A DNA stretch of 55,412 nucleotides from a virus (Duplodnaviria > Caudoviricetes), in the IMG/VR virus record IMGVR_UViG_3300030616_000028, positions 1-55,412 of that record, one strand, 5' to 3'. Of the stretch, positions 1-55,412 are shown piece by piece. Under the pieces are notes generated by a model. That model saw only the letters and a program-made list of their open reading frames with translations. It had not been told where the DNA came from and made no database searches. Made by a program: the position numbers and the translations under genes. Position 1 is the stretch's first letter, and each line of letters begins with the position of its first letter.

Positions 1-180
1 GCACTCGGTCGGTCGCGTCCCTACGTGCGCAAGCAGCTGGAACAGGCCGACCCCAAACTGTCATTGCTCCAGGAGATCGCCGACGTGCTCGCGTGCGATC
101 CCAACGAGCTGCTGAAGGAGGTCACCCCGGAGGAGTACGGCGCGGCGTTCATGCCGCACTTCGACGACGACGAAGACTAG
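1..180 (+). CDS. XRE/Cro-like HTH regulator, 5'-truncated
   Basis: Frame 1 reads ALGRSRPYVRKQLEQADPKLSLLQEIADVLACDPNELL...*, resembling the C-terminal half of an XRE HTH; not in ORF track. Confidence 0.6.
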   Translation, partial: ALGRSRPYVRKQLEQADPKLSLLQEIADVLACDPNELLKEVTPEEYGAAFMPHFDDDED

Positions 181-214
181 ACGCGGCGCAGCCAATAGCC
201 GCAACGGAGGAGGC

Positions 215-1408
215 ATGACCAAGAACCAAGCAAGGCCGAAGGGACGGTTCACGCCGCTGATGCTTCGCGCCCTCGCTCTCTGCCCCAAGCGGTTCGAGAT
301 CGAGTACGTGCAGAACTACCGGCGCAAGAGCAAGCACGAGCCACCGTGGCCGCCCAACATCAAGACGATCCTGCACGATGCTCTCCGCGAGCGCGACTTC
401 GCTACGATGCGAGGCTTGTCCTCAGTACGTACGCGCGCCGCTGCCGTGAGCGTCATTGAGGCGTATCGTCAGGAGCTATTCGAGGCCATCGGCCCCGTCT
501 CTCCGCAGGAACGGGAACAGCTCGCCGCCCTAGTCGCCACGACGTGCGATGACGCAGCGGCGATCCTCAGCCACTTCGAGCGCGTCAGCGGTCGCCGCGA
601 CCCGACGTTCATGCTCACGGAGGAGGGAAGGCCGCTCGTCGATCTGGTCGTCGAGGAGAGGCTCGACGACGACTACACCTACGCCGACCGCATCGATGCC
701 GTGCTCGACCGCAGCGAGGCCCATCTCCCTCCCGCCGTGCTCGTGCGGAGGTTCACATCGAACGCCGATCCCGGCGAGGTCATCAGGGAGGTCGAGATGG
801 ATCTGAACCTCCCCGGCATGGCGTGGATCGCGTCGAGGGCAGCGAAGCAGAAGGTCACCACGGCCGTCATCGAGATCGTGCGGACGAAGCCGCCCTCGAT
901 CCCCGAGACAATTCAATGCAGGAAATGCAAGGGTACGGGAACGATCGACCAGCGGAACGAAGATGGCACCTACGAGGAGGGCAAGGTCAATCTCGTGCCG
1001 TGTCCAGATTGCGGCAGTACAGGCATAGGTGGCATGAGCAAGAAGGCGTGCGATACCACCTACGAGCTTTGGGTGGAGGAAGCGCAGCGGCACGGCCTCG
1101 ACATCGAGGTCGAGAAGGGTCGTTGTGCGAGCACCGTGCAACGGCTCATCAGCCGCGGCGAGACGTTCGTCTACTGGACCACCATCGACATCTCGGAGGA
1201 CGCGATCCGCGATTGGAAGCGCGACACGGGAGAGCTGATCGACTTCTCGCTGTACTGCGGCGAGACGAGGAACGTCTGGAGGCGCAACCCCGCAGCGTGC
1301 GTCCTCCGTTCGGGGCCGTGTCCGTACCGACGGACGTGCGCGCACCAGGATGACGAAGACGCTGCATGGTTCACCGTGAACGACGACGCCTACCCAGGAC
1401 TGGGTTGA
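215..1408 (+). CDS. Cas4/RecB-like PD-(D/E)XK family protein with inserted CxxCxGxG zinc finger; possibly catalytically inactive
   Basis: N-terminal LCPKRFEIEY, RIDAVL, C-terminal C..CPYRRTC (Fe-S-type Cys pattern); CRKCKGTG/CPDCGSTG insert; GGAGG RBS. Confidence 0.55.
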   Translation: MTKNQARPKGRFTPLMLRALALCPKRFEIEYVQNYRRKSKHEPPWPPNIKTILHDALRERDFATMRGLSSVRTRAAAVSVIEAYRQELFEAIGPVSPQEREQLAALVATTCDDAAAILSHFERVSGRRDPTFMLTEEGRPLVDLVVEERLDDDYTYADRIDAVLDRSEAHLPPAVLVRRFTSNADPGEVIREVEMDLNLPGMAWIASRAAKQKVTTAVIEIVRTKPPSIPETIQCRKCKGTGTIDQRNEDGTYEEGKVNLVPCPDCGSTGIGGMSKKACDTTYELWVEEAQRHGLDIEVEKGRCASTVQRLISRGETFVYWTTIDISEDAIRDWKRDTGELIDFSLYCGETRNVWRRNPAACVLRSGPCPYRRTCAHQDDEDAAWFTVNDDAYPGLG

Positions 1409-1421
1409 AAGGAGACAGAGC

Positions 1422-2648
1422 ATGAACGCGAAACTCGAATGGTTGAAGAGAAGGCAGATCCTCGGGGTCGGCTCGTCCGAGTCGCCGGTCCTCGCGCTCG
1501 GGGAGGTCTACGGACACACGCCGGTCGATCTGTACATCGGGAAAAAGAAGACGCTCACCGAGGACGACTTGCTCAGCAGCAAGACTAACCCGCACCTTCG
1601 GCGAGGCCACACGTACGAGCCTCTGGCTGCCGCCATGTTCGAAGCCCAGACGGGCATCAAGGTCTACGCCCCTGTCACGGACGACGAGAGGTACAACACC
1701 TTCCAGGTCTCCGATCCGAACTCGCCGCTGTTCGCGGACTTCGACGGATTCTGCGAGGACGGATGGGTGCTTGAGATCAAGTCACCGATGCAGCGAGTTG
1801 CGGACTCGTTCCGTTCATCGGGCGTCCGCGATAGCTACCTCGTGCAATGCCAGCACCACGCCCACTGTGCGAACGTCTGCGAGCTGCCGTTCCTCCCCGA
1901 TCCCAAGAAGTGGCTCGGCAAGGTCAAGGGTACGAGGCTCGTCATCTACGAGTGCGAGAACGTCGCCCTTCAGATCATCGAACTGCCCATCGACGAGGAG
2001 ATGATCGAGGTCATCAAGCACAACGCGACTCGCTTCTGGAAGGAAGCCGTCGAGCCGGGTGTCCCTCCCGCGACGAAGACCTACAAGCAACCGGCGAAGC
2101 GGCCGGCCAGGGCGAAGTACACGCAGCTCGAAGGCGAGGCCTGGAACGATGCCGTCAACACCCTCAAGCTAGCAAAGGAACGAGAGGTCGCCGCGGCAAA
2201 GGCGATGGACGCAGCGAAGCGGCGGATCGCGGGGGTGATGGAGGAGGCCAAGCTCGACGCCGTGCAGGTCGGTCCGCACAAGTTTCTGTACCGCGAAGTG
2301 GCTGGCCGAAAGTCCTTCGACAAGAAGGCACTCCAGGCCGACTATCCCGACCTCGACCTGAAGAAGTACGACAAGCAGGGCGAGCCGCGCATGCAGTTCA
2401 ACTACTACGGCCCGAAGGACAAGAAAAAGGCCGACGCAGGGAACGAGAACGAGAGCCAGATCATCACTATCCAGACGGAGCTGGAGGACTTCGCTGGGAG
2501 GGACCACGACATCGAGGTAGGGATGGAAGAATTCGACGAGCTCCGCGCCCGCGCCGATCTCTATACGGCGATGTTGGAGTTGGAGCTTGAGGACATTCAC
2601 AGCGCGATCGAGAACGCAGCCAAGGCGATCGTGCCGAAGTTGGACTGA
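1422..2648 (+). CDS. YqaJ/lambda-exonuclease-like viral recombinase exonuclease
   Basis: WLKRRQILGVGSSES, GHTYEP, FADFDG, LEIKSP, YLVQCQH motifs; adjacent to recT. Confidence 0.85.
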   Translation: MNAKLEWLKRRQILGVGSSESPVLALGEVYGHTPVDLYIGKKKTLTEDDLLSSKTNPHLRRGHTYEPLAAAMFEAQTGIKVYAPVTDDERYNTFQVSDPNSPLFADFDGFCEDGWVLEIKSPMQRVADSFRSSGVRDSYLVQCQHHAHCANVCELPFLPDPKKWLGKVKGTRLVIYECENVALQIIELPIDEEMIEVIKHNATRFWKEAVEPGVPPATKTYKQPAKRPARAKYTQLEGEAWNDAVNTLKLAKEREVAAAKAMDAAKRRIAGVMEEAKLDAVQVGPHKFLYREVAGRKSFDKKALQADYPDLDLKKYDKQGEPRMQFNYYGPKDKKKADAGNENESQIITIQTELEDFAGRDHDIEVGMEEFDELRARADLYTAMLELELEDIHSAIENAAKAIVPKLD

Positions 2649-2674
2649 GGTCCGCAACGAAGGAGAGGCACCAC

Positions 2675-3916
2675 ATGGCACACGAGACGTACGAAGCAGT
2701 CAAGAACCGCCTGGAGAGCGAGGGCATTCGCGAGATGATCGCCGGCTCGCTCGGCTCCCCGGCCGAGGTCGATGCGTGGATCAACGCCGTCCTCGCCACC
2801 ATCGGAACCGACAAGGAGATCCTCAAGGCGACACCGCTCTCGATCCTCGGCGCCGTCCTCGAGGCCGCTTCCCTCGGACTGCGGTTCGAGGGGCCGCTCG
2901 GGGAGGCCTATCTGGCGACGAGGTCGAAGCGCGAGAAAGACGACCACGGCCGTTGGGGATGGTCGCAGCCCGAGGCCCAGCTCCAGATCGGATACCGAGG
3001 ACTCATGAAGCTCGCGCGGCGTGACCCGCGAGTGCGGAAGATCGAGGCGATTCTGGTCCACGCGAACGACGCGTTCGAACACCGGCTCGGCTCGGACCCG
3101 TTCCTTCACCACACCTGGGACGTGCGCAAGCCGCGCGGCCCGATGGTCGCGGTCTACGCGGCGATCCGCTACAACGACGGCTTCTACGACTTCGGCCAGC
3201 CGTTCTCGATGGATGCCGTGATGCGGCACCGGGAGAACATCCTGGCCGACAAGCGTATCCGCGTCGAGCACAACGCTGACGGCAGCGAGCGGTTCGTCAA
3301 GGTCTGGGACGACGGCGAGAAGGAGATGACCCCGGCGCAGATCCGCCGCCTCCCGTGGGTTGCCTACCTCGAAGCGATGGCCATGAAGACGGCCGTCCGC
3401 TGGTCCGCGAAGTACTGGGATCTCGACCCCGACTTCGACCGCGCCACCGCGCTCATCTCCATCGACGAGTCGGGCCGCAGCCAGAAGCTGGAGGAGATTG
3501 CCCGCCGCATCATCCCCGAGGATGCCAAAGGCCAGGAGAACGGCGAGCCGGCTGCGAGCCGCACCGTGCAGGGCGCGGCCCTGATGAGGCAGGGCAGCCT
3601 CCGCGATCAGATGCTTCGGGAGAGCGGCCTGGGACAGGGCGACAACGAAGGCCCGCCCTCCGAGGAGGCTCCGCACCCCGAGGAGGAGAACGACGAAGAG
3701 CACGCCAGCCAGGGCGCGGAGAACGAAGGCCAGGAGAACGAAGGTCAGGAGGCCTCGCCCATGAGCGGGATGAGCGAGGAGGAGAAGCAGGCCGCGCTCG
3801 AGCTGGAGAGGCAGGAGGCCGAGGCGTTCGAGGAGGAGCAACGCCGCCTTGCCGAGGAGGCCGACCGTCCGCGTAACGGGCAGCGGCGCGGGGGTCGGCG
3901 CGGCTCGAAGAAGTAG
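2675..3916 (+). CDS. recT: RecT-family single-strand annealing protein with acidic tail
   Basis: SILGAVLEAASLGL, GEAYL, AQLQIGYRGLMKLARR, EAMAMKTAVR. Confidence 0.9.
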   Translation: MAHETYEAVKNRLESEGIREMIAGSLGSPAEVDAWINAVLATIGTDKEILKATPLSILGAVLEAASLGLRFEGPLGEAYLATRSKREKDDHGRWGWSQPEAQLQIGYRGLMKLARRDPRVRKIEAILVHANDAFEHRLGSDPFLHHTWDVRKPRGPMVAVYAAIRYNDGFYDFGQPFSMDAVMRHRENILADKRIRVEHNADGSERFVKVWDDGEKEMTPAQIRRLPWVAYLEAMAMKTAVRWSAKYWDLDPDFDRATALISIDESGRSQKLEEIARRIIPEDAKGQENGEPAASRTVQGAALMRQGSLRDQMLRESGLGQGDNEGPPSEEAPHPEEENDEEHASQGAENEGQENEGQEASPMSGMSEEEKQAALELERQEAEAFEEEQRRLAEEADRPRNGQRRGGRRGSKK

Positions 3917-3919
3917 CCG

Positions 3920-5017
3920 ATGACCAAGCGACGAAGAACGTTCGCGATGGTCGAGCCGTACATCTGGGAGGACCCTGTATTTCGGTCGCTCCCCGAGTCG
4001 GCCCGATTCCTGTTCGTCCACCTCTTGACCTCTCCACGGTCGACGCGGTGCCCTGGCCTCCTCAAGGCATCGCCGATGATCGTGATGACGGACATCGGGT
4101 GGGACCGACCGCAGGACGGCGAGCTTCGATGGGCTGACGAGGAGGTACTCACGCGCGCGCTGAAACGGACGCGCTCCGCCTTCAAGCAGTTGGAGGCGAC
4201 CAGGCACCGCAGCGGCGTGCCGTGGGTCCTCGTCGATCACGGGAACAACCTGATTGCCCTTCCTCGTCGCGTCGCACACCTACTCCCCGACAACCGCAAC
4301 ATCGTCCAAGGCTGGCTGAACCAGCTACGCGAGATCCCTCCGTCGCTCGGGCGCGATGCGTGGCTCATCAGCACCTTCAGAATCCTCCGCGTTGCCTTCG
4401 GCCGCGATGACCCCCGGCTCAACCTGATGACCTCGGAGTATCGCACCGCACTGGAGCGCAGCGGAGCACAACTATCCGAATTTGCTGACGAACGTGAAAC
4501 GGTTACCCCAAACCCTTCCCCGAACGGTTCGGTGCGGGGTTCGGCAAAGATCTTAGATGGGAGATCGGAGATGGGAGATCTCTTAGTACAGACGGATCTG
4601 GCAATAGAGAAAAAGCACAGTAGGTCAGACGCACCGCGGCGCGACGAGCGCGCCCCGGCCTCCTCCTTCCCTCCTCCTGATGCTTCGGATCGGCTGCGAG
4701 CCATCTTCAAGGCCATGACCGAAGTGACGTTCCTCGTTCCTGGGAAGGGAGAGCAGACGATCTGGCAGAACGCAAAGCGCCCCGAGGCCCTCGCGACGAA
4801 GCTCGACGAATCATGTCCTGGCGTCAACGTGCCCGCGCTCATCGGGAAGCTCGGCGGCTGGACCTTCGCCAACCCGAAGCGCAGCAAGAGGGACCTCGCG
4901 CGGTTCGTGTGGAACGCAGCCAGCCGCGAGCAAGACAACCCACGTTCACCAGCAACCCAAGAGGCGTATAGACACGGCACCGATCTCGCCCAGAAGGTGA
5001 GAGGCCGAAGGAAGTGA
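3920..5017 (+). CDS. Phage replication initiator / replisome organizer-like protein
   Basis: N-terminal IWEDPVFRSLPESARFLFVHLLTSP; directly upstream of and overlapping dnaB. Confidence 0.6.
   Translation: MTKRRRTFAMVEPYIWEDPVFRSLPESARFLFVHLLTSPRSTRCPGLLKASPMIVMTDIGWDRPQDGELRWADEEVLTRALKRTRSAFKQLEATRHRSGVPWVLVDHGNNLIALPRRVAHLLPDNRNIVQGWLNQLREIPPSLGRDAWLISTFRILRVAFGRDDPRLNLMTSEYRTALERSGAQLSEFADERETVTPNPSPNGSVRGSAKILDGRSEMGDLLVQTDLAIEKKHSRSDAPRRDERAPASSFPPPDASDRLRAIFKAMTEVTFLVPGKGEQTIWQNAKRPEALATKLDESCPGVNVPALIGKLGGWTFANPKRSKRDLARFVWNAASREQDNPRSPATQEAYRHGTDLAQKVRGRRK
4470..4625. other. Candidate replication origin inside initiator gene
   Basis: Locally lower GC; direct repeat AGATGGGAGATC at 4555-4566 and 4569-4580; repeated AACGGTT and GGTTCGG; lambda O-like position. 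Confidence 0.3.
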
Positions 5018-6477
5018 GAATGGAAGGACGGATACCACCCTACGACGCCGAAGCAGAACAGGCATGCCTCGGCGCGGTACTACTCAACAACGATGCCTTG
5101 CCCATCGTGCGGACGATTCTCCGTGGTCCCGAGGACTTCTACCTCGAGGCGAACCGCATCATCTTCGCGGCGATGACCGAGCTGACCAGGAAGGGTTCGG
5201 CCGTCGATGCGGTGACGCTCGGTGGGCTACTCAAGGAGAACGGAGATCTGGAGAAGTGCGGAGGGCCGATGGTCATGAGCAAGCTGACCGACTCGGTCGC
5301 GACGGTAGCGAACGTCGGCCACTACGCGAAGATCGTCCGCGACCGCGCCTCGGTGCGCCGGATGATTTTCGCTGCACAGCAGATCGTCGCTGATGGATTC
5401 GGGCGACGCATCGAGGACGTCCCTACGTACCTTGCTGACGCTAGGAAGGCAATCACGGTTGCCTCGGCGACCGACGCCGGCGACGGCCCCGTGCAGCTCA
5501 AGGATGACCTCCATCGGGTGTTCTCGGAGATCGAATCTGGGAAGATGCCCGGAGGCCTGGTCGGGACAGGCATCGACGTCATCGACGAGCTGACTGGAGG
5601 ACTCTGGCCCGGGCTACTCACGATCATCGGTGCGCGGCCCTCGATGGGGAAGTCGGCCTTGTGCCTCAACATCGTGACGAACTGCGCACTCCAGGGTCGC
5701 CCCGCCCTCTACGTGCCGACCGAGGACGCGCGGGAGTACGTCGTCATGCGGGAGCTCGCCCGCTTCGGCAACGTGGACCTGAACGACCTCATGCTCCGCT
5801 CTGTCCACGATAGCGACTGGAAGGGACTCATCGACGGCATGAACAAGCTGCACGATCTCCCGCTCTGGGTAGACGACACGCCTGGCCTCTCCTCGGATCG
5901 CATCGCGCAGATCGCGGCCTTGCACAAGCAGGTCCACGGCCTCGACCTCCTCGTCGTTGACCACCTCGGGGAGCTAACGGATGATGGGGACAACCAGACG
6001 CAGTCTGTCGAGAACGCGGCGAAGGGACTCCGCGACATTGCGAAGGAGCTACAGATCCCCGTGCTCCTCGCATGCCAGCTCAACCGGCAGGTCGAGAACA
6101 GGAAGGACAAGCGGCCGACGCTGTACGACCTCCGTCAGAGCGGAGCCATCGAGCAGATTGCTCGCGTCGTGTGGTTCATGTATCGTCGCGGCTACTATCG
6201 TCAGGGATGTGAGGATGACCCCGATACTCAGCTCATCGTCGCCAAGGCGACGCACGGCAAGACAGGTACGATTCGGCTCTGGGCAGACATGGCGCGAATG
6301 TACCTCCGAGGATGGGACACGAGTACGGACGGCGTGTTCCCTGACGAGGACAGCAGCGGCTACGCTCCGCCCCCGAAGCAAGGCGGGAGCAGCAGCGATC
6401 ATCGCAATGGATTTTTCGACAACACTGGCCCCCCGTCTCGGGTAGGCGGGGGCAAGCATTGGACAGACGACTACTGA
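5014..6477 (+). CDS. dnaB: Replicative DNA helicase, DnaB family
   Basis: PPYDAEAEQACLG, Walker A GARPSMGKS, VVDHL, CQLNRQVE, DLRQSGAIEQ. Confidence 0.95.
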   Translation: MRMEGRIPPYDAEAEQACLGAVLLNNDALPIVRTILRGPEDFYLEANRIIFAAMTELTRKGSAVDAVTLGGLLKENGDLEKCGGPMVMSKLTDSVATVANVGHYAKIVRDRASVRRMIFAAQQIVADGFGRRIEDVPTYLADARKAITVASATDAGDGPVQLKDDLHRVFSEIESGKMPGGLVGTGIDVIDELTGGLWPGLLTIIGARPSMGKSALCLNIVTNCALQGRPALYVPTEDAREYVVMRELARFGNVDLNDLMLRSVHDSDWKGLIDGMNKLHDLPLWVDDTPGLSSDRIAQIAALHKQVHGLDLLVVDHLGELTDDGDNQTQSVENAAKGLRDIAKELQIPVLLACQLNRQVENRKDKRPTLYDLRQSGAIEQIARVVWFMYRRGYYRQGCEDDPDTQLIVAKATHGKTGTIRLWADMARMYLRGWDTSTDGVFPDEDSSGYAPPPKQGGSSSDHRNGFFDNTGPPSRVGGGKHWTDDY

Positions 6478-6493
6478 GGAAAGGAGACAGGGC

Positions 6494-7810
6494 ATGGCCA
6501 AGGCAAAGGCGAAGAAGACCGCCGCGAAAAAGAAGGCGACCACAAAGAAGGTGACCACGAAGGAGGCGGCGCAGAAAAAGCAGACCGAGGCACCGGAGGA
6601 GAAAACCACACCGGAGGAGAAGACCACCGCGAAGGATAGCAAGCCGCCCGAGAACGGAGTGCCGACAGAGGAGACGAGGATCTTGGCGTGTCAGTGCGGC
6701 TCGACCAAGTTCGACGTGAAGAAGCGCACCAGGACATCCGTCTCGCTCGTCTGCTCGAAGTGCGGACTGCGGTCGTCGGTCAAGGGCAACGTCGCGACCG
6801 TGCGCGTTCGTCAGCAGGAGATCCAGTACGCCCTCTCGCACACCGTCGTCTCGCCCGACGACTCCCCCGACGAGGGTGGCGCGGCACCTGGCGAGAAGAC
6901 CGGCGACGGCACCGGCCCTGTCGGTGGCGGGTACGTGACGCTTCGCTTCCGTGTCTCGAAGGAGGTTCGCGACACCATCGTCAACAAGGCGACGGAGTTG
7001 GTCCGCATCCAGAATTGCGGTGAGGACCAGTACCGCGAGCAGACCTGGCAGGGACACGCGCTGGAGTACATCTGTGCGGACTACATCTCGGGAGTCCCAC
7101 ACGAGGCGCTCCAGATCTACGACGCGATGGAGGCCGCTGCCGAGGAGGCCTATCGCTTCGCGGAGCAGGACGGGAAGAAGGAGCCGAGCGCGCGCAAGAT
7201 CCGCGACCTTCGCGCCCGTGTCCGCGACAAGCTCGCCGTTGAGTCGGGCTACCTTGACCCCTCGTTCCTCGGGGACGATGCACGTCAGCTCGACCTCCCC
7301 GACGGTGGTGAGGAGCAGGACGACGCGGAGGACGATCTGGAAGACACGGAGAACGACGGAGAGTTCGTCGAGGAGGAGGAGCCGCAGGCGGAGGCTGTCC
7401 CCGACTCTGGCCGTCTTCTCCGCGCTGTGCAGGCTGCGCTCGAGACGTACCACGAGGAGGCGAGCGGCGCAGGGATCGAGGAGGACGGACTGCCCGAGTT
7501 CGTCGTGCGCGATGGGGATACCCCCACCGATGACCTCGTCGAGAGGTGGACCAAGAGCGGTGGATACCTCCTTCGAATCCTCGGTGACGAGAGGACGGTG
7601 GATGAGAACGGCGCTCGCCCCTCCGTGTGCGTGTGGATCGCCAGCGAGCCGCCGGAACTTTCGCTGGACTTCGGCATCGAGTACGATGACGTAACGGACG
7701 AAATTCTCGGCGACGGTTCCTGCGAGGCCGTAGAGCTGCTGCCGCCCGACTACGCCGAGATCGAGCAGTGGGAGCAGCCGCACTTCGCGGATAGGAGGGA
7801 GACGCTGTGA
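6494..7810 (+). CDS. Hypothetical protein: Lys/Ala-rich N-tail, Zn ribbon, acidic body
   Basis: RBS AGGAG; AKAKAKKTAAKKK; CQCG...CSKCG. Confidence 0.7.
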   Translation: MAKAKAKKTAAKKKATTKKVTTKEAAQKKQTEAPEEKTTPEEKTTAKDSKPPENGVPTEETRILACQCGSTKFDVKKRTRTSVSLVCSKCGLRSSVKGNVATVRVRQQEIQYALSHTVVSPDDSPDEGGAAPGEKTGDGTGPVGGGYVTLRFRVSKEVRDTIVNKATELVRIQNCGEDQYREQTWQGHALEYICADYISGVPHEALQIYDAMEAAAEEAYRFAEQDGKKEPSARKIRDLRARVRDKLAVESGYLDPSFLGDDARQLDLPDGGEEQDDAEDDLEDTENDGEFVEEEEPQAEAVPDSGRLLRAVQAALETYHEEASGAGIEEDGLPEFVVRDGDTPTDDLVERWTKSGGYLLRILGDERTVDENGARPSVCVWIASEPPELSLDFGIEYDDVTDEILGDGSCEAVELLPPDYAEIEQWEQPHFADRRETL

Positions 7811-8226
7811 ACGAGGACAAGAGAGACACGGTTGTACCGGAGGCCGAGGACGGCGCCGGCGACGCGAAAACGACGGACGACACGGCCAAACCCGAGACTC
7901 GGGAGGCGCAGATCAAGAGGCGCGTCATCGGCGCCATGCAGGACGAGATCGACCGCCTCGACGAGCTCGCGTCCGAGTGCCTCGCTGCGGATAACACCGA
8001 GGGCCATTGCCACGCGCTGGAGTCCCTCGCCGCGGTAAAGGCAAGGGGCGAGGTGTACTGCATCCAGGTCGAGATGGCCATGCAGACCGCCGCGCTCGCG
8101 ACGATCATCGGAGGACAGCAGCGGGCGAGGCAGCAACAGCCCGTCCCTGTGGAGAGCGACGGCCAGCTTGCTGACCTCCTCAAGCGAGGCTCGCGACCAG
8201 GAGAAGGGAAACCGGCCGGCGACTAG
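7807..8226 (+). CDS. Hypothetical protein
   Basis: GTGA overlap, RBS, high GC3. Confidence 0.6.
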   Translation: MNEDKRDTVVPEAEDGAGDAKTTDDTAKPETREAQIKRRVIGAMQDEIDRLDELASECLAADNTEGHCHALESLAAVKARGEVYCIQVEMAMQTAALATIIGGQQRARQQQPVPVESDGQLADLLKRGSRPGEGKPAGD

Positions 8227-8230
8227 TTCG

Positions 8231-8239
8231 TGGTACACT
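8231..8239 (+). promoter_or_regulatory. Possible extended -10 promoter for lysis genes
   Basis: TGGTACACT in the short gap before the amidase RBS. Confidence 0.3.
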
Positions 8240-8271
8240 TCGTCGGGAACTACAAAGGAAGGAGGCTAGCG

Positions 8272-9186
8272 ATGGCTGTCGAGAAAAAGCTGGCGCTCGC
8301 CGGAGAACCGTTCAACGCGGACAACGCGCTCATCATCGGCAACTGCGCGATCGACATCGGCACGCGGGTCATCAAGTGGTACGAGGATGATGGGTTCAGC
8401 CAGTACGACACGAACCGCTCCGTCGTGACCAGCGAGGACCTCAAGACCGGGGAGGTCAAGACTCGCGTCATCCAGGGCAAGCGGTACTCTCCGCGAGCGG
8501 GAGGGATTGGCGGAATCCGCCAGGTGTTCCTTCACCACTCGGGAGCGGACCGCGCCGACCCTGCGATCATGCGCGAGGTGCTCCACAACCAGCGCGGCCT
8601 CTCCGTGCAGTTCGCGATCGAGGACGACGGGAGGATCTATCAGTTCCTCAATGCCGTCGAGGTAGCCTGGCACGCTGGCAAGGTGCACAACCGCATCAGC
8701 GTCGGCGCCGAGTGCTGCCTCTGGCCGGACGCGGAGAAGCGACCGAACTACTACTCTGCCGCGAACAGGAAGCGCACGGGGAACCTTCCGCACAAGACGA
8801 AGGTCGAGACGCTTCAGGGGCGCAAGCGGACCGTGTTTTGCTTCCCCGCTCCCCAGGTAGAAGCCGCAGCGCGGTGGGCCGCTGGCCTCTGGGTCGCGAT
8901 CTGCATGGAGGGAGGTCGGAGGAAGGGCGACTACAACGTCGGCTTCAACCCCCCGGTCCCGCTGCAGCAGATGTTCAAGATGGCGCCGAAGTTCCCGAGG
9001 AACGTAAACGGGGAGATCCCGCGCAAGGTCTTCGGGCGACACGCGGATCACGTCGGCCTGATCGGGCACCTCCAGTGCTCGAAGCGGAAGTGGGACCCGG
9101 CCGGGTTCCCGTGGGAGGAGTACGAGCAGAGAGTCAGCCACCTGTTCTGGCAGTTCGCGGAAGGGTGGCCTATCGGAAGGAGATAG
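8272..9186 (+). CDS. Endolysin, N-acetylmuramoyl-L-alanine amidase (Amidase_2 type)
   Basis: VFLHHSG, SVQFAIEDDGRIYQF, AWHAG, NRISVGAE, IGH...KWDP; ATG at 8272 follows GGAGG (GTG at 8230 is an alternative). Confidence 0.85.
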   Translation: MAVEKKLALAGEPFNADNALIIGNCAIDIGTRVIKWYEDDGFSQYDTNRSVVTSEDLKTGEVKTRVIQGKRYSPRAGGIGGIRQVFLHHSGADRADPAIMREVLHNQRGLSVQFAIEDDGRIYQFLNAVEVAWHAGKVHNRISVGAECCLWPDAEKRPNYYSAANRKRTGNLPHKTKVETLQGRKRTVFCFPAPQVEAAARWAAGLWVAICMEGGRRKGDYNVGFNPPVPLQQMFKMAPKFPRNVNGEIPRKVFGRHADHVGLIGHLQCSKRKWDPAGFPWEEYEQRVSHLFWQFAEGWPIGRR

Positions 9187-9187
9187 C

Positions 9188-10012
9188 ATGCGACACGTTC
9201 TTACCTATGCATTCATCGGTATCGTGGCGGCAGTATTCTTGCTCGCTAGCTCGACGGATCGAGGGGAGGCAGAGACGCGCCCCTGGATGGTTGAGCGGCC
9301 CGAGCCGCCCCTGGTCTTCGACGAGCATTGCTGCTCATGCGACGAGGCTGCGGCCCTCGACCTCGAGGCCCCCGTCGAGACGGTCGAGCAGCCCGAGTAC
9401 ATGGTCAGCGAGGAGCGAATGGTCGAGGAGGTCGTGCAGCTCTGGGAGATGTGGTTCGACGATCAGAATGCCAAGGCCTCCGACCCGCGGCGCGAGGACT
9501 TCTACAGGTTCGCGGAGTACGTCGTCGAGGCAGTCCGCATGTACCAAGATGGGCCTACCGACATCGGGGGCCAACTACCCGGCGCGAAGAACGACCACCT
9601 CGTCGTCGGTTACATGATCGCGAAGGAGTCCTCGGTGACTCCCGATGCGGTCAATGATAGCGAGAACGGGCGCGGTGAGGTCTGCCTGATGCAGCTACAC
9701 GGGAAGGCCCTCGCTGGCTACGCGCCCGAGAAGGTGCTCCACAATCCCAAGCTGTGCGTCCTCCTCGGCACGCGCTGGATGACTCACTTCTTGCCGAAGT
9801 GCCAGCAGGACGGCGCGGGAGGGATCTTCGGCAGCGAGTTCGCGTGGGAGGACGCCGACTGGATCGGGCCGCTCTCGCTCTACGCTGGAGGACCGAGGGC
9901 ACAGAGGAAAGACGGAAGCTGCGCGCAGTACGGCACGATCCGCGAGAGGATCGACGCTGTGCGGTTCTACCGCAGCCGCATCGACAAGGCGCTGGAGTAT
10001 TGGGAGGAGTGA
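9188..10012 (+). CDS. Lytic transglycosylase (SLT)-like protein with N-terminal hydrophobic anchor
   Basis: MIAKESSVTPDAV and CLMQLH match the SLT ES and GLMQ motifs; N-terminal TM/signal segment. Confidence 0.65.
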   Translation: MRHVLTYAFIGIVAAVFLLASSTDRGEAETRPWMVERPEPPLVFDEHCCSCDEAAALDLEAPVETVEQPEYMVSEERMVEEVVQLWEMWFDDQNAKASDPRREDFYRFAEYVVEAVRMYQDGPTDIGGQLPGAKNDHLVVGYMIAKESSVTPDAVNDSENGRGEVCLMQLHGKALAGYAPEKVLHNPKLCVLLGTRWMTHFLPKCQQDGAGGIFGSEFAWEDADWIGPLSLYAGGPRAQRKDGSCAQYGTIRERIDAVRFYRSRIDKALEYWEE

Positions 10013-10013
10013 C

Positions 10014-10310
10014 GTGGCGGAAGCTCTGATCGATACCGTTGACCGCTTGCTCGAAGCTGCCCGACCAGGGGGCCTCGCGCACAGGCGCTTGCTCAAGTAC
10101 CGCGAGCAGCTCGAGCGCAACGTCTTCCTCGGCCCATCGATCCTCCGCTACATCAGGGAGCTCGTCGCGAAGATGGAGGACGACATCGAGTGCCGGTTCC
10201 TATCCGAACTCGGGCTGTGCAAGAAGACGAAGCTGACGTGCAAGCACGTCGACGACAACAGGGCGTGCAAGCTCTACGAGGCCGAGCGCCCGCACCGTAG
10301 GAGGAGATGA
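10014..10310 (+). CDS. Hypothetical protein with Cys-rich C-terminus
   Basis: RBS, coupled to neighbours. Confidence 0.55.
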   Translation: MAEALIDTVDRLLEAARPGGLAHRRLLKYREQLERNVFLGPSILRYIRELVAKMEDDIECRFLSELGLCKKTKLTCKHVDDNRACKLYEAERPHRRRR

Positions 10311-10687
10311 TGGCAACGAAGCAGAAGACCGTGATCGGGATCTACCGACACGATGCCGCAGCGAAGGACGGGGAGGGTGCCTCGCGCATGGTGGAGCGCG
10401 TCGAGATCGATATTCCTGTGGACGAGTTCACGCGGAAGAAGGGATGGAAGGATCGCGTTCGGGAGGAGGCGGCGAAGCGCGGCTTCAACGTGCTCGCCGT
10501 GAGTGCCGTTCACAGCGGCGCCGACCTCGACGTGAACATCACGATGACCGTGGACAAGAAGCCGACCTCGTTCGGTCAGCGCCGTCGTGCCGTGACCCGT
10601 GGCGGTCGTCCTGTCGACGGCCCGATCAAGACCGGCAAGACGATGGCTGCGAAGCGAAGGGCGGCGCGCGAGACGCCGGAACGCTGA
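10307..10687 (+). CDS. Hypothetical basic protein
   Basis: AGGAGG RBS, ATGA overlap. Confidence 0.6.
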   Translation: MMATKQKTVIGIYRHDAAAKDGEGASRMVERVEIDIPVDEFTRKKGWKDRVREEAAKRGFNVLAVSAVHSGADLDVNITMTVDKKPTSFGQRRRAVTRGGRPVDGPIKTGKTMAAKRRAARETPER

Positions 10688-11499
10688 TGGACTGGCTCGA
10701 CCTATTCTCCTCGGAGGAGTACGAGTTGCCCGCCGAGATGGCACCTGGCGATCAGTTCGTCGGCGGCGCTGGATTCCCCGACGCAACGGTCAGGTCCTCT
10801 GAGTTGCTCTACCCTCGACGGACTCTCGTGCAGCGTGCCGACCTCGACGTCACTGACGGAGTGGGGGAGAAGCAGCAGAAGATCCGCGTGTACCGTACCC
10901 TCGTCGAGCTGGAGGACGGAGAGATCGTCGAGGTGAACCGCCGCGCTGTGCCTGGGGCCGAGGAGGAGTCTGCCGACGAGAGCCGCTGTGCGGCCTGTCT
11001 CGAGGAGATACCCGAGGGGCAAGCGGTCATCCACGACGGGAAGGCGTACCACCGTCGCTGCATGGGAGGAGAGGATGATGCTGATGATTCTGATCGGAGG
11101 ACTCGGGCTGGTGCTCGTAGTCATCGCCCTCGGAGATCTCGCGAAGACGGGGATGGACAAGAGGGGAATGGAGCACCACCCGCGACTCAAGCGCCGAGGA
11201 CGATAACGCGGACCAGGAGCGACGATGGGATCTCCGTGTCGCACCTCGTCTCCGTAGTCGAGATCGACGATGACCGCGAGGCCGTCACGCTCTGGGCGCG
11301 GGAGTACGGAGCGCGGAGTGGAACCGTCGTCGGCCGCTGGCCGAGTGGACTCTTCAACGGCGAGCTACCGATGGACCACGACGTCAAGTACATCGACGAG
11401 AAGTTCTACGCATCGGACGGCCTGGTCACGGCCTCGGATCTGCGGATCTGGAACAGGCTATACAAGGCTGCGATGCGCGAGCTGCGCCCGGTGCGATAG
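10687..11499 (+). CDS. Hypothetical protein with Zn-finger-like segment
   Basis: TGATG coupling at 10685-10689; CAAC...YHRRC. Confidence 0.55.
   Translation: MDWLDLFSSEEYELPAEMAPGDQFVGGAGFPDATVRSSELLYPRRTLVQRADLDVTDGVGEKQQKIRVYRTLVELEDGEIVEVNRRAVPGAEEESADESRCAACLEEIPEGQAVIHDGKAYHRRCMGGEDDADDSDRRTRAGARSHRPRRSREDGDGQEGNGAPPATQAPRTITRTRSDDGISVSHLVSVVEIDDDREAVTLWAREYGARSGTVVGRWPSGLFNGELPMDHDVKYIDEKFYASDGLVTASDLRIWNRLYKAAMRELRPVR
11075..11206 (+). CDS. Small single-TM protein nested out of frame in 10687-11499
   Basis: GGAGGAGAGG RBS, then MMLMILIGGLGLVLVVIALGDLAKTG...KRRGR*. Confidence 0.45.
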   Translation: MMLMILIGGLGLVLVVIALGDLAKTGMDKRGMEHHPRLKRRGR

Positions 11500-11526
11500 C
11501 GCACGGGCCGGAAGGGGTTGAAGTAG

Positions 11527-12027
11527 ATGGCAATCAAGGACGACATCATCGCTGCGATCCAAGCAGTCGCAGACGCCTCGGGGAGCGGCAACATCAGGAT
11601 CTCGCTCGGCGCTCCAGGCGACCACGTTGAGAACAGCATCGGGGAGACACAGCCGACCGGGGCCGCGTGGCTCCCAGAGCCGAAGACCTGGCCCGTCATC
11701 ATCGAGGGCATCGCGGAGTGGCTCACCGCACAGAACGTCGGCGGTCCTCCGAAGTTCATGACCGTGCAGCAGCGGTCTACGAGCGGGAACGTCAACAGCG
11801 GAGTCGACCTCGTCGAGTTGACGGCCGCGGGCATCACCGTGAGCCTCCCAGATCCGACGAGCATCCCGCCATACACCAAGGTCGTAGCCAAGAGCAAAGG
11901 ACACGCGGGGAACTTCGTCAACGTGCAGGGAGGAGCGAACATCGACGCCGGTCCCATCATGGGATTCGGAGCACCGTACGATGCGCTTCGCTTCTACTCC
12001 GACGGGACGCAATGGTGGACGTGGTGA
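11527..12027 (+). CDS. Putative virion/tail-fibre-type beta-rich protein
   Basis: GITVSLP...IDAG...LRFYSDGTQW resembles C-terminal modules of phage fibre proteins. Confidence 0.4.
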   Translation: MAIKDDIIAAIQAVADASGSGNIRISLGAPGDHVENSIGETQPTGAAWLPEPKTWPVIIEGIAEWLTAQNVGGPPKFMTVQQRSTSGNVNSGVDLVELTAAGITVSLPDPTSIPPYTKVVAKSKGHAGNFVNVQGGANIDAGPIMGFGAPYDALRFYSDGTQWWTW

Positions 12028-12686
12028 GCCTCGCAAAGTCCAAACCGTTCCGCTCTCGTGCCTTCCTCCGCTTTTGCCACGAGTTCATGGCGCCAGCTCC
12101 GTGCTGCGTCTGCGAGCAGCGCCCGTGGGTACAGCTCCACCACTTCGGGGATGACGGAGGGAAGGGAATGAAGCCGAGCGACACGTCCTCGGCGCGGGTC
12201 TGCGTGGAGTGCCACAGCAAGTACGACCTGAAGCGGAGAGGCCTCATCAAGTCGGGGTACGAGGACGTGCTGGATCGCTTTCAGCACGACGCGCTCATCC
12301 TCCTTCGGGAGTACGTGCGGCACCTGGAGTCGTACAAGCGTAGGAGCCTACCCGCAGAGCGGTGCGGCGGGTGCGCGTTCTGTCGAGACGGTGAGTGCGA
12401 AGCGAAGCTCGAGCACGTCGAGCCACCGAACGAGTGCGCCCTCGATGAGCTGAACATCTGGCTCGTCACGGAGGCCCAAGGCCTCGGTCCAGATGAGCAG
12501 CGAGACTGGCTGCTATCCTGGTCCAACCGGCGCTCGGCCAACGTGCTCTCGTTCCTCGCGGAGCCGATGCTGGAGATCGCCACGGAGACGAGCGACGAGT
12601 CCTCGCGCTTCGTAGCCAAGCGCGCGCTGCGGACAGCGTGCCTGGGAGGGGCAGATGGGAAAGACGAAGATCGATTGGTGCGATGA
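12024..12686 (+). CDS. DUF968/Ref-like HNH-type Zn-binding protein
   Basis: FRSRAFLRF..PCCVC..LHH..GKGMKPSD..VCVECH. Confidence 0.65.
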   Translation: MSLAKSKPFRSRAFLRFCHEFMAPAPCCVCEQRPWVQLHHFGDDGGKGMKPSDTSSARVCVECHSKYDLKRRGLIKSGYEDVLDRFQHDALILLREYVRHLESYKRRSLPAERCGGCAFCRDGECEAKLEHVEPPNECALDELNIWLVTEAQGLGPDEQRDWLLSWSNRRSANVLSFLAEPMLEIATETSDESSRFVAKRALRTACLGGADGKDEDRLVR

Positions 12687-13545
12687 GAGCATCAACTTCA
12701 TAACCGGGTGCAAGCACGGGTGCGAGTTCTGCTACGCGAAGCGCACCGCAGAGCGAAACGCCCGCATGGGATCGAAGCGGTACGTCGACGCACAGGAGTA
12801 CGGAGGCCACCCGTTTCGGCCGACCTACCACCACGACATCATGGAGCGCGAGCTCGCTCGTCTCTCGCGTGCGACCAGGCCGCGCGTGGTCTTCATTGGG
12901 TCCATGTCGGACCCGGCGCAGAACGCCGACTGGATGTACCTCGACGGCACGGGGAGAGGAGGCGGGCACCAGCTCGCAGGATCGGTCTGGGTGCAGGAGA
13001 TGATCGCGGCGTTCGCGCGGAGGCTCCCGAAGCACACGTTCATTCTGCTGACGAAGGCCCCGAAGAACCTGATCTCGGGGTGGCCCAGCAACGTCGTCGT
13101 CGGGACCAGCGTCACGAGCAACATGGATGCCAGCCGCGTGATGGACCTCCGTGCCAGCGTGGTGAGGCCGCGGTACGACGAGGCGGGACAGATCATCGAG
13201 GGCAGTGAACCGAGGCCACCGTTGCTCTGCGCCAGCGTGGAGCCGCTGCTCGATCCCGACTTCGCTGAGGACACGTTCCTCGAGGGGTTGGACTGGGTGA
13301 TCGTCGGCGCTCAGACCGGTCCGAAGGCGAGGCTCGGACGCGTCACCGGCTGGGAGCGAGACGAGCATGGCGTGGCCCACGACAAGACCGCGGGGCAGTT
13401 TATCGCCGGCGCCGCGAAGCGGATCGTCGAGTGGTGCGCGCCGCGTGGTGTGCCGTGCTTCGTCAAGGAAAACCTGACCCGGATCGAGCCGGGCTACAAC
13501 TGGCCGCACCAATACCCAGCGGCTTTCGAAGGGAGAGGAAGATGA
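12655..13545 (+). CDS. Phage Gp37/Gp68 (DUF5131) radical-SAM-like protein
   Basis: KTKIDWCD..NFITGCKHGCEFCYA, VFIGSMSD, LLTK, SVEPLL, DWVIVGAQTG, FVKE. Confidence 0.85.
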   Translation: MGKTKIDWCDESINFITGCKHGCEFCYAKRTAERNARMGSKRYVDAQEYGGHPFRPTYHHDIMERELARLSRATRPRVVFIGSMSDPAQNADWMYLDGTGRGGGHQLAGSVWVQEMIAAFARRLPKHTFILLTKAPKNLISGWPSNVVVGTSVTSNMDASRVMDLRASVVRPRYDEAGQIIEGSEPRPPLLCASVEPLLDPDFAEDTFLEGLDWVIVGAQTGPKARLGRVTGWERDEHGVAHDKTAGQFIAGAAKRIVEWCAPRGVPCFVKENLTRIEPGYNWPHQYPAAFEGRGR

Positions 13546-13934
13546 CCGAGAAAGACAGAGCCGTGCTGGCCCACGCCTACGAGAAGAAGTGGCACGAGAG
13601 CAAGAAGTTCGTAGCGTTCCTCCTGATGGAACTGCTCCTCGCAGCGATGGCGATCATCGCGCTGTTCACGCAGCCGCAACTCGGCTGGCCCCTCGCCGCG
13701 TTCATGCTCGGCGTCGTCATCACGATGGGCTGCATCGCCCTCGTGTTCAACGGCTTCCAGGCGAAGCTCGACATGTACGTCCGCGCGATGGCTCTGACGG
13801 GAGGAGTCCCGAGGGAGATCAACAAGCGCATGGAGATCGTGCCGCCTCCGAAGGACGTGAAGCCGACGCTCGCAGATCCGACTGTTATCAGCGAGAGGCC
13901 ATTTGCTGGGCCTCCAGATGAGGAGGAGATCTGA
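13542..13934 (+). CDS. Holin-like two-TM membrane protein
   Basis: SKKF followed by two hydrophobic helices; precedes spanin-like pair. Confidence 0.5.
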   Translation: MTEKDRAVLAHAYEKKWHESKKFVAFLLMELLLAAMAIIALFTQPQLGWPLAAFMLGVVITMGCIALVFNGFQAKLDMYVRAMALTGGVPREINKRMEIVPPPKDVKPTLADPTVISERPFAGPPDEEEI

Positions 13935-14338
13935 TGTGGTGGATACCGAGCTGGAAGCTACTCAAGGACGCGTGGCCAGCCTTCGCCCTGGTCGGCGGCG
14001 CGATCCTCGTCGTCGTTCTCGGCGTAGTCTTCGGCGCGTCTCGCTGTGCCTCGACGCCCGAGCCGCTGCCCCAGCCCGACTACTTCGACGACGTGAAGCA
14101 GCAGATCCTCAACGACGTGGCTGCGGCCGAGAAGGAACGCGCCGAGAGGATCGCCGCGCTGGAGGCAGAGCTGTTCCAGTTGCGAGATGAGATCGCCGCG
14201 CTCGACGAGGAAATCGAGCGCAGCGTACAGGAGAGGAAGGAGATTCACCATGCGCTCAGCAATGCTCGTTCTATTCGTGACATCGATCGCATTCTCAAGC
14301 GCGGTATCCCAGGCGTCAGCGGACGAGCCGACGAGTAG
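13934..14338 (+). CDS. i-spanin (Rz)-like protein
   Basis: N-terminal TM followed by a long coiled coil. Confidence 0.45.
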   Translation: MWWIPSWKLLKDAWPAFALVGGAILVVVLGVVFGASRCASTPEPLPQPDYFDDVKQQILNDVAAAEKERAERIAALEAELFQLRDEIAALDEEIERSVQERKEIHHALSNARSIRDIDRILKRGIPGVSGRADE

Positions 14339-14804
14339 CGAGGAGGCCTCCGAGGGCCAGGACCGCGTTCGCCCCGAGCACCTGATCGATGTGCCTCTGG
14401 GCATCATCTTGGAGCCGCGCGATGGGCAGGGCCGTCGCACCGTCTTCCGTCCCGAGCAGGAGTACAAGTGCTTCGCCGTGGAGGAGTGGTCGGCGATGGG
14501 CAATCTCATCACGGACTACCGCTGGCTTTGGTACTACGCGATCCGCATGGAGACGAAGGTTAAGCTGCACGAGCAGGAGATCACAAACCTCCAGCTACAG
14601 CTTCACGTCTTCGAGGAAGCGCACGACTCGACGCAGCGTGGCCTTGAGTCGATGACCGCGCTGCTCGACAAGGAGCATGACGCGCGGCTCCGTGCGACGT
14701 CGACGCGGACGCTGGAGCTTTGGGGGTGGAGGATCGGGACCGTCATCGGACTGGTCGCAGCGGGAGCCTTCGGCGCCGCGTGGGGAGTGGAGCGAGGACG
14801 ATGA
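14250..14804 (+). CDS. Exported coiled-coil protein with C-terminal TM; spanin-partner candidate
   Basis: Starts inside the previous gene in another frame after a GGAG RBS; signal-like MLVLFVTSIAFSSAVSQASA; C-terminal IGTVIGLVAAGAFGAAW. Confidence 0.45.
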   Translation: MRSAMLVLFVTSIAFSSAVSQASADEPTSSEEASEGQDRVRPEHLIDVPLGIILEPRDGQGRRTVFRPEQEYKCFAVEEWSAMGNLITDYRWLWYYAIRMETKVKLHEQEITNLQLQLHVFEEAHDSTQRGLESMTALLDKEHDARLRATSTRTLELWGWRIGTVIGLVAAGAFGAAWGVERGR

Positions 14805-15478
14805 AATATTGGGAGCGAGTCGAGGAGGGTTTCAACCGCGACGGCGTTGCGACCCTGACCCACAAATACACGATCGAGGACCGCGAGAGTCATCAGCACG
14901 ACTTCTACCTCAAGATCGGCTGGTGGAGAGGAAGGCCGATCTGGGTAGACGTCACGAAGGCCAGGCACTCCAGCGAGGGACTCAGCGACACGTTCGACGT
15001 GCCGTCCTCGGCGCTTCCTCTCATCGTAGATCTGCGGAGGCGTCTCATCGACCTGACGCGCTCGTCTCTCGAATTGATCTGCCGCGAGGCCTCACTACTA
15101 CTCTCGACGCGGCGGTGCTCTCTCGAGGAGATTGCCGAGCTTTGGCGAGTCGTGAAGACCGAGCCGGCAGGACACTGCGAACAGGCGAAGGACCCCAACA
15201 CGGGGACCAGGGTTTCGGGTCCGGTCGATGCCGCTGCGAAGCTGATTCAGTTGAAGCAGAAGGAGTGGGAAAAGAAGATGGCACACACGTACACGGAGGA
15301 GCAGATCGAGCAGCTCCTCGAAGACTGTCGCCAGGCGGCGGAGGACCGCCCCGACGAGTTCACGGCCTGGGAGCTTCAGTTCATTGAGGACGCGGCGGAC
15401 GCGAACGAGACGACGCATCTGACCGAGGCCCAGGTCGAGAAGCTCGAACAGATCTGGGAGGAGCGAGAGTGTGGTTGA
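14801..15478 (+). CDS. Stand-alone TSCPD-like domain (as at the C-terminus of class II RNR) plus small C-terminal domain
   Basis: THKY..FYLKIG..GRPI..ASLLL..SLEEIAE..EPAG..SGPVDAAAKLI pattern. Confidence 0.45.
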   Translation: MKYWERVEEGFNRDGVATLTHKYTIEDRESHQHDFYLKIGWWRGRPIWVDVTKARHSSEGLSDTFDVPSSALPLIVDLRRRLIDLTRSSLELICREASLLLSTRRCSLEEIAELWRVVKTEPAGHCEQAKDPNTGTRVSGPVDAAAKLIQLKQKEWEKKMAHTYTEEQIEQLLEDCRQAAEDRPDEFTAWELQFIEDAADANETTHLTEAQVEKLEQIWEERECG

Positions 15479-16022
15479 GCCGACGTACGATTGGGGGGCG
15501 AGCGTAGGGATCTCCGACCAGGAGTTGATCCCTGACTACCTGATGGGGAAGGACGAGCTGATGGAGGCTACGCCCGAAGCGACGGTGCGGTTCAACTCCG
15601 TGCTCATCTGCCGCATCGTCGGAGGGAAGCTCGACGCCATCGCGTGCGACCACCCTCGGCACGGCTCGCACCCTCGACTGAGGGAGTCCTACGAGAAGCT
15701 CAATCGAATCCTCTCGAAGCTGAAAGTGGAACGAGTGGACGGTCCGTGTCCGAAGTGCGGAGGCGAGGGCTGGCTGAAGACGAACACCGCCGAAGCGCGG
15801 CACGTCGTGCTGCTCTCCCTCACGTTCGGGATGTGGCGAGGAGTCGCGTTCACTCCTCGTGGCTTGCAGCCGGGATCGGCCGCTGATACAATGGGAACGC
15901 TCCTGACGGGCCAAGCGCCCGTCGGTGCCTCTTCCGGCCCGGGTGGGATGGCTGCTCCTGCCCGGGCCAATTTACAGGGGCAAGGCAAAGGAGAAGGCAA
16001 TGGACAAGGCAAGGGTGAGTGA
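15471..16022 (+). CDS. Hypothetical protein
   Basis: Coupled ORF, CPKCGGEG. Confidence 0.5.
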   Translation: MVEPTYDWGASVGISDQELIPDYLMGKDELMEATPEATVRFNSVLICRIVGGKLDAIACDHPRHGSHPRLRESYEKLNRILSKLKVERVDGPCPKCGGEGWLKTNTAEARHVVLLSLTFGMWRGVAFTPRGLQPGSAADTMGTLLTGQAPVGASSGPGGMAAPARANLQGQGKGEGNGQGKGE

Positions 16023-16449
16023 GCACCAGGCCAGCGCGGGGGACGTCCTCGTCGAGGTCTTCTGCTCGAACGAGAAGCGGGCTGTCGGTACGCTCCCGGT
16101 ACCGTCGGAGAGGGACCGCACGATCACATCACGCTCGGTGTGGTCTGGCTTTCGGCCGGTGTCGGAGGAGTACCGATTGCCGCGCAAGATGCAGGGTGAC
16201 GGCGTCGTCCTCTCGTGCCCTCGTTGCGGAGCGAAGCTCTGCATCAAGGGAGAGACGAAGGCGGCGACGGAGGACAGCCGAGACGGGGCGAAGCTCACGC
16301 GACTTCGAGAGGAGGCGCGGCGCCGCGCACTCGACACGGCGAACATGATGGAGGAGGGAGCGGTCGACGTTCACCTCCCCGCGGCCGGACTCGATCCTGG
16401 CCTCATGCCGATCACGCTCGGCAAGACCAAGATCGAGGCCAGCCGATGA
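16000..16449 (+). CDS. Hypothetical protein (Zn-binding)
   Basis: GGAG RBS; CPRCG. Confidence 0.5.
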   Translation: MDKARVSEHQASAGDVLVEVFCSNEKRAVGTLPVPSERDRTITSRSVWSGFRPVSEEYRLPRKMQGDGVVLSCPRCGAKLCIKGETKAATEDSRDGAKLTRLREEARRRALDTANMMEEGAVDVHLPAAGLDPGLMPITLGKTKIEASR

Positions 16450-16769
16450 ACGGAAAGTCGGTGGAAGCCATGACGGCCGACGAGCTACGCGCAGAGAACG
16501 CGCGCCTTGAGCGCGAGCTTCATACTGCGCTCGAACAGAACGACCGCCTTCGGCGTCGAGCCGAGAAGGCAGAGTCGAACTACGCCTCCGCGCAGGAGTA
16601 CGCCGACCAATTGAAGGCTGGCTCCTACGACGAGGAGGCCGTGAAGGTCCCGCGCTTCGAGTTCGAGCTTCCTGGCGTCATCAAGATCAGCCTCGTCGGC
16701 GCCGATGCCATTCGTGCGTTCCACATGGATCTTCCCGCTTCCCTCCAGACTGAAATCGGCACAGGGTAA
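16446..16769 (+). CDS. Hypothetical coiled-coil protein
   Basis: ATGA overlap. Confidence 0.55.
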   Translation: MNGKSVEAMTADELRAENARLERELHTALEQNDRLRRRAEKAESNYASAQEYADQLKAGSYDEEAVKVPRFEFELPGVIKISLVGADAIRAFHMDLPASLQTEIGTG

Positions 16770-16790
16770 AACCTCTTTTTCCACTCGCCC

Positions 16791-16917
16791 CGCAGTTGTA
16801 GAATTTGAATTGCGACCGTTCCTTGGCGGGGCGGGCTAGCCGACACCGACGCGGATACTTTCCCCGCCAGGACAGGCAGTTACGAGCCTCACGGCTCAAG
16901 CATCGGGCGAGGCCCGA
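16791..16917 (+). promoter_or_regulatory. Structured ssb leader (four hairpins) with TAGAAT -10 candidate
   Basis: Stems 16791-97/16808-14, 16818-31/16862-73, 16884-88/16893-97, 16903-08/16912-17; TAGAAT at 16799. Confidence 0.45.
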
Positions 16918-16929
16918 GGGAGGTTCCGC

Positions 16930-17412
16930 ATGTCAGTGAACAAGGCAATCCTGATTGGTCGGCTCGGGAAAGATCCCGAGTTGAGCTACACCCAGAGCGG
17001 CACGGCTCGCTGCCGCTTCTCGCTCGCGACGAACGAGGTCTACTACGACAACAACAACCAGAAGCAGGAGAAGACCGACTGGCACAACATCGTCGTGTGG
17101 GGCAAGCAGGCGGAGAGCGCGGGCAAGCACCTCTCGAAGGGCCGCGAGGTCTATATCGAGGGCAAGATCGAGACGCGCTCCTGGGAGGACCAGCAGACCG
17201 GCCAGAAGAAGTGGATGACGGAGGTCAAGGCGCAGCGTGTCGTGTTCCTCGGAGGTCGCGGTGACAGCCAGGGCGGAGGCGGAGGTGGCTACGGCGGCGG
17301 CGGCGGCAGCGGCGGCGGCGGCGGCTACGACGGCGGGCGCGGAGGTGACGACGGCTACCCGCCGAGCACCCCGCAGGGACCAGGCCCCGACGACGACGAC
17401 ATCCCGTTCTAG
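16930..17412 (+). CDS. ssb: Single-stranded DNA-binding protein
   Basis: VNKAILIGRLGKDPEL, TDWHNIVVWG, Gly-rich linker, DDDIPF tail. Confidence 0.97.
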   Translation: MSVNKAILIGRLGKDPELSYTQSGTARCRFSLATNEVYYDNNNQKQEKTDWHNIVVWGKQAESAGKHLSKGREVYIEGKIETRSWEDQQTGQKKWMTEVKAQRVVFLGGRGDSQGGGGGGYGGGGGSGGGGGYDGGRGGDDGYPPSTPQGPGPDDDDIPF

Positions 17413-17422
17413 GAGGGGCACG

Positions 17423-17728
17423 ATGCGAGAGGACGAACTGAGAAAATACGCGGAGTGCTCCGTGTGCAAGAAGAAGATCGGACACGCTGGCCTCCCGATC
17501 TTCTGGACGATCCGCATCGAGCGGCACGGCCTCGACCGAGCGGCGCTCGAGCGGCAACAGGGACTCACCATGATGCTCGGCGGGGAGGCCGCGCTGGCTC
17601 GCGCCATGGGACCGGATGAGGAGATGACCACGCTGCTCATGGACCCGGTCGTTGCGTCCGTCTGTGAGCCGTGCAGCCTGAAGCAGATCTGCATCGCGCA
17701 AATTGCGGAGGAGGTGGGCAATGGGTAA
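17423..17728 (+). CDS. Hypothetical Zn-binding protein
   Basis: AGGAGG RBS; CSVC...CEPC. Confidence 0.6.
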   Translation: MREDELRKYAECSVCKKKIGHAGLPIFWTIRIERHGLDRAALERQQGLTMMLGGEAALARAMGPDEEMTTLLMDPVVASVCEPCSLKQICIAQIAEEVGNG

Positions 17729-18137
17729 AGGCATCTACCTCTCCGAGAAGCACGGGGTCAACCCGGCGATCCCTCGATGCTACTTCTGCTTGGAGCCGAA
17801 GAACGAGGTCGTGCTGGCCGGCCGCATGAAGGGCGACGTGGAGGCCCCGCGCGATGCCGTGTGGGACATGGAGCCGTGCGACCAGTGCGTCGAGTACATG
17901 GAGCAGGGGGTCATCCTCATCAGCGTGAACGAGTCGCAGACGACCGACCCTCGTAACCCCTACCGCACAGGAGGGTGGGTCGTCATCAAGGACGCGGCGA
18001 TCGAGAGGATGCTGGAGGAGGTCGCGGCGCGCGGGATCTTGGAGTCGCGGTTCGCCTTCGTTCCCGACCAGGTGTGGGACGCTCTCGGACTGCCGAGGGA
18101 CGGCGCGGTCGAGTCGGCCGCAGGGAGCGACCTATGA
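17721..18137 (+). CDS. Hypothetical phage protein
   Basis: KHGVNP..CYFC..EPCDQC; RBS. Confidence 0.65.
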   Translation: MGKGIYLSEKHGVNPAIPRCYFCLEPKNEVVLAGRMKGDVEAPRDAVWDMEPCDQCVEYMEQGVILISVNESQTTDPRNPYRTGGWVVIKDAAIERMLEEVAARGILESRFAFVPDQVWDALGLPRDGAVESAAGSDL

Positions 18138-18799
18138 CGCGGCGAGCCTTCGACAACTACTCGACCGATCCCGGCCTCGCGCGGTGGGCGATCCGCAACG
18201 CGATGCGGCTCGCGTCGATCCCCAGGCCGAGCGAGGCTACCATCCTCGAGCCGTGTTGCGGAGATAAGGCACCGTTCGCGACGGCGGGTCGCGAGCTCGG
18301 CCTGGCCGGCTGCGGCTACGATATTCGCGAGGTGGCGCCGCCCGTCGATAGCGGGGTGCTGTACGCCTCAACCTCCGTCGAGCGGTTCCGCGACGAGCTT
18401 TGGAGCGGCCAGCCGTTCGACATCATCGCGACGAACCCTCCCTTCAACATCGGGGAGTCCGTCATCCGTGAGTCGTTGGAGATGCTCGCGCCTCACGGGT
18501 GCGCTGGCTTCCTGACCAAGATGGCGTTCCTCTCGACGCAGAAGCGATCCGAGCTGTTCGTCGTGAGGCCCCCGTGCGAGGTCTGGATTCTCCGTGCGCG
18601 TCCTTCCTTCACGGGAGACGGCGGGACCGACGTCGCGCAGGAGTACGCCTTCACCTTCTGGTACGGGAGCGGAACCGACGCACAGCTCCAGGCTTTCGGC
18701 ACGCGCAAGACGCACCTGTACTGGCTCGACAACGGCAGGCTTATGACCTCGGGATCACGGAAGCGCGTGCGGGTCCAGAAGGGAGGCGAGAAGGAATGA
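18134..18799 (+). CDS. DNA amino-methyltransferase (m6A/m4C)
   Basis: DNYST, ILEPCCG (motif I), IATNPPF (motif IV), RPSFT. Confidence 0.8.
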   Translation: MTRRAFDNYSTDPGLARWAIRNAMRLASIPRPSEATILEPCCGDKAPFATAGRELGLAGCGYDIREVAPPVDSGVLYASTSVERFRDELWSGQPFDIIATNPPFNIGESVIRESLEMLAPHGCAGFLTKMAFLSTQKRSELFVVRPPCEVWILRARPSFTGDGGTDVAQEYAFTFWYGSGTDAQLQAFGTRKTHLYWLDNGRLMTSGSRKRVRVQKGGEKE

Positions 18800-19140
18800 G
18801 CCAGGAGCAACAGCTTGGACTCCCGACGTTCGATGACATCACGGCGGCAGACCCCTCACCGATGGCCGAGGCCTTCCGTAAATTCCACCGCGAGAATCCT
18901 TGGGTGTACCGAGAGCTTCGTAGGCTCGCGCTCGACCTCGCGAACCGCGGTCGGAGGAGGTACGGGATCGCGGGGCTGTTCGAGGTTCTCCGCTGGCACC
19001 GAGCGATGTCTACGGACGCTGACGATGGGTTCAAGCTCAACAACAACCATCGGGCGTTCTACTCCCGAATGCTGATGGCGAACGAGTCCCGGCTCGAGGG
19101 GTTCTTCGCGCAGCGGAAAAGCGAGGCAGACGATGACTGA
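18796..19140 (+). CDS. Hypothetical phage protein
   Basis: FHRENPWVY..LFEVLRW..FKLNNNHRAFYSR. Confidence 0.65.
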   Translation: MSQEQQLGLPTFDDITAADPSPMAEAFRKFHRENPWVYRELRRLALDLANRGRRRYGIAGLFEVLRWHRAMSTDADDGFKLNNNHRAFYSRMLMANESRLEGFFAQRKSEADDD

Positions 19141-19366
19141 GCAGGGGGTGTTCTATTTCATCCCGCAGACGGGGCAAACATCGGACCGCCCGATGCGGTC
19201 GAACTTCTACGTCTACAAGTTCCCAGGCTCTTGCTGGGACCGTGTCGAAAAGGAGGTGGCGAACGCGAAGTTCGGGAGCGGCGGCTACGTCTACGAGCGC
19301 GAAGTCATCGAGTGGTTCGAGGGCCAGGATCTCGGGTGGAATCAGAAGGAGGGATTGCCGCAATGA
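19133..19366 (+). CDS. Hypothetical protein
   Basis: Coupled ORF. Confidence 0.55.
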   Translation: MTEQGVFYFIPQTGQTSDRPMRSNFYVYKFPGSCWDRVEKEVANAKFGSGGYVYEREVIEWFEGQDLGWNQKEGLPQ

Positions 19367-19800
19367 GCAGGTCGAAGATCAAGAGGTCTGGTTCGCACAA
19401 GAAGAAGGTGCGCGGATACCGGCAGACCAGGAACGTCGACGCGTGGAACCGAGGGCAGTTACGCCGAACCATGCAGGAGCAGGCTCGCCGCCGTCGGTTG
19501 ACGAAATTGGATGGAGATACAGGTGAGGAGTACATCCTCGCACGACTCGCTCTCGCCGACAAGGAGCAGAGTGAGGAGTACAGGGCGGGGCTCGACGAGG
19601 CACTCGCTGACGTGCCCCAGGAGGCTGAGGAACAGGCGGAAGCCATCCGGGGATACCTCCAAGCCTGGGTCGACGAACGACGACTGGTGCCGATTCCATG
19701 CGGCCGTGGCGAGCGTCCGAGTTGCCGGGTCTATGAGGGGCGGGAGGAGAACCGGGTCGTCGTGATGCGCCAGGATGACCCCGACGCGGGGCCTCAGTGA
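19363..19800 (+). CDS. Hypothetical protein
   Basis: GGAGG RBS, ATGA overlap. Confidence 0.55.
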
Positions 19801-20768
19801 TCGTCGCACTCCCCGTTCGGGTACAGCCGCTCGCAGAAGTAGCGGACGGTGGCTTCCATCCCGTCTTCGAGGTCCGTGAGGGGAGACCACCCAAGGACTT
19901 CGCGAGCGCGAGAGATGTCCGGGCAACGCTTCCTCGGGTCATCCTGCGGGAGGGGATGCTCGACGACTTCGGAGGTCGTGCCGGTCAGCTCGATGACCAG
20001 GTCAACGAGATCACGGATGGTGCTCTCGCGCGGGTTACCGAGGTTGACCGGCCGGTGCGCGTCCTCTCCCTCGTACTCCATCAGCTCAATGAGTCCTCGC
20101 ACGAGGTCGTCGACGTAGCAGAAGGATCGCGTCTGGGAGCCGTCGCCGTAGATGGTGATCGGCTCGCCGCGGAGTGCCTGGACCGAGAAGTTGGAGACGA
20201 CCCGGCCGTCGTCGATGGCCATGCGCGGACCGTACGTGTTGAAGATACGCGCGATGCGGACCTCGACGCGGTTCTGCTGGCGGTAGTCCGTGAGCAGCGT
20301 CTCGGCGCACCGCTTCCCTTCGTCGTAGCAGGAGCGAGGGCCGACCGTGTTGACGTTCCCCCAATAGGCCTCGGGCTGCGGGTGCTCCGTCGGATCTCCG
20401 TAGACCTCCGACGTCGAGGCCTGAAGGATTCGAGCGCGTACCTGGCGAGCAAGCTCGAGCATGTTGTACACGCCGATCACGTTCGTCTGGATCGTCTTCA
20501 CGGGATTATACTGGTAGTGGACCGGGGAGGCGGGGCAGGCAAGGTTGTAGATCTGGTCAACGTCGATGATGAGCGGCTGGATGATGTCGTGCCGAATGAA
20601 CTCGAAGTGCGGGTCATCGAGGAGGTGCGCGATGTTCTCCCGACGCCCCGTGAACAGGTTGTCGACGCAGATGACCTCGGCCCCTCGTTCGAGCAACTGC
20701 TCGCAGAGATGGGAGCCAATGAAGCCCGCGCCGCCCGTGACCAGAATTCTCTTGCGCCCGTTTCCCAT
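19794..20768 (-). CDS. uxs: UDP-glucuronate decarboxylase (UDP-xylose synthase), extended SDR
   Basis: [61 protein letters not shown]; GGAGGG RBS; only minus-strand gene. Confidence 0.92.
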
Positions 20769-20796
20769 GTGAACCCTCCGTTTCCAATTGCGACCC

Positions 20797-20825
20797 ATCA
20801 TACCGCGCTCGATCCGAGAGAGCAA
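20797..20825 (-). promoter_or_regulatory. Sigma70-type promoter of uxs
   Basis: Minus strand TTGCTC-N17-TATGAT. Confidence 0.6.
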
Positions 20826-20839
20826 TCGGAGGCTTCGCC

Positions 20840-21931
20840 ATGAACAGAGGAACACGGCAGCGTCTCGATGCACTACGGCGGCTCGCCGCCGATCCTGGCG
20901 CGACGGAGGCCGAGAAGGAGAACGCGCGGAGGAGGATCGCCGAGCACGAGGAGAAGTACGGGTCAGATCCTCGGCGCAGTAACGCAAGCGGCGATCGGTT
21001 CTACGTCGGCAACGTGCGCGAGTCCGACGACGGGAGCTTCACGGTCGACTTCGGGTATCGTCCTCCATCCTCGTCGTGGGATGCGTTCTGGGCAGCGGCA
21101 GTTGGGTTCGGTGACGCAGTGCGGAACGCGTCGCGACAGACGGCGGACTTCCACCGGGCGGCGAGCGAAGCGGCGAGCGGGTTCGGAGTCCCTCCGTTCC
21201 ACTACAACGCTCGGTGCCACACGGTCGACCCCGAAGGGAACTTCCGCGGGACGCGGCTCAGTGACTTCGCGATGTACGTGCTCGACCGATGGGAGAAGCA
21301 CTCGGCGCGGCCTGGTCCTTTTGGGAAGGCTGGGCACGTCATGACGGCGCCGCCGTGGGATGACTCCGCGAAGTTCTCATGGCTCTGTCCGTCGTGTGGC
21401 TCGAAGGTCGAGTACAGCGTCGGGTGGAAGGAGGCAGGCTACGCGAGGAAGGAGCCGGCCGCGATGGACGAGATCCTTCGACGCCTCTTCGCGATCTGGG
21501 ACGGCTACTCGGACAACCGCTGCGCGAGGTGTGCGCGGCACACGCATGTCGACCCCGTCGTAGGAGGAGAGACACCGTCGAAGCGGGACGCGGATTGGTT
21601 CCTCGAAGACCATGAGCGGCGCCGTGCGAAGCGCCAGCCTGGTCCGTTCGGTTGGGTGGGAGAAGTCGGGCATTTGTACGACGTCGTAGCAGCCGCGACG
21701 TTGTTCGGTTGGGCATGCCCAGAGTGCGGTCACCTCGTCTCCTTCCGCATCAAGGACAAGACGATGTGGAAGGCGGAAGGGAACCGCAGATTTCGGAACA
21801 ACCTGTCGAGGCGTCTCGCGGACTACCTCGACGGCTACGAGGACAACCGCTGCCGGCGATGCAAGAACCGCGCAGCAGAGCAAAGGAGAGGCAATGGAGC
21901 AGGTAGCAGCAATCGTTCAGGCCGAGAGTGA
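20840..21931 (+). CDS. Hypothetical protein: DUF2786-like N-terminus plus two repeated Cys4 domains
   Basis: [18 protein letters not shown]; PGPFG..W.CP.CG..DGY.DNRC..C occurs twice. Confidence 0.65.
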
Positions 21932-22292
21932 TTTCGTCGACCGCGAGATCGTGACCTTCAAGTGGCTGCGTCCGTGCAGCGGGGCGCGCGAGAGGTGGTT
22001 TGCCGCAGCGAAGGTCGCGCAAGCTCTGAGCGGTGGGAAGTACTGCAGCGGGGATCTCGTCACGGTCGGCTTCAACGAGCACGCGGACAAGATCCTGATG
22101 GCCGCGCCCGGTCGCAGCCGCATCGTCGCGAAGGTGGAGCTCGGCCCCGACGATGCGCGAGACGTCATCGCTCGTCTCGGGTGGAGGGTCCTCCAGGTCG
22201 ACGTCCCCGAGGACGCCGACGGGCAGTACCACCAGACCCCGTACCAGCTCATCCTCGACGGGATCGCGGAGAGCACGGAGGCCCCCCGATGA
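21894..22292 (+). CDS. Hypothetical protein
   Basis: GGAG RBS. Confidence 0.55.
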   Translation: MEQVAAIVQAESDFVDREIVTFKWLRPCSGARERWFAAAKVAQALSGGKYCSGDLVTVGFNEHADKILMAAPGRSRIVAKVELGPDDARDVIARLGWRVLQVDVPEDADGQYHQTPYQLILDGIAESTEAPR

Positions 22293-22918
22293 CCGTCGAC
22301 GTACGCGAGGCCACGAGGCTGTTCAAGTCCGTCGCCTACCCGGCGATCGACAAGTGGTGCGAGTTCGCAGAGAATGGCGGCGGCTTCGGCTGCAAACCCG
22401 GCTGCTCGATGTGCTGCTACAACGTCGTCACGCTCTCGTTGCTCGAGGCCGCGGTCCTCCTCTCGAACCCGAAAGGGAAGCTCTTGATGGAGGCCAATCG
22501 CGAGCGGGTAGTGGAGACCGCCAATCTGTTCTTCGCGCGGAAGCCCGAGACGAAGCTCGGCCCCTGGCGAGCGCGAAGTGAGCCGTGCCTGTTCCTCGAC
22601 GCGGACGACCGCTGCTCGGTCTACGAGGACCGGCCGTTCAACTGCCGTACCCACATCGCGGTGAAGCCGTGCGACCCGACGCGAGACGGCAACCACTACG
22701 TCGACCCCGAGGACGCAACGCGCCTCGGCTTTGAGCTGGGGATCATGGCCGAGAACGACCTCGGCATTCCGTTCACGGTTGCGCCGATGCCCGTGGCCCT
22801 GGTCACCGCCGACGCAATGATGATCGGGGGAGTCGAGGCCATCAAGAAAGCCTACGCCAACACGCCGTTCCTGCGGTGCGATACCGCGGCGATGTTCTGG
22901 TCGTACATCGAGCTTTGA
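22289..22918 (+). CDS. YkgJ-family cysteine-cluster (Zn/Fe-chelating) protein
   Basis: CKPGCSMCC, CLFLD..RCSVYEDRPFNCR. Confidence 0.85.
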   Translation: MTVDVREATRLFKSVAYPAIDKWCEFAENGGGFGCKPGCSMCCYNVVTLSLLEAAVLLSNPKGKLLMEANRERVVETANLFFARKPETKLGPWRARSEPCLFLDADDRCSVYEDRPFNCRTHIAVKPCDPTRDGNHYVDPEDATRLGFELGIMAENDLGIPFTVAPMPVALVTADAMMIGGVEAIKKAYANTPFLRCDTAAMFWSYIEL

Positions 22919-22931
22919 GAGGAGGAGCGAA

Positions 22932-23456
22932 ATGAAAGCACTAACCCTATGGCCCGAGTGGGCGTGGGCTGTCTCCCGCCTCGGCAAGAACGTCGAGAAC
23001 CGCCCGCGGCGAACGAAGATGGAGCCGGGTACTGTCTTCGCGATCCACGCCGGCGCAAGCTGGGGAGGATCGGACACGGGATACAAGCGGCTCGACGAGG
23101 TCTTCGCACCGGTCGACGAGACGGCTCGGCGCGCTGGCTGGCGCATCGGAGTCCACCTCGCGAGGAACGTCGTGCAGGGCTACAACATCAACGCGCCGCT
23201 GACCTTCGAGGACAGCTTATTCGCTGACGTGCACACGCGCGCAGTCGTTGCCGTCGCGAGGTTCGGAGGACTCCTCGAGCCAGGCCGCGACGACCCAGAG
23301 AAATGGCCGTGGTGGGATCAGCAGTATCACGGCTACATCCTCTCGGAGATCTTCGTGCTTCCGCATGCTGTCGCCTCGCTGGGGCAGCAGGGTTTCTGGA
23401 ATCTGAAGGAGGTTCCCGAGGAGCGCGTGCAGCGGCAGATCCAGGGCTTCGTATGA
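22932..23456 (+). CDS. ASCH-domain protein
   Basis: MKALTLWPEWAWAV..GKNVENR..AIHAG..GQQGFW. Confidence 0.8.
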   Translation: MKALTLWPEWAWAVSRLGKNVENRPRRTKMEPGTVFAIHAGASWGGSDTGYKRLDEVFAPVDETARRAGWRIGVHLARNVVQGYNINAPLTFEDSLFADVHTRAVVAVARFGGLLEPGRDDPEKWPWWDQQYHGYILSEIFVLPHAVASLGQQGFWNLKEVPEERVQRQIQGFV

Positions 23457-23505
23457 GCTACTTAGCACTGGGCAAAACTCCTTCCGTTTGTAGCCACAAA
23501 CCAGT

Positions 23506-24027
23506 ATGGTGATCCGCATGGATGTCATCGTAGCTATCGACCCCGGCGCGCGTTCTGGTTGGGCGGTTCTTTCCGTCGAGCCGAACCCGAAATTGCTGTT
23601 GAGCGACAGCGTTGCGTGGCCAAAGCCTGGGACCAAGAAAGACCTCCCGGCGAACACGGTCAGCGCGGTCGTAGACTCCCTCCTCGATACCCTCCGTCGG
23701 TTCGAGCACACCGTCGTCGGAGTAGGCATCGAGGATCAGTTCCTCGGGGTCAATCCGCAGAGCATGAAGAAGCTCGTGCGGAACGGCGGGCGGTGGGAGG
23801 AGGCATGGCGCCGGCACGGCTATGAGGTCGAGTGGGTTTACCCGCAGAAGTGGCAGACGGCCGAACTCGGCACGGCGCGGATCGACCGCTCGGAGGTGAA
23901 GCGCCGCTGCAAGGTGAAGTCCCTGAACCTCTGGGGCAAGAAGCTCAAGGAAGACGAGTCCGACGCGGCAATGATCGGGAGGTACTTGGCGATCCGCTGC
24001 GCGTACCGGAGGCTACGGCAGCAATGA
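23506..24027 (+). CDS. RuvC-like Holliday junction resolvase
   Basis: VAIDPG, IEDQF, PQKWQ, DESDAAMI; start may be 23518. Confidence 0.8.
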   Translation: MVIRMDVIVAIDPGARSGWAVLSVEPNPKLLLSDSVAWPKPGTKKDLPANTVSAVVDSLLDTLRRFEHTVVGVGIEDQFLGVNPQSMKKLVRNGGRWEEAWRRHGYEVEWVYPQKWQTAELGTARIDRSEVKRRCKVKSLNLWGKKLKEDESDAAMIGRYLAIRCAYRRLRQQ

Positions 24028-24296
24028 GCCGCGAGCGCATCAGACTGGAGCGACAGTGTCCGTTCTGCGGAGGGGCGATCCAGATCTACGAGACGACGGA
24101 CCAGAAGCAGGAGGCGGCTGGCCTCGTCTACCTCGGTACTCGGTGCGTACCGTGTAACGCGAGGATCGATGCGGCGGGGATTGGTAGCGAGGAGGCCATT
24201 CGAGAGATGGACGAGCGGCTGGAGAAGCGGCGCGGGACACGCCCGGAGGACCACCGCATCAAGGTGCGGCCGCAGCGAAGGAGGAGGCGGCGATGA
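24024..24296 (+). CDS. Zn-ribbon protein (Lar-like CPFCG)
   Basis: CPFCGG...CVPC. Confidence 0.55.
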   Translation: MSRERIRLERQCPFCGGAIQIYETTDQKQEAAGLVYLGTRCVPCNARIDAAGIGSEEAIREMDERLEKRRGTRPEDHRIKVRPQRRRRRR

Positions 24297-24451
24297 CCAG
24301 GCGCGGGAACCGTTCTGTCACGCTCCGTCTTCGGGTCACTGAGGAGGAGGCAGAGCGCCTTCGGTGGCTCGCCGAGCGAGCTGGTCTCACGCTCTCCGAG
24401 TACCTCCGCCGACGAGGCCTTCTGAGGTCAGTGAGCAAGGAGTCGAAGTGA
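24293..24451 (+). CDS. Ribbon-helix-helix (MobC-like) DNA-binding protein, 52 aa
   Basis: MTRRGNRSVTLRLRVTEEEAERLRWLAERAGLTLSEYLRRRGL; strong RBS; below ORF-track cutoff. Confidence 0.75.
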   Translation: MTRRGNRSVTLRLRVTEEEAERLRWLAERAGLTLSEYLRRRGLLRSVSKESK

Positions 24452-24624
24452 ACGAAGAGAAGCACGAAGCGAAGTGTCCGTACTGCGGGGAATGGTCCGA
24501 GGTCGAGTGGTTCGCCGAGCTGCCGCCGGGAGGGTTCTGGTGGAAGGAGAGCGGGTGCTGCCCGAAGTGCGAGGCCATCGTCCTGGTCGAGTCCGAGTGC
24601 GAGTTTCGGAGAGTCGCAGCATGA
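24448..24624 (+). CDS. Small Zn-ribbon protein
   Basis: GTG start; CPYCG...CPKC. Confidence 0.55.
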   Translation: MNEEKHEAKCPYCGEWSEVEWFAELPPGGFWWKESGCCPKCEAIVLVESECEFRRVAA

Positions 24625-24974
24625 GCCAGCTCACCCTCGGGCTTGACCCTCCGAAGGAGCTTCGCCGCGGTCGCGCGCCGAGCAAGGCGGCGCCGCCGAA
24701 GACCGACGGCCGCGATCCGCACGAGGTCCTCGAGGAGTGGTGCGAGGCAGAGGAGTGCTTGCTTTTTTTGTGGGGAGAGAATCCGAACATCTGCGCGGCG
24801 CGGTCGCACTCGTCGAACGATCCCGGCATCGACCGCTGGGTACAGCGGAAACGCGCCGAGGAGATTCTAGCGCGTCACGGGTACACCCACCACGCGAACC
24901 AAGTCAGCCCTGATGCACAGGGACGGCAGCGGCGCGGCCGAGTCTACTGGAGAAAAGGCCGCGCTCGAACGTAG
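24621..24974 (+). CDS. Hypothetical protein
   Basis: ATGA overlap. Confidence 0.5.
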   Translation: MSQLTLGLDPPKELRRGRAPSKAAPPKTDGRDPHEVLEEWCEAEECLLFLWGENPNICAARSHSSNDPGIDRWVQRKRAEEILARHGYTHHANQVSPDAQGRQRRGRVYWRKGRART

Positions 24975-24989
24975 AAAGGAGTCCGTACG

Positions 24990-25154
24990 ATGGGACAGGA
25001 AGCAACAGTCACACAGCTCGACGAGCGGAGGGAGAAGGCCGAGCGGGCGAGGAAGGCGCTCGAACCGAAGACGATGGTCTGGAAGTGCTCCAACTGCGGG
25101 GCCTCCGTGTCCGCAGATCAGAAGCAGTGCTCGGAGTGCGGAGCGGCGAGATGA
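24990..25154 (+). CDS. Small zinc-ribbon protein, 54 aa
   Basis: AGGAG RBS; WKCSNCG..KQCSECG; not in ORF track. Confidence 0.65.
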   Translation: MGQEATVTQLDERREKAERARKALEPKTMVWKCSNCGASVSADQKQCSECGAAR

Positions 25155-25375
25155 GCGGGCGCGATCTCGAAGGGCTGACCGCTGCGGAGGGCAAGATCGT
25201 TCCGTCGCGATCCACGCCAGGAAAGATCTCGCTGCGGGCTGCGGACGGCACGAGCATCCGTGACGCCCTCGACGAGGCGGGCTTCGAGGCTGGGGAGGTA
25301 GTCATCGTCATCCCGGCCGCGAGGTACGACGACCTCATCGCCATCGAGGACGAGGCGATCCAACGGAGGCGATGA
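25151..25375 (+). CDS. Hypothetical protein
   Basis: ATGA overlap. Confidence 0.5.
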   Translation: MSGRDLEGLTAAEGKIVPSRSTPGKISLRAADGTSIRDALDEAGFEAGEVVIVIPAARYDDLIAIEDEAIQRRR

Positions 25376-25599
25376 TGCGAGTCATCACCAGGGTCGATCT
25401 CGAGCGTGCGCTCGGTGCGTGGTGGCTTCTCCTTGAGCATGAGGAGAACGCGCAACCAGGCTACGTCGAGGTCAGGCTGCGGCGTCCGTGGCGCTGGCTC
25501 GGGCAGCGGTTCCATCGGTGGGTAGCTCGGCACGTCATCGACGTGGTCGATCGCTGCGACCTGACGATCGGTGTTGGGTTCGTCGTGGTGTGGAGGTAG
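25372..25599 (+). CDS. Hypothetical protein
   Basis: GGAGG RBS. Confidence 0.5.
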   Translation: MMRVITRVDLERALGAWWLLLEHEENAQPGYVEVRLRRPWRWLGQRFHRWVARHVIDVVDRCDLTIGVGFVVVWR

Positions 25600-25601
25600 C
25601 G

Positions 25602-26009
25602 ATGCAACTCGGCCTCGACCTACTCGGGAAACCGGAGCGCGGGGAGGAGCACCGCGGCCCGATCCAGGACGACGACGGAACGGGCTGCGACTGCTGTGCC
25701 CAACGTCTTCGCTGCGGCGTCTGCGGGGAGCGATACCTCGGCCGCTTGTACGCCTACTACTACGCCTACGACACGGCCGACGAGGACGGCTACTGCATCG
25801 GGCGCAACGGCCTGTTCGGTGACCTTCCAGGGCCGTGCTGTCTCCCCGAGGACGAGGAACTGTTCGAGCGCGTCCTCGCGGAGGGATACCCCGACGACGA
25901 GCTCGTGCGGAGCGGTGAGCGTGTCCTCGGTCCGTGGGGCGTCTTCGTCGGACGGATCTGGATACCGAAGACCTGGCCGACCGGCCCGAAGCCGTGGAGT
26001 CAGAAGTGA
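25602..26009 (+). CDS. Hypothetical Cys-rich protein
   Basis: GGAGG RBS; CDCC, CGVCG. Confidence 0.55.
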   Translation: MQLGLDLLGKPERGEEHRGPIQDDDGTGCDCCAQRLRCGVCGERYLGRLYAYYYAYDTADEDGYCIGRNGLFGDLPGPCCLPEDEELFERVLAEGYPDDELVRSGERVLGPWGVFVGRIWIPKTWPTGPKPWSQK

Positions 26010-26019
26010 GGAGGAGAGG

Positions 26020-26511
26020 ATGAGAAAGCTCTCGTACATCTGGACGCTACCCTGGGATCTCGTCGTGTGGCTGACCGCAGTTATCGTTGCGCTCTCCACG
26101 CGCGGGAAGCTCGCTTGGCAGGACCTCGGCGTCTGGGCTGTGCTCCCGCCTCGGTTCGGCACGAACGCGACCTGTCTGGGCATCACGCTCGGTCACGGAG
26201 GAGTGCTGCAGGACCACTCGTTCGGGACGAAGGAGGATACGACGCGGACGGAGCGGCACGAGGGAGTGCACGTCGAGCAGTACGAGGCGATTGCCCTCGC
26301 GGGATTCGTGCTCGGGCTGATCGTCTTCTGGACCTTCTTCGGCCTCGGGCACCTGACAGCCGGTGTACTCGTCGGAGGCCTCGTCTGGGTTGGGGCATTC
26401 CCCGCAGTCATCGGCGCCGGCCACATCGTTGCTCTCGTGCGTGGAGAGCCGATCTATTGGGGCGCGGTCCACGAGGAGGCAGCGTACGCGATCACAGATG
26501 ATGAGGAGTAG
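26020..26511 (+). CDS. Membrane protein with HExxH (zincin-like) motif
   Basis: RHEGVHVEQYE plus HEEAAY; hydrophobic helices. Confidence 0.55.
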   Translation: MRKLSYIWTLPWDLVVWLTAVIVALSTRGKLAWQDLGVWAVLPPRFGTNATCLGITLGHGGVLQDHSFGTKEDTTRTERHEGVHVEQYEAIALAGFVLGLIVFWTFFGLGHLTAGVLVGGLVWVGAFPAVIGAGHIVALVRGEPIYWGAVHEEAAYAITDDEE

Positions 26512-26557
26512 GAGAAACAGCGCCGCAGCCGCGTGCGCTACGTAGGAAGGAGAAGCT

Positions 26558-27034
26558 ATGGATGAGGCAAAGAGCAAGAACTGGACGGGGTTCAGCAGCT
26601 ACGAGTACGGGCAGAAGGTCTACACGGTGCGCCCGTGGCCGAGCTGGGGAGAGGTCCTCTCGCCAGGGCACGAGAAGCTCATCGACAGGGTCCACCTCGA
26701 CGAGGTGATTTTCCTCGCGCCGTGCAAGTACCCTGGGAAAGACGAGGTGCGGGAGGTCCGCGTGGCGAACGCGTCGGGAGCCAGCTACGAGCTGCCGGTC
26801 GAGTGCGTCTTCGCCACGCCCGAGGCCGCGACCGGGTGGGCGCTGAAGGCCGTGCGCGAGATGAGAAAGGATCTCGAGGTCCTGACGAACCGCTACAGCA
26901 ACCTCGCGAATGAGTCGCGGAAGATCCCCGATCAGGACAGCGACGACCACGAGAACCCGATCCACGGGATGTTCGACGCGGCGATCCGCGACACGACTGG
27001 AGCCGACCCGTCGAGAGGGGAGGGCGAGCAATGA
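26558..27034 (+). CDS. Hypothetical protein
   Basis: AGGAG RBS. Confidence 0.6.
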   Translation: MDEAKSKNWTGFSSYEYGQKVYTVRPWPSWGEVLSPGHEKLIDRVHLDEVIFLAPCKYPGKDEVREVRVANASGASYELPVECVFATPEAATGWALKAVREMRKDLEVLTNRYSNLANESRKIPDQDSDDHENPIHGMFDAAIRDTTGADPSRGEGEQ

Positions 27035-27654
27035 TCTACCGTGAGCAGTTGAAGGTCGCGCAGGGGGAGATCGCCGCGCTGAAGAAGGAGTTGGCCGCGC
27101 TGAAGAAGCAGACCAAGGCGCGGGGAACTGCTATCGCCTACGGCCTCGACAACGAGACGGATCTCCAGAAGCGGCTCGATGCGACCGAGGCCCGCGTTCG
27201 CCGCTGGCACCGCCGCTGCATGGAGGCGCGGTGGGCTGCCCTGGTCCTCTATCGCTGTGCCTCCTCGTGGGTTCCCGACGAATCCCCAGATGCCCTGGAG
27301 GAGGCGATCAAGATCGTAGCGAGCACGGCGCCGAACTGGAAGACGCCAGCGATGACGGTTCCGATCCTCGGCCTGCCTGGGAAAGCTCCGTACGTGCTGT
27401 TCCTGGGGAACCAGTGCGAGAGCTGTAGCGGGGAGGATGACCTGCCCCTCGACGAGCATGACTGCGGCGGCTACCTGTACTTCGATGCCGAAGTATTCTC
27501 CTACCACTTCGAGTGCGAGCGCAACACGGATCACGACGAGCAGATCGAGGGGCGCTGGGACGATCCCGACAGCGGGTTCTGGTACACGAAGGAGGAGGTC
27601 ATCAAGGCCGCGCAGCGGCAGCGCACCAAGATGGAGTCCAGCAGCGATGGATGA
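27031..27654 (+). CDS. Hypothetical protein
   Basis: ATGA overlap; coiled coil plus Cys. Confidence 0.6.
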   Translation: MIYREQLKVAQGEIAALKKELAALKKQTKARGTAIAYGLDNETDLQKRLDATEARVRRWHRRCMEARWAALVLYRCASSWVPDESPDALEEAIKIVASTAPNWKTPAMTVPILGLPGKAPYVLFLGNQCESCSGEDDLPLDEHDCGGYLYFDAEVFSYHFECERNTDHDEQIEGRWDDPDSGFWYTKEEVIKAAQRQRTKMESSSDG

Positions 27655-27895
27655 GGGATGGTTCAAGTCGGACACGCCAGGCGCGCGCAAGGTCCACTTC
27701 TTCGCCGCCGGCGACGTGCTCTCGGCGTGTCACCTGATACGGCGGCGCGAGGGCGAGTGGCCGACTTCGGATGGGTGGGAGGAGCGCGGCGGTATCCTCA
27801 TGCCGCCGATGGGATTCTTAACCGCTGTCGTACGTGCTGAGGACGAGCCACGTTGCCGACTCTGCCGTGCGGCGCTTCTACCGGAGGAGGGGTGA
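27647..27895 (+). CDS. Hypothetical protein
   Basis: KVHFF..SAC..CRLC. Confidence 0.5.
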   Translation: MDEGWFKSDTPGARKVHFFAAGDVLSACHLIRRREGEWPTSDGWEERGGILMPPMGFLTAVVRAEDEPRCRLCRAALLPEEG

Positions 27896-28394
27896 TGGGC
27901 ATCGTCAAGCAATGCCGCGAATGCGGCGAGGACGTGCGGCCCTACGACTTGGCCGAGCGCCCGCTGTGCGAGGCGTGCATCAGCGAGCTGGAGGCCAGCA
28001 TCAACAACGCGCTGTCCCACCTGTGGACGGTGTGCGAGGCGTGGGAAGACCGTGGCTCCGGCGACCCCGGGCACACGGAGGTCAGCGCGGCGGTGCGCAG
28101 GGCGCGCGAGTACATGCGCGGCGCCGCCCACCCTTGGCACCCCATCGGCAGCGCGCCCAAGGACGGCACCGCCATCCTCGGCGCCGAGCCGGGCTGCGGC
28201 ATGGCCGTCGTGAAGTGGATGGCCAGCGCCAAGGGGTGGACCGACGCGCACGGCGGGTTCCTGCACCCGACGCACTGGATGCCGCTGCCAGAGTGGCCGG
28301 GCAAGGAGGGGTGATGGGAATCGTCAAGAAATGCCGCTCGTGCGAGGAGGAGGTCCGCCCCTACGACCTCGCAAACGAGCCGCTGTGCGAGGGG
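27886..28394 (+). repeat. About 90-bp imperfect direct repeat of RBS plus gene start (27886-27975 and 28305-28394)
   Basis: GGAGGGGTGATGGG[C/A]ATCGTCAAG[C/A]AATGCCGC...CCCTACGAC...CCGCTGTGCGAGG at both sites. Confidence 0.8.
27895..28314 (+). CDS. Zn-finger plus DUF551-like protein
   Basis: WHPIGSAPKDGT..PTHWMPLPE. Confidence 0.7.
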   Translation: MGIVKQCRECGEDVRPYDLAERPLCEACISELEASINNALSHLWTVCEAWEDRGSGDPGHTEVSAAVRRAREYMRGAAHPWHPIGSAPKDGTAILGAEPGCGMAVVKWMASAKGWTDAHGGFLHPTHWMPLPEWPGKEG

Positions 28395-29126
28395 TGTTCT
28401 CGGCTCATCGAGGATGAGGCGAAGGAGCTTCGGGAGAAGTCGCTACGTCAGCAAGCCGAGATCCGCCAGCGGGAGACGGCGGGGATCTGCATCGAACAGA
28501 CCGCACGGAGCCTCGGTTGGTCGGAGGAGGCCAACACCCCGCCTTGGTCCTGGGTCAGGGACGAGGTGGACCGGCTGCGGACCAGGCCGCTTTTCGAATC
28601 GTGGAAGCGATGGAAGGAGCGGGCCGAGGCTGGGGAGATGGCAGCGAACACGCAGACGGCGAGGGTCGTCGAGGCCGAGCGCGAGAAGGAGCGCGCACAC
28701 CAGGCCCTCCGCGTTGCCGAGGAGCGAGAATTGGCTGCACTCGCTGAACTCGACGAGGCGCGGGCGAGGTTGGAAGCGGTGCGCGCGCGCGTGCTGCGGT
28801 ACATCGATGACGACTCAGACAATTCGGCAGAACTGAGCGGGGACATACTCGACAACATCCTCGACGCCTCCCCGAGCGCCCCGCCGAAGTGGACGAGCGA
28901 GCCGCCGACGGAACCTGGGCGCGCTCTAAACCGTGCGTGCCTGCTGATAGCTGAGTGCATGGGGAGTTGCCCTCTCGATCGGTTTGACGCGGTGCCGTGG
29001 GATGCCGATGAATGTTCCGAGGGCTGTCAATCCAAACTGGAAGCCGAACAGCAGATCGCCTCATGTTGGCGTCGGTACTTCCTAGCTGATACCGAGCCGA
29101 GCGGCGACGCGGAAGGGGGCGAGTGA
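28314..29126 (+). CDS. Modular coiled-coil accessory protein (same N-terminal Zn finger as previous gene)
   Basis: MGIVKKCRSCEEEVRPYDLANEPLCEGC. Confidence 0.65.
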   Translation: MGIVKKCRSCEEEVRPYDLANEPLCEGCSRLIEDEAKELREKSLRQQAEIRQRETAGICIEQTARSLGWSEEANTPPWSWVRDEVDRLRTRPLFESWKRWKERAEAGEMAANTQTARVVEAEREKERAHQALRVAEERELAALAELDEARARLEAVRARVLRYIDDDSDNSAELSGDILDNILDASPSAPPKWTSEPPTEPGRALNRACLLIAECMGSCPLDRFDAVPWDADECSEGCQSKLEAEQQIASCWRRYFLADTEPSGDAEGGE

Positions 29127-30343
29127 TGGGCAAATACGCGTCAAGAGTACCCGATACTGACAAACTGAGGGTACTCTGGTCTGCTCGCGGTGGTGGCCCA
29201 GAACTGGTCGGTGCTCTCGAACTCCTCGATGAGATTGATAGGGAGCGCGCCCGCGCAGAGCAAGCCGAGCGCGAGCGGGACGCTGCGCGTCATGCGAGCA
29301 CCTGCTGGGAGGACAACTACAACACGATGCTTGATGCTGCTGCCACAGCCGAGTGCGAGCGGGACACCGCGCAGATCGCCCTCGCCAATGTCAGCGACAC
29401 CCTCGTCGACTCCGGCGTCGAGGTGCCGAGCGACCCGTCTAAGTACGGTGAGGCGGTGCGGGTACTGACGGCGGAGCTGCGCGCTGAGTTGGAGCGGTTG
29501 CGGGCCGTGATCTGTTCGCGAGAGGAAACCGACGCCGTGGTTATTGCAGACGTGAGCACCCGCGCCGAAGCAGCCGAGGCCCGCGTCCGCGAGCTGGAGG
29601 CTGAGAACGAAGATCTGCGAAAAAAACACAACGCGGAAAACACACTGCGGCTTGCACTCAAAAACGAGTTGAAAGGCTTGAAGGCCGAGCGTGACGAGCT
29701 GGAGACCGAGGTGGAGCGGTTGCAAAAGCGTCCCACGAGCGAGGAATGGGATCTGCTCGTTGACCGAGACGCGCGTCACGCAGGCCACGTCAACCGGATG
29801 CAGTCGATGATTGACGAGCGGGAGCGCAAGCTCGATGCGGTGCGCGCGTTGGATTGGGAAAATATAGAGTACCGTATCTCAGTCGGCATTGATGCGGCGG
29901 TTGGGCACCGTGACAAAGAGGCTGCAGACACGTTGTCCAAACTGCTAAAGAGTATCCGGCATGTTCGCGCCATCCTCGACGCCGAGCCGAGCGACGACTC
30001 GACCCCACCGGCTGGCGCAATGAAGGAGGCGCAGCGAAGGCTCGCAGCGATCCGCGATGCGATGGAGACGTTCTGCTCGGGAGCGGACGGCTTTGGCTGC
30101 GGCACGGCAGATCCCTCGGGTCAGTCAGAGGGGTGCTCGGGGTGCGCGATGCAACCGGTTCGCGCTCTCGTCACCGCGCCGTTCTCCGAGATTCCGCGAT
30201 GCACCTGGACGGAGGACGACGACGGAGTCTTCCAGACCTCATGCGGCGGGTCCTGGGAATTCACCCACGACGGGCCGGGGGAGAACCGCGCGAAGTTCTG
30301 CCCGTACTGCGGAGACGAGATCTGCATCGGAGCCTCACGCTGA
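29123..30343 (+). CDS. Ead/Ea22-like modular coiled-coil protein with C-terminal Zn finger
   Basis: LELLDEIDR, RAEAAEARVRELEAE, CTWTED..TSCG..KFCPYCG. Confidence 0.6.
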   Translation: MMGKYASRVPDTDKLRVLWSARGGGPELVGALELLDEIDRERARAEQAERERDAARHASTCWEDNYNTMLDAAATAECERDTAQIALANVSDTLVDSGVEVPSDPSKYGEAVRVLTAELRAELERLRAVICSREETDAVVIADVSTRAEAAEARVRELEAENEDLRKKHNAENTLRLALKNELKGLKAERDELETEVERLQKRPTSEEWDLLVDRDARHAGHVNRMQSMIDERERKLDAVRALDWENIEYRISVGIDAAVGHRDKEAADTLSKLLKSIRHVRAILDAEPSDDSTPPAGAMKEAQRRLAAIRDAMETFCSGADGFGCGTADPSGQSEGCSGCAMQPVRALVTAPFSEIPRCTWTEDDDGVFQTSCGGSWEFTHDGPGENRAKFCPYCGDEICIGASR

Positions 30344-30687
30344 TGCCGTGCACCCCGTTCAAGACCAAGGACGGCGAGGGATGGGGCTACGTCTGCACGA
30401 GGACTCCCAAGCACCTCGAGCTGTGCGAGTGCTGCGGGAACCCCGCCTCGAAGCTGTGCGACTTCCCGCTCTCGGGATCTCGCGCCGGCGAGACGTGCGA
30501 CCGGAAGCTCTGCTCGGACTGCGCGACGGAGGTCGATGCGACCCGGCTCCCCGAGCGGCTCGACCTCGGTGAGCACCCCGGCGTGATCCCAGGAGGTCCC
30601 TCCGACCGCGTCGTCCTCCTCGAGGGAGACACCGTTGACGTCTGCCCTGCTCACGCTCGCTGGATTCGGGCGAAGGAGAAGGAATGA
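30343..30687 (+). CDS. Cys-rich hypothetical phage protein
   Basis: LCDFP..TCDRKLCSDC..DVCPAH. Confidence 0.65.
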   Translation: MPCTPFKTKDGEGWGYVCTRTPKHLELCECCGNPASKLCDFPLSGSRAGETCDRKLCSDCATEVDATRLPERLDLGEHPGVIPGGPSDRVVLLEGDTVDVCPAHARWIRAKEKE

Positions 30688-31232
30688 AGCGGCTGTTCTA
30701 CCACCCCGAGAGCGAGAGTTATCTGTGGTCCGCGCCCGAGGATCTCGGGGAGGGAATCGACGCGGCGCTGTGCGAGGACGTGACCGGGCAGCGGGAGCAC
30801 GAGCAGCGGGCCTGGCGCCAAGGAGTCCGCGCCGTGATCTGCCCGTACTGCTTCGGCGAGGCCGAGCTCACGGACAGCGCGGAGGTCTACGACGGTCGAA
30901 GCTACGGACCCATCTGGCTGTGCCGTCCCTGCCAAGCGTGGGTGGGGGTCCATAAGAACGACGACTTGGCGCGGCCGCTCGGCCGTCTCGCGGACGCCGA
31001 ACTGCGGGAGTGGAAGAAGCGGGCGCACGCGGCCTTCGACCCACTCTGGAAGCGGAAGATGCAGCGGGACAACTGCTGGGCGAAGGAGGCGCGCGGCGCC
31101 GGGTACCGCTGGCTCGCCAAGTCCATCGGGATTCCGTTCGAGGAGTGCCACATCGGGATGTTCGATGTCGGCCTCTGCCGGCGCGTCGTCGAGATCTGCT
31201 CGGCGGTCGGACAGGGAGGGGCGCGGCAGTGA
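30684..31232 (+). CDS. DUF3268-like zinc-finger protein
   Basis: CPYC..WLCRPCQAWVGVH..PLGRLA..AHAAFDPLWK..CHIGMFD. Confidence 0.8.
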   Translation: MKRLFYHPESESYLWSAPEDLGEGIDAALCEDVTGQREHEQRAWRQGVRAVICPYCFGEAELTDSAEVYDGRSYGPIWLCRPCQAWVGVHKNDDLARPLGRLADAELREWKKRAHAAFDPLWKRKMQRDNCWAKEARGAGYRWLAKSIGIPFEECHIGMFDVGLCRRVVEICSAVGQGGARQ

Positions 31233-31768
31233 CCCACGACGACCTCATCAAGCACGCTCGCCGCTGGCTCCTTCGGCCCTTCCGCAGGAACGATTCGTGG
31301 GCGACGAACCGCGGCGCGTGCTCGCTCGTGATCACGGATATGACTAGCGCGAGCAGAGAGACACCGGACGCGATCGGCTGGTACGGGGGCAACTCGGTGC
31401 TCGTCGAGTGCAAGGCCAGCATCTCGGACTTCAAGGCGGACCAGCGGAAGTTCTTTCGGCGCGACCCCGAGTACGGCGTGGGCGACTGGCGATACTACCT
31501 CACCCCGAAAGGACTCCTTCAGGTCGGTCAGCTCCCCGATGGGTGGGGACTCCTCGAGGCCTCGGACACGGGGAGGATCTTCGTGCGGCGTCTCTCCGAG
31601 AAGTTCACGGTCAGCATTCGCGACGAGCGCCACATCCTGCTCTCGCTCATCAGGCGGCTGGACGTGAAGTCGGACGGGAAGCACGTCAAGATCCGGGCCT
31701 ACGCTATCGACGACGGTCGGCCCCCTCGGGCGACGGCCGTCCTAAACCGGAAGCGGACGGCCGAGTGA
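31229..31768 (+). CDS. PD-(D/E)XK (MmcB-like) nuclease
   Basis: ETPDAIGW..LVECKASISDFKAD..GDWRYYLTP..GWGLL. Confidence 0.65.
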   Translation: MTHDDLIKHARRWLLRPFRRNDSWATNRGACSLVITDMTSASRETPDAIGWYGGNSVLVECKASISDFKADQRKFFRRDPEYGVGDWRYYLTPKGLLQVGQLPDGWGLLEASDTGRIFVRRLSEKFTVSIRDERHILLSLIRRLDVKSDGKHVKIRAYAIDDGRPPRATAVLNRKRTAE

Positions 31769-31780
31769 TGGTGTCTATAC

Positions 31781-31808
31781 TTGACGGCCGCTGCGGCTCT
31801 GGCATGAT
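31781..31808 (+). promoter_or_regulatory. Sigma70-type promoter candidate
   Basis: TTGACG-N16-CATGAT with TGn extension. Confidence 0.45.
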
Positions 31809-31855
31809 GGAGGCATCCGATGGGAATCCGTAACACCAGCAGACAGGAGGAGGAG

Positions 31856-32269
31856 ATGAGGATCACGTGGAGGACCCTCGTCGGCATCCTGGTCTTGGCC
31901 CTGCTCGCGGTCGTGCTGATCGCGTGCGGGGCGGAGGACCCGAAGCCGACCGACGAGAAGGCGAAGGTGGACGCCGGCAAGAAGGCGCTGGCCCCCGCCG
32001 CGGCTCCCGAAGTGAAGCCGCAGCCGAAGGACGTCAAGGAGACCGTTCCGACCAGCGTGGACAAGGACACGGGGAAGCCGCAGGCGGCTCTCGGTGCCGA
32101 CGTGCTCGAGTGCTTCACGGTACGCGCTGCGGCGCTGTCCGAACGTAGCTCGTTGTCCGTACTGAGAAGCAACTACCAGAGCGAGGAAACACCGGAGCCG
32201 GAAGTCGTACTGCTCTGGCGCAACGTGCGCTCGGCCAGCTCCCCGATCCATCGGTGGATTCGAGCTTAG
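31856..32269 (+). CDS. Lipoprotein
   Basis: MRITWRTLVGILVLALLAVVLIA-C lipobox; strong RBS. Confidence 0.7.
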   Translation: MRITWRTLVGILVLALLAVVLIACGAEDPKPTDEKAKVDAGKKALAPAAAPEVKPQPKDVKETVPTSVDKDTGKPQAALGADVLECFTVRAAALSERSSLSVLRSNYQSEETPEPEVVLLWRNVRSASSPIHRWIRA

Positions 32270-32312
32270 TGAGAGCACCCGAGTCCGCCCCTCCCATACC
32301 CGACGATCCCAC

Positions 32313-32342
32313 TTGACACCGACCGAACCCCACGCGTATATA
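32313..32342 (+). promoter_or_regulatory. Sigma70-type promoter heading the packaging region
   Basis: TTGACA-N18-TATATA. Confidence 0.55.
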
Positions 32343-32351
32343 CAGGGGGTG

Positions 32352-32555
32352 ATGTCTATACGCGAACGGGTCCGAACGAAGCAGCTCAACATCCGGGTCA
32401 CGCCCGAGGAGCTGGACACGTTCAAGAAGGCAGCGGAGCAGAACAACGTCTCCGTGACCGAGCTCGTCGTCCAGGCGACCCTCGACAAGATCAACGACGA
32501 ACGGATGGTGTTCAAGGGAACGCTGCGCCGCATGCGGGAGGCAGGGGAGATATGA
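32352..32555 (+). CDS. Ribbon-helix-helix regulator
   Basis: TKQLNIRVTPEELDTFKKAAEQNNVSVTELV. Confidence 0.75.
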   Translation: MSIRERVRTKQLNIRVTPEELDTFKKAAEQNNVSVTELVVQATLDKINDERMVFKGTLRRMREAGEI

Positions 32556-33229
32556 CCGCGAAGAAGAAGACCAAGGCCCCGAAGAAAACTGGCGGTTCGG
32601 CCAAACCGACATCGAAGGGACGGGTTACCAAAACAGGGCGCAAGCCAGATCCAAAGGCGGCGAAGAAAAAATCGGCACCGCAGCGGCGGAAGAAGTCCCC
32701 GAACATCAAGGCCGAGACGTACAACGCGCTCCAGACGGCGTACTTCGAGAGGCAGTCCATCGAGGGTGCGGCGAAGACGGTGGGCGTGACGAAGAACACC
32801 GCCCGATACTACATCGACGGACCAGGCAAGCCCGAGGTCGGGATGGTGCCGATCAAGCAGCTCTGGCTCGACGTGCAGATGGAGGCGCAGGAGAAGCGGC
32901 AAATGACGCTGCTGCGGTTCCACGAGGAGCAGACGAAGGAGCTGGAGGAGGTCCTCAATACCGTGTCGGCCGAGTTGAAGCTCATCCGTGCCTCCGTGCT
33001 GCGGCGGGTCAAGCGGTTCAAGGACAGCGGCGGGGTAGACATCGAGACGGGCGCGAGCCTCGGTCAGGCGCTCAAGAGCTACGAGCGCGTTTCGCGTCTG
33101 ATGGAGCGGTTCCTCGGCGCACCGGACGCAACGCTCGAGCACCGCGGTGAGGACAGGTACCGGCACTGGACCGACGAGGAGATCGTCGAGTTCGCCGAGA
33201 CGGGGAAGCTCCCCGATCATGCGAGGTGA
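32552..33229 (+). CDS. Putative terminase small subunit (Lys-rich tail, HTH, helical oligomerisation region)
   Basis: SIEGAAKTVGVTKNTARYY HTH; C-terminal WTDEEI; position upstream of terL; no direct homology test. Confidence 0.5.
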   Translation: MTAKKKTKAPKKTGGSAKPTSKGRVTKTGRKPDPKAAKKKSAPQRRKKSPNIKAETYNALQTAYFERQSIEGAAKTVGVTKNTARYYIDGPGKPEVGMVPIKQLWLDVQMEAQEKRQMTLLRFHEEQTKELEEVLNTVSAELKLIRASVLRRVKRFKDSGGVDIETGASLGQALKSYERVSRLMERFLGAPDATLEHRGEDRYRHWTDEEIVEFAETGKLPDHAR

Positions 33230-33471
33230 TGATGAGCAAGCACATCCAGCTACTCGACGCGGCGCTCGGGGTGACTACGTCGCAACGCGGGAGCGAGTGT
33301 CAGGCCGATGCGGATAGCCTCCCTGGCTCCCCGCCTATCGGGACTGGGATCAACGGGGAGACGGCCCGTGCGGACCTGTACGCGCACCTCCTAATCGACG
33401 TCGTGCTGTCCAACCCTGGTGAAGGGTACGGGGACATCATCGCGCGACTGATTCGGGAGGAGGTCCGATGA
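33226..33471 (+). CDS. Hypothetical protein
   Basis: Coupled ORF. Confidence 0.45.
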   Translation: MMMSKHIQLLDAALGVTTSQRGSECQADADSLPGSPPIGTGINGETARADLYAHLLIDVVLSNPGEGYGDIIARLIREEVR

Positions 33472-33683
33472 CCTCGATCCCAATGCCGCCCGTAGTTGCC
33501 TCGGAGGACGTCCCAGAGGGCTGTGTACTCCTCGTGAGCGGGCTTCGGGAGTATTCCCCTGGGGAGGGAGATACACCGAACCACGAGGTTCCTGGGACTC
33601 GCTACGAGGACGAGGACGGGAGGGAGAAGGTGCTCGGCTTCCTCGATGCGGCGAGGGCCATCGACTGCGGTGTGGGGAGGTGA
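33468..33683 (+). CDS. Hypothetical protein
   Basis: GGAGG RBS, ATGA overlap. Confidence 0.45.
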   Translation: MTSIPMPPVVASEDVPEGCVLLVSGLREYSPGEGDTPNHEVPGTRYEDEDGREKVLGFLDAARAIDCGVGR

Positions 33684-34460
33684 GAGATCTTGGGAGCATT
33701 GAGACAAGTTGCTCAGTCCGCGTCAGTATCCCCGTTCCGGGGAGCTTCGTCGGTTCTGGCCGGCGGCGCGGGCGCGGGGACTGAGGGAACTTGGGCGTGG
33801 TGTTACAGTACGGACAATTCCGTACAGTATCCCACTACGAGGGCGGTTCAGCGCGGCTCGGCGCTTTGGGCGCAGCGCGGTAGTGAGGGATCTTGAGGGC
33901 ATTGAGGACAGTGTTCCAGGTTGGCACAGTATCCCCGCGCTCGGGGGGCGTAGCGCGGCCTGGCCTCCTCGGACCCGTGCGGGGGTGGGGGATACTGAGG
34001 ACAGTGGGACAATACCCTCAGGTTGCTACAGTATCCCGCGGCTCGGGGGTCCTCCGGGGGCCTTCTCCTCCTGAATCAGCGGCGCGGTGTCGCGCACTGA
34101 GGGATCTTGAGCAGGGTGAACAAGGTGGCTCAATGGCCCACGCCGAGGGCGGTCCTCCGGGGGTGGCTCGCCGGGAACCTGGGAGGGACTGTCGGATCTT
34201 GAGGTCATTGAGACAATGCCTCCAGGTTGCTACAGTACCCGGCCCATCGCTCGCCTCGGCGCGGCCTGGCCTCCTCGGAGAGCGGAGGAAGTGCAGCGGA
34301 TTGAGGGAAACTGGACAGGGTGTACAGGCTGCGACAGTATCCCCCAAACCCGAGGACCCGAGAGGGCAGATTCTCCCCGAAGCCGCTCGGCGGGGTGAGG
34401 GACTGAGGGCCACTGTAGGGACTGTCTCAATGGTGACAGTCCGCGACAGGATCTTCCAGG
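33681..34460. repeat. Degenerate tandem array, 8 units, 102-bp period
   Basis: CAGTATCCC-type core at 33724, 33825, 33927, 34029, 34131 (CAATGGCCC), 34233 (CAGTACCC), 34335, 34437 (CAGTCCGC); upstream TGAGGGATCTTGAG..CATTGAG(G)ACA..CAGGTTG submotifs. Confidence 0.85.
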
Positions 34461-34522
34461 GGCGCGAGGAGGCTCGTGGTTCGTCGGAGGGTCCGGGGGG
34501 ATAGCCCAGGGAGGGGCAGAGG

Positions 34523-35689
34523 GTGAACAACGAAGGAACAGCCTGCAGCGAGGCCCAGGCGAGGAACCAGGACGGGGTCATAGGCGAGGCCGAGCTACTC
34601 GACCGCCTTCGCTCGGCCAAGCGCGTCTTCCTCCTCGAGCCGCAGTACGGTCGGAAGTATCTGCCGCTGGGCCTGGCCAAGATCGCGACCTTCGTCAAGC
34701 AGAACGGCGGCCGGGTCTGGTTCGGGCGGAAGTACCTCGGCCCCCCGGTCGACCTCATCTGTGCCACCTCGCTGTTCACCTACGACTCCGCGAAGGTCCT
34801 CGCCTCGCTACGTAGCGCCGGCTCAGTAGCGAAGGACACGCCCATCATCGCGGGAGGGATCTACGCCTCGCTCATGTGGCGCCACCTCCTCTCAGAGATG
34901 GGCGACCGCGTCCTCGTCTTCCGAGGGTTCTCGAAGGTCCTCGACGAGCTCGTCCCCGACTACTCGTTGCGGTGGGGGATGGAGAAACCGTGGCCGTCGT
35001 TCTCGTTCACCTTCACGAGCCGCGGCTGCCCGAACCGCTGCGCGTACTGCGCCGTGTGGAGGATAGAGCAGGAGCCGTGGATCAACCCGCGCTGGCGCGA
35101 CCACATCCTACTCGAAAAGCCGTGCGCGATGATCTCCGACAACAACTTGAGCGCGGCTCCTCCCGAGCACCTGTACGCCGTGCTCGACTTCCTCGAGAAG
35201 ACGCAGCGGAAGGTGGTCTTCGACAACGGCTTCGACGTGAAGCACATCACCGACGAGATGGCCGCGCGCCTCGCACGTCTCCGCTTCGTCCGCACGGGGA
35301 TGAGGACAGCCTTCGACCGCATCGAGGAGGACGGCACATTTCAGATCGCAATCGAGCGGCTCATCGCCGCCGGCGTGAAGGCCTCCGACATCATGGTCTA
35401 CTCGCTGTTCAACTACCGCGACAAACCGCGCGAGGCGATGTACCGACTCAGCCAGATCCACCGCCTCGGCGCGAAGCCGTACCCGACGATGTACACCCCT
35501 CTCAACCAGAGTGCCCCACGGAGGGAGGAGCACCACGTTGGGAAGCACTGGACGTGGCCGCTCGTGCGGGCCTTCCGCGCGTACTGGCTGTTCGCGGGAG
35601 TCTACTCGAAGCACGACTTCGAGGAGTGGGCGAGAGGGCAGGACAAGATCGAACTGAGCGAGGAGGATTGGGCCGCATGGCACGCGTAA
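34523..35689 (+). CDS. Radical SAM protein with N-terminal cobalamin-binding-like domain
   Basis: PLGLAKIA, TSLFTY, AGGIYASL, TSRGCPNRCAYC, SDNN. Confidence 0.85.
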   Translation: MNNEGTACSEAQARNQDGVIGEAELLDRLRSAKRVFLLEPQYGRKYLPLGLAKIATFVKQNGGRVWFGRKYLGPPVDLICATSLFTYDSAKVLASLRSAGSVAKDTPIIAGGIYASLMWRHLLSEMGDRVLVFRGFSKVLDELVPDYSLRWGMEKPWPSFSFTFTSRGCPNRCAYCAVWRIEQEPWINPRWRDHILLEKPCAMISDNNLSAAPPEHLYAVLDFLEKTQRKVVFDNGFDVKHITDEMAARLARLRFVRTGMRTAFDRIEEDGTFQIAIERLIAAGVKASDIMVYSLFNYRDKPREAMYRLSQIHRLGAKPYPTMYTPLNQSAPRREEHHVGKHWTWPLVRAFRAYWLFAGVYSKHDFEEWARGQDKIELSEEDWAAWHA

Positions 35690-36714
35690 AGCAGGAGAGG
35701 ACCGAGGCGAAGGTATGGGGGTACGGTGAGCCGCCGAAGCCGCCGAAGATCATCAACCCGATAGGGCCGACCTCGCCGTGGGTATGGGCTATCGAACCGA
35801 CGCACGGGTGCAACCTGCGCTGCGGTCACTGTAGCTGCCGACTCGACCCGTTGCCGAAGCAGTACCACTTCATGGACGAGGCGACGTGGGAGGCGACCTG
35901 GAAGATCATCGCGGCGCTCTGCCCGACGCGCCGTGTTGACCTCGTGCTCGGCGGTGAGCCTACTCTCCACCCGGGCCTCCCCGAGTTCTTGTCCGTAGCG
36001 CGGGAGATCTCCCCGCTCTCGCAGATTCAGATCACGACCAACGGAACGCAGATCCTCAAGGGGCGGTGGACCTATCGCCAGCTCATCGAGGCCGGGGCCA
36101 ACATCGTCTACACGGATATGTACGGCTCGCGGGAGAAGTACATCGCCCTCGCTCATGATGCGGGGTATCCGTTCTATGAATACTACGATGCGCCCGAGGG
36201 TGCCTGGTCGCCGTGGACCTATCACGGGCCGCGCCTCAAGATGGTCGTCCTCCAAGAGCAACCGGAGAACTGGCCCGAGAGCCGCTTCCGCGCGGGGCTG
36301 ATGGGCACGTGGTACAACCACCTCGATTGGGAAGCCGCAGCACGCTTCGGACTCAAGGAGGTTACGAAGCCGCCCGCGCGCCGCTGCAACCAGCCGTTCC
36401 TCTACGTCCCGGTCGACTCGCGGGGTCGCTACCTGCTGTGCTGCCAGGACAACACGGGGGAGTCGACGAAGGAGAACTTCGGCACGGTCCACGACGGCCT
36501 CGACGGGTTCAAGCGGTACTGGTACGGAGACACGATGCAAGCGGTACGGCGCCGCCTGCGGGAGAAAGACCGGGAGAATGCATCGGACTACTGCCGGCGC
36601 TGCTGCGTCACGTTCTCGCGGTGCGACTTCAAGCACTGGAAGGACGAGGAAGTGAACCACGTCTGGGACGGCGAGAAGTGGACTCGGGTCAGCGACAAGA
36701 AGGGAGCGGAGTAG
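35677..36714 (+). CDS. Radical SAM protein with SPASM/Twitch domain
   Basis: CNLRCGHC, GGEPTLHP, TTNG, C..PF..LLCCQD..CRRC. Confidence 0.85.
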   Translation: MARVKQERTEAKVWGYGEPPKPPKIINPIGPTSPWVWAIEPTHGCNLRCGHCSCRLDPLPKQYHFMDEATWEATWKIIAALCPTRRVDLVLGGEPTLHPGLPEFLSVAREISPLSQIQITTNGTQILKGRWTYRQLIEAGANIVYTDMYGSREKYIALAHDAGYPFYEYYDAPEGAWSPWTYHGPRLKMVVLQEQPENWPESRFRAGLMGTWYNHLDWEAAARFGLKEVTKPPARRCNQPFLYVPVDSRGRYLLCCQDNTGESTKENFGTVHDGLDGFKRYWYGDTMQAVRRRLREKDRENASDYCRRCCVTFSRCDFKHWKDEEVNHVWDGEKWTRVSDKKGAE

Positions 36715-37529
36715 TGCCGAGGAACGACAGGCTGGAGTACGTCCAGCACGGTAGCGTACCGGGCAGGTTCAAGGCCATCGTCGGGAGGACGGGCAAGCCG
36801 GTTCTGACTAGCATGACGGTGTGCCGCTCGATACCTCTCCAGCACGGCGACGTCGTCGTCGACCTCGGGGCCTACGTCGGGCAGTACGCGCTCGCTGCGG
36901 CTCGCCTCCCCGTAAAGAAGGTGATCGCGTACGAGCCGACACCGGACACCTACCGCATCCTGGCTGAGTCAGCGCAGCCGAACCTCGAGGTCGTCAACGC
37001 GGCGGTGGTAGCCGACGAGCGCGAGTCGGTGGACTTCTACATCTCGGCCGGGATCGGCGTCTCGAACAGCGTGGTTCTCAAGCGCGGGAAGGAGAGGCGG
37101 GTGACCGTTCCCGCGGTGAGCTACGAGGAGGCGGTTCGCGGCGCGACCGTCGTGAAGATTGATGTCGAGGGAGCCGAGTACACCTACCCCATCGTCCAGC
37201 CATCGCTGCGTGCCATCATGATCGACTTCCACCCGATACGCGGGAGGAGGTGGGTCGAGCGGGCGCAAGAGATCATGTCCGAGATCGAAGCGGCAGGGTT
37301 CACCCCCGTCGTCGTCCCCAAGTTCAAGAGTGGGTTCGACTCGGACACGGCGGCGAGCTTCGTGCGGGACCTCCCCGTTGAGGGAGGGTTCGAACCCATG
37401 ATGAGCGGCGAGATGTGCTGCGGCTGCGGAGCAGAGATCCGTGGCGATGGACGCTCGCTCTGCTCGTCGTGTTGGGAGTTGTGGTCGAAGAAGCACCGCG
37501 AGGGATTCACCCTTGCGTCGGAGAAGTAA
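36714..37529 (+). CDS. FkbM-family SAM-dependent methyltransferase with C-terminal Zn finger
   Basis: VVDLGAYVG, VIAYEP, VKIDVEGAE; CCGCG..CSSC. Confidence 0.8.
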   Translation: MPRNDRLEYVQHGSVPGRFKAIVGRTGKPVLTSMTVCRSIPLQHGDVVVDLGAYVGQYALAAARLPVKKVIAYEPTPDTYRILAESAQPNLEVVNAAVVADERESVDFYISAGIGVSNSVVLKRGKERRVTVPAVSYEEAVRGATVVKIDVEGAEYTYPIVQPSLRAIMIDFHPIRGRRWVERAQEIMSEIEAAGFTPVVVPKFKSGFDSDTAASFVRDLPVEGGFEPMMSGEMCCGCGAEIRGDGRSLCSSCWELWSKKHREGFTLASEK

Positions 37530-37570
37530 CCAGCACGCCGCACGGCGTCGGGAAAGGAAAGGACAGGCAC

Positions 37571-38338
37571 ATGGCTCAGAGCAAGAAGACCCCCGAGGCG
37601 AGTGGGGTGAAAGTCTACTGCGCGCACGACAAGGTCGTCGACATCACGACCATCGTCCCGAACCCCCGGAACCCCAACAAGCACCCCGACAACCAGATCG
37701 AGCTGCTCGCCAAGATCATCATGAACCAGGGCTGGCGGAATGCGATCACGGTGTCGACTCGCTCGGGCTTTATCGTTCGCGGTCACGGTCGCTACGAGGC
37801 CGCGAAGCAGATGCAGGTCGACGAGGTTCCCATCGACTTCCAGGACTACGCCTCGGACGCCGAGGAGTGGGCCGACCTCATCGCGGACAACCGCATCGCG
37901 GAGCTATCGAAGATGGACAGCGCCGGCCTCAAGGATCTGCTCAACGAGATCGACACGGGCGACTTCGACATGGACCTCACGGGGTTCGACCACAACTCGC
38001 TCGAGAACCTGATGACGCACGACGGCTACTTCGACGCGAACGACCCCGACGCCGAGTGGGAGGGGATGCCCGAGTGGGGGCAGGAGGACACGCGGCCGCA
38101 CCGCTCGATCATCGTTCACCTGAAGGACGAGCAGGCCGTCGAGGATTTCAAGAAGCTCGTCGGGCAGGACTTCTCGGACGGGGCGAAGTGGATCTTCTGG
38201 CCCGACGTGGACATCGACCACGTGCGAGGAGAGCGGTGGGTGTCCGAGGACGAGTTGCCCGAGGACTACGATCCCGACGCGGAGGGCAGCGAGGAGGAGG
38301 AGGAAACGGCCGACGACGCGGACGACCAGGAGGAGTAG
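37571..38338 (+). CDS. ParB/Srx-like N-terminal domain protein fused to a small EWEGMPE domain
   Basis: PNPRNPNKHP, IVRGHGRYEAA, IADNRIAE; C-terminal EWEGMPEWGQED..IIVH..F..LVGQ..WIFWP. Confidence 0.85.
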   Translation: MAQSKKTPEASGVKVYCAHDKVVDITTIVPNPRNPNKHPDNQIELLAKIIMNQGWRNAITVSTRSGFIVRGHGRYEAAKQMQVDEVPIDFQDYASDAEEWADLIADNRIAELSKMDSAGLKDLLNEIDTGDFDMDLTGFDHNSLENLMTHDGYFDANDPDAEWEGMPEWGQEDTRPHRSIIVHLKDEQAVEDFKKLVGQDFSDGAKWIFWPDVDIDHVRGERWVSEDELPEDYDPDAEGSEEEEETADDADDQEE

Positions 38339-38339
38339 C

Positions 38340-39221
38340 ATGCAGCCTCGCTTCCCGCTCTACATTCCATCGAAGGGACGGCACGAGTACCTCATCACAA
38401 TGAAGGCGCTCGACCGCATGCGCGTCCCCTATCGCGTCGTCGTCGAGCCGCAAGAGGCGGAGGCGTACGCGAAGGCACTCGGCGACGAGAGCAAGGTGCT
38501 CGTGCTCGACATGGAGTACAAGCGCACCTACAAAACGTGCGCTACCGACGGCGACCAGATGAGGACCGGCGCGGGCGCTGCACGGAACTTCATTTGGGAC
38601 CATGCGATCTCCGAAGGTCACGAGTGGCACTGGGTCATGGATGACAACATTCGGAAGTTCTACCGGACGTGGAAGAATCGCCAGGTCGCCCTCGGCGACG
38701 GCACGGGCTTCCGCTTGATGGAGGACTTCTGCCTTCGCTACGAGAACATCGCGATGGCTGGCCCAAACTACTTCATGTTCGTGCCTCGCAAGGTGAAGGT
38801 CGGCCCCGTCGTTTTCAACACGCGGATCTACTCGTGCAACCTCATTCGGAACGACGTCCCGTTCCGCTGGCGCGGGAGGTACAACGAGGACACGATCCTG
38901 TCGCTCGACATGCTGAAGGCGGGGTGGTGCACAGCGCAGTTCAACGCCTTCCTTCAGGAGAAGCTACGCACGCAGTTGGTGAAGGGCGGCAACACGGAGG
39001 AAATCTACGGCGGCGGCACGTTGCCCAAGTCGCAGATGTTGGTCGACCAGCACCCCGACGTCGCGCGCCTCCAGTGGAGGTTCGGGAGGCACCATCACTA
39101 CGTCGACTATCGGCCGTTCAAGAGGAACAAGCTGCGGCGGAAACCAGACGCGGAGATCCCCGAGGGGACGCACGACTACGGCATGCGTCTGGTGCCTCGG
39201 GAAGTAGCGGAGAATCGGTGA
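38340..39221 (+). CDS. GT-A glycosyltransferase, TAGT/GREB1-like phage family
   Basis: YIPSKGR, ARNFIWD, WVMDDNI, NTRIYSC, WRGRYNED, KGGNT. Confidence 0.75.
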   Translation: MQPRFPLYIPSKGRHEYLITMKALDRMRVPYRVVVEPQEAEAYAKALGDESKVLVLDMEYKRTYKTCATDGDQMRTGAGAARNFIWDHAISEGHEWHWVMDDNIRKFYRTWKNRQVALGDGTGFRLMEDFCLRYENIAMAGPNYFMFVPRKVKVGPVVFNTRIYSCNLIRNDVPFRWRGRYNEDTILSLDMLKAGWCTAQFNAFLQEKLRTQLVKGGNTEEIYGGGTLPKSQMLVDQHPDVARLQWRFGRHHHYVDYRPFKRNKLRRKPDAEIPEGTHDYGMRLVPREVAENR

Positions 39222-40834
39222 ACGCGGTAGCCCAGGATGCGGAGGTCGCGCCGAGTCTTTCTCGGCAGTACGCGCCTCCTCGGGGACACCTCCCGAGGAT
39301 CACTCGGGCCTCGTACCTTGAGACCAAATCCCGTTCGAAGCTCATCGAGAGGGCCGAAGCACTACGAAGGCGGCAGATCGAGAAAGCGAGGGAGTCGGCG
39401 TCGGCGTTCATGGAGTACTGCTTCGTCGACGAGGCTGACGGCTCCCCGTACAAGCAGCAGTGGTTCCACGACGAGTGGCACCACGCCTGGGACCGCTACC
39501 AGCGCGTGATGGTCATCGCGCCTCGCGACCACGCGAAGACGAGCAACGTCGTCGGTCGGACCATCTGGGAGCTGGGGAACAATCCGAACCTCCGAGTCAA
39601 GATTGTCTGCGCCTCCGACGGCCGTGCGAAGGAGAGGCTGTTCGAAGTAGACCAGCACATCAGGACGAACCCCCGCGTCCTCGAAGTGTTCCCTCACCTC
39701 CTCCCCGATCCAGACGCACCGTGGAACGCACACCGCCTGGTCCTCCGGCGGACGGCGCGGCACAGAGACGCATCGGTCGAAGCTCTCGGTATCACCTCGA
39801 CGGCAACGGGCGGTCGTGCGGACCTCCTCATCGCGGACGACGTCGTGGACCGCCGCAACGCGCTGTCCTTCCCCGCGCTCCGTGAGCAGATCAAACAGGC
39901 GTGGCGATCGGACTGGACGAACCTCCTCGAGCCGGACTCCCGCGTCTGGTACATCTGCACACTTTGGTCGCCGTCGGACCTCTCGCACGAGCTGATGGAG
40001 AACAAGGCCTATCGGGTCCTTCGGTACGACATCGATGACGACTTCGGCTCCATCTGGCCGGCGAAGTGGAGCGAGTACCATCTCCGCATGCGGTACGAGG
40101 AGATTGGGAGCATCGAATTCAACCGCGCGTTCCGCAACCAGGCCATCGACACGGAGTCGGCGCTCGTGCAGCCAGAGTGGTTCGCCTTCGCGGACCTCCG
40201 CGAGGACAAGCGGTTCGCTGAGATCATCGAGAGCGAGGCGGCGATCTTCCTCACCTCCTACGACCCCGCGGGGACGCCGAACCCGAGGGCGAAGAAGAAC
40301 AACGACCAGGACTTCACGGGCGCTTGCATCGGCGCGGTAGACCGGGAGCAGGGGAACGTCTACATCGTCGACGCATGGCACGAGCGCATGAGCGTCAAGG
40401 CACTCGCGGACAGGATCTTTGCGGAGGCCCAAACCTACCAACCTTGGCAAGCTCTCATCGAGAAGGTGGGACTCGCAACGGTGGACGAGTGGGTCATAAA
40501 CGAGCACCCTGAGATGATGAGCCTCGTGAAGGTAACGAAGCCGCGTGTCTCGAAGCAGATGCGGCTCCTCGGCACGACCCCGTTGCTGGAGAAAGGCAAG
40601 ATCATTTTCTCCTCTCACCTTGACCCGAACGGGGAGCTGTTCGATGGGCGGCGCGGGTCCTTGGTGGACGAGCTGATTGAATTCCCGTTCGGGAAGCACG
40701 ACGACATGGTGGACGCGTTCTCTCAGATGATCGGTGCGGCCCGGGCGCACTTCCTTGACGTGGACGCTGACGGAGGTGAAGATGTACCAGAGATCCACTT
40801 CGGCGACGAGGGCGACGATGAGTACCCGTTCTGA
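39218..40834 (+). CDS. terL: Terminase large subunit
   Basis: Walker A APRDHAKT, TGGRADLLIADD, nuclease SYDPA and HDDMVDA; GTGA overlap with the glycosyltransferase. Confidence 0.93.
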   Translation: MNAVAQDAEVAPSLSRQYAPPRGHLPRITRASYLETKSRSKLIERAEALRRRQIEKARESASAFMEYCFVDEADGSPYKQQWFHDEWHHAWDRYQRVMVIAPRDHAKTSNVVGRTIWELGNNPNLRVKIVCASDGRAKERLFEVDQHIRTNPRVLEVFPHLLPDPDAPWNAHRLVLRRTARHRDASVEALGITSTATGGRADLLIADDVVDRRNALSFPALREQIKQAWRSDWTNLLEPDSRVWYICTLWSPSDLSHELMENKAYRVLRYDIDDDFGSIWPAKWSEYHLRMRYEEIGSIEFNRAFRNQAIDTESALVQPEWFAFADLREDKRFAEIIESEAAIFLTSYDPAGTPNPRAKKNNDQDFTGACIGAVDREQGNVYIVDAWHERMSVKALADRIFAEAQTYQPWQALIEKVGLATVDEWVINEHPEMMSLVKVTKPRVSKQMRLLGTTPLLEKGKIIFSSHLDPNGELFDGRRGSLVDELIEFPFGKHDDMVDAFSQMIGAARAHFLDVDADGGEDVPEIHFGDEGDDEYPF

Positions 40835-41441
40835 GCCAGCGACGCTCGTGGACGTCGACACGGGTTCGGCGTTCCGCAGGCACGAAACAGATGACGCGGT
40901 CATCACGACCGAGGTCATTCCCCACCCGCTGCGACAGCTCTCCGACGCGGCCTTCGTCTCGCTGAAGGAAGTCGAGGTCGGAGTGAACGACGAGGGGTGG
41001 GAGGAGGTGCTCGGGCTGCGGCTCACGATCCCTGGCGGCTGCGAGCTTGACGTAGACCCGGCCGAGCTCGAGCGGGCGCTGGAGGACATCGAGGATTGCG
41101 ACACGGATTGGGAGGACGCGATCACGAAGCGGCCCGATCTGTTCGGGCTGCGGCCACGCGACGACCAGGACGCTCGGTTCGACCTCCTCGTGCCGTGTGT
41201 CCTCAACGACGTGGACCTCCCGGTCGCATCGGTCCTCGTGAGCCTCCGCTCGCTGCGGGAGAACTTCCAGCGGATCGAGATCGGGGACGGGCGCAGCGCG
41301 AAGGTGACCGACAAGGAGAAGCGGCCCCCGTCGACGTGCCGGCACGACATCTCGAAGGGTGGTGAGCGGGGCTGCCGCGGCTGCCTTCGGCGCATGTGGA
41401 TGGTCCGTCACGCGGCACGGGAGGAGCGAGATGAGCAGTAG
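40818..41441 (+). CDS. Hypothetical protein
   Basis: Coupled ORF; CRH..CRGC. Confidence 0.55.
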   Translation: MSTRSEPATLVDVDTGSAFRRHETDDAVITTEVIPHPLRQLSDAAFVSLKEVEVGVNDEGWEEVLGLRLTIPGGCELDVDPAELERALEDIEDCDTDWEDAITKRPDLFGLRPRDDQDARFDLLVPCVLNDVDLPVASVLVSLRSLRENFQRIEIGDGRSAKVTDKEKRPPSTCRHDISKGGERGCRGCLRRMWMVRHAAREERDEQ

Positions 41442-41973
41442 CGAGAAGAAGGCCTCGCCGCCACGCGTGCGGCTTGCGAAGCACATCGACCTGACGAAGG
41501 CGAAGCCGGGGTGTCGGAAGTGCAACGGCCGAGGGATCACGGGCTACCGCCGCGCCGACCTCGGTGACGGAGAGGGAGAGCGGCAGATCCCCATCATCTG
41601 TCGCTGCGTCACGCGGGGAGGAGGAGTCGCGCCAGACGAGCTCGACCGTGTCCTCGCAGAGGCGAAGAAGTACATCGACGACGGGACCTTCCACGAGCAT
41701 GTCCTCGCGGACTTCCACGCGGCCCCGGACGAGCAGAAGCCGCGCATCGTTGCCGCCTTCCTCCGCGACCAGGTCGACGAGCGGAAAGCTCCCGAGTCGA
41801 AGGAGGCGATCGAGAAGGTGCTCGACCTGATGCAGCGGCGCAAGGATTGGCAAGACCTACGAGTGGCCGCGACGCGGATCTTGATGAGGGAGGCGTCGGA
41901 CCCGCTCGCTTCGGATGAGTCGAGGGACCTGGCACAACGCGCGATGGTGAAGGCCCGCGCGAGCATGAACTGA
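41431..41973 (+). CDS. Hypothetical protein with CxxCxGxG finger
   Basis: CRKCNGRG..CRC; GGAGGAG RBS. Confidence 0.6.
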   Translation: MSSSEKKASPPRVRLAKHIDLTKAKPGCRKCNGRGITGYRRADLGDGEGERQIPIICRCVTRGGGVAPDELDRVLAEAKKYIDDGTFHEHVLADFHAAPDEQKPRIVAAFLRDQVDERKAPESKEAIEKVLDLMQRRKDWQDLRVAATRILMREASDPLASDESRDLAQRAMVKARASMN

Positions 41974-41985
41974 GAGGAGAGGCAA

Positions 41986-42303
41986 ATGGCATTCCCCGAG
42001 ATCAGAGTCTACGAGTTTGACGAGAACCCCGCTGGGTCGCTACCGCTCGGAGCAGGGCACGAGCACGACGTCCGGCAGATGTCGGAGAAGGGATACGAGT
42101 TCGAGACTGCTGTCGGCTGCGCGGCGGTCTTCACGCTCGAAGGTTCCGTGAGCGGCAACGTGTGGTCCGCAATCCAGGCTGGCCTCGGCGCCGCCGATGC
42201 CCAGGGAACGATCCCCGCGCACTACAACTACGTCCGCGTCAACGGGACGGCCGCAGGAGTCTTGAACGGCGCACGGCTCCGCATCGCCGGCAAGGTCCTC
42301 TGA
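41986..42303 (+). CDS. Small beta-rich putative virion protein
   Basis: FTLEGSVSGNVW..YNYVRV; precedes portal. Confidence 0.5.
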   Translation: MAFPEIRVYEFDENPAGSLPLGAGHEHDVRQMSEKGYEFETAVGCAAVFTLEGSVSGNVWSAIQAGLGAADAQGTIPAHYNYVRVNGTAAGVLNGARLRIAGKVL

Positions 42304-44252
42304 TGCCGGGAGCCGCGAAAAAGGGCAAGAGTGACCAAGGGCGGGGAGGGGCAGACCTCCGCACGCTCTTGGCCAAGGCAGCGGTGATGACCGGCCGGGA
42401 GATCGACGAGTCGGCCGCACTCGTCGCCATGAATTCGCGCCGCGAGGTCTACGGCAGTGAGGGAGCGGTGGAGCCTCCGTACGACCCCGAGTCGCTCCTC
42501 AACTACATCGAGTTGACCCCGCACCTCGCCCCGAATATCGCGGCCTACCAGACCAACGTCGAGGGCTACGGATACCAGGCGCTCGCCATCGAGTCGTGGA
42601 TGGATGACCTCGACAGTGAGGAGGCGTGGGAGGCCGTCCGCAACGCGCTCCAGATCGAGCGGTGGGCCGAGGAGGAGGAGGCCGCGCTCGAGAGCGGTGA
42701 GGCCGAGAAGCAGGACGAAGCGGAGGGCGAGCCAGACGACACGGAGACCGACCCCGATCTCGACGGGGAGGGAGGCACCCCTGTCGACGACGAAGACGGC
42801 GAGGTGACCGACGAGGAGGTCGAGGCCGTAATCGAGAAGCTGAAGGTCCAACTACGGCGCGAGCAGTTCATATTCGAGGCGTTCTTCAAGAACTGCTGCT
42901 CGACGATGAGCTTTATCAAGCTGCGGCGGATCACGCGCTACGACATCGAGGGCCACGGCTGGGGTGCCTGGGAGATGCTGAACGACGGCTACGGCCGGCT
43001 CAAGCGGCTCAACTACATCCCCGGCTACACGGTGCGCCCGCTGCGTGACGAGGGCGAGCTGGTGGAGGTCACGGAACCCGATCCCGTGACGCCTCTTTCG
43101 GAGGGGCGCGAGGTCACGGTCCACCGTCGCTTCCGCCGCTATGTGCAGATCGTCGGCGACCGCAAGTCGTTCTTCAAGTCGCCGGGAGATCCGCGCGTCA
43201 TCAGCCGCACGACGGGAAAGGTCTACGACTCCATCCAGGAGATGCGCAAGCCGCAGGACCAGGACGGCGAGGGCAAGGATGCGAAGGAGGCGACTGAGCT
43301 GATCTACATCCCTCTGCACGACCCTCGAACGCCGTGTCCTCCTCCGCGATGGATCGGGAACCTGCTCGCCGTGCTAGGCGTACGCGAGGCTGACGAAACC
43401 AATTTCTTCTACCTCGACTCGTCAGCTATCCCTCCGGGCATCCTGTTCGTCGCAGGCGGGAAGGTCCCACGCGACATGAAGGACAGGCTCGAGCAGCGCA
43501 TGACCCAGGAGTTCGGAGGGAGCGAGAACCGGCACAAGATCCTCGTCGTCGAGGCGCACCCCATGAAGGCGGCGAAGAACGACGACCGCACGCTGATGCC
43601 GACGCTCGAATTTGAGTCGCTGCGGGACGCGCACCAGAACGACGCCACCTTCACCAACTACGACGAGCGCAGCGCGGATCGGATCGGTGCATCCTTCCGC
43701 CTTCCTCCGATGCTGCGCGGGTACACGCCGAAGAACCTCAACCGCGCCACCGCGGTCGCTGCCCTGGCCTTCGCCGAGCAGCAGGTCTTCGAGCCAGAGC
43801 GCGAGGACATCGACTGGGTGGTGAACAAGTACATCATGCCGCGCATCGGGGTCGTGCTGCACAAGTTCCGCAGCAACTCACCGCCGACTCGTAGCCCGGA
43901 GGAAATCGCCGAGCTCATCAAGGTCGCGGCGCCGCACGGCGGCTTCCTCCCGCACGAGATCCGCTCGCTGCTCGCGGACGCGCTCAACCGCTCCCTCGCC
44001 AAGGTCGAGGAGGAGTGGTCGCGCTGGCCGATGCCGATGACCCTGGCCGGGATCGGGGAGGGCGGCATGGTCACCCCCGACGAGAGCGACGAGGAGCGCA
44101 CGGCCTCCCTCGCGGAGCTGACGGCTCGGGTCGAGCAGATGCAGACGCGGGTCGAGACGATCCTCACCGAGGAGCTTCGTTCGGCAGGGTTCGACATGGA
44201 CGTCAAGGCCTCGCTCAAGGATCTCGACGAGCTGGAGGTCGAGGATGAGTAG
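42303..44252 (+). CDS. Portal protein (PBSX/XkdE-like)
   Basis: VEPPYDP, GWGAWE..RLNYIP, AIPPGIL, DATF, FRLPP, NRATA, VFEPE. Confidence 0.88.
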   Translation: MPGAAKKGKSDQGRGGADLRTLLAKAAVMTGREIDESAALVAMNSRREVYGSEGAVEPPYDPESLLNYIELTPHLAPNIAAYQTNVEGYGYQALAIESWMDDLDSEEAWEAVRNALQIERWAEEEEAALESGEAEKQDEAEGEPDDTETDPDLDGEGGTPVDDEDGEVTDEEVEAVIEKLKVQLRREQFIFEAFFKNCCSTMSFIKLRRITRYDIEGHGWGAWEMLNDGYGRLKRLNYIPGYTVRPLRDEGELVEVTEPDPVTPLSEGREVTVHRRFRRYVQIVGDRKSFFKSPGDPRVISRTTGKVYDSIQEMRKPQDQDGEGKDAKEATELIYIPLHDPRTPCPPPRWIGNLLAVLGVREADETNFFYLDSSAIPPGILFVAGGKVPRDMKDRLEQRMTQEFGGSENRHKILVVEAHPMKAAKNDDRTLMPTLEFESLRDAHQNDATFTNYDERSADRIGASFRLPPMLRGYTPKNLNRATAVAALAFAEQQVFEPEREDIDWVVNKYIMPRIGVVLHKFRSNSPPTRSPEEIAELIKVAAPHGGFLPHEIRSLLADALNRSLAKVEEEWSRWPMPMTLAGIGEGGMVTPDESDEERTASLAELTARVEQMQTRVETILTEELRSAGFDMDVKASLKDLDELEVEDE

Positions 44253-44490
44253 CGGCCTGTTCAAGACCGACGAGAGCATCGCCGTCGGCTCGTACTGGAT
44301 CAACCTCGCGCTCGACGAGGACGGGACCCCGCACCCGATGCGGCGCGTCCGCGTGGAGTCCATCGACAACACGGGGATCATTCGGGTCGTCTCTGGCATC
44401 AGCGGCCTCGGTGGGATGGAGCGGTACGTCTCGGCCGAGACTCTTCGACGCGAGTACCGCGCCGACCAGGAGGAGAACGATGGCAGGTGA
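44245..44490 (+). CDS. Hypothetical protein
   Basis: Coupled ORF. Confidence 0.5.
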   Translation: MSSGLFKTDESIAVGSYWINLALDEDGTPHPMRRVRVESIDNTGIIRVVSGISGLGGMERYVSAETLRREYRADQEENDGR

Positions 44491-45001
44491 AGCCAACTTT
44501 TTCCCCGACGAGATACCGTCCATCACGGTCCCGTTGCCGTTGCCGATCCCGGTCCCGCGCCAGCCCGACCTCACGGAGTTGACCTTCACCTTCGCGAAGA
44601 TCACGGAGCGGCAGTACGGAGGCGGGGAGGGACCCGACACGATGGCGGCTGCGGAGTACGAGGCGACGTGCGAGGTAGACACGATCCGATCCGGCGTCCT
44701 CGCGAACGTCAAGACCGGGAAGGTGGAAACCGCGCTCGGGCTAATCGTCAACTCGGCCGCGAAGTACGCCGCGCTCATCTACGCCTACCAGAAGCAGGAC
44801 CCACCGCAGCCTGTACCGCCGAACCCCGGCGCGTTCTCTCCGCTCTCCTCCTACGCGCTGACGACGCTCGACGGCACGGCTGCGTACCGTGGTTTCTGTG
44901 CGGGCATCCACTCCCTCGATCCCGACCTCGTCGCGACCGTCGATGTCGAGTTCGGGCCGCTGTGGTCGAAGGGCGGCAGAGGAGGAGGTGAGGAACGATG
45001 A
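44480..45001 (+). CDS. Hypothetical protein
   Basis: AGGAGG RBS. Confidence 0.55.
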   Translation: MAGEANFFPDEIPSITVPLPLPIPVPRQPDLTELTFTFAKITERQYGGGEGPDTMAAAEYEATCEVDTIRSGVLANVKTGKVETALGLIVNSAAKYAALIYAYQKQDPPQPVPPNPGAFSPLSSYALTTLDGTAAYRGFCAGIHSLDPDLVATVDVEFGPLWSKGGRGGGEER

Positions 45002-45363
45002 GTGAGTGGTACGACGGCCCGTACAAGGTGCTCGATGGGGTCGACCAAATGGCTCGTCGTCCGAGGCCTGGTCGCGGGGACATCATCGCGCATCGGAGCG
45101 GCGCTCTCGTCCTCCGTTGCCCCGCGTGCAATGCTCTCCAGTTCACACGCGGCACGGTCTTCAACGCGAAGGAGTCACCGACCATCGACCGCCCGATCCA
45201 TTGCGGCTCGGGACACTGCCAGAAGTGCGGCGTCTGGTTCTCGATCAAGAACGGCCGCGCGCTCCCTGCCAAGGCCCCGGAGAAGACGAAGCTGAAGATC
45301 CCCGAGAAGCTCGCACGCGCCGGTGTGCACGAGGCCCCACCGCGCCCCGAACCAGAGAGCTGA
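44998..45363 (+). CDS. Zn-ribbon hypothetical protein
   Basis: CPAC..HC..CQKCG. Confidence 0.55.
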   Translation: MSEWYDGPYKVLDGVDQMARRPRPGRGDIIAHRSGALVLRCPACNALQFTRGTVFNAKESPTIDRPIHCGSGHCQKCGVWFSIKNGRALPAKAPEKTKLKIPEKLARAGVHEAPPRPEPES

Positions 45364-48300
45364 TGCTCGCGCCGTACTCCACTCCCGCCTCGGGCTTTAT
45401 GTCGCTCGAGCCGATAGCGGACCTCGGGGAGGACGCAGTCGTCGCGCTCTGGCGAGCAGGAGTGCGGAGAGGCTCGCCCCCGGCCCGGGCAGAGGGCCGC
45501 GCACTCCTCATCAACGCTCCTTCGGGGCCGAAAGCGGTCAGGCTTTCACGGAGCAGCCTCCAGGAGGCGCGGAGGGAGGCGGTCAAGGCTCTGCCCTATG
45601 GGGAGGTCATACTGCTCGAAGCTACGGCCAGGGCGAGGTGTACGCTTTTCAGGCGAGTAGAGGTCATCGAGGCTTTCAGACAGGGAGATGAGCCGGCACA
45701 CGCCGAACTCGTTGGGTCATCGGGCCTCATCATCAAGAAGGCCCTCTCGCCCGCGGACCCGGTCGACAACCGCATCATTTCCGAGAGGCTAGCGAGCCAG
45801 CTCCAGCACGCCGAGCGCAAGGTCTTCAAGCCGATGCTCGACGACTACCTGAAGAAGCGGAAGATCGATTGGGGGAGTCTCGACTCGCGCGGGATCAGCA
45901 GGGAGTTGAACGCGGTCCGCACGGACATGCACAAGATGATGGGCGGCGCAGCGACGAAGGCCATGCCGACGTGGAAGACGAGCATCGAGACGACGCTGAA
46001 GGGAGTCCACAAGGCAACGCGCCAGGCAATCCGCGACAACTTCCTTCCGAGCGTCGGGATCTCCCTCGACCAGCCCGACCTCCGCGCGATCCAAGCAGTC
46101 GCGGACCAGAGCGGTTGGTGGATGCGGGACGCTGCCGGGAGGAGGTCTACGACGCTGACGAACCAGGGTCGCGCCATCGTGCAGCAAGGACTCAAGGACG
46201 GCCTCGGGAGGAACGAGATCGGGCGTGCGCTCCAGCGAGGACTTCCGCAGGCGTACCAGCGCATGGGCCAGCACTACTTCAACACGGTCGCGGCCGCGGC
46301 GGTGAACCGCGGGCGGTCGTGGTCGGAGGTGAGCGGCTACATCGAAGTCGGTATCGAGCAGCTCGAGGTGATGGCGGTCATCGACGAGCGCACGACGGAG
46401 ATCTGCCGGTGCCTCGATGGGACCATCGTCGAGACGCGCGTAGTCAGCCAGCAGCTCGTAGGAGCTATGAACGTCGCGGACCCCGAGGACATCAGGACCG
46501 CTGCGCCGTTCCTCAAGGAGGTCGTGAACCCCAACACGGGGGTCAAGAGTATCGTCTCGGCAGGGAGCGGCGCGAAGATCGCAGACGTAGTGAGGAGCGG
46601 CTACGGACGCGCCGATGACCGCGGGCAATTCAACTCGTACCTTCAGAACAAGGACCTCGCCCAGCAGAACATCGGGGTGCCTCCGTACCACCATCTCTGT
46701 CGGTCGTGGACCGTGCCGATCAGCTCGACGGTCTCCGTGCCGAGGGGACAGGTGCCGAGAGCGATGGGGCCAGGCACACCGCCGAGGATCGGAGGACCGC
46801 CGAAGCCGCCCAAGGCACCGAAGCGGCCGAAGCCTCTCACCCCGCTTCCCTCGACGCCGCAGACGGGGTTGGCTCCGTCGCGACCGATCCAGGGTGTCCC
46901 CCGAGGGACGCCGAGCAACCCTGCCCTGGTCGGGCGCGAGCCGGACCCAGATCTGTACCCGTTCCCTGCGGACTTCCTCGAGGCCCAAGCACCGCCTGGA
47001 ATGGTGTCTCAGCTACGCTCTGGGAGGACGACGTTGAAGCAGGGCGACGTTGCGCTGTTCCGTCCCTACCAGACGGACGCTGCGACCGCGAGAATACGCG
47101 CGAGCTCGAAGTCATGGATGCGGGTATCGGAACCACCCGGAGGGTATGCTCGGCTCGTCCGCGAGGGGAGGCTGTACGACAACATCTCGAAGCAGCTGAA
47201 GGTCGTGACCAACGACGTCGGCGTCGCGCTCAACGTCAAGGTGGCGAACTCGGAGTTGATGCGCGAAGTGGTCCTCGCCGAGGCGAAGGTCGCTGGCGGC
47301 GTCCGCGTCTACAACGTGCGAGAGCTACAGCTCAACAAGCAGCGATTCTTGCGGTTCGATCACAACAAGAAACGGGCCGCGAAGTCGGGCCTCGATAAGC
47401 TCCGTCGCGCGAAGACGCCGAAGGACATCGAGGCGGCGTTCCAGCAGCTTGAGAAAAAGGGATTCATGAGGCGCAGCGACAAGCCCGACCTCTGGTTGGG
47501 CGGGTCCTCTCCGCAGCCACTGGCGAGGCCTAAACCGAAGCCGCGCGTCGAGCCGAAGCCGAAGCCCAAACCGAAGCCGAAGCCGAAGCCCAAACCCTAC
47601 GAGCCGACCGTGCGCCCGAAGCCGAAGCCGACGACTACGGAGATCACACCGACAGGGCGGGTCGTAGCTCCGAAACCGAAGCCTCGCTCTCCGGCTGTCT
47701 CTCCCGCGGAGACGAAGCCCGGACTCCCTCCTGGGGTGAAGGCCAAGGACTATTCGGAATACGGCCTCGTCGAGGGAGAGCACCTAATCAAGCAGGTGTC
47801 GAAGCGCATCGAGATCGAGACGGCAAAGCTCGAGGAGTACATGGCCGCGCAGCGGGTGAAGATGGGGCGCGAGCTGACGAGGAAGGAAAAAGGCAAGGCC
47901 ATCAAGTCGTACTTCCGCGAGCAGCTTGGGAAGGACGCCACGCTGGCTGACGCCCAGCTCATCAGGCGGCAGACGCGAAGGCTATCGAGGCGCGACGCCG
48001 ACGCAGCGCGCAACCGCGCGTACCACGAGGTCAGGAGCGACAAGCACCCCTCGCTCCGTGATTATGTGAAGCCTGCCGAGTTTGAGATCATCGAGGGGCA
48101 AGAGTCGGTGAAGCTCTGGCAGAACGCGCTCGAATTCTACAGCCCTCGCGTACAGGCTGCACTACTCGAACAGAAGCTCCCGACGATCGTCACGCGGAGA
48201 GTCGCTGCGACCAGGAATGCCGGGGCGACGAACTTCGGTAGCGGAGGCCTCATCCAGATCGCCGGGAAGACGATCCGGCAGATGGAGCACCTCGCCAAGC

Positions 48301-48593
48301 ACGAGATCACCCACTCGATCGATATGCTCGGCAGATCGAACGAGGCGGCGCGGATCGCAAGGAGTCGTTGGGCGCACGCGAAGCAACCCCAAGGGGACGA
48401 CTTCCGGTTCCTGAAAGGGAAGTGGGGCGACAAGTATTGCGGCCGGGTATACAAGAGCGGCGACACGGAGATCAACACCGTGATGGCCGAGGCCTTCTCA
48501 GCAGGGAAGGAGACGACGCTCGGGAAGCTCTACGAATCGAACCCCGAGCACGTTGGTTTTTATCACGCATACGTGCGAGGAGCTTTCCTATGA
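45363..48593 (+). CDS. MuF/SPP1-gp7 minor head protein with long C-terminal extension ending in an HExxH domain
   Basis: VIDERTTEICRCLDG and PPYHHLCRS; Pro/Lys linkers; AKHEITHSID..TEI. Confidence 0.8.
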   Translation: MLAPYSTPASGFMSLEPIADLGEDAVVALWRAGVRRGSPPARAEGRALLINAPSGPKAVRLSRSSLQEARREAVKALPYGEVILLEATARARCTLFRRVEVIEAFRQGDEPAHAELVGSSGLIIKKALSPADPVDNRIISERLASQLQHAERKVFKPMLDDYLKKRKIDWGSLDSRGISRELNAVRTDMHKMMGGAATKAMPTWKTSIETTLKGVHKATRQAIRDNFLPSVGISLDQPDLRAIQAVADQSGWWMRDAAGRRSTTLTNQGRAIVQQGLKDGLGRNEIGRALQRGLPQAYQRMGQHYFNTVAAAAVNRGRSWSEVSGYIEVGIEQLEVMAVIDERTTEICRCLDGTIVETRVVSQQLVGAMNVADPEDIRTAAPFLKEVVNPNTGVKSIVSAGSGAKIADVVRSGYGRADDRGQFNSYLQNKDLAQQNIGVPPYHHLCRSWTVPISSTVSVPRGQVPRAMGPGTPPRIGGPPKPPKAPKRPKPLTPLPSTPQTGLAPSRPIQGVPRGTPSNPALVGREPDPDLYPFPADFLEAQAPPGMVSQLRSGRTTLKQGDVALFRPYQTDAATARIRASSKSWMRVSEPPGGYARLVREGRLYDNISKQLKVVTNDVGVALNVKVANSELMREVVLAEAKVAGGVRVYNVRELQLNKQRFLRFDHNKKRAAKSGLDKLRRAKTPKDIEAAFQQLEKKGFMRRSDKPDLWLGGSSPQPLARPKPKPRVEPKPKPKPKPKPKPKPYEPTVRPKPKPTTTEITPTGRVVAPKPKPRSPAVSPAETKPGLPPGVKAKDYSEYGLVEGEHLIKQVSKRIEIETAKLEEYMAAQRVKMGRELTRKEKGKAIKSYFREQLGKDATLADAQLIRRQTRRLSRRDADAARNRAYHEVRSDKHPSLRDYVKPAEFEIIEGQESVKLWQNALEFYSPRVQAALLEQKLPTIVTRRVAATRNAGATNFGSGGLIQIAGKTIRQMEHLAKHEITHSIDMLGRSNEAARIARSRWAHAKQPQGDDFRFLKGKWGDKYCGRVYKSGDTEINTVMAEAFSAGKETTLGKLYESNPEHVGFYHAYVRGAFL

Positions 48594-48946
48594 GCAAGCC
48601 GAAGTACGAGGGCAAGATGGTCGTCATCGACGCGGACAAGGAGGTCGTCGCAACGCTGCGGTGGCTCGGTGACACGACCAGCGGAGAGGGCACATGGGAC
48701 GAGATCCCAGACGAGAGAATGGCCAGGCGGATCACGGACGCGATTGCGCGCAACGCAGACCTCGCCGAGGTCGACTACTCGGAGATGCTCCGAGACGGCG
48801 TAACCGTTCGTGGATGGGAAGGGTTTTCGGGGTATCTCCAAGCACTCGATGATGCACTCAGCGGCATCGGTTTGGAGGTCGACCTCGACCGGATTCAATG
48901 GCCTGTCGATCCCGAGGTTTTGGCGAGGGCAAACACACCGAGTTGA
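48590..48946 (+). CDS. Small acidic protein, candidate immunity partner of the MuF C-terminal domain
   Basis: ATGA overlap with MuF stop; function inferred from position only. Confidence 0.45.
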   Translation: MSKPKYEGKMVVIDADKEVVATLRWLGDTTSGEGTWDEIPDERMARRITDAIARNADLAEVDYSEMLRDGVTVRGWEGFSGYLQALDDALSGIGLEVDLDRIQWPVDPEVLARANTPS

Positions 48947-48972
48947 CAGTCCTATCGGAACGAGGGTACGTT
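48943..48972 (+). promoter_or_regulatory. Promoter candidate for capsid operon
   Basis: TTGACA-N18-TACGTT. Confidence 0.4.
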
Positions 48973-48979
48973 TGTAGAA

Positions 48980-49348
48980 ATGGAAGTGCTAATCCCGAAG
49001 TCACTAGGTGGCTCAAAAGCAGGTCCCTTCGCCGAGCTGATGCTCTCCGAGAAGCAGATGGCGAGGGCATTCCTGATGTTCCAGCGGGTCCTCAAAAACT
49101 CGTTCGACGAGGACGAGCGGCAGATGGGCAAGGCCTTCCGGGAGCGGGTCCAGACAGGGGCAGAGTTGAAGAGGCGTGCCGACATGATGGCGCGTTGGTT
49201 CCGCGTGTTCCGTGGCGACCTCGGCTACTCGCTCGCGAAGATCGAGGCAGAACTCGGGCGCGCGTTGCGCTGTGAACTGGATGGAGGAATCTACACGCCG
49301 ACACAGGGTCGGGCGACCTACGGCGTGCCGGAAGGAGACACCCAATGA
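48980..49348 (+). CDS. Hypothetical protein
   Basis: Open frame coupled to the next gene. Confidence 0.55.
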   Translation: MEVLIPKSLGGSKAGPFAELMLSEKQMARAFLMFQRVLKNSFDEDERQMGKAFRERVQTGAELKRRADMMARWFRVFRGDLGYSLAKIEAELGRALRCELDGGIYTPTQGRATYGVPEGDTQ

Positions 49349-50235
49349 CGAAGCAGTTTTTGCAGGCCGTGAAGCGTCAGACCACCCTCGCCGCGAAGGT
49401 AGCTTCGGGCGAAGCCACTACCGAGGAGAAGGCCGAGCTGGAGAAGCTCAACGCCGCGATCAAGGCCGCGACGTCCGACGGCGACGACTCCTCGACCGAG
49501 ACGACCCTGAAGGCGATGCCCCTCGCCGACTTCAAGGCCTGGCACGACCAGGCGGTGAAGGCCGTCGAGGACGGGAAGATCGAGCTGCTCCCGCTCATCA
49601 AGCGGAACCTCGCCGCGGTGAAGCAGCAGGGGGTCACGGACAGCGACGGCATCGTCGCGGTCGAGATGCCCGTGGAGAAGTCCGCCGAGGACGTGATCTC
49701 CGCGCTCGAGGCCCGCATCGCCGCGCTGGAGTCCGCAGGGACCGAGACGCCGGCCGAGGAGACCGACAAGGGCGACAAGCCGACCGCCCAGGCGCTCGCG
49801 CTGGAGGCCATCGACACCCTGCTCGCCAAGTACGGCAAGCTCAAGGCCTCCATCGAGGCCGGGTCGTTCTCGAAGGACGAGCTCGCCTCCGCCTTCGACG
49901 GCGATTGGGCGCTGAAGGACCTCATCTCGGACGCCGCGGCTGTCATGGCCAAGGCCGAGGAGCTGAAGGCCGCGATCGAGGACGTCGTCCCCGAGATGGA
50001 GAAGCTCGACAAGGGAGGCCCGGAGGACGGCGAGGAAGGCTCGGAGGACGAAGGGAGCGGCGACGAGGGTGAGGAGTCCTCGGACGGCGATTCCGACGAC
50101 GAGGGAGCCGGAGAGGGAGCCGAGAAGAGCGGCGCTTCGGAAGCGTGGAGCGGAGGCCGTGACCTGGCCCCCGTCGCGACCGCCGAGGAGCAGGCCCAGG
50201 CCATCAAGGCGGCGAAGGAAAAACACGGCTTCTAA
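49345..50235 (+). CDS. Acidic helical protein, scaffold-like
   Basis: Very strong GC3 bias; coiled coil; in head module. Confidence 0.55.
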   Translation: MTKQFLQAVKRQTTLAAKVASGEATTEEKAELEKLNAAIKAATSDGDDSSTETTLKAMPLADFKAWHDQAVKAVEDGKIELLPLIKRNLAAVKQQGVTDSDGIVAVEMPVEKSAEDVISALEARIAALESAGTETPAEETDKGDKPTAQALALEAIDTLLAKYGKLKASIEAGSFSKDELASAFDGDWALKDLISDAAAVMAKAEELKAAIEDVVPEMEKLDKGGPEDGEEGSEDEGSGDEGEESSDGDSDDEGAGEGAEKSGASEAWSGGRDLAPVATAEEQAQAIKAAKEKHGF

Positions 50236-50256
50236 AACCCGCCTCGGAGGTGACTC

Positions 50257-51285
50257 GTGGATATCGGCATCTTCACTTCGAGCCGGGAGAACGACGACGG
50301 CGCACCGATCTCGTTCTTCGGCTACGATGACGAGCAGTTGCTCGCGGCGCTGTACAAGGCAGCCGCAGCCATCACCGGCCCGGGCCTGGCGTCCTTCGAC
50401 CCCGACCCCGGCATGCGTGTCAAGAAGGTAGGCGAGATCTCGATTCACTCCGTCGAGGACGAGGCCGTCTACGTCATCCAGGCCGACGAGGCAGCGAAGC
50501 CCGAAGGCGGGAGGACTCCCCCCGGCGCGAACGGCACGTGGGCGATCCAGTCGCTCATCTTCTCGAAGGACCACTTCGACCTCGCCTCGGCGCGGCAGTG
50601 GGTCAAGAACCACGACGGCTTCGGTGACTACGGCGTCGACGAGACGAGCACGTCGTACCGCTTCCGGCAGTACGACCCGCAGCACTTCTCCGAGTACCGC
50701 ACGATCACCATCGACACGGGCATCAGCGCCGCCTACGGCAAGATCGACAAGGAGACCGAGCGCACGGAGGACGATGCGACGAAGTCCCTCGCGGAGTCGA
50801 TCATGCGGTGGGAGGCTGTGCACGGGGTCAACAAGAGCATCATGGCCGCTGGCCTCAAGGTGCTCTGCGAGACAGCGATCGTTCAGAAGGCCGAGGACGG
50901 TGCCGAGGAACGCTTCGTGATGTCCCTGGTCCTCGAGCCGAACGACGGGAAGGATGGCGCTCCGCTCAAGCCCGATACCCAGGGCGACATCTACTCGGCC
51001 GAGGATGTGCGGAAGGCCGCGCACGCGTGGATGGAATACCACGGCGCGGTCGACCTGAGCCACTCTTGGAAGGCCCTCGGGAAGGAGAAGGTGCGAGTGC
51101 TCGAAAGCTACCTCGCGCCGTGCGACTTCAAGATCGGTGAGGGCGAGAACGAGTACAACATCGTCAAGGGAACGTGGATGCTCGGCGTCCGCGTCGCCGA
51201 CGACGGGCTGTGGAAGGCCGTGCAGGACCACGAGATCGGTGCGTTCAGCATCGGCGGCACAGCGATCCGCGAGCAGGTCGAGTAG
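50257..51285 (+). CDS. XkdF-like prohead serine protease
   Basis: VLEP..DTQGDIYSAEDVRKAAH..DLSH..LESY..KGTW..LWKAV..GAFSIGG. Confidence 0.85.
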   Translation: MDIGIFTSSRENDDGAPISFFGYDDEQLLAALYKAAAAITGPGLASFDPDPGMRVKKVGEISIHSVEDEAVYVIQADEAAKPEGGRTPPGANGTWAIQSLIFSKDHFDLASARQWVKNHDGFGDYGVDETSTSYRFRQYDPQHFSEYRTITIDTGISAAYGKIDKETERTEDDATKSLAESIMRWEAVHGVNKSIMAAGLKVLCETAIVQKAEDGAEERFVMSLVLEPNDGKDGAPLKPDTQGDIYSAEDVRKAAHAWMEYHGAVDLSHSWKALGKEKVRVLESYLAPCDFKIGEGENEYNIVKGTWMLGVRVADDGLWKAVQDHEIGAFSIGGTAIREQVE

Positions 51286-51294
51286 GAGGACCAG

Positions 51295-52596
51295 ATGAGC
51301 GCACGCACGAGGATCAACAAGGCCGGTGACGAGGGCAGCTCGAAGGTCTTTCGCCTCACCGACATCGAGCCCGAGTTCGTCAGCCTGGTCCGCGCCGGCG
51401 CGAACCGCCAGCGTTCGTTCCAGGTCATCAAGGCCGACGGGATGCTCGTCTGCGACTCGTGCGGGTACAAGGTCGCGCAACCCGAGGACGGCACGACGCA
51501 GATGGCGTGTCCGAAGTGCGACGGCGGGACCATGAAGCTGGTGCAGAGCGAGAAGGACGACGACCCGATCCCCGAGGACTTCGACGAGGACGGCTTCGTC
51601 GAGTACCTCGCCAAGCTGACCGGCTCGCCGCGCAACCGCTTCGGGACGCACTCGAGCTACAAGTTCAAGGGCGACTACGCGAAAGCGTGGAAGCTCCACT
51701 TCAGCCAGCACGCGGGAGGGAAACCGGACGCGACATCGACCGGCCCGCTGCGCGGTACCGTGCGGCGCGTCGAGATGATCGCCGGTGCCATGAAGCCAGC
51801 GTGCAAGCTCCCGACGACGGACCAGATCGAGGCTCGCAGCGGCGACCCGTCCCCGCTCACCGGGAAGTACCCCGAGACGCCCGGAGACTACGGGCTGTCG
51901 AAGTGGGACGAGCCGGCCAACGACGCCGACCGCGAGGGCATGAAGTTCAGCTGCGGTGACCTGGAGGTCATCAAGCGAGCGGCGCTCGCGGAGATCAAGC
52001 GGCGCGCGGAGGACGCGGCCGCGGAGGAAAGCAAGAACGGTGACGCCGATGGCCAGGCGCACACCGACAAGACCGGAGGGAACGAAGGCGACGGCGATAA
52101 CGCTGACGGCGGCAGCACCGAAGGAGGAGGGGCCGATCTCTCCTCGTGGCTCGACGAAGCCGGTGCCGAGGTCGAGACGCTGAGCTTGGACATCGCGATC
52201 CAGCGGGCGCTCGACGGCCAATCCGACAGCGGAGCCGCACCCGAAAAGCCTCCGGCGCAAAAGGCGCAGATCGGTGATACGGGCGCGCCTCCCGTGGTGG
52301 CCGAGGGAGAGGCAACGGAGGAAGACGAGAGCGAGAAGGACGCGCAGATCGCCAAGCTCGAGGCCGAGCTCAACAAGGCCAGGTCCGAGCTGAAGAAAGC
52401 GAGGCGAGAGATCACCTCGCTGAAGGCGAAGGCGGCACGACTCGCGAAGGGCGTCGGACAGTCCAGCGTGATGCTCACCGGAGAGGTGACCGCGAAGGGC
52501 ATGCAGCAGTCCGACAACGACAACGAAGGTCCCTCGAAGGGAGCGTTCGCCAGCGGCGGGGACATCGCCGCGTGCGTGACGCAAGACGAGGGCTGA
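51295..52596 (+). CDS. Capsid scaffold protein with N-terminal protease-type VSLV..GAN segment
   Basis: RLTDIEPEFVSLVRAGAN; Zn ribbon; C-terminal coiled coil; directly before the capsid gene. Confidence 0.65.
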   Translation: MSARTRINKAGDEGSSKVFRLTDIEPEFVSLVRAGANRQRSFQVIKADGMLVCDSCGYKVAQPEDGTTQMACPKCDGGTMKLVQSEKDDDPIPEDFDEDGFVEYLAKLTGSPRNRFGTHSSYKFKGDYAKAWKLHFSQHAGGKPDATSTGPLRGTVRRVEMIAGAMKPACKLPTTDQIEARSGDPSPLTGKYPETPGDYGLSKWDEPANDADREGMKFSCGDLEVIKRAALAEIKRRAEDAAAEESKNGDADGQAHTDKTGGNEGDGDNADGGSTEGGGADLSSWLDEAGAEVETLSLDIAIQRALDGQSDSGAAPEKPPAQKAQIGDTGAPPVVAEGEATEEDESEKDAQIAKLEAELNKARSELKKARREITSLKAKAARLAKGVGQSSVMLTGEVTAKGMQQSDNDNEGPSKGAFASGGDIAACVTQDEG

Positions 52597-52619
52597 CACA
52601 GCAACCACGGAGGAACGAA

Positions 52620-53558
52620 ATGGCCACCCCGAACAAGACCATCATGGCGAAGGCCGACATGGAGGTCGCGGACCTCATCGCCGACGGAGGATACCTCCAG
52701 CCCGAGCAGGCGGAGATGTTCGTCGTCGACATGATCAAGGAGTCCGTGCTGATGCGCCTGGTCAACGTCCAGACGACCAAGTCGCACACGAAGCTGCTCG
52801 ACAAGGTCGGCATCACCGGGCGCGTCCTGCGTCCCGGCACGAGCGGACACGCGCTGGCCGCGGCCGACCGCGTGAAGCCGACCACGGACCAGACCACCCT
52901 GACCACCCACCTCATGAAGGCGGAGATCCGCCTGAACGACGAGGTGCTCGAGGACAACATCGAGGGCGGGAACTTCAAGTCGACCGTCATGAAGATGATG
53001 GCCGAGTACGCCGCGCTCGACCTCGACGACCTGCTCGCGAACGGCGACACGGCCTCGGCCGATCCGCTGCTCGCCATGTTCGACGGCATGATCAAGTCGG
53101 CCGTCACCAACATCGTCGCCGGCGGCTCGGTGCCGATCGCGAAGTCGATGCTCAAGGACGCCATCAAGGCGATGCCCTCGGAGTACAACCGCAAGCGCCG
53201 GATGCAGCGGTTCCTGACCTCCGAGGACGCGTGCATCGACTATCACGACTACCTCGCCGACCGCGCGACGGCGCTGGGCGACAAGAAGGTCGAGGACGAC
53301 TCGCCGGACAAGTACGGCAACCGCGCCATCCTGCCCGTGCCGGTCTTCCCCGACGACCTCGGCATCGGCAACGACGAGACGGTCATCCTGCTCATGGACC
53401 CGAAGGACGCGATCTGGGGGTTCTGGCGCAAGATGAAAGTCGAGACGGACCGCGACATCACCACGGGCGAGTGGATCATGGTCATGTCGCTGCGCGCGGG
53501 CTTCCAGTACAAGTGGGAGGACGCGGTCGTCAAGGTCACGGGCGTCAAGACCCAGTAG
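52620..53558 (+). CDS. Major capsid protein (HK97 fold, XkdG-like)
   Basis: GGYLQPEQAEMF, EVLEDNIEG, DLLANGDT, MDPK, WEDAVVKV. Confidence 0.9.
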   Translation: MATPNKTIMAKADMEVADLIADGGYLQPEQAEMFVVDMIKESVLMRLVNVQTTKSHTKLLDKVGITGRVLRPGTSGHALAAADRVKPTTDQTTLTTHLMKAEIRLNDEVLEDNIEGGNFKSTVMKMMAEYAALDLDDLLANGDTASADPLLAMFDGMIKSAVTNIVAGGSVPIAKSMLKDAIKAMPSEYNRKRRMQRFLTSEDACIDYHDYLADRATALGDKKVEDDSPDKYGNRAILPVPVFPDDLGIGNDETVILLMDPKDAIWGFWRKMKVETDRDITTGEWIMVMSLRAGFQYKWEDAVVKVTGVKTQ

Positions 53559-53658
53559 CCTCGGCCGCAGCGGAGCGTGGGAGGCGCGAGCCACCAGGAC
53601 CACGCTGAGTGACTGAAACGAGAGAACGGCGGAAGTACCGCCGAACGGAGGAGATGAG

Positions 53659-54012
53659 ATGAGCCTCGGAACCATGACCATCCAGGCCGTGCGCGAGACG
53701 CGCGACGGTGGGCAGGAGCTGCTGATCAGCTGCGCGGGCGACGGCGCCTACGTCGCGGGCGGCACTCCCAACTTCAACGCCTCGCTGCAGGAGGCCATCA
53801 AGACCGCTCACGCGGCCGCGACCGACAAGCTCGTGCGCGGGGCCGAGCAGGTCGAGTGCCTGTACGTCGTGCCCGTGAGGGCCGGCGTGTACGTGCCGAG
53901 CTACGACTACGCGAACGACAAGCTGTTCGTCTACGACAACAGCACCGACGCGGAGTCCGTCGTCGCCAACATGAGCGGCACCACGTTCGAGTTCGTCGCG
54001 GTCTGCAAGTAG
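53659..54012 (+). CDS. Putative head decoration protein
   Basis: YVAGG..YDYANDKL..VY..; follows capsid gene. Confidence 0.5.
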   Translation: MSLGTMTIQAVRETRDGGQELLISCAGDGAYVAGGTPNFNASLQEAIKTAHAAATDKLVRGAEQVECLYVVPVRAGVYVPSYDYANDKLFVYDNSTDAESVVANMSGTTFEFVAVCK

Positions 54013-54039
54013 CAGGCGCGCAGGATAGAAACGCGGGGA

Positions 54040-54096
54040 AGCGGCGGCCCTCCGCCCCAGATGCACCCCCCACATCCAGGCGTGGGGGTCGCCGCT
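54040..54096 (+). other. Long imperfect intergenic hairpin (no U-tract)
   Basis: AGCGGCGGCCCTCCGCC..GATG pairs with CATC..GGCGTGGGGGTCGCCGCT. Confidence 0.45.
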
Positions 54097-54130
54097 GAAC
54101 TGCTCGGGGCAGAAGCGAAGGAGGAGAGAA

Positions 54131-54703
54131 ATGATCGCAGTCAGACTACAGCCAATCGACAAGCGCCGCGGATTCAAGATGCGGTCGTACACCTCGGCCG
54201 CGACGCGGACGAAGTACACGTCAGGGACTCCGCTGAACCCGTCCGCGTGGCGGATCGTCAAGAGCCAGAAGGAGGTCGAGGAGCTGTCGCAGTTCGCGCA
54301 GTTCGAGGTCCTCGAGTTCGACGATCTCGACCACCTCAAGGAGCACATCCAGCTTGAGATGGAGGGCCGCGCCAGCGAGGGCCTTCCGGCCGTGCGCGCG
54401 AAGGTGCTGCGGACGAGCGGCCAGGGTCCGCGCATCGACGAGCAGGCTGCGGTGCGGAAGCGCGTGACCGACAGGTTGCCCGCCGCCGCCTCGGGGCCGC
54501 AGTCCGATCCGACCAGGAACAACACGGGGCGGAAGCCGACCGCGCCTCCCGAGGAGGAGGAGCAGGTCGAGGAGAAGCCGGCCGCGAAGCCGGCCGCGCC
54601 GAAGGCTCCGAAGAAGGCTCCGAAGAAGGCCCCCAAGCCGAAGAAGGGTGGCTCGAAGAAGTCGACGAAGAGGCGGTCGACGCGACCGGCCGACTCCGAG
54701 TAA
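54131..54703 (+). CDS. Hypothetical protein with Lys/Pro/Ala-rich tail
   Basis: AGGAGG RBS; KPAAKPAAPKAPKKAPKK. Confidence 0.65.
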   Translation: MIAVRLQPIDKRRGFKMRSYTSAATRTKYTSGTPLNPSAWRIVKSQKEVEELSQFAQFEVLEFDDLDHLKEHIQLEMEGRASEGLPAVRAKVLRTSGQGPRIDEQAAVRKRVTDRLPAAASGPQSDPTRNNTGRKPTAPPEEEEQVEEKPAAKPAAPKAPKKAPKKAPKPKKGGSKKSTKRRSTRPADSE

Positions 54704-54715
54704 TCGGGGGCGGTC

Positions 54716-54988
54716 ATGGGAGGTACACCTGAGCCGCGTCATGCGGCGTACAGAGACACGGGTGACTTGGCCCTCGCGGCCTTCGCCCACATGAACGGCT
54801 TTCGGATCGTGAAGGCCGAGGAAATGAAGCGTGGAAGGATCACGGAGTACAGGTTCACGATCGAGGACCCCGAGGAGCGGTGGGATTCGGTCTGCATCGA
54901 GTACGCCAATTCGGAAGCGCAGAAACACGACGCCTCGGTACGTGCTCTCAAGAGGCTGTGCAAGAGGGCGACGCGCAACGGGCGCTGA
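54716..54988 (+). CDS. Small conserved phage protein (DUF5659-like)
   Basis: TGDLALAAFAHMNG..YRF. Confidence 0.5.
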   Translation: MGGTPEPRHAAYRDTGDLALAAFAHMNGFRIVKAEEMKRGRITEYRFTIEDPEERWDSVCIEYANSEAQKHDASVRALKRLCKRATRNGR

Positions 54989-55010
54989 CGCCGGTTAGGG
55001 GAGGCAGCTC

Positions 55011-55412
55011 GTGGCCATCGTCGATCTGAAGTGGGAGGTAGACAGCACGGCGCTCGACGCGCTCCTCACCGCCGGCTACGACGCCTGGAAGGTGGAGCGC
55101 GACAACGGAGGCGGCTCGTGGGTCGAGATCTCCTATCCAACGACGCGTCCGCCCCTGGTCGTCAACGCCTTCCGCTACCTCTACGCCGACCCGTCTGGAC
55201 CAGTCGATGCGGTCTCATTCGAAGCGAACGGCGACTACCGCGCCGTGCCGTACCGAACGAGCGACGGCGCCACCTCTGCTCCGGTGTCCGCAGCCAAGGC
55301 GCGGCGCTGCTACATCACGCCGCAGGACGTCTGGGATGAGGGCTACGTCAACCCTCCGTGGACTCCGAGCAAGGTATGGCGTGGGATTGATCGTGCGACG
55401 GCGACTATCGAC
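55011..55412 (+). CDS. Head-tail connector-like protein, 3'-truncated
   Basis: GGGGAGG RBS plus GTG; open to window end; YITPQDV..IDRATATID; not in ORF track. Confidence 0.55.
   Translation, partial: MAIVDLKWEVDSTALDALLTAGYDAWKVERDNGGGSWVEISYPTTRPPLVVNAFRYLYADPSGPVDAVSFEANGDYRAVPYRTSDGATSAPVSAAKARRCYITPQDVWDEGYVNPPWTPSKVWRGIDRATATID

Follow-up and report, generated by a model that had tools for sequence, protein, structure and literature searches.

The window analysed here, the full 55,412 nucleotides of one uncultured phage record, contains a tandem array of eight head-to-tail units on the + strand (33674-34488, 815 bp). The array is real, non-coding and held in exact register, its columns are differentially conserved, and it is positioned ahead of a cassette of DNA-modification genes. 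Tentatively, and with confidence clearly short of even, we regard it as a candidate DNA-level control array for that cassette, composed of multiple protein-binding sites. Phage genomes are compact, and 815 bp of non-coding DNA is therefore unlikely to be idle. The present value of the array is that of a well-defined, testable object, not of a mechanism.

The extent of the array was established from autocorrelation, unit-profile matches and an identity matrix. A sequence-only reading of this DNA had described a strictly phased array whose cores are separated by one step of 101 bp and six of 102 bp. Both the phasing and the steps are real, and its coordinates hold apart from the start at 33681, which is the TGA stop codon of an upstream small ORF and lies inside the first unit; the array begins at about 33674. 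Unit u1 (33674-33774) is 101 bp long, and u2 (33775-33876), u3 (33877-33978), u4 (33979-34080), u5 (34081-34182), u6 (34183-34284), u7 (34285-34386) and u8 (34387-34488), the most degenerate, are each 102 bp, all on the + strand; the single base pair in u1 is the only net length change among them. Autocorrelation, proposed earlier as a check, gave self-identities of 0.486, 0.476 and 0.489 at lags 102, 204 and 306, compared with 0.346 and 0.312 at the neighbouring lags 101 and 103. Across 300 mononucleotide shuffles, the highest-scoring lag averaged 0.329 (sd 0.007) and never exceeded 0.361. A unit profile produced eight + strand matches on the array (E 1e-12 to 2e-19). Mean identity of each unit to the others is 0.47-0.53 for u1 to u7 and 0.36 for u8, with individual pairs ranging from 29 to 68%, and the units are thus too diverged for Tandem Repeats Finder, which did not report the array.

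Five of the eight units carry the nine-base core CAGTATCCC exactly (33724, 33825, 33927, 34029 and 34335), and degenerate cores occur in the same phase in the remaining three (CAATGGCCC at 34131, CAGTACCCG at 34233 and CAGTCCGCG at 34437), at the eight positions where they had been placed. Together with a left arm, the core forms a 9-bp inverted repeat in each unit, GGGATCTTG...31 bp...CAGTATCCC. The perfect inverted pair claimed for u4 is present (GGGATACTG at 33989 and CAGTATCCC at 34029; 33989-34037, unstranded, 31 bp between the arms). Across the units, 76.4% of the 72 cells of the inverted 9-mers are paired, as opposed to 29-49% when the partner is slid. A profile of the conserved block matched its own reverse strand in u6 (5e-07), u4 (5e-04) and u1 (0.008), and ungapped dyad symmetry rose clearly above shuffles only in u2, u5 and u6. 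The inverted 9-mers alternate along the array with two spacer lengths, 31 and 52 bp.

Each unit divides, as had been described, into a block of TGAG and ACAG submotifs and a GC-rich variable half. The conserved half, defined by in-register alignment, column counts and the stem count, spans columns 9-59 (33885-33935, + strand, in u3), where it contains the left arm GGGATCTTG, TGAG submotifs, CAGGTTG and the core CAGTATCCC, in the same columns in every unit. TGAG occurs at unit phases 6-8, 16 and 25-27 and ACAG at 29-30, 38, 48 and 58, and the best-conserved columns of the unit are TGAGG and ACAGT. This half is 58.5% GC with a pairwise identity of 0.54. The variable half, columns 60-102 (33936-33978, + strand, in u3), is 74.7% GC; GC content and a shifted-alignment test define it, its pairwise identity being about 0.40 in register, 0.28-0.35 when shifted by 1 to 5 bases and 0.31 when shuffled. 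The 21-mer GCGCGGCCTGGCCTCCTCGGA is indeed found at both 33953 and 34259. The motifs are strand-asymmetric (TGAGG 10 vs 1, ACAGT 9 vs 3), and G outweighs C on the sense strand (0.38 vs 0.27).

Transitions and transversions among the units stand at 277:437, near the 1:2 expected at saturation, so that the variable positions look randomised; substitution there is saturated, yet no unit has left the 102-bp register. Length and register are far better kept than sequence, as the sequence-only reading had proposed, which argues for a constraint on spacing. Given the conserved columns and a variable half that aligns only in register, selection appears to act on both sequence positions and spacing. 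The description of the sites as helically phased is not supported by the numbers. The submotifs recur every 9-9.3 bp or so (power 1.6 vs 0.74±0.17 in shuffles), among the harmonics of 102 the 11th and 12th are strongest, with the 10th half as strong, and 102 bp corresponds to 9.7 turns of 10.5-bp DNA, so that only overwinding or wrapping of the DNA would bring adjacent cores onto one face.

The claim that the array is non-coding was borne out, as neither the codon-position signal nor the homologues of a protein-coding repeat were found. GC at the three codon positions falls within 0.55-0.78, whereas the flanking genes have a GC3 of about 0.9. Mismatches in the 21 pairs of u2 to u8 are spread evenly by column modulo 3 (363/386/370), and no homologue of the 203-aa ORF over the array was found at E <= 0.01 among 1298 candidates. 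These data make it very unlikely that the array is a translated spacer or repeat protein, with ribosomes reading ORFs 33690-33896 and 33893-34504 and a 34-codon unit keeping the frame open. Such a reading would draw on 102 bp being 34 codons, on a + strand ORF chain that begins 6 nt past the upstream stop, ends 18 nt short of the radical SAM start and includes a TTGA stop/start overlap (33893-33896), and on u2, which alone is open in the frame imposed on it by the 1-bp deletion in u1. Long open runs can, however, arise by chance: a stop-free run of at least 615 nt occurred in 9.6% of 3000 column-wise shuffles, and by our own count 24 of 48 unit-frames are open.

Upstream of the array, a sigma-70-like promoter on the + strand (TTGACA-N18-TATATA, 32313-32364) is conserved among related loci. 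Its -35 TTGACA is kept in all seven loci compared, and a GTATA-type -10 in most of them, having diverged in L074. With no + strand terminator-like site predicted in 32000-36000, this promoter likely starts a transcription unit containing the array. An inverted repeat, CGCGTATA / TATACGCG, covers the -10 and the start codon of a ribbon-helix-helix (RHH) protein gene (32352-32555, +; Pfam NikA-like 3.2e-08, DUF6290 2e-06), and both of its matches within the window are at the promoter. The RHH start is likely ATG 32352 rather than TTG 32313. The RHH protein, suggested earlier as a binder of the array, thus appears to have a putative operator of its own at its own promoter, one dissimilar to the array, which argues against that role.

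The next gene (32552-33229, +) encodes a 225-aa protein, modelled by AlphaFold (pLDDT 61) as a basic tail, a three-helix HTH and a long helix. In layout the model may be TerS-like, a putative and unproven resemblance. The protein had no solved relative by sequence search, no fold match at E <= 0.001 in PDB or BFVD, no sequence match to a terminase family, Pfam included, and no tblastn match against 'phages'. None of its 23 homologues has a functional name (three are labelled hypothetical protein) or a Pfam domain, and its top structure-atlas look-alikes, which serve as leads only, are HTH proteins labelled ECF sigma factor or transposase. An identical copy of the protein is encoded on a longer contig of 191,388 bp, and its closest relative is 77% identical; a look-up of its protein cluster yielded no names. 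In related loci the RHH gene invariably accompanies the 225-aa gene, and the two lie upstream of TerL. Two small ORFs from the ORF list (33226-33471 and 33468-33683, both +) lie directly upstream of the array, the stop codon of the second falling in u1. The first has homologues in L070, L072, L077 and L081; the second had no tblastn match in the 14 related loci.

Downstream, 34 bp separate the end of u8 from the first radical SAM start. The DNA-modification cassette (34523-39221) encodes, all on the + strand, radical SAM (34523-35689), radical SAM/SPASM (35677-36714), an FkbM-type methyltransferase (36714-37529), a ParB-N-like protein (37415-38338; ParB_N at 21.2 bits, below the Pfam cut-off of 26.3) and a glucosyltransferase (38340-39221). 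It is followed by the large terminase subunit gene (TerL, 39218-40834, +), which was recognised by tblastn to annotated terminase large subunits (E 1e-14 to 7e-18, 21-25% identity) and is 76-80% identical to its relatives. The sequence-only reading had also raised a loading site for the ParB-like protein. That protein is of the type that accompanies phage DNA-modification genes, and the ten neighbouring proteins scanned gave no match to a ParA/ParM-type NTPase, both of which speak against such a site. The replication genes, a DnaB-like helicase (5014-6477) and RecE/RecT (at 1.4-3.9 kb), are 27 kb from the array.

A look for equivalent arrays near terS in related phages had been suggested as a check. 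None of the 14 related loci, some of which are the same contig present in two collections, had a unit-profile match at E <= 10, though orthologues of the 225-aa protein (52-66% identical) and/or TerL are kept. Between the 225-aa gene and TerL, relatives exchange one DNA-modification set for another: L002 and L069 carry radical SAM and a C5 methyltransferase there, and L070 carries QueC/QueD/transglycosylase. At the place of the array, L002 and L077 have spacers of 195 bp and 150 bp. These looked unit-like by eye in an alignment and were rejected, their local alignment scores being equal to those of shuffled controls; as they are no closer to the units than shuffles, they give no support to an origin of the array by amplification of a native control region.

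Searches further afield gave a similar picture. No similar DNA was found in 'phages' for 32300-36800 or in 'plasmids' for the array, a similarity search of its own record returned the array itself only, and the motif has no occurrence elsewhere in the 55-kb record. Pattern scans returned 46, 19 and 71 stretches from the viral collection (all but one with a single match), 0 from the metagenome collection and 18 single matches from the genome collection. When the unit and block profiles were run on the fetched stretches, the array's own locus (L001) matched and none of the others resembled a unit; one set of stretches gave no row at E <= 1 and another a single row at E 0.69. Relatives of TerL were not found in the genome collection, nor was anything found in the viral collection with the radical SAM protein alone as query. 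The array is thus an orphan, found in a single uncultured record, and the literature searched held no description of a comparable 102-bp phage array, which is not proof of absence from print. Among 401 genomes sampled from a single phylum, none has more than eight copies of the core 11-mer, a count close to that of a control word; five other genomes have 0-4 copies each. As for the host phylum, the matches of the sugar epimerase gene are spread over mixed phyla.

As a cis-acting DNA element, the array would present eight copies of a composite protein-binding module and would form a control region at the head of the DNA-modification cassette. Each module would offer the inverted 9-mer pair GGGATCTTG ... 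31 bp ... CAGTATCCC, with same-strand TGAG and ACAG submotifs between and around the 9-mers at one per roughly 9.3 bp, and would be closed by a GC-rich spacer of 42 bp whose length may matter and whose sequence may not. A putative DNA-binding protein of the phage or the host might bind the modules cooperatively, and weak -35/-10-like hexamers in the module might let RNA polymerase act as well. The net effect would be to set cassette expression independently of the long operon from the 32313 promoter. Protein binding, the identity of the binder and the effect on cassette expression are all things that we infer. If a protein does read the array, it would constitute an unusually long-period binding lattice; lying at the very point of exchange of anti-restriction DNA-modification cassettes in this phage lineage, it could show control of the cargo separate from the late operon. 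Several results count against a control array. It is absent from 14 of 14 related loci, and since the motif is confined to it within the 55-kb record, there is no regulon to back a regulator. Because 10.5-bp turns do not divide 102 bp evenly and the submotifs recur at about 9.3 bp, cooperative binding on one face is not the obvious geometry. Finally, the array is seemingly inside a + strand transcription unit, with a promoter upstream and no predicted terminator, and a role at the RNA level would fit this position equally well.

Such a role is possible, although we lean against it. The units would be transcribed in the long + strand operon and form hairpins between a left arm and the neighbouring core, which could act as REP/BIME-like intercistronic stabiliser or processing sites, as a sponge or as a processed small-RNA array. 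In addition to the conserved promoter and the lack of a predicted + strand terminator-like site in 32000-36000, the strand-asymmetric motifs and the G-rich, C-poor sense strand are consistent with it, as are a 9-bp stem kept in 76% of cells, double-sided changes in four cells at three pairs, a U.G at one pair in five of eight units and the hairpin seen in single-unit folds of u2, u4 and u6. However, no consensus structure was obtained in any register on either strand, folding z-scores of single units run from -2.1 to +1.25 (mean about -0.6), and the covariation is not significant, 33 of 500 shuffles reaching the observed double changes. In our own alignment count, A.C cells (G.U on the opposite strand) are about as common as G.U, which indicates no strand preference. 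Known RNA families gave no match at gathering score over the whole window and one chance-level row (E 1.3) in 33200-34700, so no Rfam family supports an RNA element, and an exact 102-nt register is not an obvious requirement for a sponge or stabiliser. No tRNA or tmRNA was found. It is rather improbable that the units are eight true promoters whose sole function is transcription initiation, for strong or early expression of the cassette. The u6 sequence TTGAGA-17-TACAGT, with a TG before the -10, passes a sigma-70 scan, five of eight units have by eye TTGAGN or similar 16-17 bp before NACAGT, and modification genes plausibly need expression untied from the late operon. Yet a single site scored, in one of eight units, where 0.4 would be expected by chance, and conservation peaks on TGAGG and ACAGT, not on the TTG of the -35 or the first T of the -10. 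The phage's conserved promoter at 32313 is a far better match to consensus, and promoters do not need a fixed 102-bp spacing.

We consider it unlikely that the array is a selfish or neutral repeat with no function for the phage, whether a REPIN/BIME-like cluster or a tandem duplication in decay, carried along at a junction of variable cargo. Its alternating inverted 9-mers with spacers of 31 and 52 bp, its extragenic position at the edge of the swap region and its absence from relatives as an orphan would suit such an origin, and the most degenerate unit is the terminal u8, as is typical of the edge of a tandem array. Ordered tandem REPIN/REP clusters are described in Pseudomonas in PMC3116915. 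The REPIN clusters described there are, however, nearly identical, compared with 29-68% identity between the units here; the core 11-mer is near its control word in the 401 genomes and scarce in the five others, the viral, metagenome and genome scans yielded only single matches or none and nothing unit-like, and saturated substitution without indels beside conserved columns is not neutral decay. A pac-like packaging recognition region, on whose modules the 225-aa HTH protein would load as the small terminase, perhaps with DNA wrapped around a ring, is also doubtful. The array follows this HTH/coiled-coil gene at 445 bp and precedes TerL by 4.7 kb, all on one strand, no other TerS candidate directly precedes TerL in the window, L002/L069 or L070, and wherever a related locus includes both regions, the RHH and 225-aa pair keeps its synteny with TerL. 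The N-terminal HTH and following long helix of the model resemble small terminases, and one atlas structure row, a lead only, reads 'Terminase small subunit family' (TM 0.32). Against this, the protein matches no terminase family or fold, relatives with orthologues of both it and TerL at the identities given above do not have the array, and the nucleosome-like model of TerS wrapping is itself disputed, according to PMC9611059. Of the earlier proposal of a pac or terminus region wrapped by TerS, the position therefore stands, while the missing terminase match and the absence of the array from all 14 relatives tell against the rest. If the HTH neighbour is a small terminase, the array bears on how terminases recognise DNA. 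In a still more specific and highly improbable version, each unit would be one superhelical turn around an 11- or 12-subunit ring of the 225-aa protein, and eight stacked turns would make a nucleosome-like filament for packaging initiation or DNA marking; if true, this would be direct sequence evidence for the disputed small-terminase wrapping model. An 11- or 12-subunit ring would place one HTH contact per submotif step of 8.5-9.3 bp, and the 11th and 12th harmonics are those that dominate the array. A Dam-regulated reading like that of P1 pac was rejected, as GATC is not enriched (6.1 per kb in the array vs 7.4 per kb in the window).

Several known systems share features with the array. Among plasmid centromeres, F sopC repeats a 43-bp unit in tandem, with SopB binding an inverted repeat in every copy, and R1 parC consists of 11-bp iterons bound by an RHH protein. 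The array likewise has co-oriented tandem units with an inverted repeat or short phased submotifs in each, and it is non-coding and adjoins genes for small DNA-binding proteins, including the ParB-N-like one. Unlike these centromeres, its unit is 102 bp with about 50% identity between copies, no ParA/ParM-type match was seen among the ten neighbours scanned, it is absent from relatives, and the ParB-like protein is of the DNA-modification-linked kind. The lambda cosB R sites, SPP1 pacL/pacR and the P1 pac hexamers extend over tens to a few hundred bp and have no long tandem period. They too consist of short motifs repeated in non-coding DNA, near terminase genes, on the packaging strand and close to an HTH gene, but the array is 815 bp in eight units, its TerS is putative and relatives lack it. 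Iteron origins and P4 crr (120-bp direct repeats) combine a conserved core, a variable spacer and strict spacing, a combination the array shares. It differs from iteron origins in lacking an AT-rich stretch for unwinding (every 300-bp window of 33400-34750 has a GC of 0.63-0.67), in its neighbours, which are RHH, HTH and radical SAM genes and not initiator or replication genes, and in a period five times longer than that of usual iterons. In type III toxin-antitoxin systems, ToxI arrays have near-identical units of about 36-45 nt followed by a terminator and a ToxN/AbiQ-type endoribonuclease gene. Here, too, tandem non-coding repeats lie directly upstream of a same-strand gene in a phage, but the units are 102 nt and 29-68% identical, no + strand terminator-like site is predicted and the downstream gene is radical SAM.

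As described in PMC3116915, REP, BIME and REPIN elements are extragenic, with alternating inverted palindromic arms and regular spacers, sometimes in ordered tandem and often within operons, and REPs occur as hundreds of near-identical dispersed copies per genome together with a RAYT gene. The array shares with them extragenic, imperfect palindromic units in alternating orientation; unlike them, it occupies one locus with diverged units, and its core is not enriched in the 406 genomes examined, outside of which the host may lie. A CRISPR array was considered and rejected. Its near-identical repeats of about 23-55 bp contrast with conserved halves that average 54% identity, and the variable halves are not unrelated spacers, being 0.40 identical in register vs 0.31 when shuffled, with an identical 21-mer in two of them.

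The repeat array is genuine. It occupies window positions 33674-34488 on the + strand and consists of eight head-to-tail units, the first of 101 bp and the seven others of 102 bp. The window, which is the complete IMG/VR record, is 55,412 bp long with 64.7% GC and is classed as linear and ~57% complete. Autocorrelation gave array self-identities of 0.486, 0.476 and 0.489 at lags 102, 204 and 306, and off register these fell to 0.346 (lag 101) and 0.312 (lag 103); the best lag per shuffle averaged 0.329 (sd 0.007, 300 shuffles). A profile of the eight units recovered 8/8 units on the + strand, with E values of 1e-12 to 2e-19. Tandem Repeats Finder did not report the array because unit-to-unit identity is only 29-68%. 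On recheck, all coordinates from the sequence-only reading were correct: of the eight positions at which it placed the core CAGTATCCC, five carry that sequence and three carry degenerate versions, the inverted pair of unit 4 has no mismatches, and the 21-mer repeat occurs in two copies 306 bp apart.

Each unit comprises a conserved half (columns 1-60; pairwise identity 0.54, 58.5% GC) and a variable half (columns 61-102; identity 0.40, 74.7% GC). The best-kept columns are TGAGG (18-22), CA (41-42), G47, ACAGT (50-54) and CC (57-58). TGAG falls at unit phases 6-8, 16 and 25-27 and ACAG at 29-30, 38, 48 and 58, and almost all submotif copies lie on the + strand (TGAGG, 10 vs 1; ACAGT, 9 vs 3). 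Fourier analysis placed the period inside the unit at ~9-9.3 bp, and single conserved halves had a power of 1.6 at 9-9.5 bp, compared to 0.74+-0.17 in shuffles. Among the harmonics of 102, the 11th (power 6.1) and 12th (5.8) exceeded the 10th (3.0), a geometry that differs from simple one-face phasing and does not bear out the helically phased protein sites proposed earlier.

The consensus at columns 11-19, GGGATCTTG, recurs at columns 51-59 as its inverted complement, CAGTATCCC. In the ungapped, in-register alignment of the units, these arms pair in 76.4% of 72 cells; shifting the partner arm by 1-3 columns lowers this to 29-49%. Units 6, 4 and 1 additionally give reverse-strand matches to the block profile. 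The array as a whole thus consists of 9-mers in alternating orientation, separated by 31 or 52 bp, with submotifs on one strand lying between them.

The array is apparently under selection. Its variable positions look saturated because transitions and transversions among the central units (277:437) are near the ~1:2 of randomised sites. The variable halves nonetheless align in exact register only (identity 0.41 at shift 0 vs 0.28-0.35 at shifts of 1-5 bases), and the sole net change in length is a single base in unit 1. Neutral decay to such depth would be expected to scatter indels through the units, so constraint seems to act on the spacing itself and on ~30-35 columns, to the extent that general indel rates apply here. 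Unit 8, at the edge of the array, is the most degenerate (mean identity 0.36 to the other units).

All genes in the neighborhood lie on the + strand. A near-consensus promoter, TTGACA-N18-TATATA (32313-32346, +), precedes the gene for a ribbon-helix-helix (RHH) protein (ATG 32352 to 32555), the gene for a 225-aa protein with a basic tail, three-helix HTH and long helix (32552-33229), and two small ORFs (33226-33471 and 33468-33683). Downstream of the array are genes for a radical SAM enzyme (from 34523), a radical SAM/SPASM enzyme (35677-36714), an FkbM-type methyltransferase (36714-37529), a ParB-N-like protein (37415-38338), a glucosyltransferase (38340-39221), the large terminase subunit TerL (39218-40834) and the portal (42162-44252). 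The promoter TTGACA is kept in 7/7 related loci compared, and the GTATA-type -10 has diverged in one (L074). Within 32313-32364, an inverted repeat, CGCGTATA/TATACGCG, covers the -10 element and the RHH start codon and has no further occurrence in the window. Transcription of the RHH/225-aa operon probably begins, under autoregulation, at the promoter at 32313, and the likely RHH start codon is that at 32352 rather than TTG 32313. The RHH protein seems to use a separate operator, different from the array. The array is probably transcribed in the sense direction, since 32000-36000 holds no terminator-like site on the + strand.

Searches of viral and metagenome collections with TerL and the 225-aa protein gave 14 related loci on at least 10 different contigs, judging by name and length, some contigs being counted from both collections. 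Where a locus includes these regions, they run from RHH through the 225-aa protein and a variable stretch (0.03-6 kb) to TerL, a 204-aa protein and the portal. The variable stretch encodes a radical SAM enzyme, ParB-like protein and C5 methyltransferase in L002/L069; QueD, QueC, a transglycosylase and a ParB-like protein in L070; a ParB-like protein immediately after the 225-aa gene in L074; and two radical SAM enzymes, the FkbM methyltransferase, the glucosyltransferase and the ParB-N-like protein in the window (33229-39218). The window, L069, L070 and L074 all carry a ParB-N-like gene, and the ParB-like protein is of the modification-linked kind. Because different DNA-modification sets are found here among relatives, the interval from the 225-aa gene to TerL is a cargo swap site headed by the array. 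The radical SAM N-terminus has a Cys-x2/3-Cys stretch (CGTC, CGSTC) in L002 (7495-7620) and L077 (2545-2640); that of the window (34523-34640) is shorter and lacks it. The window TerL has <= ~25% identity to that of any isolated phage in the collection and 76-80% within a set of uncultured contigs (GC 48-69%).

The array is an orphan. The unit profile matched 0/14 related loci, even at E <= 10, and, L080 excepted, none of the 14 had a comparable autocorrelation peak. Exact-pattern scans of viral, metagenome and genome collections found no additional copy, and the core 11-mer was enriched in 0/406 genomes searched. At the array's place, L077, the closest layout, has a 150-bp spacer and L002 one of 195 bp; both resemble the units no more than their shuffled counterparts do. 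L080 has a strong 18-bp-period repeat (126-750; self-identity up to 0.55) unrelated to the 102-bp unit.

The array is not a gene, as the sequence-only reading held. Third-position GC is ~0.9 in flanking genes; in the array all three codon positions fall within 0.55-0.78 with no consistent frame. Differences among units 2-8 are evenly distributed over the three column classes (363/386/370), and none of 1298 candidates was a homologue of the longest + strand ORF (33893-34504, 203 aa) at E <= 0.01. The unit length equals 34 codons, and a + strand ORF chain, 33690-33896 and 33893-34504 with a TTGA stop/start overlap, covers the whole array (33690-34504). A translated spacer is highly improbable, however: 9.6% of 3000 column-wise shuffles reached a stop-free run of at least the observed 615 nt, which is not significant. 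By our count 24/48 unit-frames are open, and the frame that results from the 1-bp deletion in unit 1 is open in unit 2 alone; open frames across the array are expected from base composition.

Among the remaining readings, a candidate DNA-level binding array fits best because it accounts jointly for conserved cores, sequence-free spacers of fixed length, and inverted and direct submotifs. We hold it tentatively, partly because the geometry is not simple one-face phasing. Given the array's position, control of the DNA-modification cassette (34523-39221) would be its simplest role. An array of RNA hairpins would suit a strand-asymmetric, G-rich sequence taken as transcribed in sense, with a conserved stem, but it is doubtful: a search for a consensus fold found none, folding z-scores were unremarkable, and covariation was weak (33/500 shuffles equally good). 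A selfish cluster is unlikely; the architecture is that of REPIN/BIME clusters as described in PMC3116915, but the array lacks their high copy number and near-identical units. The pac/TerS site suggested earlier is quite unlikely. Its position and the TerS-like domain order of the 225-aa protein, which make up the case for it, stand, but no terminase match was obtained for that protein, the relatives lack the array, and the wrapping model on which the idea depends is itself disputed, according to PMC9611059. A pure promoter array is little favored and very unlikely. The array is related in kind to known binding-site and palindromic-unit arrays, and is unusual in its period, divergence and strict register.

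A protein identical to the 225-aa product (P0002) is recorded on a 191,388-bp contig, and relatives' contigs span 88-106 kb; the window may represent part of a longer contig. GATC is not enriched in the array (6.1 per kb) and occurs 409 times in the whole window (7.4 per kb, by our arithmetic ~2.3x the base-composition expectation).
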